The notes below the pieces were generated by a model. The model saw only the letters and a list, made by a program, of their open reading frames with translations. It was not told the DNA's origin and did not search any database. From Dictyostelium discoideum (Eukaryota), in the NCBI GenBank assembly GCA_000004695.1, contig CM000152.2:2528001-2592000 (forward strand): a DNA stretch of 64,000 nt. The letters are read 5' to 3'. The first letter of the stretch is position 1, and the number at the start of each line of letters is the position of its first letter. Made by a program: the position numbers and the translations under genes. Positions 1 to 64,000 of this stretch are shown here, one piece after another.

Positions 1-74
1 AATAAAAATAAAAATAAAAAAAAATTAAATAAAATACATAATATTTTTTTTTATTAAATTTGTCCAAATAAATG

Positions 75-105
<31 letters not shown>

Positions 106-126
106 AATATATTAATACAATTAATT

Positions 127-1775
127 TTATCTTGATTCAACTTTAATATTTAATTGTGGACATTGTAAAGAAAGACCAAATTGACCTCTATCATTTAATT
201 GAAGATTATCATCAATTGGATGAGAGAATTTAAATTTCTTTATAAGATAAACAAGGAAAATATAAATTTCAATTTCAAAAATATTTTCACCTGGACATTT
301 TCTTTGACCAATTCCAAATGTTATAATTTTTGGTTCATTTGTTGAATCTAAAAAACGTTCAGGTGAAAACTCTAATGGATTTGAACAAAATGATTGAGAT
401 AAATGAGTTGAATAAATATTTTGAATTACTTGTGTACCCTTTGCAATTTTATATCCTTGAATTTCACAATCTTCAGTTAATAAATGTGGTACAGATAATG
501 GTGCACATGGATAATAACGTTTCACTTCTTTAATAAATGCAACTAAATATGGAGTTTTAATTCTATCTGAAAAATATGATAATTTTAAAAGTGAATTCGA
601 AATATCATTTGCACCATTTAATTCATCACCATCATCATCATTAAAAGCATTTGAAATTTCATTAAATAATTTCTCTTGAATATTTGAATTGTTTACTAAT
701 GCAACCAATGAAAATAAACAAGTATTACCAGTTGTATCAGAACCTGCTAATATTAAATCCATTAAACATCCAATTACACCATCATATGGAATTTTATTTA
801 ATCTATATTGTTTTAATAAAGATTCTAAAATATTCGTTGGTTGATAATTTTCAATTTCTTCAATTGTTGATTTATTTGAAATTTCAGTCATATGTTTTAA
901 TTGATATTCATTTGTAATTCTTGTAATTAATTTTTTTACAGATTCATAATCTTCAAAATATTCTTTTGGTTTATTTTTTAAAAATGGATATAGAATTGGT
1001 ATGAAATCACTTGGATATGGTAATCCTGTACTCTTAAAATAACGAGTAATCGTTGACATTAATTCATCTTGATAACTATTATTATTATATGGGAAATGAA
1101 TATTAAATAATAATGATAGCATAACATTTAATGAATACATTTTAATGATATTGTTAATTGGTTCTTTTGAAATTCCACTACCACCACTACCGCCACCACC
1201 ACCACCACTAATTTCATTGAAAAACTCTGATAATAATCCTACTTGAATTTTAATTATTTTTTCATTTTTTTTCATTTTTTGATTTGTAATTTCATTTGAT
1301 AAAGTTTTTTTTAAATGATTAAAATATTCACCATTGGAATTTGCAAGGTTTAAACCTTTATTACATGTAGTTCTACTTTTTCTTTGAAATCTTGATTGAA
1401 ATATTTCGCCATTATCAACGAATGCCTCTTTTAATGTTGCATATTCTGTTAACACTACTGTACTAACACTACCAAATTCAATACGATAAACACTTCCATA
1501 TTGTTCATACCATTCCTTTAATTTTTCATGTACTTGTCCTTTTAAATCAAATAAATTACCAACCAATAATTTACTTTTTGGTCCTGGAATATTTTTATTT
1601 ATTCTGTGAATTCTATCTTCCTGATTTTATTTTATTTTATTTTAAAAAAAATTAATTTATTATAATTATTATTATTATTATTTTTTTTTAAAAAAAAAAT
1701 AGAAAATACCTTTTTAATTAACTTTTTTAATAATACAATAATAAATAGGATAATAATAATTGAAGAAATTCCCAT
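127..1775 (-). CDS. Cytochrome P450 monooxygenase, 2 exons: join(1775..1710,1620..127), about 519 aa
   Basis: The long minus ORF 127..1566 carries the heme-binding signature FGIGQRKCPGENIF (FxxGxRxCxG), an AGSDTT I-helix-like motif and an ExxR/PERF region. The ORF-track start at 1566 is a TTG, not ATG. Reading upstream in frame gives the P450 hinge IPGPKSKLLVGNL, then a GTATTT...AATCAG intron (1709..1621, 89 nt, phase 0), then a 22-codon exon 1 starting ATG at 1775 that encodes a hydrophobic membrane anchor (MGISSIIIILFIIVLLKKLIKK). Confidence 0.85.
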
Positions 1776-2586
1776 TTTTGAAAATTTCCACGTGATATTA
1801 ATTAAAAAAAAAAAAAAAAAAAAAAAGATTTAATTTTTTTTTTTTTTTTTTTTAAATTATAGGTAAAAGATAATAATAAATAAAATTTTATTTTCAAACA
1901 AATTATTTTTTTTTTTTTTTTTTTATTTTTATTTTTATTTTTTTTTTTTTTCTTAATTTAAAAAATTAAAAAATTATAAATTTAACCAAAAAAAAACAAT
2001 TGTTATAGGAAAAATAGTGGTTCATGTGAGGGATTAAAATTTCTTTTTATAGGATTTGATTGAATCAATACAGTTTTAAAAATAAAAAGGTTTTTTTTTT
2101 TTTTAATATTAAAATTTTAATTTTTGTTTTTTTATAAAAATTAATTTTTTGAAATCTCAAAGTAGCCAATTAAATTGCAGTTGGAATTAAACTAAAAACA
2201 AAACAAAAAAAAACCTCCAAAATTATACTTTTTTGTAACTTAGAAAAAAAAAAAAAATTTTTAAAAAAAAAATTTTTTTTTTTCAAAACAAATTTTTTTT
2301 TTTTTTTTGTCTATATTAACAAAACCCATTTATCCAAAACAAATAATTTACAAATTTTTTTAATTTTGTTTTTTTTTTTTTTTTTGTCTTTCTTTATTAA
2401 CAAAACCCATTTATCCAAAATTTTTAAAAAAATTTATTACAAGATTTTAAATTGAGATTTTATTGTTTATTTTATTTATTATTTTTTTTTTTACTGGATT
2501 TTATTGTTTCTTTTTTTTTTCTTACCTGTAATTTACCCCAACTGATATTTATTTTGCTTGTTTTTTTTTAATTATAGTTTATTAAC

Positions 2587-5361
<2,775 letters not shown>

Positions 5362-5788
5362 ATTTAAAATAGATAATAATTGATAATAATAATATTATTA
5401 TTATATATTATTTATATTATTTATATTATTTTATTTTTTAATTTTACAAAAAGTATTATTATTATTATATTTGATTTTATATAAATATATATATATATAT
5501 ATATATTTTAAGTTTTTGATTAGATGGTTGTGAATGAAAAAAAAAAAAATAAAAAATAAAAATGAAAAACTAATTTTTTTATTTTTTATTTTTTTTTTAT
5601 TTTTTTTTTTCAAAATAAAATTTAATTTTGTTTTTATTTGAAGATATATATTTCTGAATGGGTAGTAAGATTTTTTTTTATTTTATTTTTTAAATTATTT
5701 AGTAAAAAATGAAAATGTGTGATTAAAAACATATTAAGGAGTAGTTTTTAAACATTTCAAATTTATGTCAATTTAAATAAATATTTTA

Positions 5789-5819
<31 letters not shown>

Positions 5820-5899
5820 ATTATTTATTTTCTATTTAATATTTTTTTATTCCACCTTTTTTTTTTTTTTTTTTATTATTATTTTCTATTTAATATTTT

Positions 5900-5933
<34 letters not shown>

Positions 5934-5939
5934 TCAACC

Positions 5940-7496
<1,557 letters not shown>

Positions 7497-7511
7497 ATAA
7501 TAAATAATAAC

Positions 7512-7570
<59 letters not shown>

Positions 7571-7701
7571 TAAAAAAAAATGAATAAAAATAAATAATAA
7601 TAATAAAGAAAATATGGTATATTATGAATTATATTCTTTTTTTTTTTTTTTTTTTTTTTTTTTTGGATTTTTTATTTTCTATTTTTTATTTATTTCTATA
7701 T

Positions 7702-8946
<1,245 letters not shown>

Positions 8947-9054
8947 TGTTCTATTTATTTGTATAACTCTTTATTACTCTTTATATAATTATAAATTAAT
9001 TTCAAAATAAAAAAATTAAAAAAAAAAAAAATGAAAAAAAGAATTAATTCCAAA

Positions 9055-9088
<34 letters not shown>

Positions 9089-9268
9089 AAATAAAAAAAA
9101 TAAAAAAAAAAAAAGTGAACATCAATTTTGTGTGATTTACAAAATATAAAAATTTTATCTTTATTTAGATATTAATTTTCCACCCAATGATTTTTCTAAA
9201 TGTATACTAATTTTTATATATTGATGATAGAATTAAATTAAATTGAAACCAATCTAATTAAACCAGTT

Positions 9269-9472
9269 TTGGTTTTTTTTTTTTTTTTTTTTGTGATATT
9301 AAAATATGGGTGTGAGTTGAAATTTATACTTTTTTTTTTTTTTCTAAAAAATAAATTTTTTTTTTTTTTTTTTACCTGTGATCAGACCTTCAAGGAATGT
9401 CCTTGTGTCTTTTCGGCGGTGTTTGTTAAACGGTTTTATTTTTATTATTCAATTGTATTAAATTTTTTAAAC

Positions 9473-9522
<50 letters not shown>

Positions 9523-10400
9523 ACTACTTAAATTGGAAGAGGGTTCGGAGCTGCTGGGGTTTGCCAGGCTTTGTTGAATTTGTATTTGTGAAGATCTTGA
9601 TTGGTGTTTTTTAGTATTGCTTCGTCGTGTTTGATTTTCTTTAGTGTGATGAATTTTTCAGTTTCGATGAGATTTAGTAATTCTGTTTCTATGACCTTTT
9701 GTTCGAATTTTGGCTCTGGTTTGCTTTCATCAGTGTTGAACAATTTGTGACAGATTATCTTCCATAATTGGTGTGCTATTATTCCTATGAGATTGGGGAA
9801 GATTCTCTCAGTTCTGTTGTATTTTGATATGTCTAAGGTATCCATTGACCATCTGTGGATTTTGATGAATGATAATTTGTTAACTGTTGATATGATGGTT
9901 TTTTCAATATCTAGGATATCTTGGCATAGAGTAAAAGGTGAAAATAAGGGTTTTTGAATAGGTGGCCGCAGATTTGGCATTTGGGTTCTCTTTCGGGGTT
10001 GAAACCTGGAAGTGATTCTTGAGAAGAATCTGAAGAGGGTGTTTCTACCTTTTTGGTGAGAAATGCTGTTGATGTTTATGAATACTTTGGGTATTGCTGT
10101 GTTGTATCTCACCGCCCATAACTTCTGCCATTCTGTTCTTCTTGGTGTTGGGTGTCTGTCTTTGATCATGAGTTCGTAAATTTCTTTCAGTTTTAGTGGT
10201 TCGTCATTGTCGTTTCTTATACAGTCTGGAAGTTCCTTTATCTTTGGATGGTTTTGGTAAAATTTGACTCTGAATACACCCCAGTGTCTGCACATATCGT
10301 TGAGGGTTGAAGTGTGGGCTTTTTTTCTACTTAATTGCTCCATGTACCATTCTTGTAAGGTATTGTTGTTGTTGTTGTAGTTGTTATGGAGTAGCCTTCT
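9269..10400 (-). mobile_element. 5'-truncated non-LTR retrotransposon copy A (TRE3-like), ORF2 C-terminal fragment plus 3' UTR with oligo(A)
   Basis: ORF 9528..10343 (271 aa) is paralogous to ORF 10990..11634, sharing HQKGRNTLFRFFSR and IFPNLIGIIAHQLWKIICHKLFN blocks. The cysteine/histidine motif expected at a non-LTR ORF2 C-terminus is degenerate here. The minus-strand 3' end has GTAGTAGT followed by an A run of about 36. It is one of three co-oriented copies downstream of tRNA-Ser. Confidence 0.6.
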
Positions 10401-10454
10401 AAAAAATAAATTTTTTTTTTTTTACCTAAAAGCGGTGTAATCTATTTTTTTTTT

Positions 10455-10555
10455 TTACCTGTGATCAGACCTTCAAGGAATGTCCTTGTGTCTTTTCGGC
10501 GGTGTTTGTTAAACGATTTTATTTTTATTATTCAATTGTATTAAATTTTTTAAAC

Positions 10556-10598
<43 letters not shown>

Positions 10599-10770
10599 AC
10601 TACTTAAATTGGAAGAGGGTTCGGAACTACTGGGGTTTGCCAGGCTTTGTTGAATTTGTATTTGTGAAGATCTTGATTGGTGTTTTTTAGTATTGCTTCG
10701 TCGTGTTTGATTTTCTTTAGTGTGATGAATTTTTCAGTTTCGATGAGATTTAGTAATTCTGTTTCTATAA
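10455..10770 (-). mobile_element. Short 3'-end fragment of the same retroelement, copy B
   Basis: Near-identical to 9362..9680 (3' UTR plus the last about 55 codons of copy A), with 2-3 mismatches seen directly. It is flanked by the recurring junction motif ACCTAAAAGCGGTGTAATCT. Confidence 0.6.
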
Positions 10771-10850
10771 GCGGTGTAATCTAAAAAATAAATGAAATAA
10801 TGCTTTTTTTTTTTTTTTTTTTTTTTTTTACCTAAAAGCGGTATATTGTT

Positions 10851-10949
10851 ATATTTTATTACATTTTTAAATTTTTAGATTTTTAAATTTTTAAATTTTT
10901 ATATTGTTATATGTTGATATTTTTGGTTATATTATGATTACTACTACTT

Positions 10950-10990
<41 letters not shown>

Positions 10991-11710
10991 TATAATGGAA
11001 TTGGGTTTGGAGTGTTCGGGTTATGCCATGATGTGTTGAAGTTGATTATTAATTGGTCTCTGTTATTTAATTTGTATATTGTTTCATTCCTTTCGATCTT
11101 CTTTATTAAAATGAATTTCTCTATTTTAATTAAGTTGGTTAGTTCTTTTTCAATTAATGTTGGATCAAATGAGGGTGGAGATTTAGATTCGTCTTGATTG
11201 AATAGTTTGTGACAAATTATTCTCCATAGTTGATGTATAATTATGCCGATTAAATTTGGGTAGATTCTTTCTTTTTTATTTGTTTTGCTAATATCTAGTG
11301 AATTGAGATCCCAATTTCTGATCTTGAAGAATGAGAGATTGTTGAATGTTGAAATTATTATGTTTTCTATTTCTTTTACTTGCATACAGTCTATAAAAAG
11401 GTGAGTGTATGGGTCACGGATTATATTGTTACAGATTTTGCATGGTACGTTACGTTCATAGTTGATTCCAGGAAGTGACCTTGAGAAAAATCTGAATAGT
11501 GTATTTCTACCTTTTTGATGTGATATGTGGTTGATATGTTGGAAGATGGATGGTATGTTGATGTTATTTATTGAAATTAGATTTTTTTGTCCATCTGTTT
11601 TTCTTATTGATTTGTATTTGTGAGTGATTAACATGTTATAGATTTCTTTAAGTTGAAGTGGCTTTTTGTTTTGACCTTTGATACAATCAGGTAGTGATTT
11701 TAGTTTATTG
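10851..11710 (-). mobile_element. 5'-truncated non-LTR retrotransposon copy C (related subfamily), ORF2 C-terminus with CCHC-like motif
   Basis: ORF 10990..11634 (214 aa) carries a Cys/His motif, PCKICNNIIRDPYTHLFIDC (CX2C...H...C), typical of non-LTR ORF2 C-termini. An A run of about 50 follows the stop. The truncated 5' edge lies about 90 bp from the 3' end of tRNA-Ser, matching the insertion preference of TRE3 elements. Confidence 0.6.
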
Positions 11711-11788
11711 TGTTGTGGTGCAAAAAATGAAATAATGCTAAAATAATAAAAAAAAAAAAAAAATATGTTTAATTTTTTACAATTAAAG

Positions 11789-11870
11789 TCGACATCGGCA
11801 GGGTTCGAACCTGCGCCCCCGAAGGGATCTGATTTCTAGTCAGACGCATTAGACCACTTTGCTACGATGT
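11789..11870 (-). tRNA. tRNA-Ser, anticodon AGA, 82 nt, class II with long variable arm
   Basis: The minus-strand sequence GACATCGTAGCAAAGTGGTCTAATGCGTCTGACTAGAAATCAGATCCCTTCGGGGGCGCAGGTTCGAACCCTGCCGATGTCG folds by hand into a cloverleaf. Acceptor stem GACATCG/CGATGTC; 3-bp D stem; anticodon stem TCTGA/TCAGA with loop CTAGAAA (anticodon AGA); variable arm CCC-TTCG-GGG; T arm GCAGG-TTCGAAC-CCTGC with the GTTCGAA B box; discriminator G. Confidence 0.9.
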
Positions 11871-11954
11871 CTTTGATTTAAAATTTTTAGATATCTAAAA
11901 AAATATTTGAAATATTTTTTTTTTTTTTTTTTTTTAAATAATAAATAAACAATC

Positions 11955-12000
<46 letters not shown>

Positions 12001-12029
12001 AATCATAAATAAAGATTCTTTGGATATTA

Positions 12030-13910
<1,881 letters not shown>

Positions 13911-13942
13911 AATTGCGGTATACTATTATTATTGCTAAAAAC

Positions 13943-13974
<32 letters not shown>

Positions 13975-14368
13975 TTCATTTTTTTTTTTTTTTTGTTCAT
14001 GCAATGAGATATTTTGAAAAAAAAAAAAAAAATAACTGAAAAGATTTTATTTTAATAAATCTAATATTTTTATTTGTTTTTTAAAAAATAATAAAAAAAA
14101 AAAAATAACTATTATTAAGTTTTTAAAAGTTTGTTTTTTATTATTAAACATTATAAAAATTTATGGGTTTCTAAATAAACATATAATTAATTAAAAAAAA
14201 AAAGTGAAATTTATTAATTAAATTCCACCTAAGTTGAAACTTCAATTTTTTATTTTTATTTTGTTGTAATTTTAAAAATAGGAAATCTTTTTTTTTTTTT
14301 TTTTAAAGATTTGATTTGCTTTTTTAATTTTTTTTTTTTTTTTTTTTTCTTTTATAATAATATTATTA

Positions 14369-15003
14369 TTATTTTTTATTATTTACAATTATAAAATCAT
14401 CATCAATGTGAGGAATTTTTGAATAAACTAAACATTTAATTTGATTATCTCCATAATTGAGAACACCGTTATTAATTTGAAAACCATCCATATTTTTAAT
14501 ATAATAGATGGAAGTATTAATGATTATTTCATTAATATGTGATTCTACTCTACATTGAATGAAATCATTCTCTCTTTTAGTTATAATTATATTAACTTGT
14601 TTAATGGATTGAACTGATGATAATGAATTTGATAGAATATTATAATCTGGGAAAATTACATAACGATCATCTTCATTATTATTTGGACTTTTAACAATAG
14701 TTGCTGAATTTATTGATATTATACCATTTTCTTCATTAAATGAAATCATTGGTTTATCTTGTTGTTTAATATTATGTTGTTTTAGTTGTTGTTCCAATTC
14801 AAATAATTTCTTTTGGTGGCTTAATTGATCAGATATGTTTTTTTGTTTTTCAAAATGTAATTGTTGTTCCAATTGTTTTATTTGTTCCTGATATTCTGAA
14901 TTTGTTTTTTTTAATGTTACCATTTCATTCTGTATTTCATTATTAGTTTTGTTTAATTTCTGATTTTTTAATATTAAGTTTTCAATATATTCCTCTGATT
15001 TTG

Positions 15004-15089
<86 letters not shown>

Positions 15090-15591
15090 AGTTGTTGTTG
15101 TTGTTGTTGTTTTGGTTGTTGTTGTTGTGGTTGTTGTTTTGGTAGTTGTTGTTGTGGTGGTGGTGATGGCGGTGATGGCGGCGGTATTGATTCATTTTCT
15201 TTTATATTTTTATTAGCTGCTGCTCTAGATATCATTTTAGTAGTGGTGGGTACAGCAGTAGTGGTAGTGGTGGTATTGGTAGTATTATTTAAAGATGGAC
15301 GTTTTAGAATACCAAAACCAGATATTTTATTCGAAATTTGTTTTTTATTAAGTTTGGGAAATAGTTTTTCTTTAAAAATTTCGTTTATAATAGTTTTTTT
15401 GTTTTTGTTTGGATCTTGTTCTCTTTTTTTTTCAAAAATCTCAAAAATCTTTAAATTATCTTCTTCACTCCAAATTACTCTCTTTGTTTTCCTTTTACTT
15501 GAATATATTCCCATTTTTGCAGGTTTTCTCTTTTTACATTCATTTTGATTTTTATTATTACTATTATTAATATTATTATTATTATTATTAA

Positions 15592-15638
<47 letters not shown>

Positions 15639-15877
15639 ATATTATTATTGTTTTTATTCTCTCCATCAGCACTTTCACTACCACTATCTCTTCTTTCATC
15701 ATCTTCATCATAATCTTCATATTCATCATATTCATAGTGTTCACTATCATCACTAATATCTTCTTCTCCGCTCTCCTCCTCGCCACCTATAGTCATGTTT
15801 CTATGAATGCTATCAGAGGAAGATGATAGTTCATTATTTGAATCTTCAAATTTTCTCTTTTGCTGTGAAGTTGCCAT
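14369..15877 (-). CDS. Lineage-specific family member 2 (502 aa), paralog of 12030..13910
   Basis: Same architecture: acidic N-terminus, KRKTKRVIWSEEDNLKIFEIF motif, (CAA)n poly-Q (about 40 Q), coiled coil, conserved C-terminal domain. Confidence 0.6.
15007..15120. repeat. (TTG)n microsatellite encoding about 40 Q on the minus strand (in CDS 14369..15877)
   Basis: Pure TTG repeat with two TAG/TGG variants. The plus-strand poly-V ORF 15001..15216 is an artefact. Confidence 0.9.
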
Positions 15878-16569
15878 AATTTTGTGATGGTTGTTGTAAT
15901 GAAAACAAAAAAAGGAAATGAAAAAAAAAAAATATGAAAAAAAAAAAAAAAAAATAAAAATAAAAAATGAAAAAGTAAAAAATTCAGTTAATGTCTAGAT
16001 CGAATTTAATAATTTTTAGATTTAGATTTAACAGAATTTTAAGGTACAGGGAACAAAAAAAATTAAAAAAATAAAAATATTTTTTTATTTTATTTAATTT
16101 TTATTATTTATTTTTTTATTTGTTTTTTATTTATTTAAATTGGGCCTACAATAATATTTTTAATTAATTATTTTTTGTTAATTTTTTATTTGTTTATTTT
16201 TCAAAAAATATTTTTTATTTGACCCACTCACCCACATAACATTCTCTCTACAATTAGATATGACATTATCCACCATTGATTATTTACAACATAAAGAGAA
16301 TCTAGATACAACACTGCTACCACAGTTTTTTACAAAAAAATTGAACAATATTAATGTTTTATAAAAAAAAAAAAAAAAAATTAGAAATTAAATTAAAATT
16401 TCACTGGAATTGAGCGATTATAATTTTTTAATTTTTTTTTATATTATATTGAAATTCAAAAAATAGGAAATCTTTTTTTTAAGATTTAATTTTCTTTTTT
16501 ATTCATTTAATTTTTTATTTTTATTTATTTTGTTTTTTTTTTAAAAAACATAATTATTATTTTTTATTA

Positions 16570-17170
16570 TTTACAATTATAAAATTGTTATCAATTTCAA
16601 GAATTTTTGAATATACTAAACATTTAATTTGATTATTTCCATTATCAACAACTCCATTAGTAATTTCAAAACCATCCATATTTTTAATATAATAAACGGA
16701 AGTATTAATGATTATTTCATTAATAAATGATTCTACTTCACATTGAATGAAATCACTCTCTCTTTTAATTATATTTATATTAACTCTTTTAGAGTATTGT
16801 ATTACTGATGATGATAAATAAATTTGATGCCATTTGACTAAAATCTGGAAATATTATATAATAATCATCTCTATTATTTGGATTTTTAATTACAATTGCT
16901 GAATTTATTGATATTATTTTATTATCATCAAGTGAAATCATTGGGTAAATAAATTTTTATTTATTGGTTTACTTGTAGTTTTTATTGTTGTTGTTGTTGT
17001 TGTTGTGGCTGTGGTTTCTGATTTATTTGTATCATGCCAAAGTTGATACTGGTGATTTAATTTTTGATGTTCAAGCAATGTCTTTTGATGATTCTGAATT
17101 TGTGGTTTTAATTTTTCATTTGATTCTTTAATTTTTTCTTTAATTTTTTCTTTAATTTATTTGTTTTTGA

Positions 17171-17234
<64 letters not shown>

Positions 17235-17740
17235 GCTTTTGTTGTTGTTGTTGTTTTTGTTGTTGTTGTTGATCTAATTCTTTTTTTTTTTCTTTTAAAT
17301 TATTATTCTCTTTTACAACAAATTCTTTATTCCATGATTTAATTTCATTTTTTCTAACTAAAAATTTTAATTTTAAATTTTGAATTTTTGATTTAATTTG
17401 TGTCGATGTAAATTTAAATTGATTGGTTTGGAATATATCAGAGGAAACTGAATCTAATGTTTTTTGGTTCTTTTTCCATAATTGATTTATATAGTTTCCA
17501 AAGTTTTTCTGTATCTGAATTACTCCATATACGATTTTTTCTTTTACCAATTATATAATTTTCACCATCTTCATCATTTTCTTCATCGTTTAATTCTCCT
17601 TCTTCATCTTCTTCTTTATCATAATTTAATACCCCAAGATATTGAACATCATTATCATCATCTTCATCATCCTCCATTATGAATTCATCATGGTTTATAA
17701 AAATTCCATCTTCTTCATATTTTCCAATTGTACTTGCCAT
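16570..17740 (-). pseudogene. Decayed third paralog of the 12030/14369 family, with at least 3 frameshifts
   Basis: The N-terminal ORF 17438..17740 (...KRKNRIWSNSDTEKLWKLYKSIMEKEPKN) runs into a stop. The homologous continuation (SDIFQTNQFKFTSTQIKSKI, matching SEIYKSGQFKYTLNQIYGKI in copy 1) is in another frame (ORF 17152..17550). The shift maps to the A6 run in GAACCAAAAAACATT; removing one A restores the frame. The C-terminal domain region 16570..16990 is recognisable at nucleotide level (for example IIFPDFSQMASN.., SDFIQCEVESFINEIIINTSVYYIKNMDGFEI) but is split over three frames with in-frame stops. Confidence 0.6.
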
Positions 17741-18061
17741 TTTTATTTGTCTAAGTTTAGGAAAAAAAAAAAAAAAAAATTATAAAAAAAAAAATAATAA
17801 TAAAAAAAGTCCAAAAAAAAAAACAAACACAAAAATAAAATAATTAACAAAAAAAAAAAAAAATAAAAAATTTTCAAAATTTCCAAAACAGTTGCTTTTT
17901 TAGTTTGTTTAAAAATTTTATAAACCAAAGATTTAAATTTTTTTATTTTTATTTTTTATAATTATTTTAAATTCTTTATTAATTAACAATTGTTTGTTTT
18001 TTTATTTTATTTTTATTTTTTTTTTTTTTTTTTTTTTTTTTAAATATATTTTCTATTTTTT

Positions 18062-18949
18062 TCAATTTTTATCAGTATTTGAACAAATTTCCTTATTAAT
18101 TAATATATCGTTTGTTAATTTTTTATATTTTAAATCAAATAATTCAAAAGCATCAGAACCAACTAAAACATGATTTGGAGGTGAATATGATAATGAAATT
18201 TCAATTATCACATCAACAGCTTTTGAAAGATCACCTAAAAATCTTGAACCATTTAATTTAACAATTTCATCCAAAAATGAATGAGTATCTTTATATTCTG
18301 CTATTCTAGTATCAGGTATTAAACAAGATGATAAAAAACTAGTTTGAAAATAACCAGGTGCAATATTACAACAATGAATATTAAATGGTTTCAACTCTAT
18401 TGACATTGTCTCTGAAATTGCATGTAATGCAAATTTACTTGAACAATAAATGGAACACCCATTAAATAATGAACTATAGCCACAAATTGAATCAATAATT
18501 ATTATACGTGGTCCATTTAATTTTGAATTATTATTATCATTATTATTTTTTAAAAATTGATTATTTCTTAAATATGGTAACGAATTTCTAATTAAATTTA
18601 ATGGACCAAAGAAATTAATATCAAATAATGTTCTTGCATCTTTATCAGTTGTTTCTTCTAATGGTGCTAATATACCCATTGCTGCATTTGATATTAGTAT
18701 ATCAATTCTACCAAATTTTTCAATACATTTTTCAATAGCTTCTTTAACATTACTTTCATCAGCTAAATTCATTTCGATTGGTAAGAATTGATCATTTTCA
18801 TTCGAACCAATATCTTGAATTAATTTATTTTTATTTCTTGATGTTGCTGCAACATAATCACCTCTTGATAATAATTTCTTTACCATTAAACCTCCAAATC
18901 CAATTCCACTACATCCAGTTATAAAAAATATATTTTTTTTAATTTCCAT
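18062..18949 (-). CDS. Short-chain dehydrogenase/reductase (SDR) family oxidoreductase, 295 aa
   Basis: Rossmann TGxxxGxG motif (FITGCSGIGFG), NNAG-like NAAMG, and catalytic YCSSK (YxxxK) with an upstream Ser. Confidence 0.85.
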   Translation of the reverse strand: MEIKKNIFFITGCSGIGFGGLMVKKLLSRGDYVAATSRNKNKLIQDIGSNENDQFLPIEMNLADESNVKEAIEKCIEKFGRIDILISNAAMGILAPLEETTDKDARTLFDINFFGPLNLIRNSLPYLRNNQFLKNNNDNNNSKLNGPRIIIIDSICGYSSLFNGCSIYCSSKFALHAISETMSIELKPFNIHCCNIAPGYFQTSFLSSCLIPDTRIAEYKDTHSFLDEIVKLNGSRFLGDLSKAVDVIIEISLSYSPPNHVLVGSDAFELFDLKYKKLTNDILINKEICSNTDKN

Positions 18950-19349
18950 TTTCTAAATTTAGAAAAAATTAAAATTAAATTAAATATGTAAATAATTTAA
19001 TGAAAAAAAATAATAAAAAATAAAAAATAAAATTAATTATTATTATTAAATTTTGTTTTTACACACACAAACACAACATATGTACAATATTTTAACCACC
19101 AATACTTTTTTTTTTTTAATTTTTTTAATTTATTTATATTTTAATTTTAATTTTAATTTTGATCATTTTTAAAAATAAAAAAAAAATTGTGAAAATAAAG
19201 TTTTTAACCTAAAACAGTTAAGTAATAAAAAAAAAACCAGAAAATAAAATAGAAAAAAAATTAATATGTAACAAGGGGGGAGTTTATTTTCGTTTATTTA
19301 GTTTTTTTTTTTTTTTTTTTTCAAAATCTACATATATATATCGTTCTCT

Positions 19350-20238
<889 letters not shown>

Positions 20239-20823
20239 ATTTATATTTTATAAATGTTAAATAAAAAAAAAGAGAAAAAAGGATTGGAAGATGATCAGTT
20301 AATGAATTTAAAAAATAAAAAAATTAGAAAAAAATAAAAAATAAAAAAATTTTAGAAAAAAAAAAAAAAATAAAAAAATTAAAAAAAATAAAAAAAAAAA
20401 TGATTTGCATTTTATTTGAAGTTCTCTATTTTGGGATTGGAAATAAAAAAAAAAAAAGAAAAGAAGAGTCTATTTTTAATTTTTAAATTTTATATAACAG
20501 TTTATTTTTTTTTTTTATTTAACAAGCTTTTTTTTTTTTTTTTTTTCTTTTTTTTTTTTTTTCTTTTTTTTTTTTTCTTCCAGGTTTATATTTATATTAT
20601 TTTATATTATTTTTTTTTTTTTTTTTTAATTTTTTTTTTTTAAAAAAATTTTATATTGATTTTAATTGATTATATATAAAGTTTTGATAGTGATGATGGT
20701 TATGATTATGTGTATGTGATGTATGATTTGATTTGATTAATATGATAAACAATCATAATTAAAATATATAAAGATAATATCTTTATATATATTTTTTTAA
20801 AATAATTAAAATTTTAATTTAAT

Positions 20824-23697
20824 TTAATTATTATTTGCAGAATATTTTTCAATTCTTGAAATGATATGTTTTCCAGGAGTGACTTTTTTAAGAGTTGGAA
20901 CAAATGGTTGAATACGATTGATGATCATATCACGTTGAGCAGGTTCAACAATATCTAAAATCTTTTGAATAACATAGTTTGCGTATGGATCCTTTAAGAT
21001 TTTGAGTAAAACATTTGAAGAATTTGGAGAGTTTGCATCACCCAATATCTCATTGATGATGAGGATTCTCTCGGCTGTACATCCATGTTGAACACATTTT
21101 TCAATGACATTACTTGCAAACTTGTGTTGACTAAGATTATAGATTTGACCTTGAAGTTTGCATACGATTGCACTCTTATCACGTGGTGTTCCATTCTCCA
21201 ATACGTGTTGGATGACATAGTTACCATATTGATCTTGAACCAATGAAACGGCACAACGCATTAATTCATCAAGGATTGGAGCCACTTGTTTTTCGGCACA
21301 ATGTTCCAAGATTCTTTGAATTACACGACAGCCATATGGATGAGTTGCCAATTGATAGATGTGGCCATGGAAGGAATCAATGATGAATTGAATCAAATGT
21401 GTTGGAATCTTTTCGATACACTTTTGAATGACATGATTACCATTTTGATCGGTAACACATTGAACGATATGACCATTCAATTCACCGATTAAAAGGATTT
21501 GTTTATCCAATTCAATGGATTCAATTGCCTTTTGAATGACACGACAACCATACATTTGAAGTGTAAGTGAGAGTATATGACCACTAAGTTTATCGGCAAG
21601 GATACGTTTTTGTTCGGTTGTACCATGCTCGAAAAACTTTTGTAAAACATAGTTACCAAATACGTCGGTCATTAAAGAGTGTACAGCAACAACAACTTCA
21701 TCAAATACCAATTGTTTCTCTTCAAGACTTGCATTTTCGATCTTTTGTTGAATGATTCTTGAACCAACTTGATCTTTACTAAATTCTGCGATATGACCTT
21801 TAATATCACTTAATTCTAATTTCATCTTTAAGTTTCTAAAGTCTTCTAATAATTGTGATCTGGTTGTATATTCATTGGTTTGTTGTTGAGTTGGTGATGA
21901 TGGTGTAGATGTAACTGGTGGTGGTGGTGGTGTAGTTGATTGAGTTGCTGTTGCTGTTGTGGTGGTGGTTGTTGTGGTGGTGGTTGTTGCTGCTGATGAC
22001 AATGATGACGATGACAATGATGATGGAGATGAAGTTGTTGGTGGTGGTGATGAAGATGAAACAACACTATTTGTTGAATTGTTCGATAAAACTACATTTG
22101 GAGCTGGTGCGTTTGCTACAATTGTTGAAGAGGGTGATAGGGTTTGGTTAATTTCTACAGGTTTTAATCCATTACCATTAGCACTATCATTAAAATTACC
22201 ATTGTTATTATTAGCCACAACAGTAGAAGCGCTTAATGGTGTTGGTGTGGATAAAGAGTTTGGTGTGTTTGGTGATGATTGTGAATTTGGTGATGAATGT
22301 GTTGAAGTGTTCAAATTAATCGATACTGGTTTATTCATACCACCGTTATTACCAGTGGCATTATTTGTTATATTACTATTTATATTACTATTACTATTAT
22401 TATTATTTAATGTGACAATTGTTGATGGTGAATGTGACAAAGATGATGAGGTTGGTGATGATGATAATGTAACTACAGGGTGTTGATTGTGATGTTGTTG
22501 TTGATGATGATGTTGATGATGGTGGTGGTGTTGTTGTTGTTGATGGTGGTGGTGTTGTTGAATCATCGATGGAGACAAAGAATTTGGTGATAAACCTATA
22601 TTTTGTTGTGGTGAACTTGAATAATATTGATTATTATTATTGTTGTTGTTGTTGTTGTTGCTATTGTATTGAGTATGATTATTTATAATATTAACAGGTT
22701 GAGGTGGGGATTGAGATACAGTATTATTGGTAAGAGGTTTTCTTTTTGGTTGGAATTCTCTAATTTGTTGTGGGTGTTGATGATGTAAACTAGTTGTTTG
22801 TTGTTGTTGTTGAGGTACCATATGAGTTTGTTGAGAAACTCCAACTTGATGACCATTATGAATACTAGTAATATAGGGTTTTTGAGCATGTTGTTGTTGC
22901 TGGTGATGTTGTGGTGGTTGTTGATGGTGGTGGTGTTGTTGTTGCTGCTGTTGTTGTAATTGTTGTTGCTCATTTATATAAAAATCATTTGTGTTGATTT
23001 GACCCCTATATCCATTGCCACCATTTTGGAATTGTTGTTGTTGTAATGATGAATATATACCATATTGTGGTGGTTGTTGATGATGAATTGATGACCTTTG
23101 TTGGTGTTGTGATTGTTGTTGTTGTTGTTGTTGGTGTGATTGTTGGTGATGATGATGATGATGATGTTGTTGTTGTTGTTGTTNNNNNNNNNNNNNNNNN
23201 NNNNNNNNNNNNNNNNNNNNNNNNNNNNNNNNNNNNNNNNNNNNNNNNNNNNNNNNNNNNNNNNNNNNNNNNNNNNNNNNNNNTGTTGTGGTGGTTGTTG
23301 TTGTTGTTGTTGTTGATGAACTGGGTGTGAATGTTGTTGTTGTTGCTGCTGTTGTGGTGGTAAATATTGGTGTTGATGTGAGTCTTGATCAACAAAACTA
23401 TGTTGTTGTTGCTGTTGTTGTTGCTATAGTAAAAATAAAATATAAAATAAAAACAATAAAATATAAAATAAAAAATATATATTAGTTTACTATTTTCTTT
23501 TAAAGAAAAAAAATAAATAAAAATAAAAAAGAAAAATTTTAAAAGGTACATTATTATTTTTATAATATGCTTGATATGGTGTGATTAAAGGTGGTGGTAA
23601 ACGTGGGTCTAATGGTCTTTGTGAATAATAATAATTATAATAATTTATATCTAATCTTGGGTCTTGAGGGGATATTGATTCTAATCCTTGAAACTCC

Positions 23698-23742
<45 letters not shown>

Positions 23743-23966
23743 TTAAAATATTAAAAAAAAGAAAAAAATCTATTAGTATATCAATAGAAAAAAAAAAAAA
23801 GTAATATAATAAAAAAAAGGGTTTAAAAACATACCTCTTCAGGTACAACTGGTGGTGCAGAACTACTTCTTGAAATAGTAAGTTGATCTACCCTTGATCG
23901 TATAGTTAATTTTGATAAATCAATACCATTTACATCGTCAACGATGAAATGTCCTGATGGATCCAT
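20824..23966 (-). CDS. Pumilio-family (PUF) RNA-binding protein, about 950+ aa, proposed join(23966..23835,23696..23550,23423..20824) spanning an assembly gap
   Basis: The C-terminal half of ORF 20824..22821 holds tandem PUF repeats ([82 protein letters not shown]). Upstream of the reported M at 22821 the frame stays open, and His/Gln-rich, all the way to the N run (I translated every codon). Beyond the gap a (CAA)n exon begins at acceptor CTATAG|CAA (23423). It is preceded by two small exons with GTATGT/GTACCT donors, and ATGGATCCATCAGGACATTTC is at 23966. Confidence 0.7.
23184..23283. other. Assembly gap, 100 N
   Basis: A run of N inside the (CAA)n poly-Q coding repeat of the PUF gene. The true repeat length, and so the frame across the gap, is unknown. 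Confidence 0.95.
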
Positions 23967-24374
23967 CTTTAACTTGAACTTTTTCTTTTTTTTTCTTTTT
24001 TTTTTTCTTTTTTTTCCACTAAATAAATTCAGACTGTTCTCTTACTTTTAGAAATCAACTATTTTTTTTTTTTTTAATGCTTCTTTTTTTTTTTTGGTGA
24101 CTCGGCTCGTTGTCTGTAGGCTGACAATTTTTTTTATGTGATTTTTTTTTTTTTTTTTTTTTTTTTCAAAAAAATTTTTTTCTTTTTTTTTTTTTTATTT
24201 TTTTTTTATTTTTTTTTATTTTTTTCTTTTTTTTATCAGATTTTCGTTTATATTTAAATACTATAGTCTGATAGGTTATTACTAATTATTCCTAATTAAT
24301 ATAAACTAGTTAAAAAAAAAAAAAAAAAGTGAAAAGTTAGAATTTATTTACATACTGATTTTTCTATTTGAAAA

Positions 24375-24421
<47 letters not shown>

Positions 24422-25749
24422 ATTATTAATTAATTAATTAAATAATTAATTAATTAATTAAAAAAAATAAAATAAAAAATAAATAAAAAAAACTAAAATC
24501 TTTTTTTTTTTTTTTTCTTTTTTTTTTTTTTTCTTCTTTTTTTTTTTTTTTTTTTATTAATTTAATATCAAAATCGCTTACTTAATTAATACATTTAAAT
24601 AAATAAAATAATAAATAAAAAAATAGTAATAATTAAAAAATTAAATAAAGAAAGAATAAATAAAAAAAAAAAAATATAAATAAAATAAATTTTTTTCATT
24701 TTTTTTTTTTTTTTTTTTTTTTTAAAAATTTAAAAAATAAAAAATAATAATAATTAAACTTGTGTCGTAAGCGTGGTGAAATATTTAAATTGGAGGTGTG
24801 CATATATGGTAATTTTTTTTTTTTGTTTTTTTTTTATTTTTTTAATCGATTTGATTGTTGATAATATTCATCTTCTCTGCTGTAAAAAATAAAATATTTA
24901 AGAGATCTGAATTTAAATTATTCATTTTAAAAAAACAATTTCATAAGTGTACCTAGGTATTTAGATTTAAAAAAATGTTGGAAAATAAAAAAAAAAATAA
25001 AAAAAAAAGATAACACACACAAAAAAAATAAAAAATTAAAAAAAGAAAAAAAAAATTAAAAAAAAAGAAAAAAAAAAATATGAAAAAGTGTTTTATAATT
25101 AAACAATCACACATTATTTTTTTTTTATGGTTTTCAATACATTACAATTTAAAAAAATATTATAGCACTTTTTGTAAAATATTTTAAAAAATGATATAGA
25201 TTATTTGATATTGTGTCACACACTATTATTTTTACTACTTTTGGTATAGTAAATGATAATAATTGGTATATATATAATATTTTTTTTTTTTTAAAAAAAA
25301 AAAGGCAAAAAATACATACACAAAGGGAAAAAACACAAATAAAAAAAAAACAATGTTGAAAAAAAAAAAAAAAAAATAAAAAAAAAATAAAAAATAAAAA
25401 AAATTTTAGAAAAAAAAAAAAAAAAAAAAATCGTTTTTCTAAATTTTTCATATGACCCCTGAACTACAGAAACGAATAAATTTTTTTTTTTTTTCATGGC
25501 TTTTTTTCTTTATTTTTTTTTTTTTTTTCTAAAATTATATATATATTTTTTTTTTTCCTTTTTTGGTACTGTTTTTTTGATTTTTTCCTTTTTTATAATT
25601 GTTTTTTTTTTTTTTTTTTTTTGATTTTTTTTAAACATAAATAAAATGAGTGTTTTTCAATAATATTATTTTTTTTTATTTTTTATTTTTTTTTTTTTTT
25701 AATTCTTTATATATTTTGTTTTTATTTTTTATTTTTTTTATTTATTTAT

Positions 25750-26145
25750 TTAAGCAATTCTTTTATCAGAATAAAAATCTTCAGTTGGAAGATAAACTCT
25801 TTCTTCTATTTTGATATCGACAGTTGCAGAAATTGGTGGTAATTTAGTTTGAACGAATTTAACAAACATATCGGCTGTTTGAACTGGAGCATCGATTTGA
25901 ACCAATCTTTTATTTACTTTCATTTCATATTGATCACGTGAATGTTTATCTGTGTGTGGTGATTTATTTACAGTCCATTGTCTACTGGTACTTGGCAATG
26001 GTAATGGTCCAACAGTTTTAATACCTGATAATTTTGCTGCCCATGCTATACGTTTTGCGATATATGGTAAAACTTTATCAATTCCTTGTAAATTGAATGA
26101 TACAATTTTACGTCCATTACCAACAATTGTTTGTGAAACTGACAT
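25750..26145 (-). CDS. Mitochondrial ribosomal protein S10 (uS10m), 131 aa
   Basis: GPLPLPSTSRQWTVNKSPHTDKHSRDQYEMKVNKRLVQIDAP matches the uS10 core (GPIPLPTK..TVLRSPHV.K.SR.QFE.R.H.RLIDI). Small basic single-exon ORF. Confidence 0.7.
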   Translation of the reverse strand: MSVSQTIVGNGRKIVSFNLQGIDKVLPYIAKRIAWAAKLSGIKTVGPLPLPSTSRQWTVNKSPHTDKHSRDQYEMKVNKRLVQIDAPVQTADMFVKFVQTKLPPISATVDIKIEERVYLPTEDFYSDKRIA

Positions 26146-26627
26146 TATTATTTATTATTTATTTTGGTGATTGTTTTTTTTTTTTTTTTATATTGAAAAT
26201 TAATTTCTTCCTTTATATTTCTTTAATTTATTTGTTCTAAATATTATTATATTACACTTTATTTTACTCTTTTTTTTTCTTTATTTTTAAATCTTTTGAG
26301 TGTGGGTGTGTTTTTAAAAATCGAATAAAAAAACAAATATACGAGTGTAAAAAATAAAAAATGAAAAATAAAAAATAAAAAAAAAAAAAAAAAAATAAAA
26401 AAAAAAAAAAAAAAAAATAAATAAAAATTAATTTTTGAAAAATTTCATTTTGCTTTTTTTTTTTATTTTTTTGTTTTAGTTTTGTCTTTGTATTTGGTGT
26501 GTGTATTTGTGTGTGTGAATATTAATTTCAAAAAAAAAAAGAAAAAGAAACGAAGAAATAAAAAAAAAATAATAATAATATATTTATAAATTTGTAAAAG
26601 TAATAATAATAATAATAAAAAAAAAAG

Positions 26628-28009
<1,382 letters not shown>

Positions 28010-28242
28010 ATTATGATTAATTAGTAGTTTATTATAGTTTAATAATAAATAATAGTAGTAATAATGACAACAACAACAACAATAATAAAGGGGTATAACA
28101 AAAAAGTAATATAAATCAGCAGAAGCAGAATTGATATTTACAATAAAATCAAAATTAATTTTTTTATTTTTCCAAAACTTTTTTTCTATTAATAGAAATT
28201 TTTTTTTTTTTATTTTTATTTTCACTTTCACATTTTCACAAG

Positions 28243-28276
<34 letters not shown>

Positions 28277-28335
28277 CATTTTTTTTATTTTTTTTTTATT
28301 TTTCACCATTTGTTTTTCATATACGCCCTTGTGCA

Positions 28336-28567
28336 ATGAAGAAAATTCATCATTTAGATACAACACCACCACTTTCATTTTTAATAGTGAAAAACAACTT
28401 TAATAATAATAATGATATAAAAGATTCAATAAATGAAGAAAACAGGACAACAGTAAAGTCAATAACAAAATTTAAAAAAGTTCAAATCACCATTCTAAAT
28501 GATGACAAAAATGAAGATAGTAATGATAATATAAAAAAAGAAGATGGTATAGGCATTGAAGGAAAGC

Positions 28568-28629
<62 letters not shown>

Positions 28630-30174
28630 GAAAAAGAAAAAGAATCAATTCAACCTAAAGATGATGGTGATAATAATGATGAAAAATTATGTAAAATGTA
28701 AGTGTATAAAATATTAGTGGTGATATACTAAAAAAAAAAAAAAAAAAAAAAAAGATTAAATATTAATATTTCTCAAAATTAATTTAAATTTTAAAAAAAA
28801 AGATGTTATAAACAATTTTCATTATATACATGTCCAAGATGTCATATTGGATATTGTTCATCAATTTGTTTTAAATCACATAATAGTAGATGTAGTAATG
28901 AATTCTTTGAACAACAAGTTAAAGAGAATTTACAATTAATGGATAAAGTATCACCAAAAGATTCATTAGAATTTTTAAAAAGGATGAAGAAAATTTATGA
29001 TATAGAGGATGAAAAATTCGATTCATTATTATCAAAATTTAATTTACCATTATCAAGTAAATCAACAATTAATGATTTTGATAATTTAAATTATAATCAT
29101 TATGAAAAAGATAATCAAGATGATGAAGATGATGAAGAAGATTATGATGAAGATGATGAAGATATAGATATTAATGATTTAAATATCGATGAAATGACAC
29201 AAGATCAATTATTATCATTATTAACACCACAAGAGATTGAAGAATTTAATAATTCAATTAAAGATGGTACAATATCAAATATAATTGAAGAATGGGTACC
29301 TTGGTGGAATATTAATATTATTGAAAATAATACAGATAAATTAAATATAAATAATAATAATAATAAAAATAGTAAAATAATAGAAATTAATGAAGTTGAA
29401 GAAATTAAAAAAGAAGAGGTAGGGGAGGACAGAGAAATAAAATTATTATTAAAAAGAATACCAAATATTTATTCACCAATTCAAGCATTTTCAAATTTTT
29501 CAAAACAACCACCATCAAAATCATTATTTTATCATCTCATTGATATTGTATATAGTTATTGTTATTTAATGAGAACTTTTAATGGTGATTGGAATAGTAA
29601 TAGTTTTAATATTAATAATCAAGAAGATAATAATTGTATTTTAGATGGTTGCACATTGTTATTAGATTTATCAAGTGTTTTAAAACCACCTCTTCCACAA
29701 TCAACATCACCACTACCACCACCAATATCATTTAATAGTGTAGAATCAGTTTTAAATAATTTATTAAAGTCAAGTCATAGTGGTGATGGAATTGAAATGA
29801 AAAATAATCAAGGTAATATTTATTTCTCTTTATTTTTATTACAAGATGTAATTACAATTTTAGAAAAAAAAGAATACATTTTATCTTTATTTTCACATTG
29901 TTTCCAATCATTTGATTTGGCTATAAATATTTTAAAATTAAATTTAAATAATTCAATTTCATCAACATCAACAACAAATAAAACATCTACTATCAATATT
30001 AATGAATTAAAAAAAGAATTTCAAACTATTTCAAAGTGTTATGATTTAGTTAAAAAGAAATTACTTTTTTTCTTATCTTGGATTAATGAAGAACAATTAT
30101 CTTCATTTCTATTTTTATCATCATCTATAAATAATTATTTTGAAAATGAAAAATTAATATTATTAAAAAAATAA
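28336..30174 (+). CDS. zf-HIT domain protein, about 577 aa, 2 exons: join(28336..28697,28803..30174)
   Basis: Exon 1 ends ...EKLCK-AT|GTAAGT (phase 2). Acceptor AAAAAG|A TGT restores ...LCKICYKQFSLYTCPRCHIGYCSSICFKSHNSRC, a complete HIT-type zinc finger (C-x2-C-x7-C-x2-C-x4-C-x3-C-x3-H-x3-C) that spans the intron. The rest is acidic/Asn-rich with no other domain I can name. Confidence 0.65.
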
Positions 30175-30185
30175 GATAAACATTA

Positions 30186-30217
<32 letters not shown>

Positions 30218-30258
30218 GGTTTTAAAAATTGGTTTTATAAGTCTTTATTTGAAAAAAT

Positions 30259-30303
<45 letters not shown>

Positions 30304-30368
30304 GCAAAAGGGGTTGGGTTTTTATTTTTTTATTTTTTATTTTTAATTTTATTTTTTATTTCACTTCT

Positions 30369-30399
<31 letters not shown>

Positions 30400-30406
30400 C
30401 ACAGAA

Positions 30407-31776
<1,370 letters not shown>

Positions 31777-32880
31777 TAGTGTAATAATAATAAAATAAAT
31801 AAAACAATAAAAATAATAAAAATAATAAAAATAATAAAAATAAAATAATAAAATTAACGACAATAATATAAAAGAAAAAAGTAATAATAATAATAATTTA
31901 AATATATAGTAGTTATTATAATAATTATAAAATAAATTAATAAATTGGGTTTGGTAATTAGTGACAATATTAAATTTGGAATATGGTTGTTAATTACAAT
32001 AAAGTTATAATTATCAGTATTGTATGTATCAAAAAAAAAAAAAAAAAAAAAGGGTTGAATTTATTTATTTATTTGTTTTTTTTTTCTATTCAATTTTTTG
32101 TAAAAAACTTTTTTTAAAAGGGGTAGTGGGGGTTTATATAAATAATTTTTGTAATATATCTACTTTTATAAATATAGTACTAAACTATACATATTTGTGC
32201 ATGTACTATGTGAATTTAATTGAAGTTATTTATAAACAATTTTTTAAAATAAAAAATAATCATCATGGAATAAAACAATTTAAAATAGATTAAGTATTCC
32301 GACTTTTTTTTTTGATTGTGAATAAAAAGTAACATTAAATAAAAAACTTTGTAGAATGTATTTTATAATTAAAATAAAATGATACACATCAAAGAAATTA
32401 TTTTAAAAAAAAAACACAATAATTTAATTTAGCACCCACATATATATACATAAATATAAAACATATTAATAATTTTTGTAATTTTTTGGATTATTCTTTT
32501 TTTTTTTTAAAAAATAATGTAAAATGGAAATTGATCATCATAATTTTTTTTTTATTTAAAGAAACACCACCTCACTTTTGTATATATTTTTTTTTTATTA
32601 ATTTCTTTTTTCAACTAATTGTATATAAACAAAATTGTGATAATTATTAATTTTTTATTTTATTTTATTTTTATTTTTAAAAAATAAAATAAAATTAAAA
32701 AAAACAAAAACATAATTAAATAAAATAAAAAAAAAAAAATTATATATTTTATTTTTCATTTAAGTTTTAATAGAATAAAATAAAGATATAATAAGAAAAA
32801 AAAAAAAAAAAAAAAATAATTAAATAAAATTATAGATATAATTAAAAAAAAAAAAAAATAAAAAAATAAAAAATAAAAAA

Positions 32881-35234
32881 ATGAAAATCAAAAGTTTAAT
32901 AATTTTAATAATAACAATATTATTTTTAAAAAAAATAAATTCAGCATTTGTTTATCCGAGACCTTCCGAATTAACACCAATTAAATTAAAACCAATTATT
33001 TCAATTGGTAATTTTTGTCCTTACAAAAATGTAAGTCTTTTTTTTTTTTTTTTGTTTTTTAGAAAAAAAGTTTAAAAAATAATTTAGAATTTAATATTAA
33101 CATCTAAATTAAAATAAATAAAAAAGTATGGTGTTCAATTAACAATAAATAAAATCAATTATAATTTGGTTATTGATACAGTAAATTCTGTAACAACATT
33201 ATCATCAAAAGAATGTAGATATGGATGTTTACGTTTACCTAGATTATATATTCCAAGTTCAAAAACGAAAGTTGATAAAGAAATTTCAAAAGGATATTAT
33301 AAAGATTCAACAGTATGGCAAGGTTATGTTGTTGGTGAAAAAATTATTATTAATCATAACTTAACAACAAAATCTGAAATTAAAATGATTGCATTAACAT
33401 CACAATCGAAACCACCTGCAAATCCAAGTAAGTTTTTTTTTTTTTTTTTTTTTTTTTTATTTAACATGTGATAATCTAATTTAATTAATTATTTTTTTTT
33501 AAAAAAAAAGTTTGTGAATCATCAAGTATGTTAGCACATGGTATAATTGGTGTTGGTCAATCAAAAGAAATTAATTCATTTGTTAGACAATTTTCAGGTA
33601 TGAATAATATACCACCAATATTTTCATTAACAATGTGTCCAGAGAATCCAAGAATTTGGTTTGGTGGATATGATCCAAGTGTTTTAGAAGAACCAAAAAA
33701 GTTTGCATTTACAAGATCAGAGGGTGACTCATATGGATTTACAATTAATAATGTTTATATTGGACCAAATACATTATATCAAGTTACAGATTTTGTATGG
33801 AAATCTGAATTGGATACAAGTACACCATTCATTCATTTACCATCATCAGTTTTTCATCAAGCAATTCAAGTTTTATCAAGAGAGAGACATTTTAATAAAT
33901 ATTTTAATACTCGTTTCTTTACTGAAAAGAAATGTGTACTAAATCCACTTGCAAACTTTACAATTGATCAAATTAATGGGTTATTACCAAAATTTAGAAT
34001 TGTTTTTAAATCAAATTTGCCAAACTCTGAAATCTCTTTAGATGCAGTACCATCCTATTTGGTAATTGAAGGTGATAAAGCATGCCCTGGTATAGTTGAG
34101 TCATTGGATTATAATTCAAGATTTGGTGTTTCATTATTTCAACAATATATGGTTTTATTTGATCAAGTCAATGGTTTAGTTGCGATGGGTAGAGCAAGTT
34201 GTAAACCAAATCGTTGGGTACCTGGTAGTAATTGGGGTGAATGTAAAAGAGATTTAAATTCAACTGATATTAGAGAAGGTGGTATAAATTGTGAAATGCA
34301 AACTCGTCCATTAAAATGTATAAATGGTAGAAATAAACGTGTTGCTGATTCTCTTTGTCATGGTATTTTTAAACCACTCTACAAAAGACCATGTTATAAA
34401 GAAGAAGAATCATCTGAACATCATAATGACAATTCTTCATCAAGTCATCATCCATCAATATTTGTTGATAATGACGATGATGATCAAAATGAAAATTCAC
34501 CTCCACCAGCAACTAAAAATGGTAAGAAAATAACACCAAAACCAGTTAGAACTAAAAAACCAACAACAGATTGTAAAGTTGATATTGGTACTTGGAAAGT
34601 AATGGGAAATTGGTCTGATTGTGATCAAATTTGTGGTTCAGGTTTACAAACTAGAGAGGTACTTTGTATTTCGATCAATGGTGAGTTATTAGATCAAGAA
34701 AGATGTAATTCTCATACTAAACCACCAAGTGAACGTGTTTGTGCAGTTGCAAAATGTCAAGCTGAGTATCATTGGGATACTTCAGATTGGTCAGGTTGTT
34801 CGACTCAATGTGGTGAAGGTACACAAAGTCGTTTTTCAACATGTATAGATTCATCAGTTTGGAGAAATGTTGATTCATTAAATTGTAAAGGTCCAATGCC
34901 AATTCTTGAAAGAGAATGTCTTGGTCAACCATTATGTAGTAAATTCAAATGGGATTGGGAACCTTGTCAACCAAGCTGTCCAGAAATGGCTTATGTCTAT
35001 TGTTATAACTCTTCATCAGCTACAAAAGTTGATAATTCATTTTGTAAACAAATTCCAAATCTATTCATTCCAATAGATTGTAAATGTTATAAAACAAAAA
35101 AACATTTACAAACAACTTCAACTTCTGAATTCTCTGACAGTACTTCAAATTCTTCAAAATTAATATTACCTTTAATTTCATTAAATATTATTTATTCAAT
35201 TTTAATTTTATTTATAACAATAAAATTAATTTAA
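32881..35234 (+). CDS. Secreted pepsin-fold (peptidase A1-like) protein with degenerate catalytic motifs (DTV / DTS) fused to 3-4 thrombospondin type-1 repeats and a C-terminal hydrophobic anchor; about 724 aa, 3 exons: join(32881..33030,33127..33427,33511..35234)
   Basis: Exon 1 is a signal peptide (MKIKSLIILIITILFLKKINSA) ending at AAT|GTAAGT. Exon 2 begins KYGVQLTINKINYNLVIDTVNSVTTLSS (A1 N-lobe Y.G.I.IGTP.Q.F.VIFDTGSS with G replaced by V), with phase-1 donor A|GTAAGT. Exon 3 has the C-lobe YIGPNTLYQVTDFVWKSELDTSTPFIHLPSSVF (~IVDTGTSLL) and FGVSLFQQYMVLFDQVNGLVAMGRASC (~[22 protein letters not shown]). TSP1 repeats follow: WGECKRDL...C, WSDCDQICGSGLQTREVLC, WSGCSTQCGEGTQSRFSTC, plus a partial fourth. 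It ends in a Ser-rich linker and LILPLISLNIIYSILILFITIKLI. Confidence 0.75.
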
Positions 35235-35366
35235 AAAAAAAAAAAAAAGTAATAAAAAAAAAGGTAATAATATAAGATAATTAAATTATTTAAATAAAAT
35301 TTTATTATTTCAAAAAAGAAAGAAAAAAAAAAAAAATTTGATTTTTCTACTAATATAACAAATTTA

Positions 35367-37304
35367 TTAAATATTTGTATCAGATTTCCTAATATTTTGT
35401 AAAAAGTTATTTTTTGGAGTTGATAAAATCGGTTTTTGAGAATTATAATTATCATCTGAATCATCTTCACTTTCTGAATTATCACTTTCATTTTCTTTAT
35501 TTTTAGTTGATGTTGTTGTGGTTGTAGTTGTTGTTGTTGTATTTGTACTATTATTATTATTATTATTATTATTAGTTAAAATGGAAGACGGTATATTTGG
35601 TGAACTTGAAACATTATTTATAATTGGTGAAGAAGTTGGTCTATCATCATTACTTATTGACCTAGAATGACCACTACTACTTGATGTATTTACATTAGCA
35701 CTACTACTACTACCACTAAGATCAACTCTATTTCTATTGAAAATCTTTGTATTATATTCATCATCTGTAGAGATAACTGATTGATCATAAACAGATTTTG
35801 GAATTTTTAAGTAAGAAATGTTACCACTGATGACACGAGCAGTGAAATCTGGTACAAAGTGATCAGATTTCAAAGCACCAACACCAAGAGTAGAGAATGG
35901 ACCACCTTCACTAATAAAAGCTTCACTACCTGAACGAATTTCAACTTTACCTTGGAGGATGATTGTAAAGAAATCAGTGGCGACACCTCTGGTATAAATG
36001 AATTTATCACCTGTGGCTGGTCTATCGACATCCAAAACAATGGCACCTTTAGTGGAGAGCATTTTGATGAAAACATTTTCAGAGATGAACTTGGAGGAGA
36101 ATTCATCGATTGAACCACTAAGATAAGAGTAAATGGCTTTGACTTGTTGTGAGGATAATTGGGCGAGTGCAGTTTTTGGACCATGGAAAGAGCCGATTGT
36201 TCTATAGTCAAAGGTTGAATGATGTTGATTCTTCTTTCTAACCTCATGATACATATCATTCTCATCGAGAATTTCATCTTGAAGAATCTCTTCAATGATA
36301 TCTTCCAAACAAATGATGCCAAGGTTCTCATAGAATGGATCCCCTTCACCTTCGTTATTAACTTTATGTACGATTGCCATATGTGAACGACCAGTTTTAA
36401 ACTCTGTTAACATTTGATCCAATGATGTATCATTCCATGTCTTTACCAATTGTCTTTTGTATAGATTGAGAATGGTTCTAAGTGGTACTTTATCAGCTGG
36501 ATTCAATAATGCTAAATCTTTGACGTATAGACAACCTACAATATTGGATTTGTTTCCTTCAAATACTGGAATTCTACTATGTCCACTCTCTAAAATCAAT
36601 GTAATGGTATTATAGTCTAAAAGACTTTCAATATCAACACTAAATACTCTCTCCATTGGTGTCATAATTAATGAAACTTTTTTATGTGCAAAATCTAAAA
36701 CACCTGTTAACATTGTAACATCACTACGAGATACACCACTTTCATTTGCATGGGCTGAATGAATATCTAATAATTTTTTTAACTTTTTTAAAAAGAAAGA
36801 AAGAGAGAGAAAAAAAAAAAAAAATATTTATTAATAAAATATTAATAAAAAAAATAAATAATAAAAAAACTTACTTGATTTCTTGAATAAATTGTACCCA
36901 TTTCATTACCTAAAATCCAATCTAATGTTAAACTGATTGGATAAGCAAATGGGAAAAAGAGAAAGATGAAAACATAAACGATATAGATTGTATGAGCACC
37001 AACTGCTAAACCATGTCTTGAACATGCGGCTTGCGGTATAATTTCACCAGCAATAACGATAATTGTAGTTGATAAAATAAAACCAACGAAACCACTTGTC
37101 AAATCGGCAAGGAAAATTGATAAAAGTGCATTTACACCTACATTACCCAATAAAAGGGTACAAAGTAGTAAATTACCTTTTTGTCTAACCGGATATATAA
37201 TTTTTGCATATTTACTTTCTTTCGCCGTCCCACTCGCTATAATAATCTATATATATATGTTCAAATAAAAATTTTTTTTTTTTTTTTAATTGGAATTAGA
37301 TTGG

Positions 37305-37342
<38 letters not shown>

Positions 37343-37484
37343 TGATTTAATTTTTAATATTTACCTCTAAACCAGTAATATCTAAGGACATAATACCTAA
37401 AGTTAAACCAGCAAAAAGACCAGAGATAGCAACCAAGACGATAATTGAAATCCATTGGAAAAAATAATACTGAACTGATGTCAT
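35367..37484 (-). CDS. CNNM/ACDP-family metal transporter homolog (DUF21 + CBS pair + cNMP-binding-like), about 635 aa, 3 exons: join(37484..37365,37246..36875,36782..35367)
   Basis: Exon 1 is the DUF21 start (SGLFAGLTLGIMSLDITGLE). Exon 2 has GTAKESKYAKIIYPVRQKGNLLLCTLLLGNVGVNA...GEIIPQAACSRHGLAVGA (CNNM hallmark GEIVPQAxCSRHGLAxGA) ...YSRNQ|GTAAGT. Exon 3 (acceptor AAAAAAG|TTA) starts LKKLLDI... (~REKLMEMLKV), then a CBS pair and a cNMP-like fold, then a Ser/Asn/Thr-rich tail. The nested ORF 35870..36349 is antisense/overlapping noise. Confidence 0.85.
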
Positions 37485-38022
37485 AATGTTGTATATATAT
37501 AAAAAATGTATATAATAATTATATTATTAATTATATACAAAATAAATATATATATATATATGAAATAAATATAAAAAAAAAAAAAAACTATTTGTAATTT
37601 AGAAATTACAATTGTGAAGAAAAAAAAAAAATTCGTTTTTTAAAGAGGATTTTTTTTAATATTAAATTTTAAAATTAAAAAAAAAAAAAAAAAATTTAAA
37701 AAAAAAAAAAAAATAAAAAAAATAAAAAATTAAAAAATTTTGTTTAAAAAAAAAAAAAAAATAATGATTGACATTTAACTGGGCAAACTCATGTCCGCAA
37801 GCGGCGTGGTCAAAAATATTTGGAGTGAATAATGAATTTTACAATGGAAAAATAAAAATAAAAATAAAAAAAAAAATAACAATAAAATTTTTTAAAAAAA
37901 AAAAATAAAAATAAATATAACACTTTCGTGTTTTAAAAATAAAAAATAATCACAAACCACTTTATTTTTATTTTAAATTTTTTTTTTTTTTTTCTTTTTT
38001 TTAAAAAATAAAATTCTTGATT

Positions 38023-38715
38023 TCAATTTATATTATTATTATTATTATCATTATCATTATTATTATCATTATTATTATTAATATTATTATTATCATTATT
38101 ATTATTATTATAAAATTTTATGGATTCAATCATTTCAATATAGTTATTATTATTAAAATGATCTTCATTAATTCTATCAATTGAAGCACTAAAATTAAAT
38201 AAAGGTGCATAAATTTCAGTTTTGAAAATATCAAACATTAATTTAATCGTGTAAAATAATAAAAGTGACCAAATTATAAATAATAATGTATTTAAAATTC
38301 TAAATTTTAATTCAATACCAAAGTTTGATCCATTTTCTAATAAATCTGAAATATCATAAATTGAAATAAAGAAAATTATCTCTGATATAAAACAATACTA
38401 AAAAAAAAAAAAAAAAAAAAAAAAAAAGAAAAAAGTTAATAAAATTAATAGTAATTTAAAATATATATTATTAAACATCAAATTAATTATTACGATTATT
38501 AAAAATGATTTTTTTAAATTTTTCAAAGTTAATAAACCAACAATAATTGAAATAATATTTAAAAAAAAATTAATAGCTTCTAAAATACTAAAAATCCATG
38601 GTAATCTTGTTGCTAATAATAAAATAAATATCCATTTAATTTGAAATGATTTCCTTTCATAATAATCATATCCTTGATATTCATAATAATCACACATTGA
38701 TAATATTGAATTCAT
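38023..38715 (-). CDS. Hypothetical small multi-pass membrane protein (about 170 aa, probably 2 exons)
   Basis: ORF 38398..38715 (hydrophobic segments) probably splices through ATC|GTAATAATT to a poly-T...TAG acceptor just upstream of 38395. It then continues in the frame that holds ORF 38023..38238 (YCFISEIIFFISIYDISDLLENGSNFGIELKFRILNTLLFIIWSLLLFYTIKLMFDIF...). No homology recognised. Confidence 0.3.
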
Positions 38716-39009
38716 TATTTTAATTTGTACTTGTAATAATTTTATTCTTTTATTTTTTTTTTTTAATATTTAAAAAACAAACAAACAAATCAATTTTTTT
38801 TTTTTTTTTTTTTTTTTATATTTTTTTTTTATTTTTCCCAATAAATAAAAAAATAATTATTAAATTGTAAAATTCAAACATAAAACAGTTACCAAATTTC
38901 CTTTTTGAAAATCATTTTTTCATTTTTACAAAAAAAAAAAACATCAATTAATTTTTTATTTTATTACTTTTTAATAATTTAGAATTAAAAAACATTTTGG
39001 CTATTAAAT

Positions 39010-40081
39010 TTAATAAGCAAATACAACATTAATTGGAGATTGAAAATCTGGCCATATATTTGAAATGATGTAACTTGATAATGAAAATTTGTTATTTATT
39101 GATAAAACATTTAAATTAATTGCAGTTGGAACATTTTCATTTTGACATAAGAAAACCAATGATTTATAATCAGACGATAGGAATAATGGATTGTATAATT
39201 TTGGTTGACCAACGTAAACTTGTTGTTTAAATTCTTGTTTACAAATATTACCAAAACCATGTTCAATAATTTTGCAACCTGTAAAAGAACCATCATCATT
39301 AACTAATACTAAATAAAGATCATCCAAGCTTTCATTACCATTAAAAATCATACTAATTTGATTTGACGATGTGCCACCAATACCGTAATATTCATAAACA
39401 GTTTCATTTGGTGTTTTTTCATTAACTGAAATGTTGAATGATAATGCATTAACTGAATTATCAGAACCGGTGTATGCTAAATACATAAGTTCCAATTGTT
39501 GATTTACACCCGTTGCAACTGGTGAGCCTTTGACATAAGCATATGCTTGAATAAATACATCTTTACTTGTATTATCCATGAAATTTAAAATTGTAACATG
39601 AATAACTTGGTTGGTATAACTATTATTTATAATGTATGCAATTTTATTAACAATTAAAACTTGTTGATTTGGTAAATTAATTTCATTCTTTGATTTAATA
39701 ATACCGATTTCAATTATTTTTTTGTCTGTAATTTTATAAGCATATAAATAATAATTTTGTTCTGATGAACATAAAATATTTATCTTTTTTTTTTTTTAAA
39801 TAAAATTAATTAATATTTAACTTAATTTTTTTTAATTTTTTTTTTTCTTTTTTTTTTTTAATACAAACTGTATCTGGGTCTACTATTTGTGTTGAAATTA
39901 TTTGATATTCGATATCAAGATTAATACCTGGTGAATAGGCATTAACATTTGGATTAATAATATTTAAAATTTGTTTTCCACTAATTTCATCAAAACTTGT
40001 AAGAGAATAAAGTAAATTTGAAGAAGCTAAAGAAATTAAAAATTGGAAAGAAATTAAAAAAAGTATAAAGATAAACTTCAT
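39010..40081 (-). CDS. Hypothetical secreted protein (about 330 aa, 2 exons)
   Basis: Exon 1 is ORF 39806..40081 with an N-terminal signal peptide (MKFIFILFLISFQFLISLASS), ending at ACA|GTTTGT. Exon 2 enters via AAAAAG|ATAAATATT in the frame of ORF 39010..39579 (...INILCSSEQNYYLYAYKITDKKIIEIG...MDNTSKDVFIQAYAYVKGSPV...). No homology recognised. Confidence 0.4.
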
Positions 40082-41080
40082 TTTTATTTTTAATATTAAT
40101 CAAATCAACAAAAATAATATAATAAAAAAAAATTTAAATAAGAAAAAAAAAAAATAAAAAAAAAAAGAAAAATAAAATCAGAATAGAATGGAATTATGTT
40201 CGAAAAATATTTATGACATCACTTTAATTTTTAAACCTATTTCCTTTTTTTTTTAAATTTCCTTTTTTTTCTAAATTTCCTAATATTTTTAAAAAAATTT
40301 TTTTATTTTTTTAGATATTTATTTTCTCGAATTGTTTTATAATAATATCAATTGGAGAAAATAAATAAAAAAATAAATAAATTTAAAATTTTTTTTTTTC
40401 TACATACGATAATTTCAGATTTAACATTTTTACAACATTTGAATTTGTTGTTTTTTTTTTTTATTTTCTTTTTTTTTTAACCATAAAAAAAAAATAATAT
40501 TAACCAAAAAAAAAGAAAAAAATATAAAAAAAAAAAAATTAAGAAAAAGCAACAAAAAAAGGAATTAAAATCGAACATAGTTATGTATTTGTATTATAAC
40601 CTATTTTGGAATTATTATTTATTTATTTATTATTTATTTTTTTTTTTTTTTTTTTTTATATAAATCACTTTTTTTTTATTTTTTACATTTGAATTTAAAT
40701 TGATGGTTGTTTTTAATTAAAATGAAAATTCATGTTTTGGTATTCAATTCAATAAGTTTCAAAAAATATTTGGTTTTTGAATTAATATCATTTAAATGGT
40801 CCACAACATTTAATAATACTTTTCCAAAAACCAAAATATTTTATGAAACATATTAAAATGAATTAAAAGATGTGTTTACAAACATTATTTTCAATCTGTA
40901 AAACTGTTGTGGTGGTTTATTTGTATTGTTAGTAATGGTATTAAAATTGGTATGAAAAAAAAAAGATAATATTTTATACAATTAGAAATTATTATTTTTA
41001 TTTTTATTTTTTTAATAGAAAAACATTTCAGGTTACTAGATAGATCCAAACATTCTCCTATTCATTTTGGAACCATAAAT

Positions 41081-42624
<1,544 letters not shown>

Positions 42625-43083
42625 TTTAAAATAATTAATTTTTTTTTTTTTTTTTTTTGTTTTTTTTTATATAAAATTTATTATACAAATAAAATTATAA
42701 AACAAAATTGTGATTTTGAAAAAAAAAAAAAAAAAGAATAAATTTATTAGATTTATACCCTTTTTTTTTTTTAAACAAAATTTTTTAAATATAAAAAAAA
42801 AAAATAAAAAAAAATAATTATTTTTAAAAAAAAAATAATAATTAAAATTAAAATAAATAAAATTTATATAAAAATGATAATAAATTATGATAATAAAAAA
42901 AAAATAAAAAAAACCTATATAAAACCCACCCCTAACTTAACACACCCGCTGTGTTTTCATAAATAGAAAAAATTTAAAGAATAAAAAAAACAATTGGTGA
43001 TTATTTTAATAAATTCTATTGGATCATCAAACATTTCTTTTGATTTTTCATATTATTTTATGACGTTTTTTAATAATTGTATC

Positions 43084-43120
<37 letters not shown>

Positions 43121-43536
43121 TTTTTTTTTTTTTGTGGTTAATTAATAGCTTTTTTTTTTTTTTAGGAATGATAAAAAGAAAAAAATAAATTAAAAAAAAA
43201 TTAAAAAAAAATTAATTGAATAAAAAGGGCCCTTTATTTTTAAAAACAAAAAAAACAATTTTTGACTTTTAAAATTTGAAAAAACAACCCTTCCTTTTTT
43301 TTTTTTTAATAAAAAAAATAAATTTTTTTAATTTTTTAAAAACCCCAAAAGGTTTTTTTATTACAAGGGGGGGATAATAATTTTTTAAAAAAAAATTTAG
43401 GTTAAAAATTTAGGAAAAAAAATAATTTTTTGAAAAATTATTTTTTTTAAGATATCCATTTTAAATTTCCAGAATTTTAAAAGATTCAATCCATTACCCA
43501 CAACAATATGATATCATTATTGTGTGGAATCTTCAT

Positions 43537-43571
<35 letters not shown>

Positions 43572-44022
43572 CCTTTGAACATGTAAATTAATTTTTCCAA
43601 ATCTGGGAAAAAAAAAAAAAAAAAGATTTTTTTTAACATCGAAAAAGAAAAAAAAAACCCAAAAAAGAAATCTTTGAATTAAAAAAAAAAATAAAATAAT
43701 TCAAAATAAAAAAAAAAAATAACAATTTTTTTTTTTTTTTCTTTTTTTTTTTTTTTTTAAAAAAACGAGCCGTCTTTTTTTTTTTTTTTTTTTTTTTTTT
43801 CTTTTTTCGTTTTTTTTAAATATAAAAAGGTTTATTATCAATTTTATTTTTTGGATTTATTTTATATACTAAATTTGTAAAAAAAATAAAATAAAATAAA
43901 AAAATAAAATAAAAAATAAAAATAAATCTTACCTTTTTTTTTCATTCAAAAACCACCGCACTTAAATTAACCATAAAATATTAAAATTATTTAAAACCAA
44001 TTATTAATAAATAACCAATACA

Positions 44023-47000
44023 ATGACAAAAACCAAAAAAACCACACCAAAACCAACAACACCAACAGCAACAAAGGTAGCAGATACATTAAAGAGTAAA
44101 AAAGGAGTACCATCCACAGTTAAAACTTCATCAATTGCAAATCATAAACAAGTTGGTGTATTAAATAATAAAGAAAGAAAACAACAATTAAAGAAATTAA
44201 AATTACAATCAAATTTATCAAATCAATCAACCAATGTTTATAATAATTCCAATAGTAATTTATCACATGAAAATATTTTAAAATCAGTTATTGATTCTTA
44301 TATTTTACCATTAACAACATCAACATCAACCACCACCACCACCAAGAATAATTCAGCAACACCATCTTCATCATTTTTAGATATTAAAACTTATTTACCA
44401 AATGTAATTGTATTATTACATCAAGGTAAATGTTTAAAGAAATGTTTAGATTCAAATAATAAATCAGCTGAAAGTATTAAATTACGTGAAAGATGGATGG
44501 AACTTTTAGGATTCTTATTAAAACCAAATAATAATAATCTTTGGGTTGGTGTTCATTTACTTTGTGAAACTGTACGTGTTTGTGATTATGAAATTATGAT
44601 TAACAAATTAGAACATTGGATAACAATTTTAACAACATTAATTGAAAATCAAAAAAAAGTTTTAACTTTAAAGAACCAACAACAAAATCAACAAAGTCAA
44701 CAACAAATACCAAATACAATTTCATTTAAAGAATATGGATCAATTATAATATTATTATCATTATTAGTTGAAAAAGCAACAAAATGGAATGACTTAAAGA
44801 GAACAATTACAAATAATACAGTTATGTCACCAATTGTATCATTGATTTTATTATCATTAGATCAACAATATGGTTATCCAGATGAATGTAAAATAGATTC
44901 ATTAGTTGCAATCACATCATTGATTCAATCGGCTACTACTGCTTTAAAACCATACCTTTTCAAAATTGAACAATTGGCTTATCCATTACTCTACAGTTCA
45001 AATAAATCAATTCAAGAGAGTACTTCAACATTAATTGCCAATCTTTCACAATGTGTTGGTATTAATACAACCGATTTATATTGGGATATTTCTGTTCAAA
45101 AGATTTTAGTTGAAATGAATACAATTGTTGATAAAGTTTTTAATATATTTGAAGATCAAGATCAAACTAATAGTAATAATAAATCAAATGTAGTTGATAC
45201 TACTACTAATAATAATACTACAACTACATCAACTTCATCAACTGGTAGAACTATTAATTTACCAAATAATAGTAAATTATTAAATGTTGGTGATGATCAA
45301 GTTATTAGTATGTTAAAAAATTTATCATCTGTTAAATTCCCTGATACTCCAAAAGATGTTCATGCACAGACTTCATTTTATATTAAAGCTTTATTTGGAC
45401 TTTCAAATTGTCTCTTACGTATTTTATCAACAAGTTCATCAACACCTTCACCTGTACCAATTGATGAAATTATTAAATTAATTTGTAGAATTTTAAATCC
45501 AAATTTAAATCATCTTGCTTTTTCAAATTTAAATTTAGTATGTATCTTTTTTTTAAAAAAAAAAAAAAAAAATATAAATATATATAAAATATTAATATAA
45601 TTACTTTTTTATTATTTTTTTTATTATTTTATTAAATAGTCATTTTCAATTTCAGAAATGATATTTTTAATTCAACAATTTCATCAACAAGCATTTCAAT
45701 TATTATCAGGTATTTTAAAAATTTTTAGAAAATCATTATTAGTTCATAGTAAAACCATTTCATCATTATTATTAAGACCATTGAAATCATTAAATTATTC
45801 ATTAATGAGTCCAACAATTCATTCACAAATTTATAAAACCATTACAGATGCAGTTGAATCATTTGGTGCATCAAGTTCTGATTCATTGGCAATCCAAGTT
45901 TTACCAATATTATTAAAAGATATTTTACCATATATTCCAGAAGGTGGTAATAGCAACAATTCAATGTCAACAACTCAAAATACAACTTTATTAAATTCTT
46001 CAAAATTAACAATTTCTCAAACTATTAATAATGTTGATCCAACTTTAAATGATTTTGATTCTTTATCAATTAAAGAAGATGCTTTATCAGCTTTATCAAG
46101 TATACTTTTACATTGTGGTTCATATCTTCAACAACAACAACAAAATAATAATAATAATAATAGTAATTCATTTGGTACAGACAGTAATAATAATAACGGT
46201 CCAAAAGTTAAACAAATTTGTAGATTAGAAATTGATCAATTATTAGTATCATTATTATTAGAATGTCAATCATTATCAAGTGTTAAAAAGAATTCAACCA
46301 CTTATTTAAATAGTAGTTATAATTGTTGGAGATATAGATCAAAATTATATGAATGTTTAATTCATTGTGTTTTAAAACCAGTTTCAAATATACCACCAGT
46401 TTTACCATACTCAATTCGTATATTTACAAATGGTATGAGTAATGATCATAATCCAAATGTTAGAAGCATTTGTTGTAAAGGTGTTTCAATTTGTGAATCA
46501 ATCATTCATCCACAATGTCCATCATTAACTACTACTGCAACTACCACTACTTCAGTCACTTTTAATCAAAATCCTTCATCAGTTTATAAGAATTTATTAA
46601 ATTCAAATACAAATGCAATTATGGGTCAAGAAGATGACGATTTTGAAGAATCAAGTGATTTTGATGAAAATTTAAATGATCAAGAAGATGAAGATGAAGA
46701 TGATGATTTAGAAAATGAAATTGATGATAAAATTCAATTAGAAGATGATGATTTAGAAGTTGAAGAAGTTGAAGAAGAGGAAGAAGAAGTTGAAGAAGAA
46801 GAAGAAGTTGAAAAAGTTGAAGAAGAAGAAAAAGAAAAAACTATTGTTCATACAACTACAACTATTACTACTTCACAAAATAATAATATTGTAATGAAAA
46901 CATCTTTATTCAATACCTCAACACTTCAAAAACAAGCTACTGTTGCTCCAAAAGTTTCTAAAATCGAACCAAAGAAACCATTAATCGCCGATAATAATGA

Positions 47001-47055
47001 TGTTTCAATTGATGATGGTGATGATGATTTAGATTTACCAGATATTGAAGATTAA
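44023..47055 (+). CDS. Large hypothetical protein (about 976 aa), 2 exons: join(44023..45537,45640..47055); basic N-terminus, helical-repeat-like middle, acidic Glu-rich C-terminus
   Basis: ORFs 44023..45600 and 45658..47055 join via TTA|GTATGT (phase 0) and AAATAG|TCA. The N-terminus is Lys/Thr-rich, the body is predicted alpha-helical (HEAT/ARM-like guess only), and the C-terminus has EEVEEEEEEVEEEEE. No confident family. Confidence 0.5.
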
Positions 47056-50000
47056 TATCTTTTTTTTTAAAATTAAAAAAAGAAATAAAAAAAAAAAATA
47101 AAAAAAAAAAAATAAAAAAATTAAAAAAAATAAAAAAAAAATAAAAATAAACATAAATTTAGAAAATTAAAAAAAAATTAATATCAAATACCAAATGGTT
47201 TTTGATTTAAAATAAATAGTTTTATTGTAAATATATCTTTTTTTTTTTTTTTTTTTGTTTTAAAAAATAAATAATTATTTGATTGTTAAAATAAATAGGT
47301 TTTTTTTTTTTTTTTTTACTTTTTTAATAATAGTGATAGTAATGATTTTGATTATTTGCATATCTGTTTAATAATAATTATTATAGATATTAGTATTATT
47401 TTTATTTTATTTATTTATTTATTTTATTTTTTTTATTTTTTTTTTAAAAAAAATTACATACAAATTAGAATAATATTTTTAAGAATTAATCATATTTTTT
47501 ATATAAATTTTTTCTACTTGTAAAATATTTATGAAATAAATGTTTATTATCTTCATTTATAAATAAATTATGAAAAACAAACTTTCCTTCATTAGAGTTT
47601 GAAACTAAATTATTATATGTATCATTTCTACACGAAGTTGGTAATAATGGTGATAAAGGTGGTGATGAAGTTTCTGATGAAAACGATGGTGATGATGGTG
47701 GTGTATTATTATTTACAAATATAAAATTATTTGGAAATTCAAAATAATTTATATCATTATTATTTTTATTATTATTAATTATATTATTAATATCCATTTT
47801 TTATTTAATTATTTTTTTTTTTAAAGTGTTAATTTATAAAATTATATTTAAAATAAATGATAAATCTTAATGAGTTTAAATAATTGGTTTTTTTTTATTT
47901 TTTTTATTATAATTTTTTATTTTTTTTTTTATATTTTGAAAATAAAAAAAAAAATGTATATGTATAATTATATTAATATATACTTTTAGTTTTTAAAAAG
48001 GTAAATGGATAAATCATCGCATCAATTGTTGCAACATCATTTTATTAAACTTTGGAGTGAATAAAATAAATGTTAAATTTTTTTACATCAGTTTACAAAT
48101 ACAAAAATGGAAAAAAATACTCACTATTGCACACATTCGTTCACCCCACTAACTAATTCGAGTTTTTTTTTTTTTTTTTTTTATAACACTTTTTTTTTAT
48201 TTTTTTTATTTTTTTCAATATTTATTGATATTAGGGTATACAAATATGTGGGTAAAATTTAAAAAATAACAATAAATTAAGCAGTTTTTTCATTGGTAAA
48301 AATAATAGTAGAGTATCTATACTTATTTCTATTAACTATTAATAACGTTTTTAAATCTTAATACTTTGACTTTAATTAATTCAAATGATATTAATCTAAT
48401 TTTTATAAAAAAGGAATAAAAATAATAAAAAAAATTATTATAATTTTTATTATTGTTAATATTACCATTATCACCCACTTTTATCTTTTTTAGTATTTTT
48501 TTTTTTTTTTTATTTTTTTTTTTATCACCCATTTTTTATCACTGCTAAAAATAAAATCCAATATAGGAAAAAACCAACTTAATGAGAACAATCCTATCAT
48601 CATTAATGATTATTTTTATTTTTAGAAAATAAGAATATACATATTATCATTTCTAATTAGGAATTGCTAATCTATTTTTAAAAAAAAAAATCATCATTAC
48701 ACAGGATTAAAAAAAAAAAAACAAACAATACAAAACTTTAAAAATCACACATGTGCAATTCAAATAAAAGAGACTTTTAATAAATAAAAAATATCATCAT
48801 TACACAGGATTAAAAAAAAAATAAAAAATAAAAATATTAGTTAATATTTTATTTATATATAAATATATACTTTTTTTTAAAAAAAAATAAAATAATGGTT
48901 GTTTTTTATATTTTTATTTTACTGCTATATTAATAAAACTTTTTTTTCCTTTTAGCATTTTTCTAAAATCTTTATAATAAAAATAGATTATTCATCACTT
49001 TTCAAATAAAAAAAAAAATAAAAATAAAAAATAAAAAAAAATAAAAATATTATTATAAATTATATTTTCTATTATTACTATAATTAACACTCCTTTATCT
49101 TTTTGGTGTTTGTCATTTAAATTGTTTTTTTTTTTTCTATTTTAATCTAAAAAACCAAATTTTTTTGTTTTTTATTTGGAAAATAAAAATTGGTTACCAT
49201 TTTGTGTGTTTCTTGTTTTATCTATTTTATAATTTATTAAATAAAAAAAAAAGTCAAATCCTATTAAGTTGAACTAATAATTATAATAATAATAATAATA
49301 ATTTTATAAATGTGTTACATGTTGTCAATGAAATGGTAGTGAATGGGAAAAAGAAAAAAAGTTTAGGGTGGTATGTTTCCTTGGAAAATATTTAAAAAAT
49401 CATTTTATTATTTAATTTTTTTTATTTTATTTTTTATTTTATTTTTAATTTTTCAGACCCACCATCATCAATGATTAATGTTTATTTTTAGGAAAATTGT
49501 CACCCAAACTCATCTTAATAGGAAATGCCGAGCAATCCTCCTTTCATTTTTTATTTTTTTTTTTTATTTTTTTTTATTTTTATTTTTATTTTTTTTTTTT
49601 AACAATTATTCAACAAAATTGTGTAAGGATTTAAAAAATTAAATAAAAATTTGCTCAAGTATTTTTTTTTTTTTTTTAAAATAATTGAAATGAGCCATTG
49701 TTTTATTTTTAAATATCATTCCATTAAATTGATTGAAAAAAAAAAAAAAAAAAAAATTAAAAAAAAAAAAAAAAAAAAAAATTAAAAAAAAAAAAAAAAA
49801 AACCAAAAATAAAAAACTAAAAATATTTTTGTGACCAATAATCAGTTTTGATCAAACACATCTATTATACAATCACCCCTCATTATCACCCATCTTTTTA
49901 GAACATCTCACTTTTTTATTTTTTTTTATTTTTTTTATTTTTTTTTCTTTCATAAAAATTGTTAAAAATATTAGCTTTTTTTCCTTTTGAAAAAAAAAAA

Positions 50001-50910
50001 AAAAAAAAGAAACCAAAAAAAAAAAAAAACAAAATTTGTAGTAATATTAAAAAAATAAAAAAATAAAAAAATAAAAAAATAAAAAAATAAAAAAAAAACA
50101 CCCACAAAAATAATATTTGCAAATTATAATTTTAAATAAATAAAAAGTCATTAGACAATACCATAAAAAAAAAAAAAACAAACATCAACAACCAATAAAA
50201 GGAGATATTAGAATTTAAAAAGGCGATTGATTTATATAGGGAATTTTTTTTAACATTAAAAAAATAAATTAATAAATAAAATAATAAAATAAATATACAA
50301 TAGGTAAATATCGGATATTAATTATTAAATATCATCACCATCACCATCAATCATTATCATCACCAATTTAAGAGTTCAAAAAAAACAACTCGTCCATATA
50401 TCTAAATTATAATAATTAATTTTTATTTTTTCCTTTTTTAATAATCCAATTTAATTATTTTTTAAATTTATAATAATAAATAAAAAAAATTAAAAATTCA
50501 AAAAAATAAAAAAAATAAAAAAAAAATTATAAAAAAAAAAAAGCTCATCATTAATTGTTTATTTTTGAATAGTAAGATTATAAATTTATATTAATTCATT
50601 ATATATATATATATTTGATTTTAATACCACCCATTATTTAATTTTATTTTTTTTTTAATTTTATTTTTTAATTTTTTTTTTTTTAAAATTTTTTTTTTTT
50701 TTAAAAAATAATAAAAAAAAAAAAAAAAAAAAAACCACATAACAATTAAGAAATAATCACACGTTCATACACATAATAACAATAAAAATAACAATATATA
50801 AATTAATATTAATATTTATATACATATATATATATATAGTAAAAAATAAAAATAAAAATAAAAAATAAAAATAAAAATCAAATAAAAATAAAAATAAAAA
50901 AAATCAAATA

Positions 50911-51144
50911 ATGTACAATTCATTTCAAGAAAGGCAACCAAATACTGACAATATAATCAGTGCAAAATTGAAATTGAATGAATTCTTTTTAACTTATTTA
51001 TCCCAGAGTGAAACTACACAATATATTCATGATTTACTCAATGGTATAAGTCAATCATCTGGTCAAAGTTCAAAGTCAACTCCTTCTTCACCTTCAACTT
51101 CACCATATAAACAACCTTATCCTTTCTTAAATAGTAATAATAAC

Positions 51145-51191
<47 letters not shown>

Positions 51192-51345
51192 TAATAATAG
51201 TGCATCAATAACAATACCAATCCAATTTTCATTGGGTGAATCAACCAATGATAATTCAAATGAAAATAATAGCTCATTGAAATCTGATATAAAAATGGAT
51301 GAAGACGAATGTAATAATAATGATAATACTATTAATAATAATGAA

Positions 51346-51421
<76 letters not shown>

Positions 51422-53892
51422 TCTATACAAAAGATGAATCACATGAATCATCATCATCAGAGGTTGTAACTTCACAAATAGCAACCTCAACATCTTCACC
51501 TCAAAAAGAAATAAAAGAACAAAATGATAAAGAGAAAGAAAAAGGCAAAGAGATTGAAAATGAAGATGAAAATGAAAATGAAAATAAAAATGAAAATAAA
51601 AATGAAAATAAAAATGAAAATGAGAAAGAGAAAGAAAAAGAGGAAAAAGAGTTGGGATTAAAAAAAGAAAAAGAGGAAAAAGAAAAACAAGAGAAGGAGG
51701 AGGAAAAACAAGAGACTACTACCACCACCACCACTTCAACCACTATATCATCAGATGATAAAACTGTAAATAACATATCACCAAATAAAAACAACAATAA
51801 TAATAGTAAAAAATTAAAAAGCGAAGATGGATGTGTTATCATTCAGTGTGATGATAACAATAATATTGAAACAACATCATCATCATCATCAACAAACAAT
51901 ATAGAATTACCAAAGATACCACAATTTTATTTCCCAAAAAGTAGAGCAATAAATGATAAATTAGAAACTAGTATATTTACAATTAAAAATAGATTTCAAA
52001 CTTTTAAATCAATTGATATGAATCAACAATCATGTACTAATATCCCCGCAAAATATATCTCCTCATTTGATGAATTTGAAGTTTTAATTAAAGATTTACA
52101 TTCTTTCCCAAGAATTTTAAATAGACTTTTATTCATTTACACTTTAAAACAATTAAAATTAATTGATGCAATTTATATACCTCAAGATGCATTCATAGAG
52201 TAAGTGGTTGTTTAAAAATTCAATTGAAAATATGAGAATAATAAAAAATTGTATCAAAAAAGGTGTTTTGGATTTGTGTGGGAGTGACACTTTTTTTAAT
52301 TTTTTTATTTTTTTTTACTATCCAAAACACCTTTTTTTTTTTTGGGAGTCGCACAAAAATAAAAGTAAAAAAAAAAAAGAAAAGAAGCAACAATACTAGC
52401 GTCGCATAAAAAAAAAGAGGCGACAAATACTAGCGTCGCATAAAATTACTTTTCACCACTTTAATGTTGAAATTATTACACCCGACCACCAAATTTTTTA
52501 TTTTTCACAAATAAAAAATAATTTCTAATACTTTTTTTTTTTTTTTTTTTTTTAATAATTAGGTTTTGGAAAACATATATTTATGGTAAAGATGCAGAAG
52601 ATTTACTATTTAATATTTTAAAGAAATCTGAAGATTCAAACTTTTTATTTTATGAAGATTTTTTCTTATTTTCAAAAAGTAATTATTAAATTTTTTATTA
52701 TTATTATTTTTTATAAACCAATTATTAATACTATTATTATTGTTTTAAAAATTAAAGCATTGATCGATTTTCATCCAGGTTTAGAATTTTTATCAAATAC
52801 ACCAGAGTTTCAAGATAGATATCAAGAAACAATTATTATTAGAATATTTTATGGAACTTGTAGAAATAGAGGTAGAATTACCGCAAAGGATCTAAAAACA
52901 AATAACTTTATTAGATCATTAAGTTTATTAGATGCTGAACCTGATATAAATAAGGTAAATTTTTCTTTTCAAATTTTAATTTAGAAATTAATATCATATT
53001 AATTATATATTTTTTTTTTTTTTTTTTTTTAAAAATTAATTTTAGCATTTAGAATATTTTTCATATGAACATTTTTATGTTATTTATTGTAAATTTTGGG
53101 AATTGGATATGGATCATGATCTCTTCATTGATAGTAATGATTTAGCAAAATATGGAAGTTGTAGTTTAACTCCATTAATCATTGAAAGAATTATTGCAAA
53201 TTCAATATTTACCAAACCTTTATTTGGTATTAGAAATAAAATTTCTTATCAAGATTTTGTTTGTAAGTTATTTATTTAATTATTATTATTATCATTATTA
53301 TTTTAAATTAATTAATTTTATTTTATTTTATTTTTTATTTTTATTTATTTTTTTTTACTATTTAGGGTTTATATTATCAGAAGAAGATAAAACAAGTGAA
53401 ACTAGTATTGAATTTTGGTTTAGTTGTTGTGATTTAGATTGTGATGGATTTTTAAGTTTATATGAAATGGATACATTTTATAAGGAACAAAAGCAGAGAT
53501 TAGATTATTTGAATTTAGATCCCCCAGTATTTAAGGATCTTTTATGTCAAATCTTGGATATGATTAAACCAGAGGCAATTGAAAAGATTACATTGTTGGA
53601 TTTAAAGAGTTCAAAAATGGCTGGTTATTTATTCAATGTATTATTTAATATCAATAAATTCTTACAACAAGAATCAAAAGAATCAATCACTTGTAATCAA
53701 CCAATGAGCGATTGGAATAGATTTGCTTTACAAGAATATGAAAGAGCTTTGGCCGAAGAATCACTCTCTTATCAAGACGATGAAGACGATCAAAATGATG
53801 ACCAAGATGATGACGACCAAGATGATGACGATCAAGATGGTCATCACCATAATCAATATCATCATCAAGATAATAGAATGTTAATAGGTTAA
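50911..53892 (+). CDS. PP2A regulatory subunit B'' (PR72/PR130-like, EF-hand), about 781 aa, 5 exons: join(50911..52199,52563..52678,52758..52954,53046..53262,53366..53892)
   Basis: The downstream exons are collinear with PR72: FLSNTPEFQDRYQETIIIRIFYGTCRNRGRITAKDL~[70 protein letters not shown]~[84 protein letters not shown] (EF-hand); KITLLDLKSSKMAGYLFNVLFNINKFL...MSDWNRFALQEYERALAEE. Donors are GTAAGT, GTAATT, GTAAAT and GTAAGT; phases 2, 1, 0 and 1 all close. Total 2346 nt. Exon 1 is a long poly-N/acidic N-terminal extension. Confidence 0.85.
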
Positions 53893-54185
53893 AAAAAAAA
53901 TAATAAAAAAAAATAATAAAAAAAAAAAAAAATATATAAAGTATATTTATATAAACATATACATTAAATATATACATATAATTATCAACTTTTTTTTTTT
54001 TTAAAAAAAAAAATAAATAAATAAATAACAAAAACTATTTAAAATTTTATTTAATTTAAACTTTAAAAAAAAATAAAAAAAATTAATTATTAAGAAATAA
54101 AAAAAAATAAAAAAATATTTATTTATAAAATTATTTAATTTTACAACATTTTATTTTATTTTATTTTATTTTAGTTTTAATATTT

Positions 54186-54632
54186 TTATATTATTAAAAT
54201 TAAAGTTATTACAAACAATAATAATATTAATGATGATGGTAATAGTTTAAAAGATGAAGAATCAACGAATGATTGATAACACATTGCATTGAATACACCA
54301 TAGTCTGTTATATTGGTATCTATTACATTATTACAATTAAATATTAATTGAGTGAATTGAGTTGAACAATCATTACTGTGGTCATAAAGATTTAAATTAA
54401 ATTGTCCAGTTAAATTTGATCTTTTTTCAATTTTAAAACTTCCAGTTTCACAAATTCCACTTGAGGTTGAACAAGAATCTAATGATACATCATAAACTTT
54501 GGATAAGCATTTCTTAATATTAATATCAAATGTTGTAAATTCTAGTGTTTCAATTGATTGTACAAATTGATTTTCTTGGAATATTATAAAAATAAAAAAT
54601 AATATTATAACTATTAAATTTTTAAAATACAT
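54186..54632 (-). CDS. Small secreted Cys-containing protein with C-terminal hydrophobic tail (GPI-anchor candidate; ponticulin-like guess), 148 aa
   Basis: N-terminal signal (MYFKNLIVIILFFIFIIF), about 8 Cys, several N-x-S/T sites, C-terminal LLPSSLILLLFVITLILII. Family assignment is speculative. Confidence 0.4.
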   Translation of the reverse strand: MYFKNLIVIILFFIFIIFQENQFVQSIETLEFTTFDINIKKCLSKVYDVSLDSCSTSSGICETGSFKIEKRSNLTGQFNLNLYDHSNDCSTQFTQLIFNCNNVIDTNITDYGVFNAMCYQSFVDSSSFKLLPSSLILLLFVITLILII

Positions 54633-55922
54633 TTTTTTTTTTATTTTTATTTTATTTTTTTATTTATTTATATATTTTTTTATCTATTATTTATCTATAA
54701 AATTAAAAAATTAGTTTTTATTCTCTACTTCAACAACAATAAACTATTATTTAATCTTTGAATTTAAATTTGCAGATTAAATAAAAAAAAAAAAAAAAAA
54801 AAAAAAAATAATAAAAAATAAAATAAAATAAAATAAAATAATGAAATAAAATGGGGAAAAAAAAAAATGATCTATTATTAGCTTAAAACCAACACTCCAT
54901 CAAAAATTTCATCTTGTATTTTATTAAAAAAAAAAAAAAATCATAATTTTTTTTTTAGTTTTCAAATAATGATTTTTAGGAATTAAAAAAAAAAAAAAAA
55001 AAGAGGTACCTACAATATTAACACTTGAATGTGGGTTCTTATTTGTTTATTGTATCTGGGTCGCACAAAATAAAGAAGTGTGTTTTTAGATATTAAGTTT
55101 AGAACAATAGGTGGGTAGTTGAACTCTTTGTCTCTTTACTATTATTATTTTTGAAAAAAAAAAAAAAAACAAAAAAAAAAAAAAAGATAAAAATAAAAAA
55201 TTATTTTTGGTTTTATCAGTTCTGTTTTTGAGTGTTATTAAAAAAAAATAAAAAAAAAATAAAAAAATAAAAAAAATAATTATTAAAAATAATTAAAATT
55301 AATATGTTGTAAAATGTGTGGGTATACCAATATAATTATTTGGCTCACATTGAAAAAATTAACAATCAAATATTTCATTTAAATCTCAAGATTAGATTTT
55401 GTGGGGGTATATTTTTTTAAATTTCGAACAAAAAAAAAAAAAAAAATAAAAAAAAAATAATAAAAAAAACAATAAAAACCTAATCAGATTTTAGTTTGTG
55501 TAAATATACACAAAATAACGATAAATATAACTACCAAACATTTTATTTAAAATAAAATTAATTTTTTTTTTTTTAATAATTATAATTATTATTTTATTAA
55601 AAAAAAATTATTTAAATATTATATTTCTTATTTCACGTTTTTATTAATATTTAATTTTCAACATAATTAAATATTTTACTTCAAATTGATTTTTTTTTTA
55701 TTTTATATTTTTAAAATATTATCAATTTTATATTTTTTAAAATAATTTTTTTTTTTTCAAATTGATTTATACATACTACTATTCAACTAACAAATTCCTA
55801 AAAACAAAATAATAATTTTTTATTACCTCTATTCTAAAAAAATAAAAAAATTAAAATATCTAAAAATTTTAAATATAAATTTTTTTTATTTTTAATTTAT
55901 TTTGGATAATAAAATTTTAATT

Positions 55923-56699
55923 TTAACAATAATTTACTTGATTGTTAGCATTACCAGCTTGATTACAAGATAATGTAACATTTGAAAGTTTACAATTGGT
56001 ACGATTGATACAGTTATCGAGATATGCTGTATTATTATTACAGATATATGAAGTTGAATAATCACCATTTACTACCTTCAAACCATTTGAAATTGTAGTA
56101 GTAAACATAAGATCACTATTATCACAAACGTTAAAATTTGGTTCGGCATATTGTGAGAATAAAAGTGAATTTGGAGGATATACTGGTTCATCAGTGAGAG
56201 AAACTAAAGAATATTGGAAAGTGACACTAACCACTGTACCATTGAATGGTAATGGTAAGAAAGAACTAAAGGTGCATGAGTTATTTAACATCGAATATTG
56301 TTGTAATGCACTTTGACAAGCCATATCAGTGTAGTTGTAAGTCTTTAAATAAAGATATGTTTCATTTACAGAAAATGATTCCCAAGTTGCAGTGTAAGAC
56401 ATTGGTGTAGCAGATGGACCATTTCCTAAATTATATATACATGGTTGAGATGTTGAAATTGAATATCCAATACTAAATTATTAATTAAAATTTTAATAAA
56501 TAAAAATTTTTTTTTTTTGATTTGTTAATATTATAAATAACAATTCGGTGAATGTACGTTTTTTTTTTTAAAAAACTTACCCAAATGAAGGTGTTAAACA
56601 TTCATAGTCTTGGTATGGAATAAAATTAATAAATTTTTGAGATTTGACAAAACAACAAAGTATTGAGAGAATGATTAAAAGCGAAGTAAATATTTTCAT
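55923..56699 (-). CDS. Small secreted Cys-rich, N-glycosylation-rich protein, about 222 aa, 2 exons: join(56699..56581,56472..55923)
   Basis: Exon 1 (MKIFTSLLIILSILCCFVKSQ...TPSFG-GG|GTAAGT, phase 2) is a signal peptide. Acceptor AATTTAG|T joins in frame to ORF 55923..56402 (GIGYSISTSQPCIYNLGNGPSATPMSYTATWESF...). It has 12+ Cys and many NxS/T sites. No family recognised. Confidence 0.5.
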
Positions 56700-56746
56700 T
56701 TTATTTAAAAATAAATAAAATTCATTCCAATTTTTAATTTAAATAG

Positions 56747-56777
<31 letters not shown>

Positions 56778-57070
56778 AAATAAAAAATAAAAAAGAAAAA
56801 AAGAAATATCCTAAAAAGAAAAATCCTAAAAAGAAATTTAAAAAAAAAAATTCAAAAAAAAAAAAAAAAAAAATATCCTAAAAATCTAAGGCATGATGAC
56901 GTGCTTTGAAATCACCTATTAATTTGGGGTGATAATAAAAGTAATCAAAATAAAATGTGATAAACAATTTTCCAAATTTTCCTCAATGAAATAACTTTAT
57001 TATTAAAAAAAAAAAAAAAAAAAAAAAAAGATTTTATTTTATTTTATTTTTTCCAATCACATAAATTTCT

Positions 57071-58279
<1,209 letters not shown>

Positions 58280-58559
58280 TTTTAATAAATAAAATAAAAA
58301 AAATAAAAAAGATAAAAAAAAAAAAAAAAAAAAAAAAAAATGAAAAAATTAATATAAAATTAGAATTCTAAAAATAAAAAAAAAAAGGATCAAAAAAAAA
58401 AAAAGTTGTGTGTTGATTTTTTTTTTTTATTTTTATTTATTTATTTTTTTTTTTATTTTTATTTATTTATTTATTTTTTTTTTTTTTTTTTTTTTTTAAT
58501 TTTTTTTTTTATACTACTACTACTAGTTAATTAATTTGAAAATATATTTAAATGAATTT

Positions 58560-59032
58560 TTAAAAGATTGAAATTGATTTATTCTTTTTACCAATTCTCT
58601 TACGAGCAACATTTGGATTCTTATTACCATAACCAATTACAATATCATCAGAAGGACCTTTATGACCAAAACCTAAATCGAGATCATTCATATTGATTTC
58701 TTTTGAAACTTTCTTTTTATATAATTGACCAGTTACTCTTAATTTATGTAAATATTGATCTTCAGTAAGAATGATATCGTTACTCTTTTTACCACCTTTT
58801 GGTTTTGGAATTGAATAAATTGTACCTCTCAAATTGAATTGTTTAGCTGAACCAACACTAACTCTTTGATTACCATTTCTATCAACATATGTTGTTGCTT
58901 TATATAATGATTTATTACCACAATGTCCACAAAATATTTTATCCATATCAGTTGTAATACTTTTTTTTTAATTTATAAATAAATAAATAAAATAAAAGTA
59001 ATTAGTATATACATATATTTAAATAATTATTT

Positions 59033-59063
<31 letters not shown>

Positions 59064-60427
59064 CTATGGTATACATACTTTAAACATGCAACACATTTTA
59101 AAACGAATTGTTTAACTTGTTTAATAACGACACCATCAGCACTAATTAAATGAAGACCCATTTGAAGGATAACATTTTGCATAGAGAAATCTCTAGTGAT
59201 ACAACCAACATCATAATGTACTTTCTCTTGAACATAAGTTGAAGATAATTTATTTTTAATATTATCAGGTGTAATCCATTCACCTTCGTCCTCTACTTTA
59301 ATAACTCTATTCTTTTTTCTTTCTTCAGCTTCTTCAGCTTGTTTAATCTTTAATTGACGTAAAACTTCTTTTGGATCAACTAAATTTTCTTTTGAAACTT
59401 CTTCTTCAATCTTTTCTAAATTTACCATTAATTTATTATTTCTTTTCTTTTTACCTGTTATATTATTATTATTATTGTCATTATTATTATTAGTGTTATT
59501 ATTATTATTATTTACAGATTCTTTTTCTTCTTCAACTTTTTCAACTTTTTCAACTTTTTCAACTTGTTCAACTTTTTCAACTTTTTCTTCCTCTTTTTCT
59601 TCATGTTTATGATCACAACAACTATCAGTAGTTGTTGACTCTATATTTTTATTATCAGTTGATATTGGTTTTGATTTTTTATTTTTATTTTTATTTTTCT
59701 TTTTCTTTGGTTTATCTGCAGTTGTTGTTGTTGTTGCTGTAGAAGTAGTAGTTGTAGTAGTTGTAGTTGATTCTGTAGTTGTATTTGATTCTGAGGCCGA
59801 TTCTGATTTATTATCTTTTTTATTATTATTGTTGTTATTGTTATTATTATTATTATTTTTCTTATGAACTGGTTTCTTTGTTACAACTTGAAGTTTTTCA
59901 GGTTCAGTTTTAATATGATCAATACCATTAACTTGAGCTTCAAAAGTATAAGTTAAAGCTATTAATTTCATATCGGTAGCAGATAAAGATGGATAATCAC
60001 CAGTTTTCTTTGAAAATTCAGAGACTGCAACCATTGATTCATGGGTTGGTTGTCTAGTTTTAATTTCAAATGGAAAAGATGTTAAGAAAGTACTTGTTTT
60101 TTTATCTTTAACTTCTTCTAATACTTCTGGAATTGTCCATAATTCTTTACCTAATGTCTCTAATCTTGTACCTGAAATTAATGCATTTGTATCAATAATT
60201 AAATAACTTGCTGTAGTTTTTTCATTTGTCATTGCTAATGTTTCCATTGATTTAACTAATTCATCACTTTCAGCAGTAACGCTTCTTTCGCCAAATGGAT
60301 TATCATTTGAATTTTCATTTAATTCATTTAATTCTTTTAATTGTTCTTCTGTTAATTCTTCATATTCAACCTCTTCTTCCTCTTCTTGTTGTTTATCAAC
60401 AATATTATTTTCAATTGGTTCACTCAT
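58560..60427 (-). CDS. nob1: NOB1 (pre-18S rRNA D-site endonuclease; PIN domain + zinc ribbon), about 582 aa, 2 exons: join(60427..59079,58959..58560)
   Basis: Exon 1 has the PIN-like start (YLIIDTNALISG), a long acidic/poly-N linker, then GCITRDFSMQNVILQMGLHLI (~GCLTTDFAMQNVLLQMGLHVL) and ...LKCVACLK-AA|GTATGT (phase 2). Exon 2 (acceptor AAAAAG|T) gives N-ITTDMDKIFCGHCGNKSLYKATTYVDRNGNQ (~SRVFCSHCGNKTLKKVSVTVSDDGTL zinc ribbon) and NLRGTIYSIPKPKGGKKSNDIILTEDQ (~NPRGLRYSLPTPKGGKYAINPHLTEDQ). Confidence 0.85.
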
Positions 60428-60460
60428 ATTGTTTAATTAATCTTTTTTTTGCTGTGATTG

Positions 60461-60500
<40 letters not shown>

Positions 60501-60777
60501 GAATTTTGCCGAACGAAAGAATTGAGAAAAAAAAATAAAAAAAAAAAAAAATAAAATAAAATAAAAATTAAATAAAATTAAAAAAAGAAGAAATATATAA
60601 CTCTAGAGTTTTTAATTAATTTTTTTTTTTTTCAATATAAATATTATTCATATATAATTTTATTTTATTTTATTTTATTTTATATTTTTTAAATTTTATT
60701 TTTTTATTATTTAACAAAAATTGATTTGATTATTATTATTATACTTTTTTATATTTTTTTTTTTTTATTCAATTAAT

Positions 60778-63702
60778 TTATTCTCTTTTTTGTTTTGGAG
60801 TATTATTATTATTATTATTATTATTATGATTTTGTTCTTGTAATTGTTCAACATGTAAAACTATATCTTTAACTTTGCTTATGAAATGAACTAAAATTTG
60901 ACTACTATAATCTATGAAAGGACCAGCCAAACCTAATTTGAATAAAACGAAACCAACACCACCCAATAGGATTGTTAATAACAATAATAATGGTGAAGAG
61001 ATGATTGAGATGAATTCATTGAAACCTAAAACGCATAAGAGAATGATCATATAACCTGGTACACCACCACCAGATGTTAAACGATTTTGTTCAGAGAGGG
61101 CTTGCATATAATCACTCTTTATTGTTAAACGGAAATTTTCACAAGCTAAACAACAATCTTTATATGGAATGATAATTTTTGAACTATTGACCATGGTATT
61201 TTCTTCGTGTTCATCATTATCAAGACGTTTAAAGAAAGAAACATTTGAATCTTCCTCATCCAAACGAAGATAGGAGAAAAGATCGATTAACTTTTCAGCA
61301 TTTTGACGTGCATCTTGGAAAATTGAAGCGATATCATCAGTTTTTGTCCATTTTCTTGGAAGATTACGATTGTCCATATTGAATTTCTCTTCGAAACGTT
61401 TACGCATACGCATTTGTAAGAATTCAGCACGTTCAGTGATTTTATTCTTTAAACCATCAGCTAATTGCTCTCTAAATTTATTGATTAATTCATTGACTTT
61501 TTGTTCGTCCAATTGGAAATCTACTAAACGATCTCTAAATTCCTTTTCATTGGAAGAGAGTGCATCATCATAGTAAGTTTTAATCTTTTGCCACATATTA
61601 TTTGGTGCTTGTTCTGTGATTTTGGTTAATAAAGGTGTTAATTCTTGTTGGAAGGTTTTATCTCTCATTAATTTTGATAAACGTACTAATTGATTCTCTT
61701 TTAATATTGAAAGTTCTTTATCGATCTTTATCTTTAATTGTTCTAAATCATTTTCAAAACTCCAATCACTACCTGGTACAATAGATTGATTTGCAACAAT
61801 TTCAAAATATTCAATTGATTTCTTTTTAATACCATTTGACCATGTTGAAAATTGTGGTATAATACCAACTGATGCTGCTGTTAATAAAACTGAACTACCA
61901 TCACGTTTTTTATTATTATTATTACCACTACCACTACTACTACCTGTATTTGAATCAGTAAATTCTTTAATTAATGAATTATAAAATACTAAAGTATTTT
62001 CATTTAATCTTTCCATTTGTTTATCGAAAAGATATTTCAATTCAGTGAGAATACGGTCAGTTAATACTTGACGTTTCTTTTGAACTGTTTCTAAATGATA
62101 ACGTTGTGCAGGTTCATCATAAACTGATAAAGATTGGTCGAGAATACGTTTTGATTTCTCACCAAATTGTTCTTGAATACGACCACGTTCAATATGTTCT
62201 TTGATTGGTTTAATGTCACGTGTAAATTGAGTCATTGATTGTTCGACAAATTCATCACAACGATAAAGAGCCAACATCTCCTTTTGTGATGGTAAATCTA
62301 AATCACGATTACTCTTGATGGTTTCCCAAACTTGATAACTGAATTGATAGAATCCATCGGCTGGAATATCATCATTTCTATACTTTCTCTTTGGAATAAA
62401 ACTATCGGCACCACTATCACTGAATCTTTGTTTCAATTGTTCAACTTGACCTAAAAATGCTGTTGGTGAATAAATCTTATGTGGTAATGTTGTAAATTCA
62501 AAATCAAAGAAATCACTCTCTCTTGTACCCACAAATTCCTCTGGTTTTTGTAAATCTGTCCATAATTTTGTAATATCTTCCATTAATGTTGCTTTTAATC
62601 TTTCTAATGGTGTAACACCATCATGATCTCTAATTAAGAAAAATATTAAAATTTTATGATTTCTTTTAAAAAAAAAAATAAAAAAAAAAAATATTAATAA
62701 ATTTGAATTACAATTTATATTTATGTATATTAATATATATATTATTTACCTTTTCTTTTGAAATAATTGTAAATTTAATTCAAAAACAGTTTTTAATAAT
62801 GAAATATTTGCAGCATTATAACGACCAATATCATGAGCCCACATATTGATAATAAGTACTGAAGAGAGTGCTAATGAAAAGAGTGAAGTTTTTCTTTCAA
62901 ATGCTTTTTCATCTTCACCTCTTTCACGACCATCAGTACCTTCAACATCTAAAATTAAAAATGTTTCATTCTTATTGTTGGTAGTACTTGCAACACCCAT
63001 CCAAACACCTTGTGTAGTTTGTTTACGACCAGTTGATGCGTCCATAACTGCAAATCTTGTATTGAATAATAAATTCAATAATGTACTCTTACCACTACTT
63101 TGTGGTCCTAAAATTGAAATAACTGAATAATCAAATCCTTTTGTTAAAAAATCATCTCTATTTGATAATGTTGATAAAAATGTTGTTCTACCATTTTTAT
63201 TATCTTCTTTTCTATTTATTTTTTTTTAATTAAAAATTAAAAAAATTTAAAAAAAAAAAAAATTGGCAATGAAAAAAAAAAAAAAAAAAAAAAATTAACA
63301 GATTGGTGTTAGAAAATAATTTAAGCTATCTATTTATCAAGATTTAAATAATAAAAATACTTACACAATGTCACCTTTATGATCGATAAATTGTACAATA
63401 TCTTGATATTCGTGTTCTTGTTCTTGTGTTTGTTGTTTTTGTTGTTGTGGTGTTTCTTGTAGTGTTGGGGTTGGTCTAATTGGTTCGACTGGTTTTGTTT
63501 CCTCTAAAACAACAAATTCATCCTCTTGTTGTTGAGTATCTTGGTCGTCTATTTGTTCTTGTTGTTCTTGTTGTTGTTGTTCTTGTTGTTCTTGTACTTG
63601 TTGTTCTTCATCTTCTTGTTTAATATTTTCATTGCTCAATCTTGGTTGATTGGTTTGTTGTTCTTCTTCAACTGTTTGATTTGTAGTTATTTCTTCGCTC
63701 AT
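60778..63702 (-). CDS. sey1: Sey1/RHD3-family dynamin-like GTPase (ER fusion), about 883 aa, 3 exons: join(63702..63365,63211..62750,62629..60778)
   Basis: Exon 1 is an acidic Q-rich N-terminus ending ...[14 protein letters not shown]|GTAAGT (phase 2). Exon 2 has [15 protein letters not shown]...[44 protein letters not shown]...[64 protein letters not shown] (RHD3 G1-G4 blocks), ending AG|GTAAAT. Exon 3 (acceptor TTAATTAG|A) starts [10 protein letters not shown] (~FVIRDH.G.TPLE), followed by a long helical stalk and a C-terminal TM hairpin ([38 protein letters not shown]). Total 2652 nt. Confidence 0.85.
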
Positions 63703-64000
63703 TTTTTTAAATTAATTGTTTTTTTTTTGGTTTTTTGAAATTTAGTTGGATATTTTTTTTTTTTTTTTGTTTCAAAAAAAAAAAAAATATTATGTTATAA
63801 ATATATTAATTTATGTATTTGTAGTATGATATGGTACAACGCTGTTTTACTATCTTTGTTTTTTTTTTTTTTGAAAATAAAAAATAGAAAATAAAAAACA
63901 AAAAAAATAAAAAAATAAAAAAAATAAAAAAAAAAAAAGAAATTAAAAAAATAAAATAAAAAAAAAGAAATTTTAAAATTGTTAGCAATGTTTTTTTTTT

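Follow-up and report, generated by a model that had tools for sequence, protein, structure and literature searches.

Pieces of retrotransposon lie head to tail behind a tRNA-Ser(AGA) gene of Dictyostelium discoideum, and the question that this locus raises is how many insertions they represent, to which family they belong, and how they came to be stacked at one place. We analyzed the locus in a window of 64,000 nucleotides (GCA_000004695.1 CM000152.2:2528001-2592000), and all positions are counted from its first base. TRE3 elements of this host insert 40-150 bp downstream of their target in the same orientation, with either the B box or an external B box lying upstream of the site (PMC5911963); the observed distances range from 14 to 305 bp (PMC5006619, Table 1), and tandems arise from sequential targeting (PMC5006619, supplementary Table S2). 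A preliminary description of the window had proposed position-specific, co-oriented tandem integration of the TRE3 type, with which architecture, oligo(A) tails, target-site duplications, distance, and seven other tRNA loci agree. The array consists of four, not three, 5'-truncated TRE3-type copies downstream of and co-oriented with the tRNA gene. We are highly confident that such non-LTR (L1-like) elements inserted here four times independently, forming a nested tandem array.

The tRNA gene and the four copies

The tRNA-Ser(AGA) gene is the landmark targeted by the elements of the array. Its identification in the preliminary description was borne out by ARAGORN and by the Rfam family RF00005 (61.5 bits, E 3.4e-12, threshold 29 bits), and the second D. 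discoideum assembly carries the same gene at L009 2306-2387. The B box, GGTTCGAACCC, lies 13 nt before the 3' end of the gene, and the 51-nt spacer that follows showed no external B box (Table 1). The distance from the tRNA 3' end to the nearest element, previously given as about 90 bp, measures 65 nt, namely the spacer plus a 14-nt target-site duplication.

Table 1. Features of the tRNA-Ser(AGA) array (positions in the window) and other loci that carry the same element types
Feature	Position or locus	Strand	Basis or remark
tRNA-Ser, anticodon AGA	11790-11871	minus	ARAGORN; Rfam RF00005
Native 51-nt spacer, tRNA 3' end to first target site	11739-11789	minus	Sequence; aligns with element-free locus L005
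Copy C target-site duplication, tRNA-proximal, AAATGAAATAATGC on the plus strand	11725-11738		Exact 14-mer; abuts first base homologous to longer C-type copies
Copy C, 5'-truncated C-type TRE3-like element	10804-11724	minus	Homology to longer C-type copies
Copy C, ORF2 tail with intact CCHC knuckle	10990-11724	minus	Sequence
Copy C target-site duplication, distal	10790-10803		Exact 14-mer
Micro-element D target-site duplication, proximal, TCTAAAAAATAAA	10780-10792		Exact 13-mer, also at 10398-10410 and 9343-9355
Copy B target-site duplication, proximal, AAGCGGTGTAATCTA	10769-10783		Exact 15-mer; abuts first homologous base of copy B
Copy B, A-type element cut to its last 312 nt	10445-10768	minus	Homology to A-type copies
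Copy B target-site duplication, distal	10430-10444		Exact 15-mer
Micro-element D, C-type	10411-10440	minus	A13 tail 10411-10423; body ACCTAAAAGCGGTGTA(A) 10424-10440
Copy A target-site duplication, proximal, TTCTAAAAAATAAA	10397-10410		Contains distal D duplication 10398-10410
Copy A, 5'-truncated A-type TRE3-like element	9356-10396	minus	Homology to A-type copies
Copy A, ORF2 tail	9528-10394	minus	Sequence
Divergent 85-nt patch in copy A, over the CCHC knuckle	9933-10017	minus	Comparison with second assembly and paralogs
Copy A target-site duplication, distal	9342-9355		Sequence
Native intergenic DNA	9269-9341		Outside copy A target-site duplication; roughly colinear with L005 12150-12185 and 12834 onward
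Element downstream of a co-oriented tRNA gene, D. firmibasis	L001
C-type then A-type copy, co-oriented with tRNA-Val	L002
A-type copy, co-oriented with tRNA-Ser(TGA)	L003
C-type copy, co-oriented with tRNA-Lys; also a third, 5.25-kb type	L004
Element downstream of a co-oriented, intron-containing tRNA gene	L006
Full-length C-type copy, co-oriented with tRNA-Ser(TGA)	L007
Full-length A-type copy, co-oriented with tRNA-Met	L010

The three fragments A, B, and C do lie on one strand, as had been described, but the fourth element, micro-element D with its A13 tail, had been missed, and the boundaries of the other three had to be redrawn. Copy C, previously placed at 10851-11710, reaches from its 5' end at 11724 to its 3' end at 10804; the latter had been misplaced because an internal A-run in the 3' UTR was taken for the tail, whereas the terminus proper, ...ACCGCTTTTAGGT, is followed by an A26 tail at 10804-10829. 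The copy matches residues 906-1149 of P0039, a C-type ORF2 of 1149 aa, at 243 of 244 positions, is 99.2-99.9% identical at the nucleotide level to the C-type copies in L002 and L004, and carries the CCHC motif CKICNNIIRDPYTHLFIDC in its ORF. Copy B, previously 10455-10770, retains the last 54 codons of ORF2 and the 3' UTR with an A12 tail at 10445-10456, and is 99.0% identical to copy A over 312 nt and 98.7% to the A-type copies in L002 and L003. It ends in ...CTGATCACAGGT-An, as do the copies in L002, L003, and L010. Copy A has the same terminus at 9374, preceded by an internal A-run at 9480-9519 and followed by an A18 tail at 9356-9373, and shows 97-98% nucleotide identity to the A-type copies in L002 and L003. 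It had been extended to 9269; its true end is the poly(A) tail at 9356, and 9269-9341 has a counterpart in the element-free locus L005. The body of micro-element D comprises only 16-17 nt, and the C-type copies in L002, L004, and L007 all have exactly its 16-mer TACACCGCTTTTAGGT as their 3' terminus.

A Pfam search of the window's own element ORFs revealed no genuine domain, as the truncated tails retain only sequence downstream of the reverse transcriptase. A Forkhead match of 20 bits (cut-off 27), which recurred in relatives, was treated as compositional noise. Exact-sequence look-ups of P0006 and of a neighboring 626-aa ORF gave no match. This 626-aa gene and a PAC1-domain gene bound the intergenic region that holds the array.

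Two lineages in one array

Judged by sequence, copies A and B are assigned to one lineage (A-type) and copy C and micro-element D to another (C-type). The view that A and C are divergent paralogs was confirmed, as the two share 50% amino acid identity over 244 aa and about 66-69% nucleotide identity, and intact A-type and C-type copies are 61% identical. The reported difference in the position of the internal oligo(A), which follows GTAGTAGT in copies A and B and precedes CAAGTAGTAGT in copy C, was likewise found, and it is conserved in the other copies of each type. Since each type also has its own copies elsewhere with 98-99.9% identity, their proposed status as different subfamilies is supported.

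The longer relatives reveal the architecture that the truncated copies have lost. The APE endonuclease, reverse transcriptase, and C-terminal zinc finger of a TRE3 ORF2 were found in both types: the C-type protein P0039 has Exo_endo_phos (35.5 bits) and RVT_1 (127 bits), the full-length A-type ORF2 in L010 has the same two Pfam domains (37.7 and 126.4 bits), and the CCHC knuckle (CKIC...H....C) is present in copy C and in intact A-type copies. In L002, a single ORF of 565 aa joins RVT_1 to the sequence of copy C, and the A-type copy in L003 shares 98.4% identity with the full-length L008/L010 copy. Integrase, RNase H, and protease were absent from the relatives, with Exo_endo_phos and RVT_1 being the only Pfam domains in the full-length ones. 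The full-length copies are without terminal repeats and end in poly(A), with A34 in L007 and A18 in L010.

The same element types were found 20-90 bp downstream of co-oriented tRNA genes at seven other loci (Table 1). Duplications of 13-20 bp were present at all six of the loci inspected for them (L002-L004, L006, L007, and L010), and distances measured outside the array were 32-88 nt past the tRNA; the C-type copy in L004 has no recognizable duplication and lies only about 20 bp from its tRNA gene. The full-length A-type copy in L010 adjoins two discoidin-I-like genes. The first description of Tdd-3 placed it near discoidin I genes, and we put no weight on a link between that description and the L010 copy.

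Target-site duplications and a junction motif

Duplications had been recommended for inspection at each junction, and all four elements proved to have an oligo(A) tail of 12-26 nt and to be flanked by an exact duplication of 13-15 nt. These duplications start exactly where homology to longer copies starts, and the 5' junctions of copies A and C allow an overlap of 1-3 nt. As a first-order Markov background showed that 13-mers and longer words often recur in the AT-rich DNA of this region, a generic repeat-count simulation was dropped in favor of position-specific collision rates, with element termini defined from homology with other copies, independently of the duplications. In the window, AT-rich 13-15-mers collide at an empirical rate of about 3-6e-4, and the probability of finding duplications at four of four elements by chance is about 1e-7 or less, allowing about 25 boundary offsets per element.

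The duplications are nested in one another. The copy B duplication AAGCGGTGTAATCTA is composed of 11 nt of the D body and 4 nt of the D target-site duplication; as it spans the junction between these two, D must have been inserted before B, which proves that micro-element D is older than copy B. The same nesting accounts for the motif AAAAGCGGT, which had been noted at each junction and is indeed present at three sites (10424-10444, 10769-10783, and 10830-10850). The motif is the C-type 3' terminus, which is copy C's own end at one site and the D body at another, partly recopied as the duplicated target of copy B. It is not a 5'-UTR remnant, as had been suggested among other possibilities.

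Micro-element D could instead be the stump of a longer C-type copy that suffered an interior deletion, as a truncation so extreme that only 16-17 nt and A13 remain is rare. This is very unlikely, because the exact 13-nt duplication TCTAAAAAATAAA bounds D on both sides and a later deletion would need to have stopped precisely at the 5' copy of this duplication. Even less probable is an origin of the A/B repeat by local tandem duplication or unequal crossing-over of one element rather than by two retrotranspositions. In its favor are the 99% identity of the two copies over 312 nt and their head-to-tail arrangement at a distance of 1076-1083 bp. However, duplication or crossing-over would copy the flanks colinearly, without making a new pair of poly(A) tail and target-site duplication, whereas copy B has an A12 tail of its own and its own exact 15-nt duplication, which differs from that of copy A and is built of the D body and the D duplication. 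Its 5' end is also an abrupt truncation inside ORF2.

Distance from the tRNA gene and order of insertion

Deletion of the four elements together with one copy of each duplication yields a reconstructed empty site, ...GCATTATTTCATTTATTTTTTAGAAAA..., which is colinear with the syntenic locus L005 of a divergent assembly. In this reconstruction, the duplications lie 52-65 (C), 63-75 (D), 63-76 (A), and 72-86 nt (B) past the tRNA 3' end. The four targets therefore span about 35 bp, 52-86 bp past the tRNA end and about 75-110 bp past the B box. All four are within the published 40-150 bp (observed range 14-305) and in the orientation of the tRNA.

Proximity to the tRNA could be coincidental if AT-rich DNA between genes, or the elements themselves, simply accumulated insertions. 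The spacer is extremely rich in AT and homopolymers and thus generally permissive for L1-like endonucleases, and later insertions could home to earlier copies, as copy B landed inside D. Against this stand the four insertion events within 35 bp, the co-oriented tRNA gene 20-90 bp upstream at all eight independent loci with an element 5' end in view, and the orthologous locus L005, which is without the tRNA and, despite a very similar AT-rich target, without any element. A tRNA association has also been published for the TRE3 family (PMC5911963, PMC5006619), and we consider coincidence extremely improbable.

With independent, tRNA-directed insertions as the preferred reading, part of their order can be told. 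If every event obeyed the distance rule, copy C is the youngest and copy A preceded copy B; we infer the order A/D, then B, then C, with the older copies pushed outward. Private substitutions in the shared 312 nt (three in copy B, none in copy A) are too few to order A and B. The whole array is present in essentially identical form in the second D. discoideum assembly (L009), and the divergent strain has neither tRNA nor elements at the syntenic locus (L005), so that no intermediate insertion state was seen in either assembly.

The staggered nick positions of copies A and D agree within 1 nt (duplications TTCTAAAAAATAAA and TCTAAAAAATAAA), and the two elements are of different lineages. In addition, the tRNA-Ser gene with 29 nt of flank forms a 111-bp indel relative to the divergent D. 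discoideum lineage and is bounded by TAAAAATT-like direct repeats. It is possible, although we regard it as rather unlikely, that the array records TRE3 integration measured from the tRNA with near-nucleotide precision and that the landing pad itself is young. If the tRNA gene was the inserted party, the locus would represent a tRNA copy that arrived and then attracted four TRE3 insertions.

Comparison with TRE3 and other mobile elements

The assignment to TRE3 rests on architecture, behavior, and host rather than on identity with the consensus sequences of TRE3-A to -D. TRE3 (TRE3-A was formerly called Tdd-3) shares with the array the host, an ORF2 with APE, reverse transcriptase, and zinc knuckle, the oligo(A) tail, variable 5' truncation, target-site duplications, and tandems by sequential targeting, and we found no difference in kind. 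The 3' oligo(A) in the absence of terminal repeats is seen throughout the array (A18 in copy A, A12 in B, A13 in D, A26 in C), and all four copies and the tRNA gene are on the minus strand, with the same co-orientation at L001-L004, L006, L007, and L010. Published lengths are 5229 bp for TRE3-A, 5279 for TRE3-B, 4734 for TRE3-C, and 1559 (partial) for TRE3-D (PMC5006619). The A-type (4.75 kb) and C-type (4.68 kb) full-length copies are nearer to TRE3-C than to TRE3-A or -B, an assignment that is ambiguous because both types are about 4.7 kb long, and the third type in L004 (5.25 kb) fits the TRE3-A/B size class.

In the preferred reading, each insertion occurred by target-primed reverse transcription, in which the endonuclease of the element nicks the target and the reverse transcriptase copies the polyadenylated RNA from its 3' end. 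An early stop of synthesis produces the variable 5' truncation, and staggered nicks produce the 13-15 bp duplication. The positions of the four targets fit the published idea that the complex of Pol III factors bound at the B box would be the reference point from which TRE3 elements measure their integration site.

TRE5 elements (e.g., TRE5-A, also called DRE) are also L1-like, non-LTR, and tRNA-targeting, with the same order of ORF2 domains (PMC5006619), but they insert about 50 bp upstream of the tRNA in opposite orientation (PMC5911963), whereas the elements of the array are downstream and co-oriented; on this ground, we rejected TRE5 membership. DIRS elements, which have a tyrosine recombinase and inverted terminal repeats and leave no duplications, were rejected in view of the APE endonuclease and the 13-15 bp duplications found here. 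Mammalian LINE-1 elements carry poly(A) tails, are often severely truncated at the 5' end, and are flanked by duplications of about 7-20 bp, with microhomology of 1-3 nt at the 5' junction. The array resembles them in these features of target-primed reverse transcription, including the 1-3 nt overlap at the 5' junctions of copies A and C, and differs in that its sites are set by the distance from the tRNA, whereas LINE-1 is not known to show positional targeting to Pol III genes.

LTR elements typically leave duplications of 4-6 bp, compared with 13-20 bp for the elements described here. That the 312-nt direct repeats (copy B and the 3' part of copy A) are the LTRs of an element such as Skipper-2 can be practically dismissed: two 99% identical direct repeats do flank about 770 bp, and Skipper-2 uses a similar window downstream of tRNA genes (PMC5006619), but the repeats include the C-terminus of ORF2 and a 3' UTR that ends in poly(A), the relatives encode APE endonuclease and RVT_1 and no integrase, RNase H, or protease, and the full-length copies in L007 and L010 have poly(A) ends and no terminal repeats. 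Skipper-2 (DGLT-P) shares the location downstream of Dictyostelium tRNA genes by convergent targeting (PMC5006619), yet it is an LTR element of the chromovirus kind with an integrase, in contrast to the APE, reverse transcriptase, poly(A), and missing LTRs of the array elements. Skipper-2/DGLT membership was therefore rejected as well, given that the full-length relatives have only Exo_endo_phos and RVT_1 and end in poly(A). A match of the ORF fragments to an LTR element or DIRS had been named in advance as evidence against the TRE3 reading; no such match was obtained.

Annotation of the locus and a divergent patch in copy A

A stacked TRE3 array behind a tRNA gene is an already-described, ordinary kind of feature in D. 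discoideum, and this one is of little importance beyond annotation, although it is a clean textbook case of tRNA-gene-targeted retrotransposition in a compact genome. The nested target-site duplications resolve the array to the base pair and give a partial relative dating, and reading them exposes micro-insertions that similarity searches miss. The ORF of copy C (214 aa) is identical to the AX4 gene models DDB_G0279773 and DDB_G0291069, both mislabeled as "hypothetical protein", and this locus is presumably one of the two. Other gene models, among them P0008 and P0013, are chimeras in which transposon fragments are joined to one another or to tRNA flank. Such models are transposon debris and should not be taken as host genes.

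The AX4 gene model DDB_G0268528 shares 82% amino acid identity with copy A over 288 aa, and the mismatches are mostly in two places, a short second block of some 20-30 residues around query positions 27-52 and an 85-nt patch over the CCHC knuckle. The patch differs from the same locus in the second assembly (GCA_054883475.1) and from paralogous copies by 11 substitutions, one +1 indel, and one -1 indel, and it contains all of the private changes of copy A. The CCHC motif is frameshifted in the window's copy A, whereas it is intact in A-type paralogs and in L009. A donor of the patch was sought by 14-mer matching, and none matched in the window or the compared loci beyond positions shared with the canonical sequence. 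Probably, either one of the two assemblies is wrong or a local conversion has taken place, and the discrepancy flags a spot in copy A for an assembly check.

An array of four truncated elements behind tRNA-Ser(AGA)

ARAGORN detected a single tRNA gene in the 64-kb window, and Rfam confirmed this tRNA-Ser(AGA) with 61.5 bits (threshold 29 bits), upholding the call made in the preliminary description. Both long ORFs in the interval behind it (9528-10343 and 10990-11634) share its minus-strand location; transcription of the tRNA thus runs toward lower coordinates, which places the elements on its downstream side and co-oriented with it. Homologues of the element ORF proteins were found only in Dictyostelium species. 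A second D. discoideum assembly (L009, GCA_054883475.1) is 99% identical over the whole locus.

We set the 3' termini of both element types from independent copies at other loci. A-type elements (the lineage of copies A and B) end in ...CTGATCACAGGT-(A)n at L002, L003, and L010, and C-type elements (the lineage of copy C) in ...ACACCGCTTTTAGGT-(A)n at L002, L004, L006, and L007. The 5' boundaries were placed where homology to longer copies starts. In both types, the long oligo(A) beside GTAGTAGT lies within the 3' UTR and is not the tail; it follows GTAGTAGT in the A-type and precedes CAAGTAGTAGT in the C-type, as had been seen before.

Features of the array (plus-strand window coordinates; TSD, target-site duplication)
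Feature	Position	Strand	Details
TSD-A, distal	9342-9355		TTCTAAAAAATAAA
Copy A	9356-10396		A18 tail + 1023-nt body
TSD-A, proximal	10397-10410		includes TSD-D distal (10398-10410)
Micro-element D	10411-10440		A13 + ACCTAAAAGCGGTGTA(A)
TSD-B, distal	10430-10444		AAGCGGTGTAATCTA
Copy B	10445-10768		A12 + 312 nt
TSD-B, proximal	10769-10783		
TSD-D, proximal	10780-10792		TCTAAAAAATAAA
TSD-C, distal	10790-10803		AAATGAAATAATGC
Copy C	10804-11724		A26 + 895 nt
TSD-C, proximal	11725-11738		
Native spacer	11739-11789		51 nt
tRNA-Ser(AGA)	11790-11871	minus	ARAGORN, Rfam

Three copies had been described, but the array contains a fourth, the micro-element D, whose 16 nt (TACACCGCTTTTAGGT) exactly match the 3'-terminal 16 nt of the C-type copies in L002, L004, and L007. 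The TSD pairs of all four elements match exactly. The motif noticed at the junctions, tentatively taken for a target-site or 5'-UTR remnant, is real; the element termini and the TSD layout show that it represents three different things, namely the body of D, the TSD of B, and, at copy C, the true 3' terminus of the element.

A generic tally of 13-mers or longer repeats is uninformative in such AT-rich DNA. The TSDs, however, abut exactly the independently defined element termini. AT-rich 13-15-mers from the window collide at a rate of 3-6 x 10^-4, and with about 25 offset combinations allowed per element, chance would produce four out of four TSDs with a probability of about 10^-7 or less. The TSD of B contains GC and is even rarer than these AT-rich words. 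The 17-mer TTTTTCTAAAAAATAAA, which contains the TSD of A and D, recurs at 12080-12096, beyond the tRNA as seen from the array and within the 3' end of the upstream 626-aa ORF, probably by chance in AT-rich DNA.

The empty site

We reconstructed the pre-insertion sequence by deleting all four elements along with one member of each TSD pair. L005 (GCA_054859355.1), a divergent assembly labelled D. discoideum, is syntenic, with flanking genes of about 88-90% nucleotide identity, and no TRE elements were found at its syntenic locus. Its spacer aligned colinearly with the reconstructed site over all four target positions, and the same alignment identifies 9269-9341, which had been counted as part of copy A, as native intergenic DNA.

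No tRNA was found at L005 with ARAGORN or with Rfam at E<=0.1. L005 is the sole lineage without the tRNA and the sole one without elements, a single observation that points in the expected direction. The tRNA indel, placed at 11761-11881 of the window and about 11985-12140 of L005, comprises 111 bp (the tRNA and 29 flanking nt, 10 on the 5' and 19 on the 3' side); its edges carry the direct repeats TAAAAATT(T) and TAAAAAATT, and it represents either an insertion or a deletion. The L005 spacer of roughly 90 bp shows a local tandem duplication. Farther on, about 650 bp of L005 (12186-12833) have no counterpart in the window, for which either a small inverted-repeat element or a deletion in the window may account; this stretch includes a palindrome of roughly 120 nt (12511-12631) with only sub-threshold miRNA-hairpin matches.

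Identity of the elements

Copy C agrees at 243 of 244 positions with the last 244 residues of P0039, a C-type ORF2 protein of 1149 aa with Exo_endo_phos (APE) and RVT_1 domains, and retains the CCHC knuckle CKICNNIIRDPYTHLFIDC. At L002, a single uninterrupted 565-aa ORF links the RT domain to the copy C sequence. In nucleotide sequence, copy A matches the A-type copies of L002 and L003 at 97-98% identity; the L003 copy is 98.4% identical to the full-length copy in L008/L010, and the ORF2 of this full-length copy likewise encodes Exo_endo_phos and RVT_1. The full-length relatives (C-type, 4.68 kb, L007 922-5597; A-type, 4.75 kb, L010 about 6060-10811) have two ORFs, a poly(A) tail, TSDs of 13-20 bp, and no terminal repeats, matching the APE-RT-zinc-finger, oligo(A)-tailed architecture published for TRE elements (PMC5006619, PMC5911963). 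The array and its full-length relatives together show every testable feature that defines TRE3. LTR elements and DIRS were both excluded, as was TRE5, which lies upstream of tRNA genes in opposite orientation. The overall call of the preliminary description was correct, and the array represents a well-known phenomenon in a well-annotated model genome; the refinements made here are the fourth element, precise element limits, an account of what the motif is, the validation by the empty site, and a partial insertion order.

The suggestion that A and C belong to different subfamilies was borne out. The window copies differ by 50% in protein, intact copies by 39% (61% identity), and the nucleotide sequences by about 31-34%; both types have 98-99.9% identical copies at other loci. 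A-type and C-type are distinct, recently active lineages. Both full lengths are close to that published for TRE3-C (4734 bp) but not to those of TRE3-A (5229 bp) and TRE3-B (5279 bp), and for TRE3-D only a partial consensus of 1559 bp has been published (PMC5006619). Judging from lengths alone, we speculate that one type may be TRE3-C and the other TRE3-D. The TRE3-A/B size class fits a third TRE-like type of 5.25 kb (L004 6812-12059), located distal to the C-type copy behind tRNA-Lys. This third type has a 314-aa ORF1 and a 1272-aa ORF2 with APE, RT, and CCHC and shares only about 35% identity with the C-type in the zinc-knuckle region. An inverted fragment of this type follows the L002 array (12384-13499, minus strand).

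tRNA targeting and order of insertion

The TSDs lie 52-65 (C), 63-75 (D), 63-76 (A), and 72-86 nt (B, counted with D already in place) past the tRNA 3' end in the reconstructed site, roughly 75-110 nt beyond the B box start. Behind other tRNA genes, A-type and C-type copies are always co-oriented, with TSDs 36-49 and 56-72 nt past the tRNA 3' end at tRNA-Val (L002, C-type then A-type), 73-88 nt at tRNA-Ser(TGA) (L003, A-type), 55-70 nt at an intron-containing tRNA (L006, C-type), 32-45 nt at tRNA-Ser(TGA) (L007, full-length C-type), and 63-82 nt at tRNA-Met(CAT) (L010, full-length A-type), here just past the external-B-box-like GTTCGATTCC. The C-type copy behind tRNA-Lys (L004) starts about 20 nt past the 3' end, with no TSD seen, and D. 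firmibasis (L001) has a co-oriented homologue behind a tRNA gene. According to the TRE3 rule, insertion occurs 40-150 bp downstream of the B box or external B box in the same orientation (PMC5911963); observed distances are 14-305 bp, and tandems arising by sequential targeting were explicitly noted (PMC5006619).

The TSD of B consists of the body of D plus the TSD of D, showing that D inserted before B. For C, the target always lies 52-65 nt from the tRNA. The D, B, and A targets fell inside the permitted window only as long as C was absent, and the A target only as long as B was absent. If all events kept the distance rule, we infer that A and D, either first, were followed by B and then C; new copies would squeeze in beside the tRNA, displacing the earlier ones outward. 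The targets of A and D coincide to within 1 nt despite the different lineages of the two elements; the simplest explanation is that A inserted first and that D then cut the tRNA-proximal copy again at equal distance. Divergence did not confirm the order, as private changes in the shared 312 nt number zero in A and three in B.

A divergent patch in copy A

Within 85 nt over the CCHC zinc knuckle (9933-10017), copy A departs from its paralogs and from L009 by 11-12 substitutions and a pair of compensating 1-nt indels (one +1, one -1). Its private differences from the paralogs, 12 substitutions plus these indels, are all inside this patch; the remaining aligned columns, roughly 660, have none (p about 4 x 10^-9 for clustering of this kind). 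The patch is canonical and in-frame in L009; elsewhere in the 2.7-kb array, the two assemblies differ only in homopolymer lengths. The patch represents either a very local conversion or an artefact of assembly, sequencing, or polishing in one of the assemblies; a search for a donor sequence found none.

Additional observations

The 214-aa ORF of copy C is annotated as a gene twice in AX4, as the models DDB_G0279773 and DDB_G0291069, to both of which it is identical. P0008 (L002 10001-12433) splices a C-type RT fragment onto a neighbouring A-type tail, and the P0013 model (L003 6001-7090) extends across a tRNA gene; all four "hypothetical protein" models are transposon debris. The full-length A-type element of L010 adjoins two discoidin-I-like genes (F5_F8_type_C + H_lectin, 253 aa) as well as another tRNA-Met in inverted orientation (1-1534, 5906-10811). 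Copy C and the C-type copy of L004 are 99.9% identical behind different tRNA genes, and their 5' truncation points (11716-11724 and 5905-5920) agree within about 9 nt, which could reflect a preferred truncation site or a truncated source transcript.

What the first reader, a model, noticed from the sequence alone, without database searches (positions are those of the whole stretch)
32881..35234. Pepsin-fold protein with both catalytic DTG motifs degenerate (DTV, DTS), fused to thrombospondin type-1 repeats: likely a non-catalytic adhesion or binding protein
Both lobes of the A1 aspartic-peptidase fold are recognisable: the N-lobe flap context, and the C-lobe QYMVLFD...GLVAMG block. The two catalytic Asp-Thr-Gly triads, however, read D-T-V (LVIDTVNSV) and D-T-S (ELDTSTPF). 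The glycine is essentially invariant in active A1 enzymes, so the protein is probably catalytically dead. This resembles xylanase-inhibitor or PAG-type pseudo-proteases. The fold is then joined to 3-4 TSP1 repeats (W..WS.CS..CG.G.Q.R...C) and a C-terminal hydrophobic GPI/TM segment, with a signal peptide at the N-terminus. I do not know of a pepsin-like/TSP1 fusion as a described architecture. In a social amoeba it would fit a cell-surface recognition or adhesion role.
Basis: partly seen in the sequence, partly recalled or inferred. Interest (0 to 1): 0.72.

Follow-up and report, generated by a model that had tools for sequence, protein, structure and literature searches.

The report
Dead pepsin-like domain fused to thrombospondin repeats
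This is the already catalogued but unstudied Dictyostelium discoideum slug gene rsc22, a probably membrane-anchored surface protein whose pepsin-type domain has lost both active-site glycines yet is strongly conserved, so it most likely binds rather than cuts.

Summary
A three-exon gene (32881-33030, 33127-33427, 33511-35234, + strand) encodes a 724-aa protein. It is 100% identical to D. discoideum AX4 XP_641492.1 / UniProt O15916, "Random slug cDNA22 protein" (rsc22).

The domain is under strong purifying selection (dN/dS 0.06-0.09), so it is functional but very probably not a peptidase.

Downstream lie one degenerate thrombospondin repeat (TSR), two canonical TSRs, one truncated TSR-like module, a Ser/Thr stalk and a GPI-type hydrophobic tail.

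The pepsin-TSR fusion is not unique. Catalytically intact versions with the same junction occur in uncultured eukaryotes. rsc22 therefore looks like the pseudoenzyme descendant of a surface aspartic protease.

The adhesion or binding role is inferred, not shown. The gene and its domains are already in databases. I found no paper on it.

The parts
32881..33030 (+). Exon 1 (aa 1-50). It holds a signal-peptide-like segment (aa 1-21, nt 32881-32943) and the start of the A1-like domain.
   Evidence: ATG start and GT donor at 33031. The spliced protein is identical to XP_641492.1. The signal peptide is inferred from the hydrophobic segment MKIKSLIILIITILFLKKINSA; no predictor was run.
33031..33126 (+). 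Intron 1 (GT..AG, very AT-rich).
   Evidence: The intron position is conserved in D. firmibasis and D. citrinum.
33127..33427 (+). Exon 2 (aa 51-150 plus the first base of codon 151). It encodes the N-lobe of the A1-like domain, including degenerate catalytic motif 1 and the flap.
33175..33183 (+). Degenerate catalytic motif 1: D67-T68-V69, in place of D-T/S-G.
   Evidence: Aligned to the DTG/DSG column of about 140 homologues: D in 93/94, G in 92/94. Orthologues read DTV, DTL, DTQ, DSQ or DTR.
33428..33510 (+). Intron 2 (GT..AG).
33511..35234 (+). Exon 3 (aa 151-724 plus the stop codon).
32944..34202 (+). A1 (pepsin)-like pseudo-peptidase domain, aa 22-381. The span includes the two introns.
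33813..33821 (+). Degenerate catalytic motif 2: D252-T253-S254, in place of D-T/S-G.
   Evidence: Aligned to BACE1 DSG and Bla g 2 DTS. In the family D is 95/95 and G is 93/95. Orthologues read DTS, DTT, DSR or DAS.
34203..34397 (+). TSR0 (aa 382-446): a degenerate thrombospondin type-1 repeat directly abutting the last Cys of the A1-like domain. It carries an insertion in the D. discoideum group of species (shorter in D. purpureum), absent from T. lacteum.
   Evidence: Pfam TSP1_ADAMTS gives 16.5 bits here, but 26.0 and 29.9 bits in the T. lacteum and S. polycarpum orthologous segments. The junction is shared with DTG/DSG-intact homologues.
34398..34571 (+). Low-complexity linker (aa 447-504), acidic then basic and Pro/Thr-rich.
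   Evidence: Poorly conserved: 31% identity to D. purpureum, dN/dS 0.16-0.28.
34572..34757 (+). TSR1 (aa 505-566): a canonical thrombospondin type-1 repeat.
   Evidence: PF19030 at 52.5 bits and PF00090 at 24.4 bits. Aligns to human thrombospondin-1 TSRs in the PDB.
34758..34937 (+). TSR2 (aa 567-626): a canonical thrombospondin type-1 repeat.
   Evidence: PF19030 at 32.7 bits. dN/dS 0-0.056.
34938..35090 (+). Module 4 (aa 627-677): a truncated TSR-like Cys-rich module. It keeps WxW..C...C but lacks the CGxGxQxR strand.
   Evidence: No Pfam hit. hhalign against the TSR1/2 profile gives probability 86.9%, E 4.2e-6. It is the most constrained part of the protein, dN/dS 0-0.022.
35091..35231 (+). 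Ser/Thr-rich stalk (aa 678-698) and a C-terminal hydrophobic tail (aa 699-724) that ends the protein. This is a GPI-anchor-signal-like segment.
   Evidence: Read directly from the sequence. A hydrophobic C-terminus with no cytoplasmic tail is also present in the D. purpureum, T. lacteum, P. violaceum and A. subglobosum orthologues. No GPI predictor was run.

Best explanation
rsc22 encodes a secreted, probably GPI-anchored cell-surface glycoprotein. Its domain order is: signal peptide, pepsin-fold (A1-like) domain, TSR0, low-complexity linker, TSR1, TSR2, truncated TSR-like module, Ser/Thr stalk, GPI-type signal.

Shown:
- The A1-like domain descends from a family of aspartic peptidases with D-T/S-G in both lobes.
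- Some of those peptidases already carry a TSR fused at exactly the same junction.
- In the dictyostelid lineage both psi-loop glycines were replaced, along with the Ser after motif 1 and the flap glycines.
- The scaffold residues survive: eight cysteines at positions where the wider family almost always has Cys, both Asp, the flap Tyr/Phe, and the GG-YD and FD-x-G-FG blocks.
- The domain evolves under strong purifying selection.

Inferred:
- The domain no longer hydrolyses peptide bonds. Its former substrate cleft is kept as a binding site for a peptide or protein ligand.
- The TSRs add binding to matrix or glycan.
- The anchor holds the assembly on the cell surface of multicellular-stage (slug) cells, where it acts in cell-matrix or cell-cell recognition.
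For: Gene model and identity.

Homology: a profile of three orthologues finds 331 proteins at E<=1e-3 and 171 at E<=1e-10, aligned over positions 25-360. Ten of these were scanned, and all are PF00026 members at 1e-23 to 1e-44.

Clade-specific loss of Gly: among the distant homologues motif 1 is DTG/DSG in 129/134 and motif 2 in 130/144. All six dictyostelid representatives lack Gly. The 14-orthologue table shows DTV/DTL/DTQ/DSQ/DTR and DTS/DTT/DSR/DAS, with V versus L varying among D. discoideum isolates.

Family-invariant residues that are lost are concentrated at the active site: G69, S70, A76 and G254 (G197 and G58 also differ). Eight cysteines at the family's conserved Cys positions, W114, G116 and Y108 are kept.

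Selection: dN/dS of the A1-like domain is 0.055-0.094, against 0.16-0.28 for the linker and 0.23-0.77 for the tail.

TSRs.

Ancestral fusion: 14 homologues with intact motifs carry a TSR right after the terminal Cys. Examples are ...GFAPTATCYNTWATSAWSACS and ...GFGKTEC..W....W..C, compared with rsc22 ...GRASCKPNRWVPGSNWGEC. One of them lies on a eukaryotic contig.

Expression: the UniProt name 'Random slug cDNA22' indicates that the gene was isolated as a slug-stage cDNA.
Against: No biochemical evidence exists. Inactivity is inferred from sequence alone.

Both Asp residues are kept in every orthologue that covers them. Thr/Ser at position 2 is kept in nearly all, and the flap aromatic residue is also kept. 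That is what a still-working or re-tooled active site would also show. From memory, the Plasmodium histo-aspartic protease works with a non-Gly residue at this position.

No ligand, no localisation and no expression profile could be retrieved. GPI anchoring and signal-peptide cleavage were not run through a predictor.

The D. discoideum protein lacks a PF00026 hit.
Confidence: 0.68

Rival explanations
1. rsc22 is still a working, atypical aspartic protease: a membrane-tethered, BACE-like sheddase or processing enzyme of the slug surface. It would use Asp67 and Asp252 despite the missing glycines.
For: Both Asp are present in every orthologue that covers them. T/S follows in nearly all, T255 after motif 2 is kept, and the flap Tyr/Phe is kept. 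The domain is highly constrained (dN/dS below 0.1). The closest solved structures are active, membrane-bound BACE1/2. The nearest relatives look like active enzymes.
Against: Gly at both sites is 98% conserved in the family. Here it is replaced by bulky and variable residues (V/L/Q/R; S/T/R). V and L alternate among isolates of one species, which is the signature of a position released from catalytic constraint. The Ser that hydrogen-bonds the first Asp in pepsins is Asn in all orthologues, and the flap-tip glycines are lost. The known A1 homologue with the same DTS motif, Bla g 2, is regarded as inactive (recalled knowledge).
Confidence: 0.15
2. rsc22 is a decoy or inhibitor of foreign hydrolases, in the manner of the plant TAXI/EDGP proteins. 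It would be displayed on the slug surface as a defence against bacterial or fungal enzymes.
Against: TAXi_C also hits the DTG/DSG-intact relatives together with PF00026. It therefore marks a C-lobe type, not inhibitor function. There is no TAXi_N hit. TAXI is a more distant structural neighbour than BACE1, fungal pepsins, Bla g 2 or plasmepsin V. TAXI and EDGP have no TSRs or membrane anchor.
Confidence: 0.1
3. The degenerate motifs are an artefact of a wrong gene model, or the locus is a decaying pseudogene.
For: The genome is very AT-rich and has short introns, so mis-splicing is conceivable. There is no PF00026 hit.
Against: The spliced protein equals the RefSeq/UniProt protein, whose name records a cDNA origin. 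Both motifs are internal to exons. The exon structure and reading frame are conserved in D. firmibasis and D. citrinum. Orthologues occur in 10 dictyostelid species across five genera. Whole-gene dN/dS is 0.10-0.14.
Confidence: 0.01

Closest known systems
Uncharacterised A1 peptidase-TSR fusion proteins of uncultured eukaryotes (e.g. P0008, P0022, P0036, P0104, P0137; metagenome or Logan assemblies, no names)
   Same: They are the closest non-dictyostelid sequence relatives (E about 1e-25 to 1e-12). They share the order signal, A1 domain, terminal Cys, then TSR a few to about 30 residues later in most of them. Several are long surface-type proteins with EGF, Ser/Thr-rich and TM segments.
   Different: They keep DTG/DSG in both lobes and score strongly on PF00026, so they are presumably active. 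Most have one TSR rather than four modules. Their organisms are unknown. One sits on a 34% GC eukaryotic contig.
Bla g 2 (cockroach allergen), an inactive pepsin-fold protein
   Different: It is a soluble single-domain insect gut protein with no TSRs and no anchor. The loss is independent: rsc22's relatives are not insect pepsins. The state of Bla g 2's activity is recalled knowledge and was not tested here.
TAXI-I/IIA, EDGP and soybean Basic 7S globulin (plant non-proteolytic A1 homologues; Pfam TAXi_N and TAXi_C)
   Different: There is no TAXi_N hit. They are structurally more distant than BACE1 or the fungal pepsins. They are plant apoplastic soluble proteins without TSRs. TAXi_C also matches active relatives.
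BACE1/BACE2 (memapsins)
   Different: BACE enzymes are active (DTGS and DSGT), are type I transmembrane proteins and have no TSRs. Identity is about 19-20%. A published survey found no BACE-like protein in D. discoideum (PMC3865767).
ADAMTS proteases and the protease-less ADAMTS-like proteins and papilin
   Same: The logic is the same: a protease domain followed by ADAMTS-type TSRs (the best Pfam model here is TSP1_ADAMTS), plus family members that lack catalysis and act as matrix-binding proteins.
   Different: Those are metallo (M12B) domains, not aspartic, and are found in animals only. ADAMTSL proteins lack the protease domain altogether rather than carrying a dead one. This is analogy, not homology, outside the TSRs.
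Bacterial pepsin homologues (Rawlings and Bateman 2009, PMC2761423, cited), here including a Polyangiaceae (myxobacterial) MAG
   Same: They belong to the same broad subfamily that the rsc22 profile retrieves. Many hits are single-domain, high-GC proteins. P0101 lies on a 3.3-Mb compact contig. A relative of P0153 is in a Polyangiaceae MAG.
   Different: They keep DTG/DSG, have no TSRs and are prokaryotic. Their relationship to the dictyostelid clade could not be resolved.

Membership tests
Pepsin-like aspartic peptidases (MEROPS A1 / Pfam PF00026), as an active enzyme | Bilobal pepsin fold (two psi-loop lobes) | tested here: met
Pepsin-like aspartic peptidases (MEROPS A1 / Pfam PF00026), as an active enzyme | PF00026 match above the gathering score | tested here: not met
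   No PF00026 hit at E<=10 for this protein, and a hit in only 1 of 14 orthologues. The clan member TAXi_C does hit (52.6 bits). Custom profiles of DTG/DSG homologues score the domain at 180-215 bits.
Pepsin-like aspartic peptidases (MEROPS A1 / Pfam PF00026), as an active enzyme | N-lobe catalytic triad Asp-Thr/Ser-Gly | tested here: not met
   The motif is D67-T68-V69. Orthologues have L, Q or R at the third position. The family has Gly in 92/94.
Pepsin-like aspartic peptidases (MEROPS A1 / Pfam PF00026), as an active enzyme | C-lobe catalytic triad Asp-Thr/Ser-Gly | tested here: not met
   The motif is D252-T253-S254. Orthologues read DTS, DTT, DSR or DAS. The family has Gly in 93/95.
Pepsin-like aspartic peptidases (MEROPS A1 / Pfam PF00026), as an active enzyme | Flap with Tyr75-Gly-x-Gly | tested here: inconclusive
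   Y108 aligns with the family Tyr (82/94), and is Phe in D. purpureum. The flap glycines are replaced: YKDSTVW against the family YGDGSGW. An HMM alignment to BACE1 shifts the register by one to three residues.
Pepsin-like aspartic peptidases (MEROPS A1 / Pfam PF00026), as an active enzyme | Pepstatin-sensitive endopeptidase activity | not testable with these tools
   Needs recombinant protein.
Thrombospondin type-1 repeat (Pfam PF00090 / PF19030) | Profile match above the gathering score, with the W..W..C...CG.G.Q.R...C pattern and six Cys | tested here: met
   TSR1 scores 52.5 bits and TSR2 32.7 bits on PF19030 (gathering score 23.8). TSR1 also scores 24.4 bits on PF00090. The region aligns to thrombospondin-1 TSRs in the PDB. 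TSR0 is met only through its orthologues. Module 4 is met only by hhalign.
TAXI/EDGP-type non-proteolytic A1 homologues (Pfam TAXi_N plus TAXi_C) | Both TAXi_N and TAXi_C matches, and specific structural closeness to TAXI/EDGP | tested here: not met
TAXI/EDGP-type non-proteolytic A1 homologues (Pfam TAXi_N plus TAXi_C) | Binds and inhibits glycoside hydrolases | not testable with these tools
   Needs a biochemical assay.
GPI-anchored surface proteins | N-terminal signal peptide plus a C-terminal hydrophobic segment that ends the protein, preceded by small residues (a possible omega site) | tested here: inconclusive
   The pattern is visible...SDSTSNSS-KLILPLISLNIIYSILILFITIKLI-stop. An equivalent hydrophobic end is present in the full-length orthologues. 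No GPI or signal predictor was available, and PI-PLC release is not testable here.
Pseudoenzyme (a conserved catalytically dead homologue) | Loss of catalytic residues together with purifying selection on the domain | tested here: met
   The Gly loss is clade-wide. dN/dS is 0.055-0.094 for the domain. Identity to D. purpureum is 77% in the domain and 31% in the linker. Actual loss of activity was not tested.

The most novel reading that the evidence does not exclude
A previously unrecognised class of eukaryotic surface 'aspartic ADAMTS-analogues' (A1 peptidase-TSR fusions) exists in free-living protists. Dictyostelids converted their single copy into a GPI-anchored pseudoprotease receptor. Its preserved Asp pair and cleft would recognise a specific peptide or protein signal, or a matrix component, during multicellular development. 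It would be a ligand-binding dead protease acting in slug morphogenesis or kin/tissue recognition. Alternatively, it may retain an unorthodox Gly-less catalytic mechanism.
Probability: 0.15. Interest if true: 0.65.

Novelty: new variant of a known kind. Interest (0 to 1): 0.4.

Why it matters
Catalytically dead pepsin-fold proteins are known, for example Bla g 2, TAXI/EDGP, Basic 7S globulin and the pregnancy-associated glycoproteins. TSR-bearing surface adhesins are also known. A dead A1 domain permanently fused to TSRs and tethered to the membrane is a combination that has not been studied.

The comparison made here also gives it an evolutionary context. It appears to derive from a family of apparently active A1-TSR surface proteases in uncultured eukaryotes, whose wider relatives include myxobacterial pepsin homologues.

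In Dictyostelium the gene is single-copy, conserved in 10 dictyostelid species across five genera, strongly constrained, and recorded as a slug cDNA. It is therefore an accessible genetic model for asking what a pseudo-aspartic protease does at a cell surface during simple multicellular development.

The result is of moderate interest. The gene and its domains are already in databases, and nothing here overturns expectations.

Tried and rejected
1. AlphaFold2 on a 4-sequence alignment failed (pLDDT 29.9). It worked only with 100 homologues.
2. The word-indexed protein search found only dictyostelid orthologues and, with a 100-sequence profile, only 5 proteins. The distant family came from the exhaustive profile search.
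3. Placing the dictyostelid clade among its relatives failed. The NJ tree was dominated by the long dictyostelid branch. HMMs of the eukaryote-like, TSR-rich cluster and of the bacterial-like remainder scored rsc22 about equally. Direct ancestry from the TSR-bearing group therefore rests on the shared junction only.
4. Foldseek against afdb50 was unavailable.
5. The scan of bacterial genomes failed with alignment A8 and with P0101. P0153 gave one Polyangiaceae MAG.
6. Seven of the eight literature searches targeted the gene or its architecture (rsc22, 'random slug cDNA', accession numbers, Dictyostelium/dictyostelid with thrombospondin). None found a paper on this gene.
7. Alternative splicing that restores DTG was rejected: the motifs are internal to exons and the protein equals the reference.
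8. The pseudogene reading was rejected by dN/dS.
9. No paralogue of the gene exists in the window. The neighbouring genes are unrelated.
10. Active-site geometry could not be inspected because model coordinates are not exposed.
Full report
**Gene model and identity.** The window is extremely AT-rich (21% GC). At the reported coordinates it holds a + strand gene with three exons (32881-33030, 33127-33427, 33511-35234) joined by GT..AG introns. The spliced 724-aa product is 724/724 identical to D. discoideum AX4 XP_641492.1 / EAL67511.1 / UniProt O15916. NCBI names it 'thrombospondin type I repeat-containing protein' and UniProt names it 'Random slug cDNA22 protein' (rsc22). The same exon structure, with exon lengths of 150 and 301 nt, reproduces the annotated orthologues in D. 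firmibasis and D. citrinum. The gene model is therefore right. The two motifs of interest lie well inside exons 2 and 3, and no alternative splice can restore DTG.

**Is it a pepsin fold?** Pfam finds only TAXi_C on the N-terminal 380 residues (aa 225-372, 5.9e-14). It finds neither PF00026 nor TAXi_N. PF00026 hits only 1 of 14 orthologues. Three independent lines nevertheless show the whole domain is an A1 fold.
- A profile of the orthologous domains hits BACE1 (1.3e-5), plasmepsin V, Bla g 2 (5.8e-5), BACE2 and renin in the PDB. In those alignments IDTxN falls on the Bla g 2 DST motif, and LDTS falls on BACE1 DSG and Bla g 2 DTS.
- An exhaustive profile search of 1.84 billion representative proteins gives 331 hits at E<=1e-3 and 171 at E<=1e-10. 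Most are aligned over profile positions 25-360. All ten hits that were scanned are PF00026 members at 1e-23 to 1e-44.

**Are the catalytic motifs really degenerate?** They are, and the loss is specific to this clade.
- In the alignment of 150 family members, motif 1 is DTG/DSG in 129 of the 134 distant homologues that cover it. Motif 2 is DTG/DSG in 130 of 144.
- In a cleaner 100-sequence alignment the two Asp are 93/94 and 95/95, and the two Gly are 92/94 and 93/95.
- The dictyostelid proteins read DTV (AX4), DTL (three other D. discoideum or cf. discoideum isolates), DTQ (D. citrinum, D. dimigraforme, D. firmibasis, T. lacteum), DSQ (D. purpureum) and DTR (P. violaceum) at motif 1.
- At motif 2 they read DTS, DTT (P. 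violaceum), DSR (A. subglobosum) and DAS (S. polycarpum).
- The residue that replaces Gly is thus bulky and variable. It alternates V/L among closely related isolates, which is the behaviour of a position no longer under catalytic constraint.
- Other family-invariant residues lost only in this clade sit mostly at the active site. The Ser after DTG becomes Asn in all orthologues, Ala76 is lost, and the flap YGDGSGW becomes YKDSTVW.
- Scaffold residues are kept. These are eight cysteines at positions where the wider family almost always has Cys, W114, G116, GG-YD, FD and the GFG-type C-terminus.
- Both Asp are retained in every orthologue that covers them.

**Is the domain still doing something?** It is. 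Nei-Gojobori dN/dS among D. discoideum, D. firmibasis and D. citrinum is 0.055-0.094 for the A1-like domain. The linker gives 0.16-0.28 and the stalk plus tail 0.23-0.77. Identity to D. purpureum is 77% in the domain and 31% in the linker. Orthologues occur in ten species of Dictyostelium, Tieghemostelium, Polysphondylium, Acytostelium and Synstelium. This is the pattern of a conserved pseudoenzyme, not of a decaying gene.

**The rest of the protein.**
- TSR1 (aa 505-566; 52.5 bits on PF19030, 24.4 on PF00090) and TSR2 (aa 567-626; 32.7 bits) are canonical. They align to human thrombospondin-1 repeats in the PDB.
- The segment directly after the last Cys of the A1 domain (TSR0, aa 382-446) is below threshold in D. 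discoideum (16.5 bits). This is probably because of an insertion seen in the D. discoideum group of species (shorter in D. purpureum) and absent from T. lacteum. The orthologous segments of T. lacteum (26.0 bits) and S. polycarpum (29.9 bits) pass.
- The fourth Cys-rich module (aa 627-677) has no Pfam hit. It aligns to the TSR1/2 profile by hhalign (probability 86.9%, E 4.2e-6) as a TSR lacking the CGxGxQxR strand. It is the most constrained part of the protein, with dN/dS 0-0.022.
- The N-terminus looks like a signal peptide. The protein ends in a 25-residue hydrophobic segment preceded by SDSTSNSS, with no cytoplasmic tail. The full-length orthologues end the same way. A GPI anchor is the natural reading, but no predictor was available.

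**Where the architecture comes from.** Fourteen of the distant homologues with intact DTG/DSG carry a TSR after the peptidase domain. Pfam confirms PF00026 plus TSP1_ADAMTS in P0008, P0022, P0036, P0104 and P0137. The junction is the same as in rsc22. Examples are ...VGFAPTATC-YNT-WATSAWSACS (P0104) and ...VGFGKTEC...W....W..C (P0031), against rsc22 ...AMGRASC-KPNR-WVPGSNWGEC and T. lacteum ...GFGKADKC-YSYH-WGTTEWSKC. P0022 lies on a 17-kb, 34% GC contig among typical eukaryotic genes: cofilin, DHHC, NF-YB, Myb, PP2C and a tyrosine phosphatase. Many of the other relatives are high-GC single-domain proteins. One is on a 3.3-Mb compact contig, and one has an 86%-identical relative in a Polyangiaceae MAG. 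This fits the known existence of bacterial pepsin homologues (Rawlings and Bateman 2009, cited). I could not resolve by NJ or by HMM affinity which subgroup is sister to the dictyostelid clade. The statement that the A1-TSR fusion predates the loss of the glycines therefore rests on the shared junction and is an inference.

**Mechanism.** The best-supported reading (confidence about 0.68) is a surface-tethered pseudo-aspartic protease. The former substrate cleft is kept as a ligand-binding site, and the TSRs provide further matrix or glycan binding. It would act in the multicellular stage, as the name 'random slug cDNA' suggests.
- Shown: the fold, the loss of Gly, the purifying selection, the TSRs and the ancestral-type fusion.
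- Inferred: inactivity, GPI anchoring, binding function and developmental role.
- Rival readings: residual or unorthodox protease activity (0.15; favoured by the conserved Asp pair and by the closeness to BACE); a TAXI-like hydrolase decoy (0.10; weakened because TAXi_C also hits active relatives and TAXI is a distant structural neighbour); and an annotation artefact or pseudogene (about 0.01; refuted).

**Comparison with known systems.** Functionally it is closest to the inactive A1 homologues, namely Bla g 2 (which has the same DTS motif), TAXI/EDGP, Basic 7S globulin and the pregnancy-associated glycoproteins. The logic of its architecture parallels the ADAMTS and ADAMTS-like pair. It fails membership as an active A1 peptidase on both catalytic triads and on the PF00026 threshold. 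It is not a TAXI-family member, because there is no TAXi_N hit and no specific structural closeness. It does contain true TSRs.

**Novelty and score.** The gene, its TSRs and the 'Peptidase A1 domain' label on three orthologues (D. purpureum, D. firmibasis and P. violaceum) are already in public databases. Seven targeted full-text searches found no paper on the gene or on an A1-TSR architecture. I rate it a new variant of a known kind, a pseudo-pepsin fused to TSRs. Its evolutionary context is tidy but not surprising. Interest is 0.40.

Noticed in passing
Related proteins P0008, P0010, P0022, P0036, P0043, P0046, P0104, P0132, P0137; locus L002 6609-8603: A family of A1 peptidases with intact DTG/DSG is fused at the C-terminal Cys to an ADAMTS-type TSR. 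Often EGF-like, Ser/Thr-rich, TM and even WW segments follow. They occur in uncultured eukaryotes. L002 is a 34% GC contig carrying cofilin, DHHC, NF-YB, Myb and PP2C genes. I know of no description of such 'aspartic ADAMTS-analogues'.
   Followed up: partly
Window 33181-33183 (codon 69): The residue that replaces the first catalytic Gly differs among D. discoideum-type isolates. It is Val in AX4 and one 'cf. discoideum' isolate, and Leu in three other isolates. It is Gln in the sister species.
   Followed up: yes
Window 34938-35090 (aa 627-677): The truncated TSR-like module, which Pfam does not recognise, is the most constrained part of the protein. It is 100% identical to D. firmibasis and has dN/dS 0-0.022. 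This hints that it, and not only the canonical TSRs, carries a key interaction.
   Followed up: partly
L004 (Polyangiaceae MAG JBEKGQ010000190.1) and L001 (3.3-Mb metagenome contig): Many of the closest non-dictyostelid relatives of the A1-like domain look bacterial: high-GC, single-domain, lipoprotein-like N-termini. At least one is myxobacterial. Whether the eukaryotic and myxobacterial groups are linked by horizontal transfer is open.
   Followed up: partly
Window 35367-36713 (- strand) and 30736-31776 (+ strand): The neighbouring genes are a CNNM-type metal transporter fragment (CNBH_CNNM2_C, CBS), convergent with rsc22, and an ACTMAP-like (actin maturation protease-like) protein upstream. 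The CNNM neighbour is syntenic in D. firmibasis (L005; CNNM Pfam hits). D. citrinum (L006) has a similarly placed convergent gene of similar size that was not annotated. No functional link to rsc22 is apparent.
   Followed up: partly
Window 34246-34287 (approx. aa 397-410, inside TSR0): TSR0 carries an insertion (RDLNSTDIREGGIN) in the D. discoideum group of species; it is shorter in D. purpureum and absent from T. lacteum. It contains an N-glycosylation sequon (NST) and pushes the repeat below the Pfam threshold in D. discoideum.
   Followed up: no
Window 34815-34826 and 34632-34643 (CSTQCG and CDQICG in TSR2 and TSR1): Neither canonical TSR has the O-fucosylation consensus C-x-x-(S/T)-C-x-x-G. 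The residue before the second Cys is Q or I. TSR1 and TSR2 have only spaced W...W pairs rather than a tight WxxW. This was read from the sequence only.
   Followed up: no
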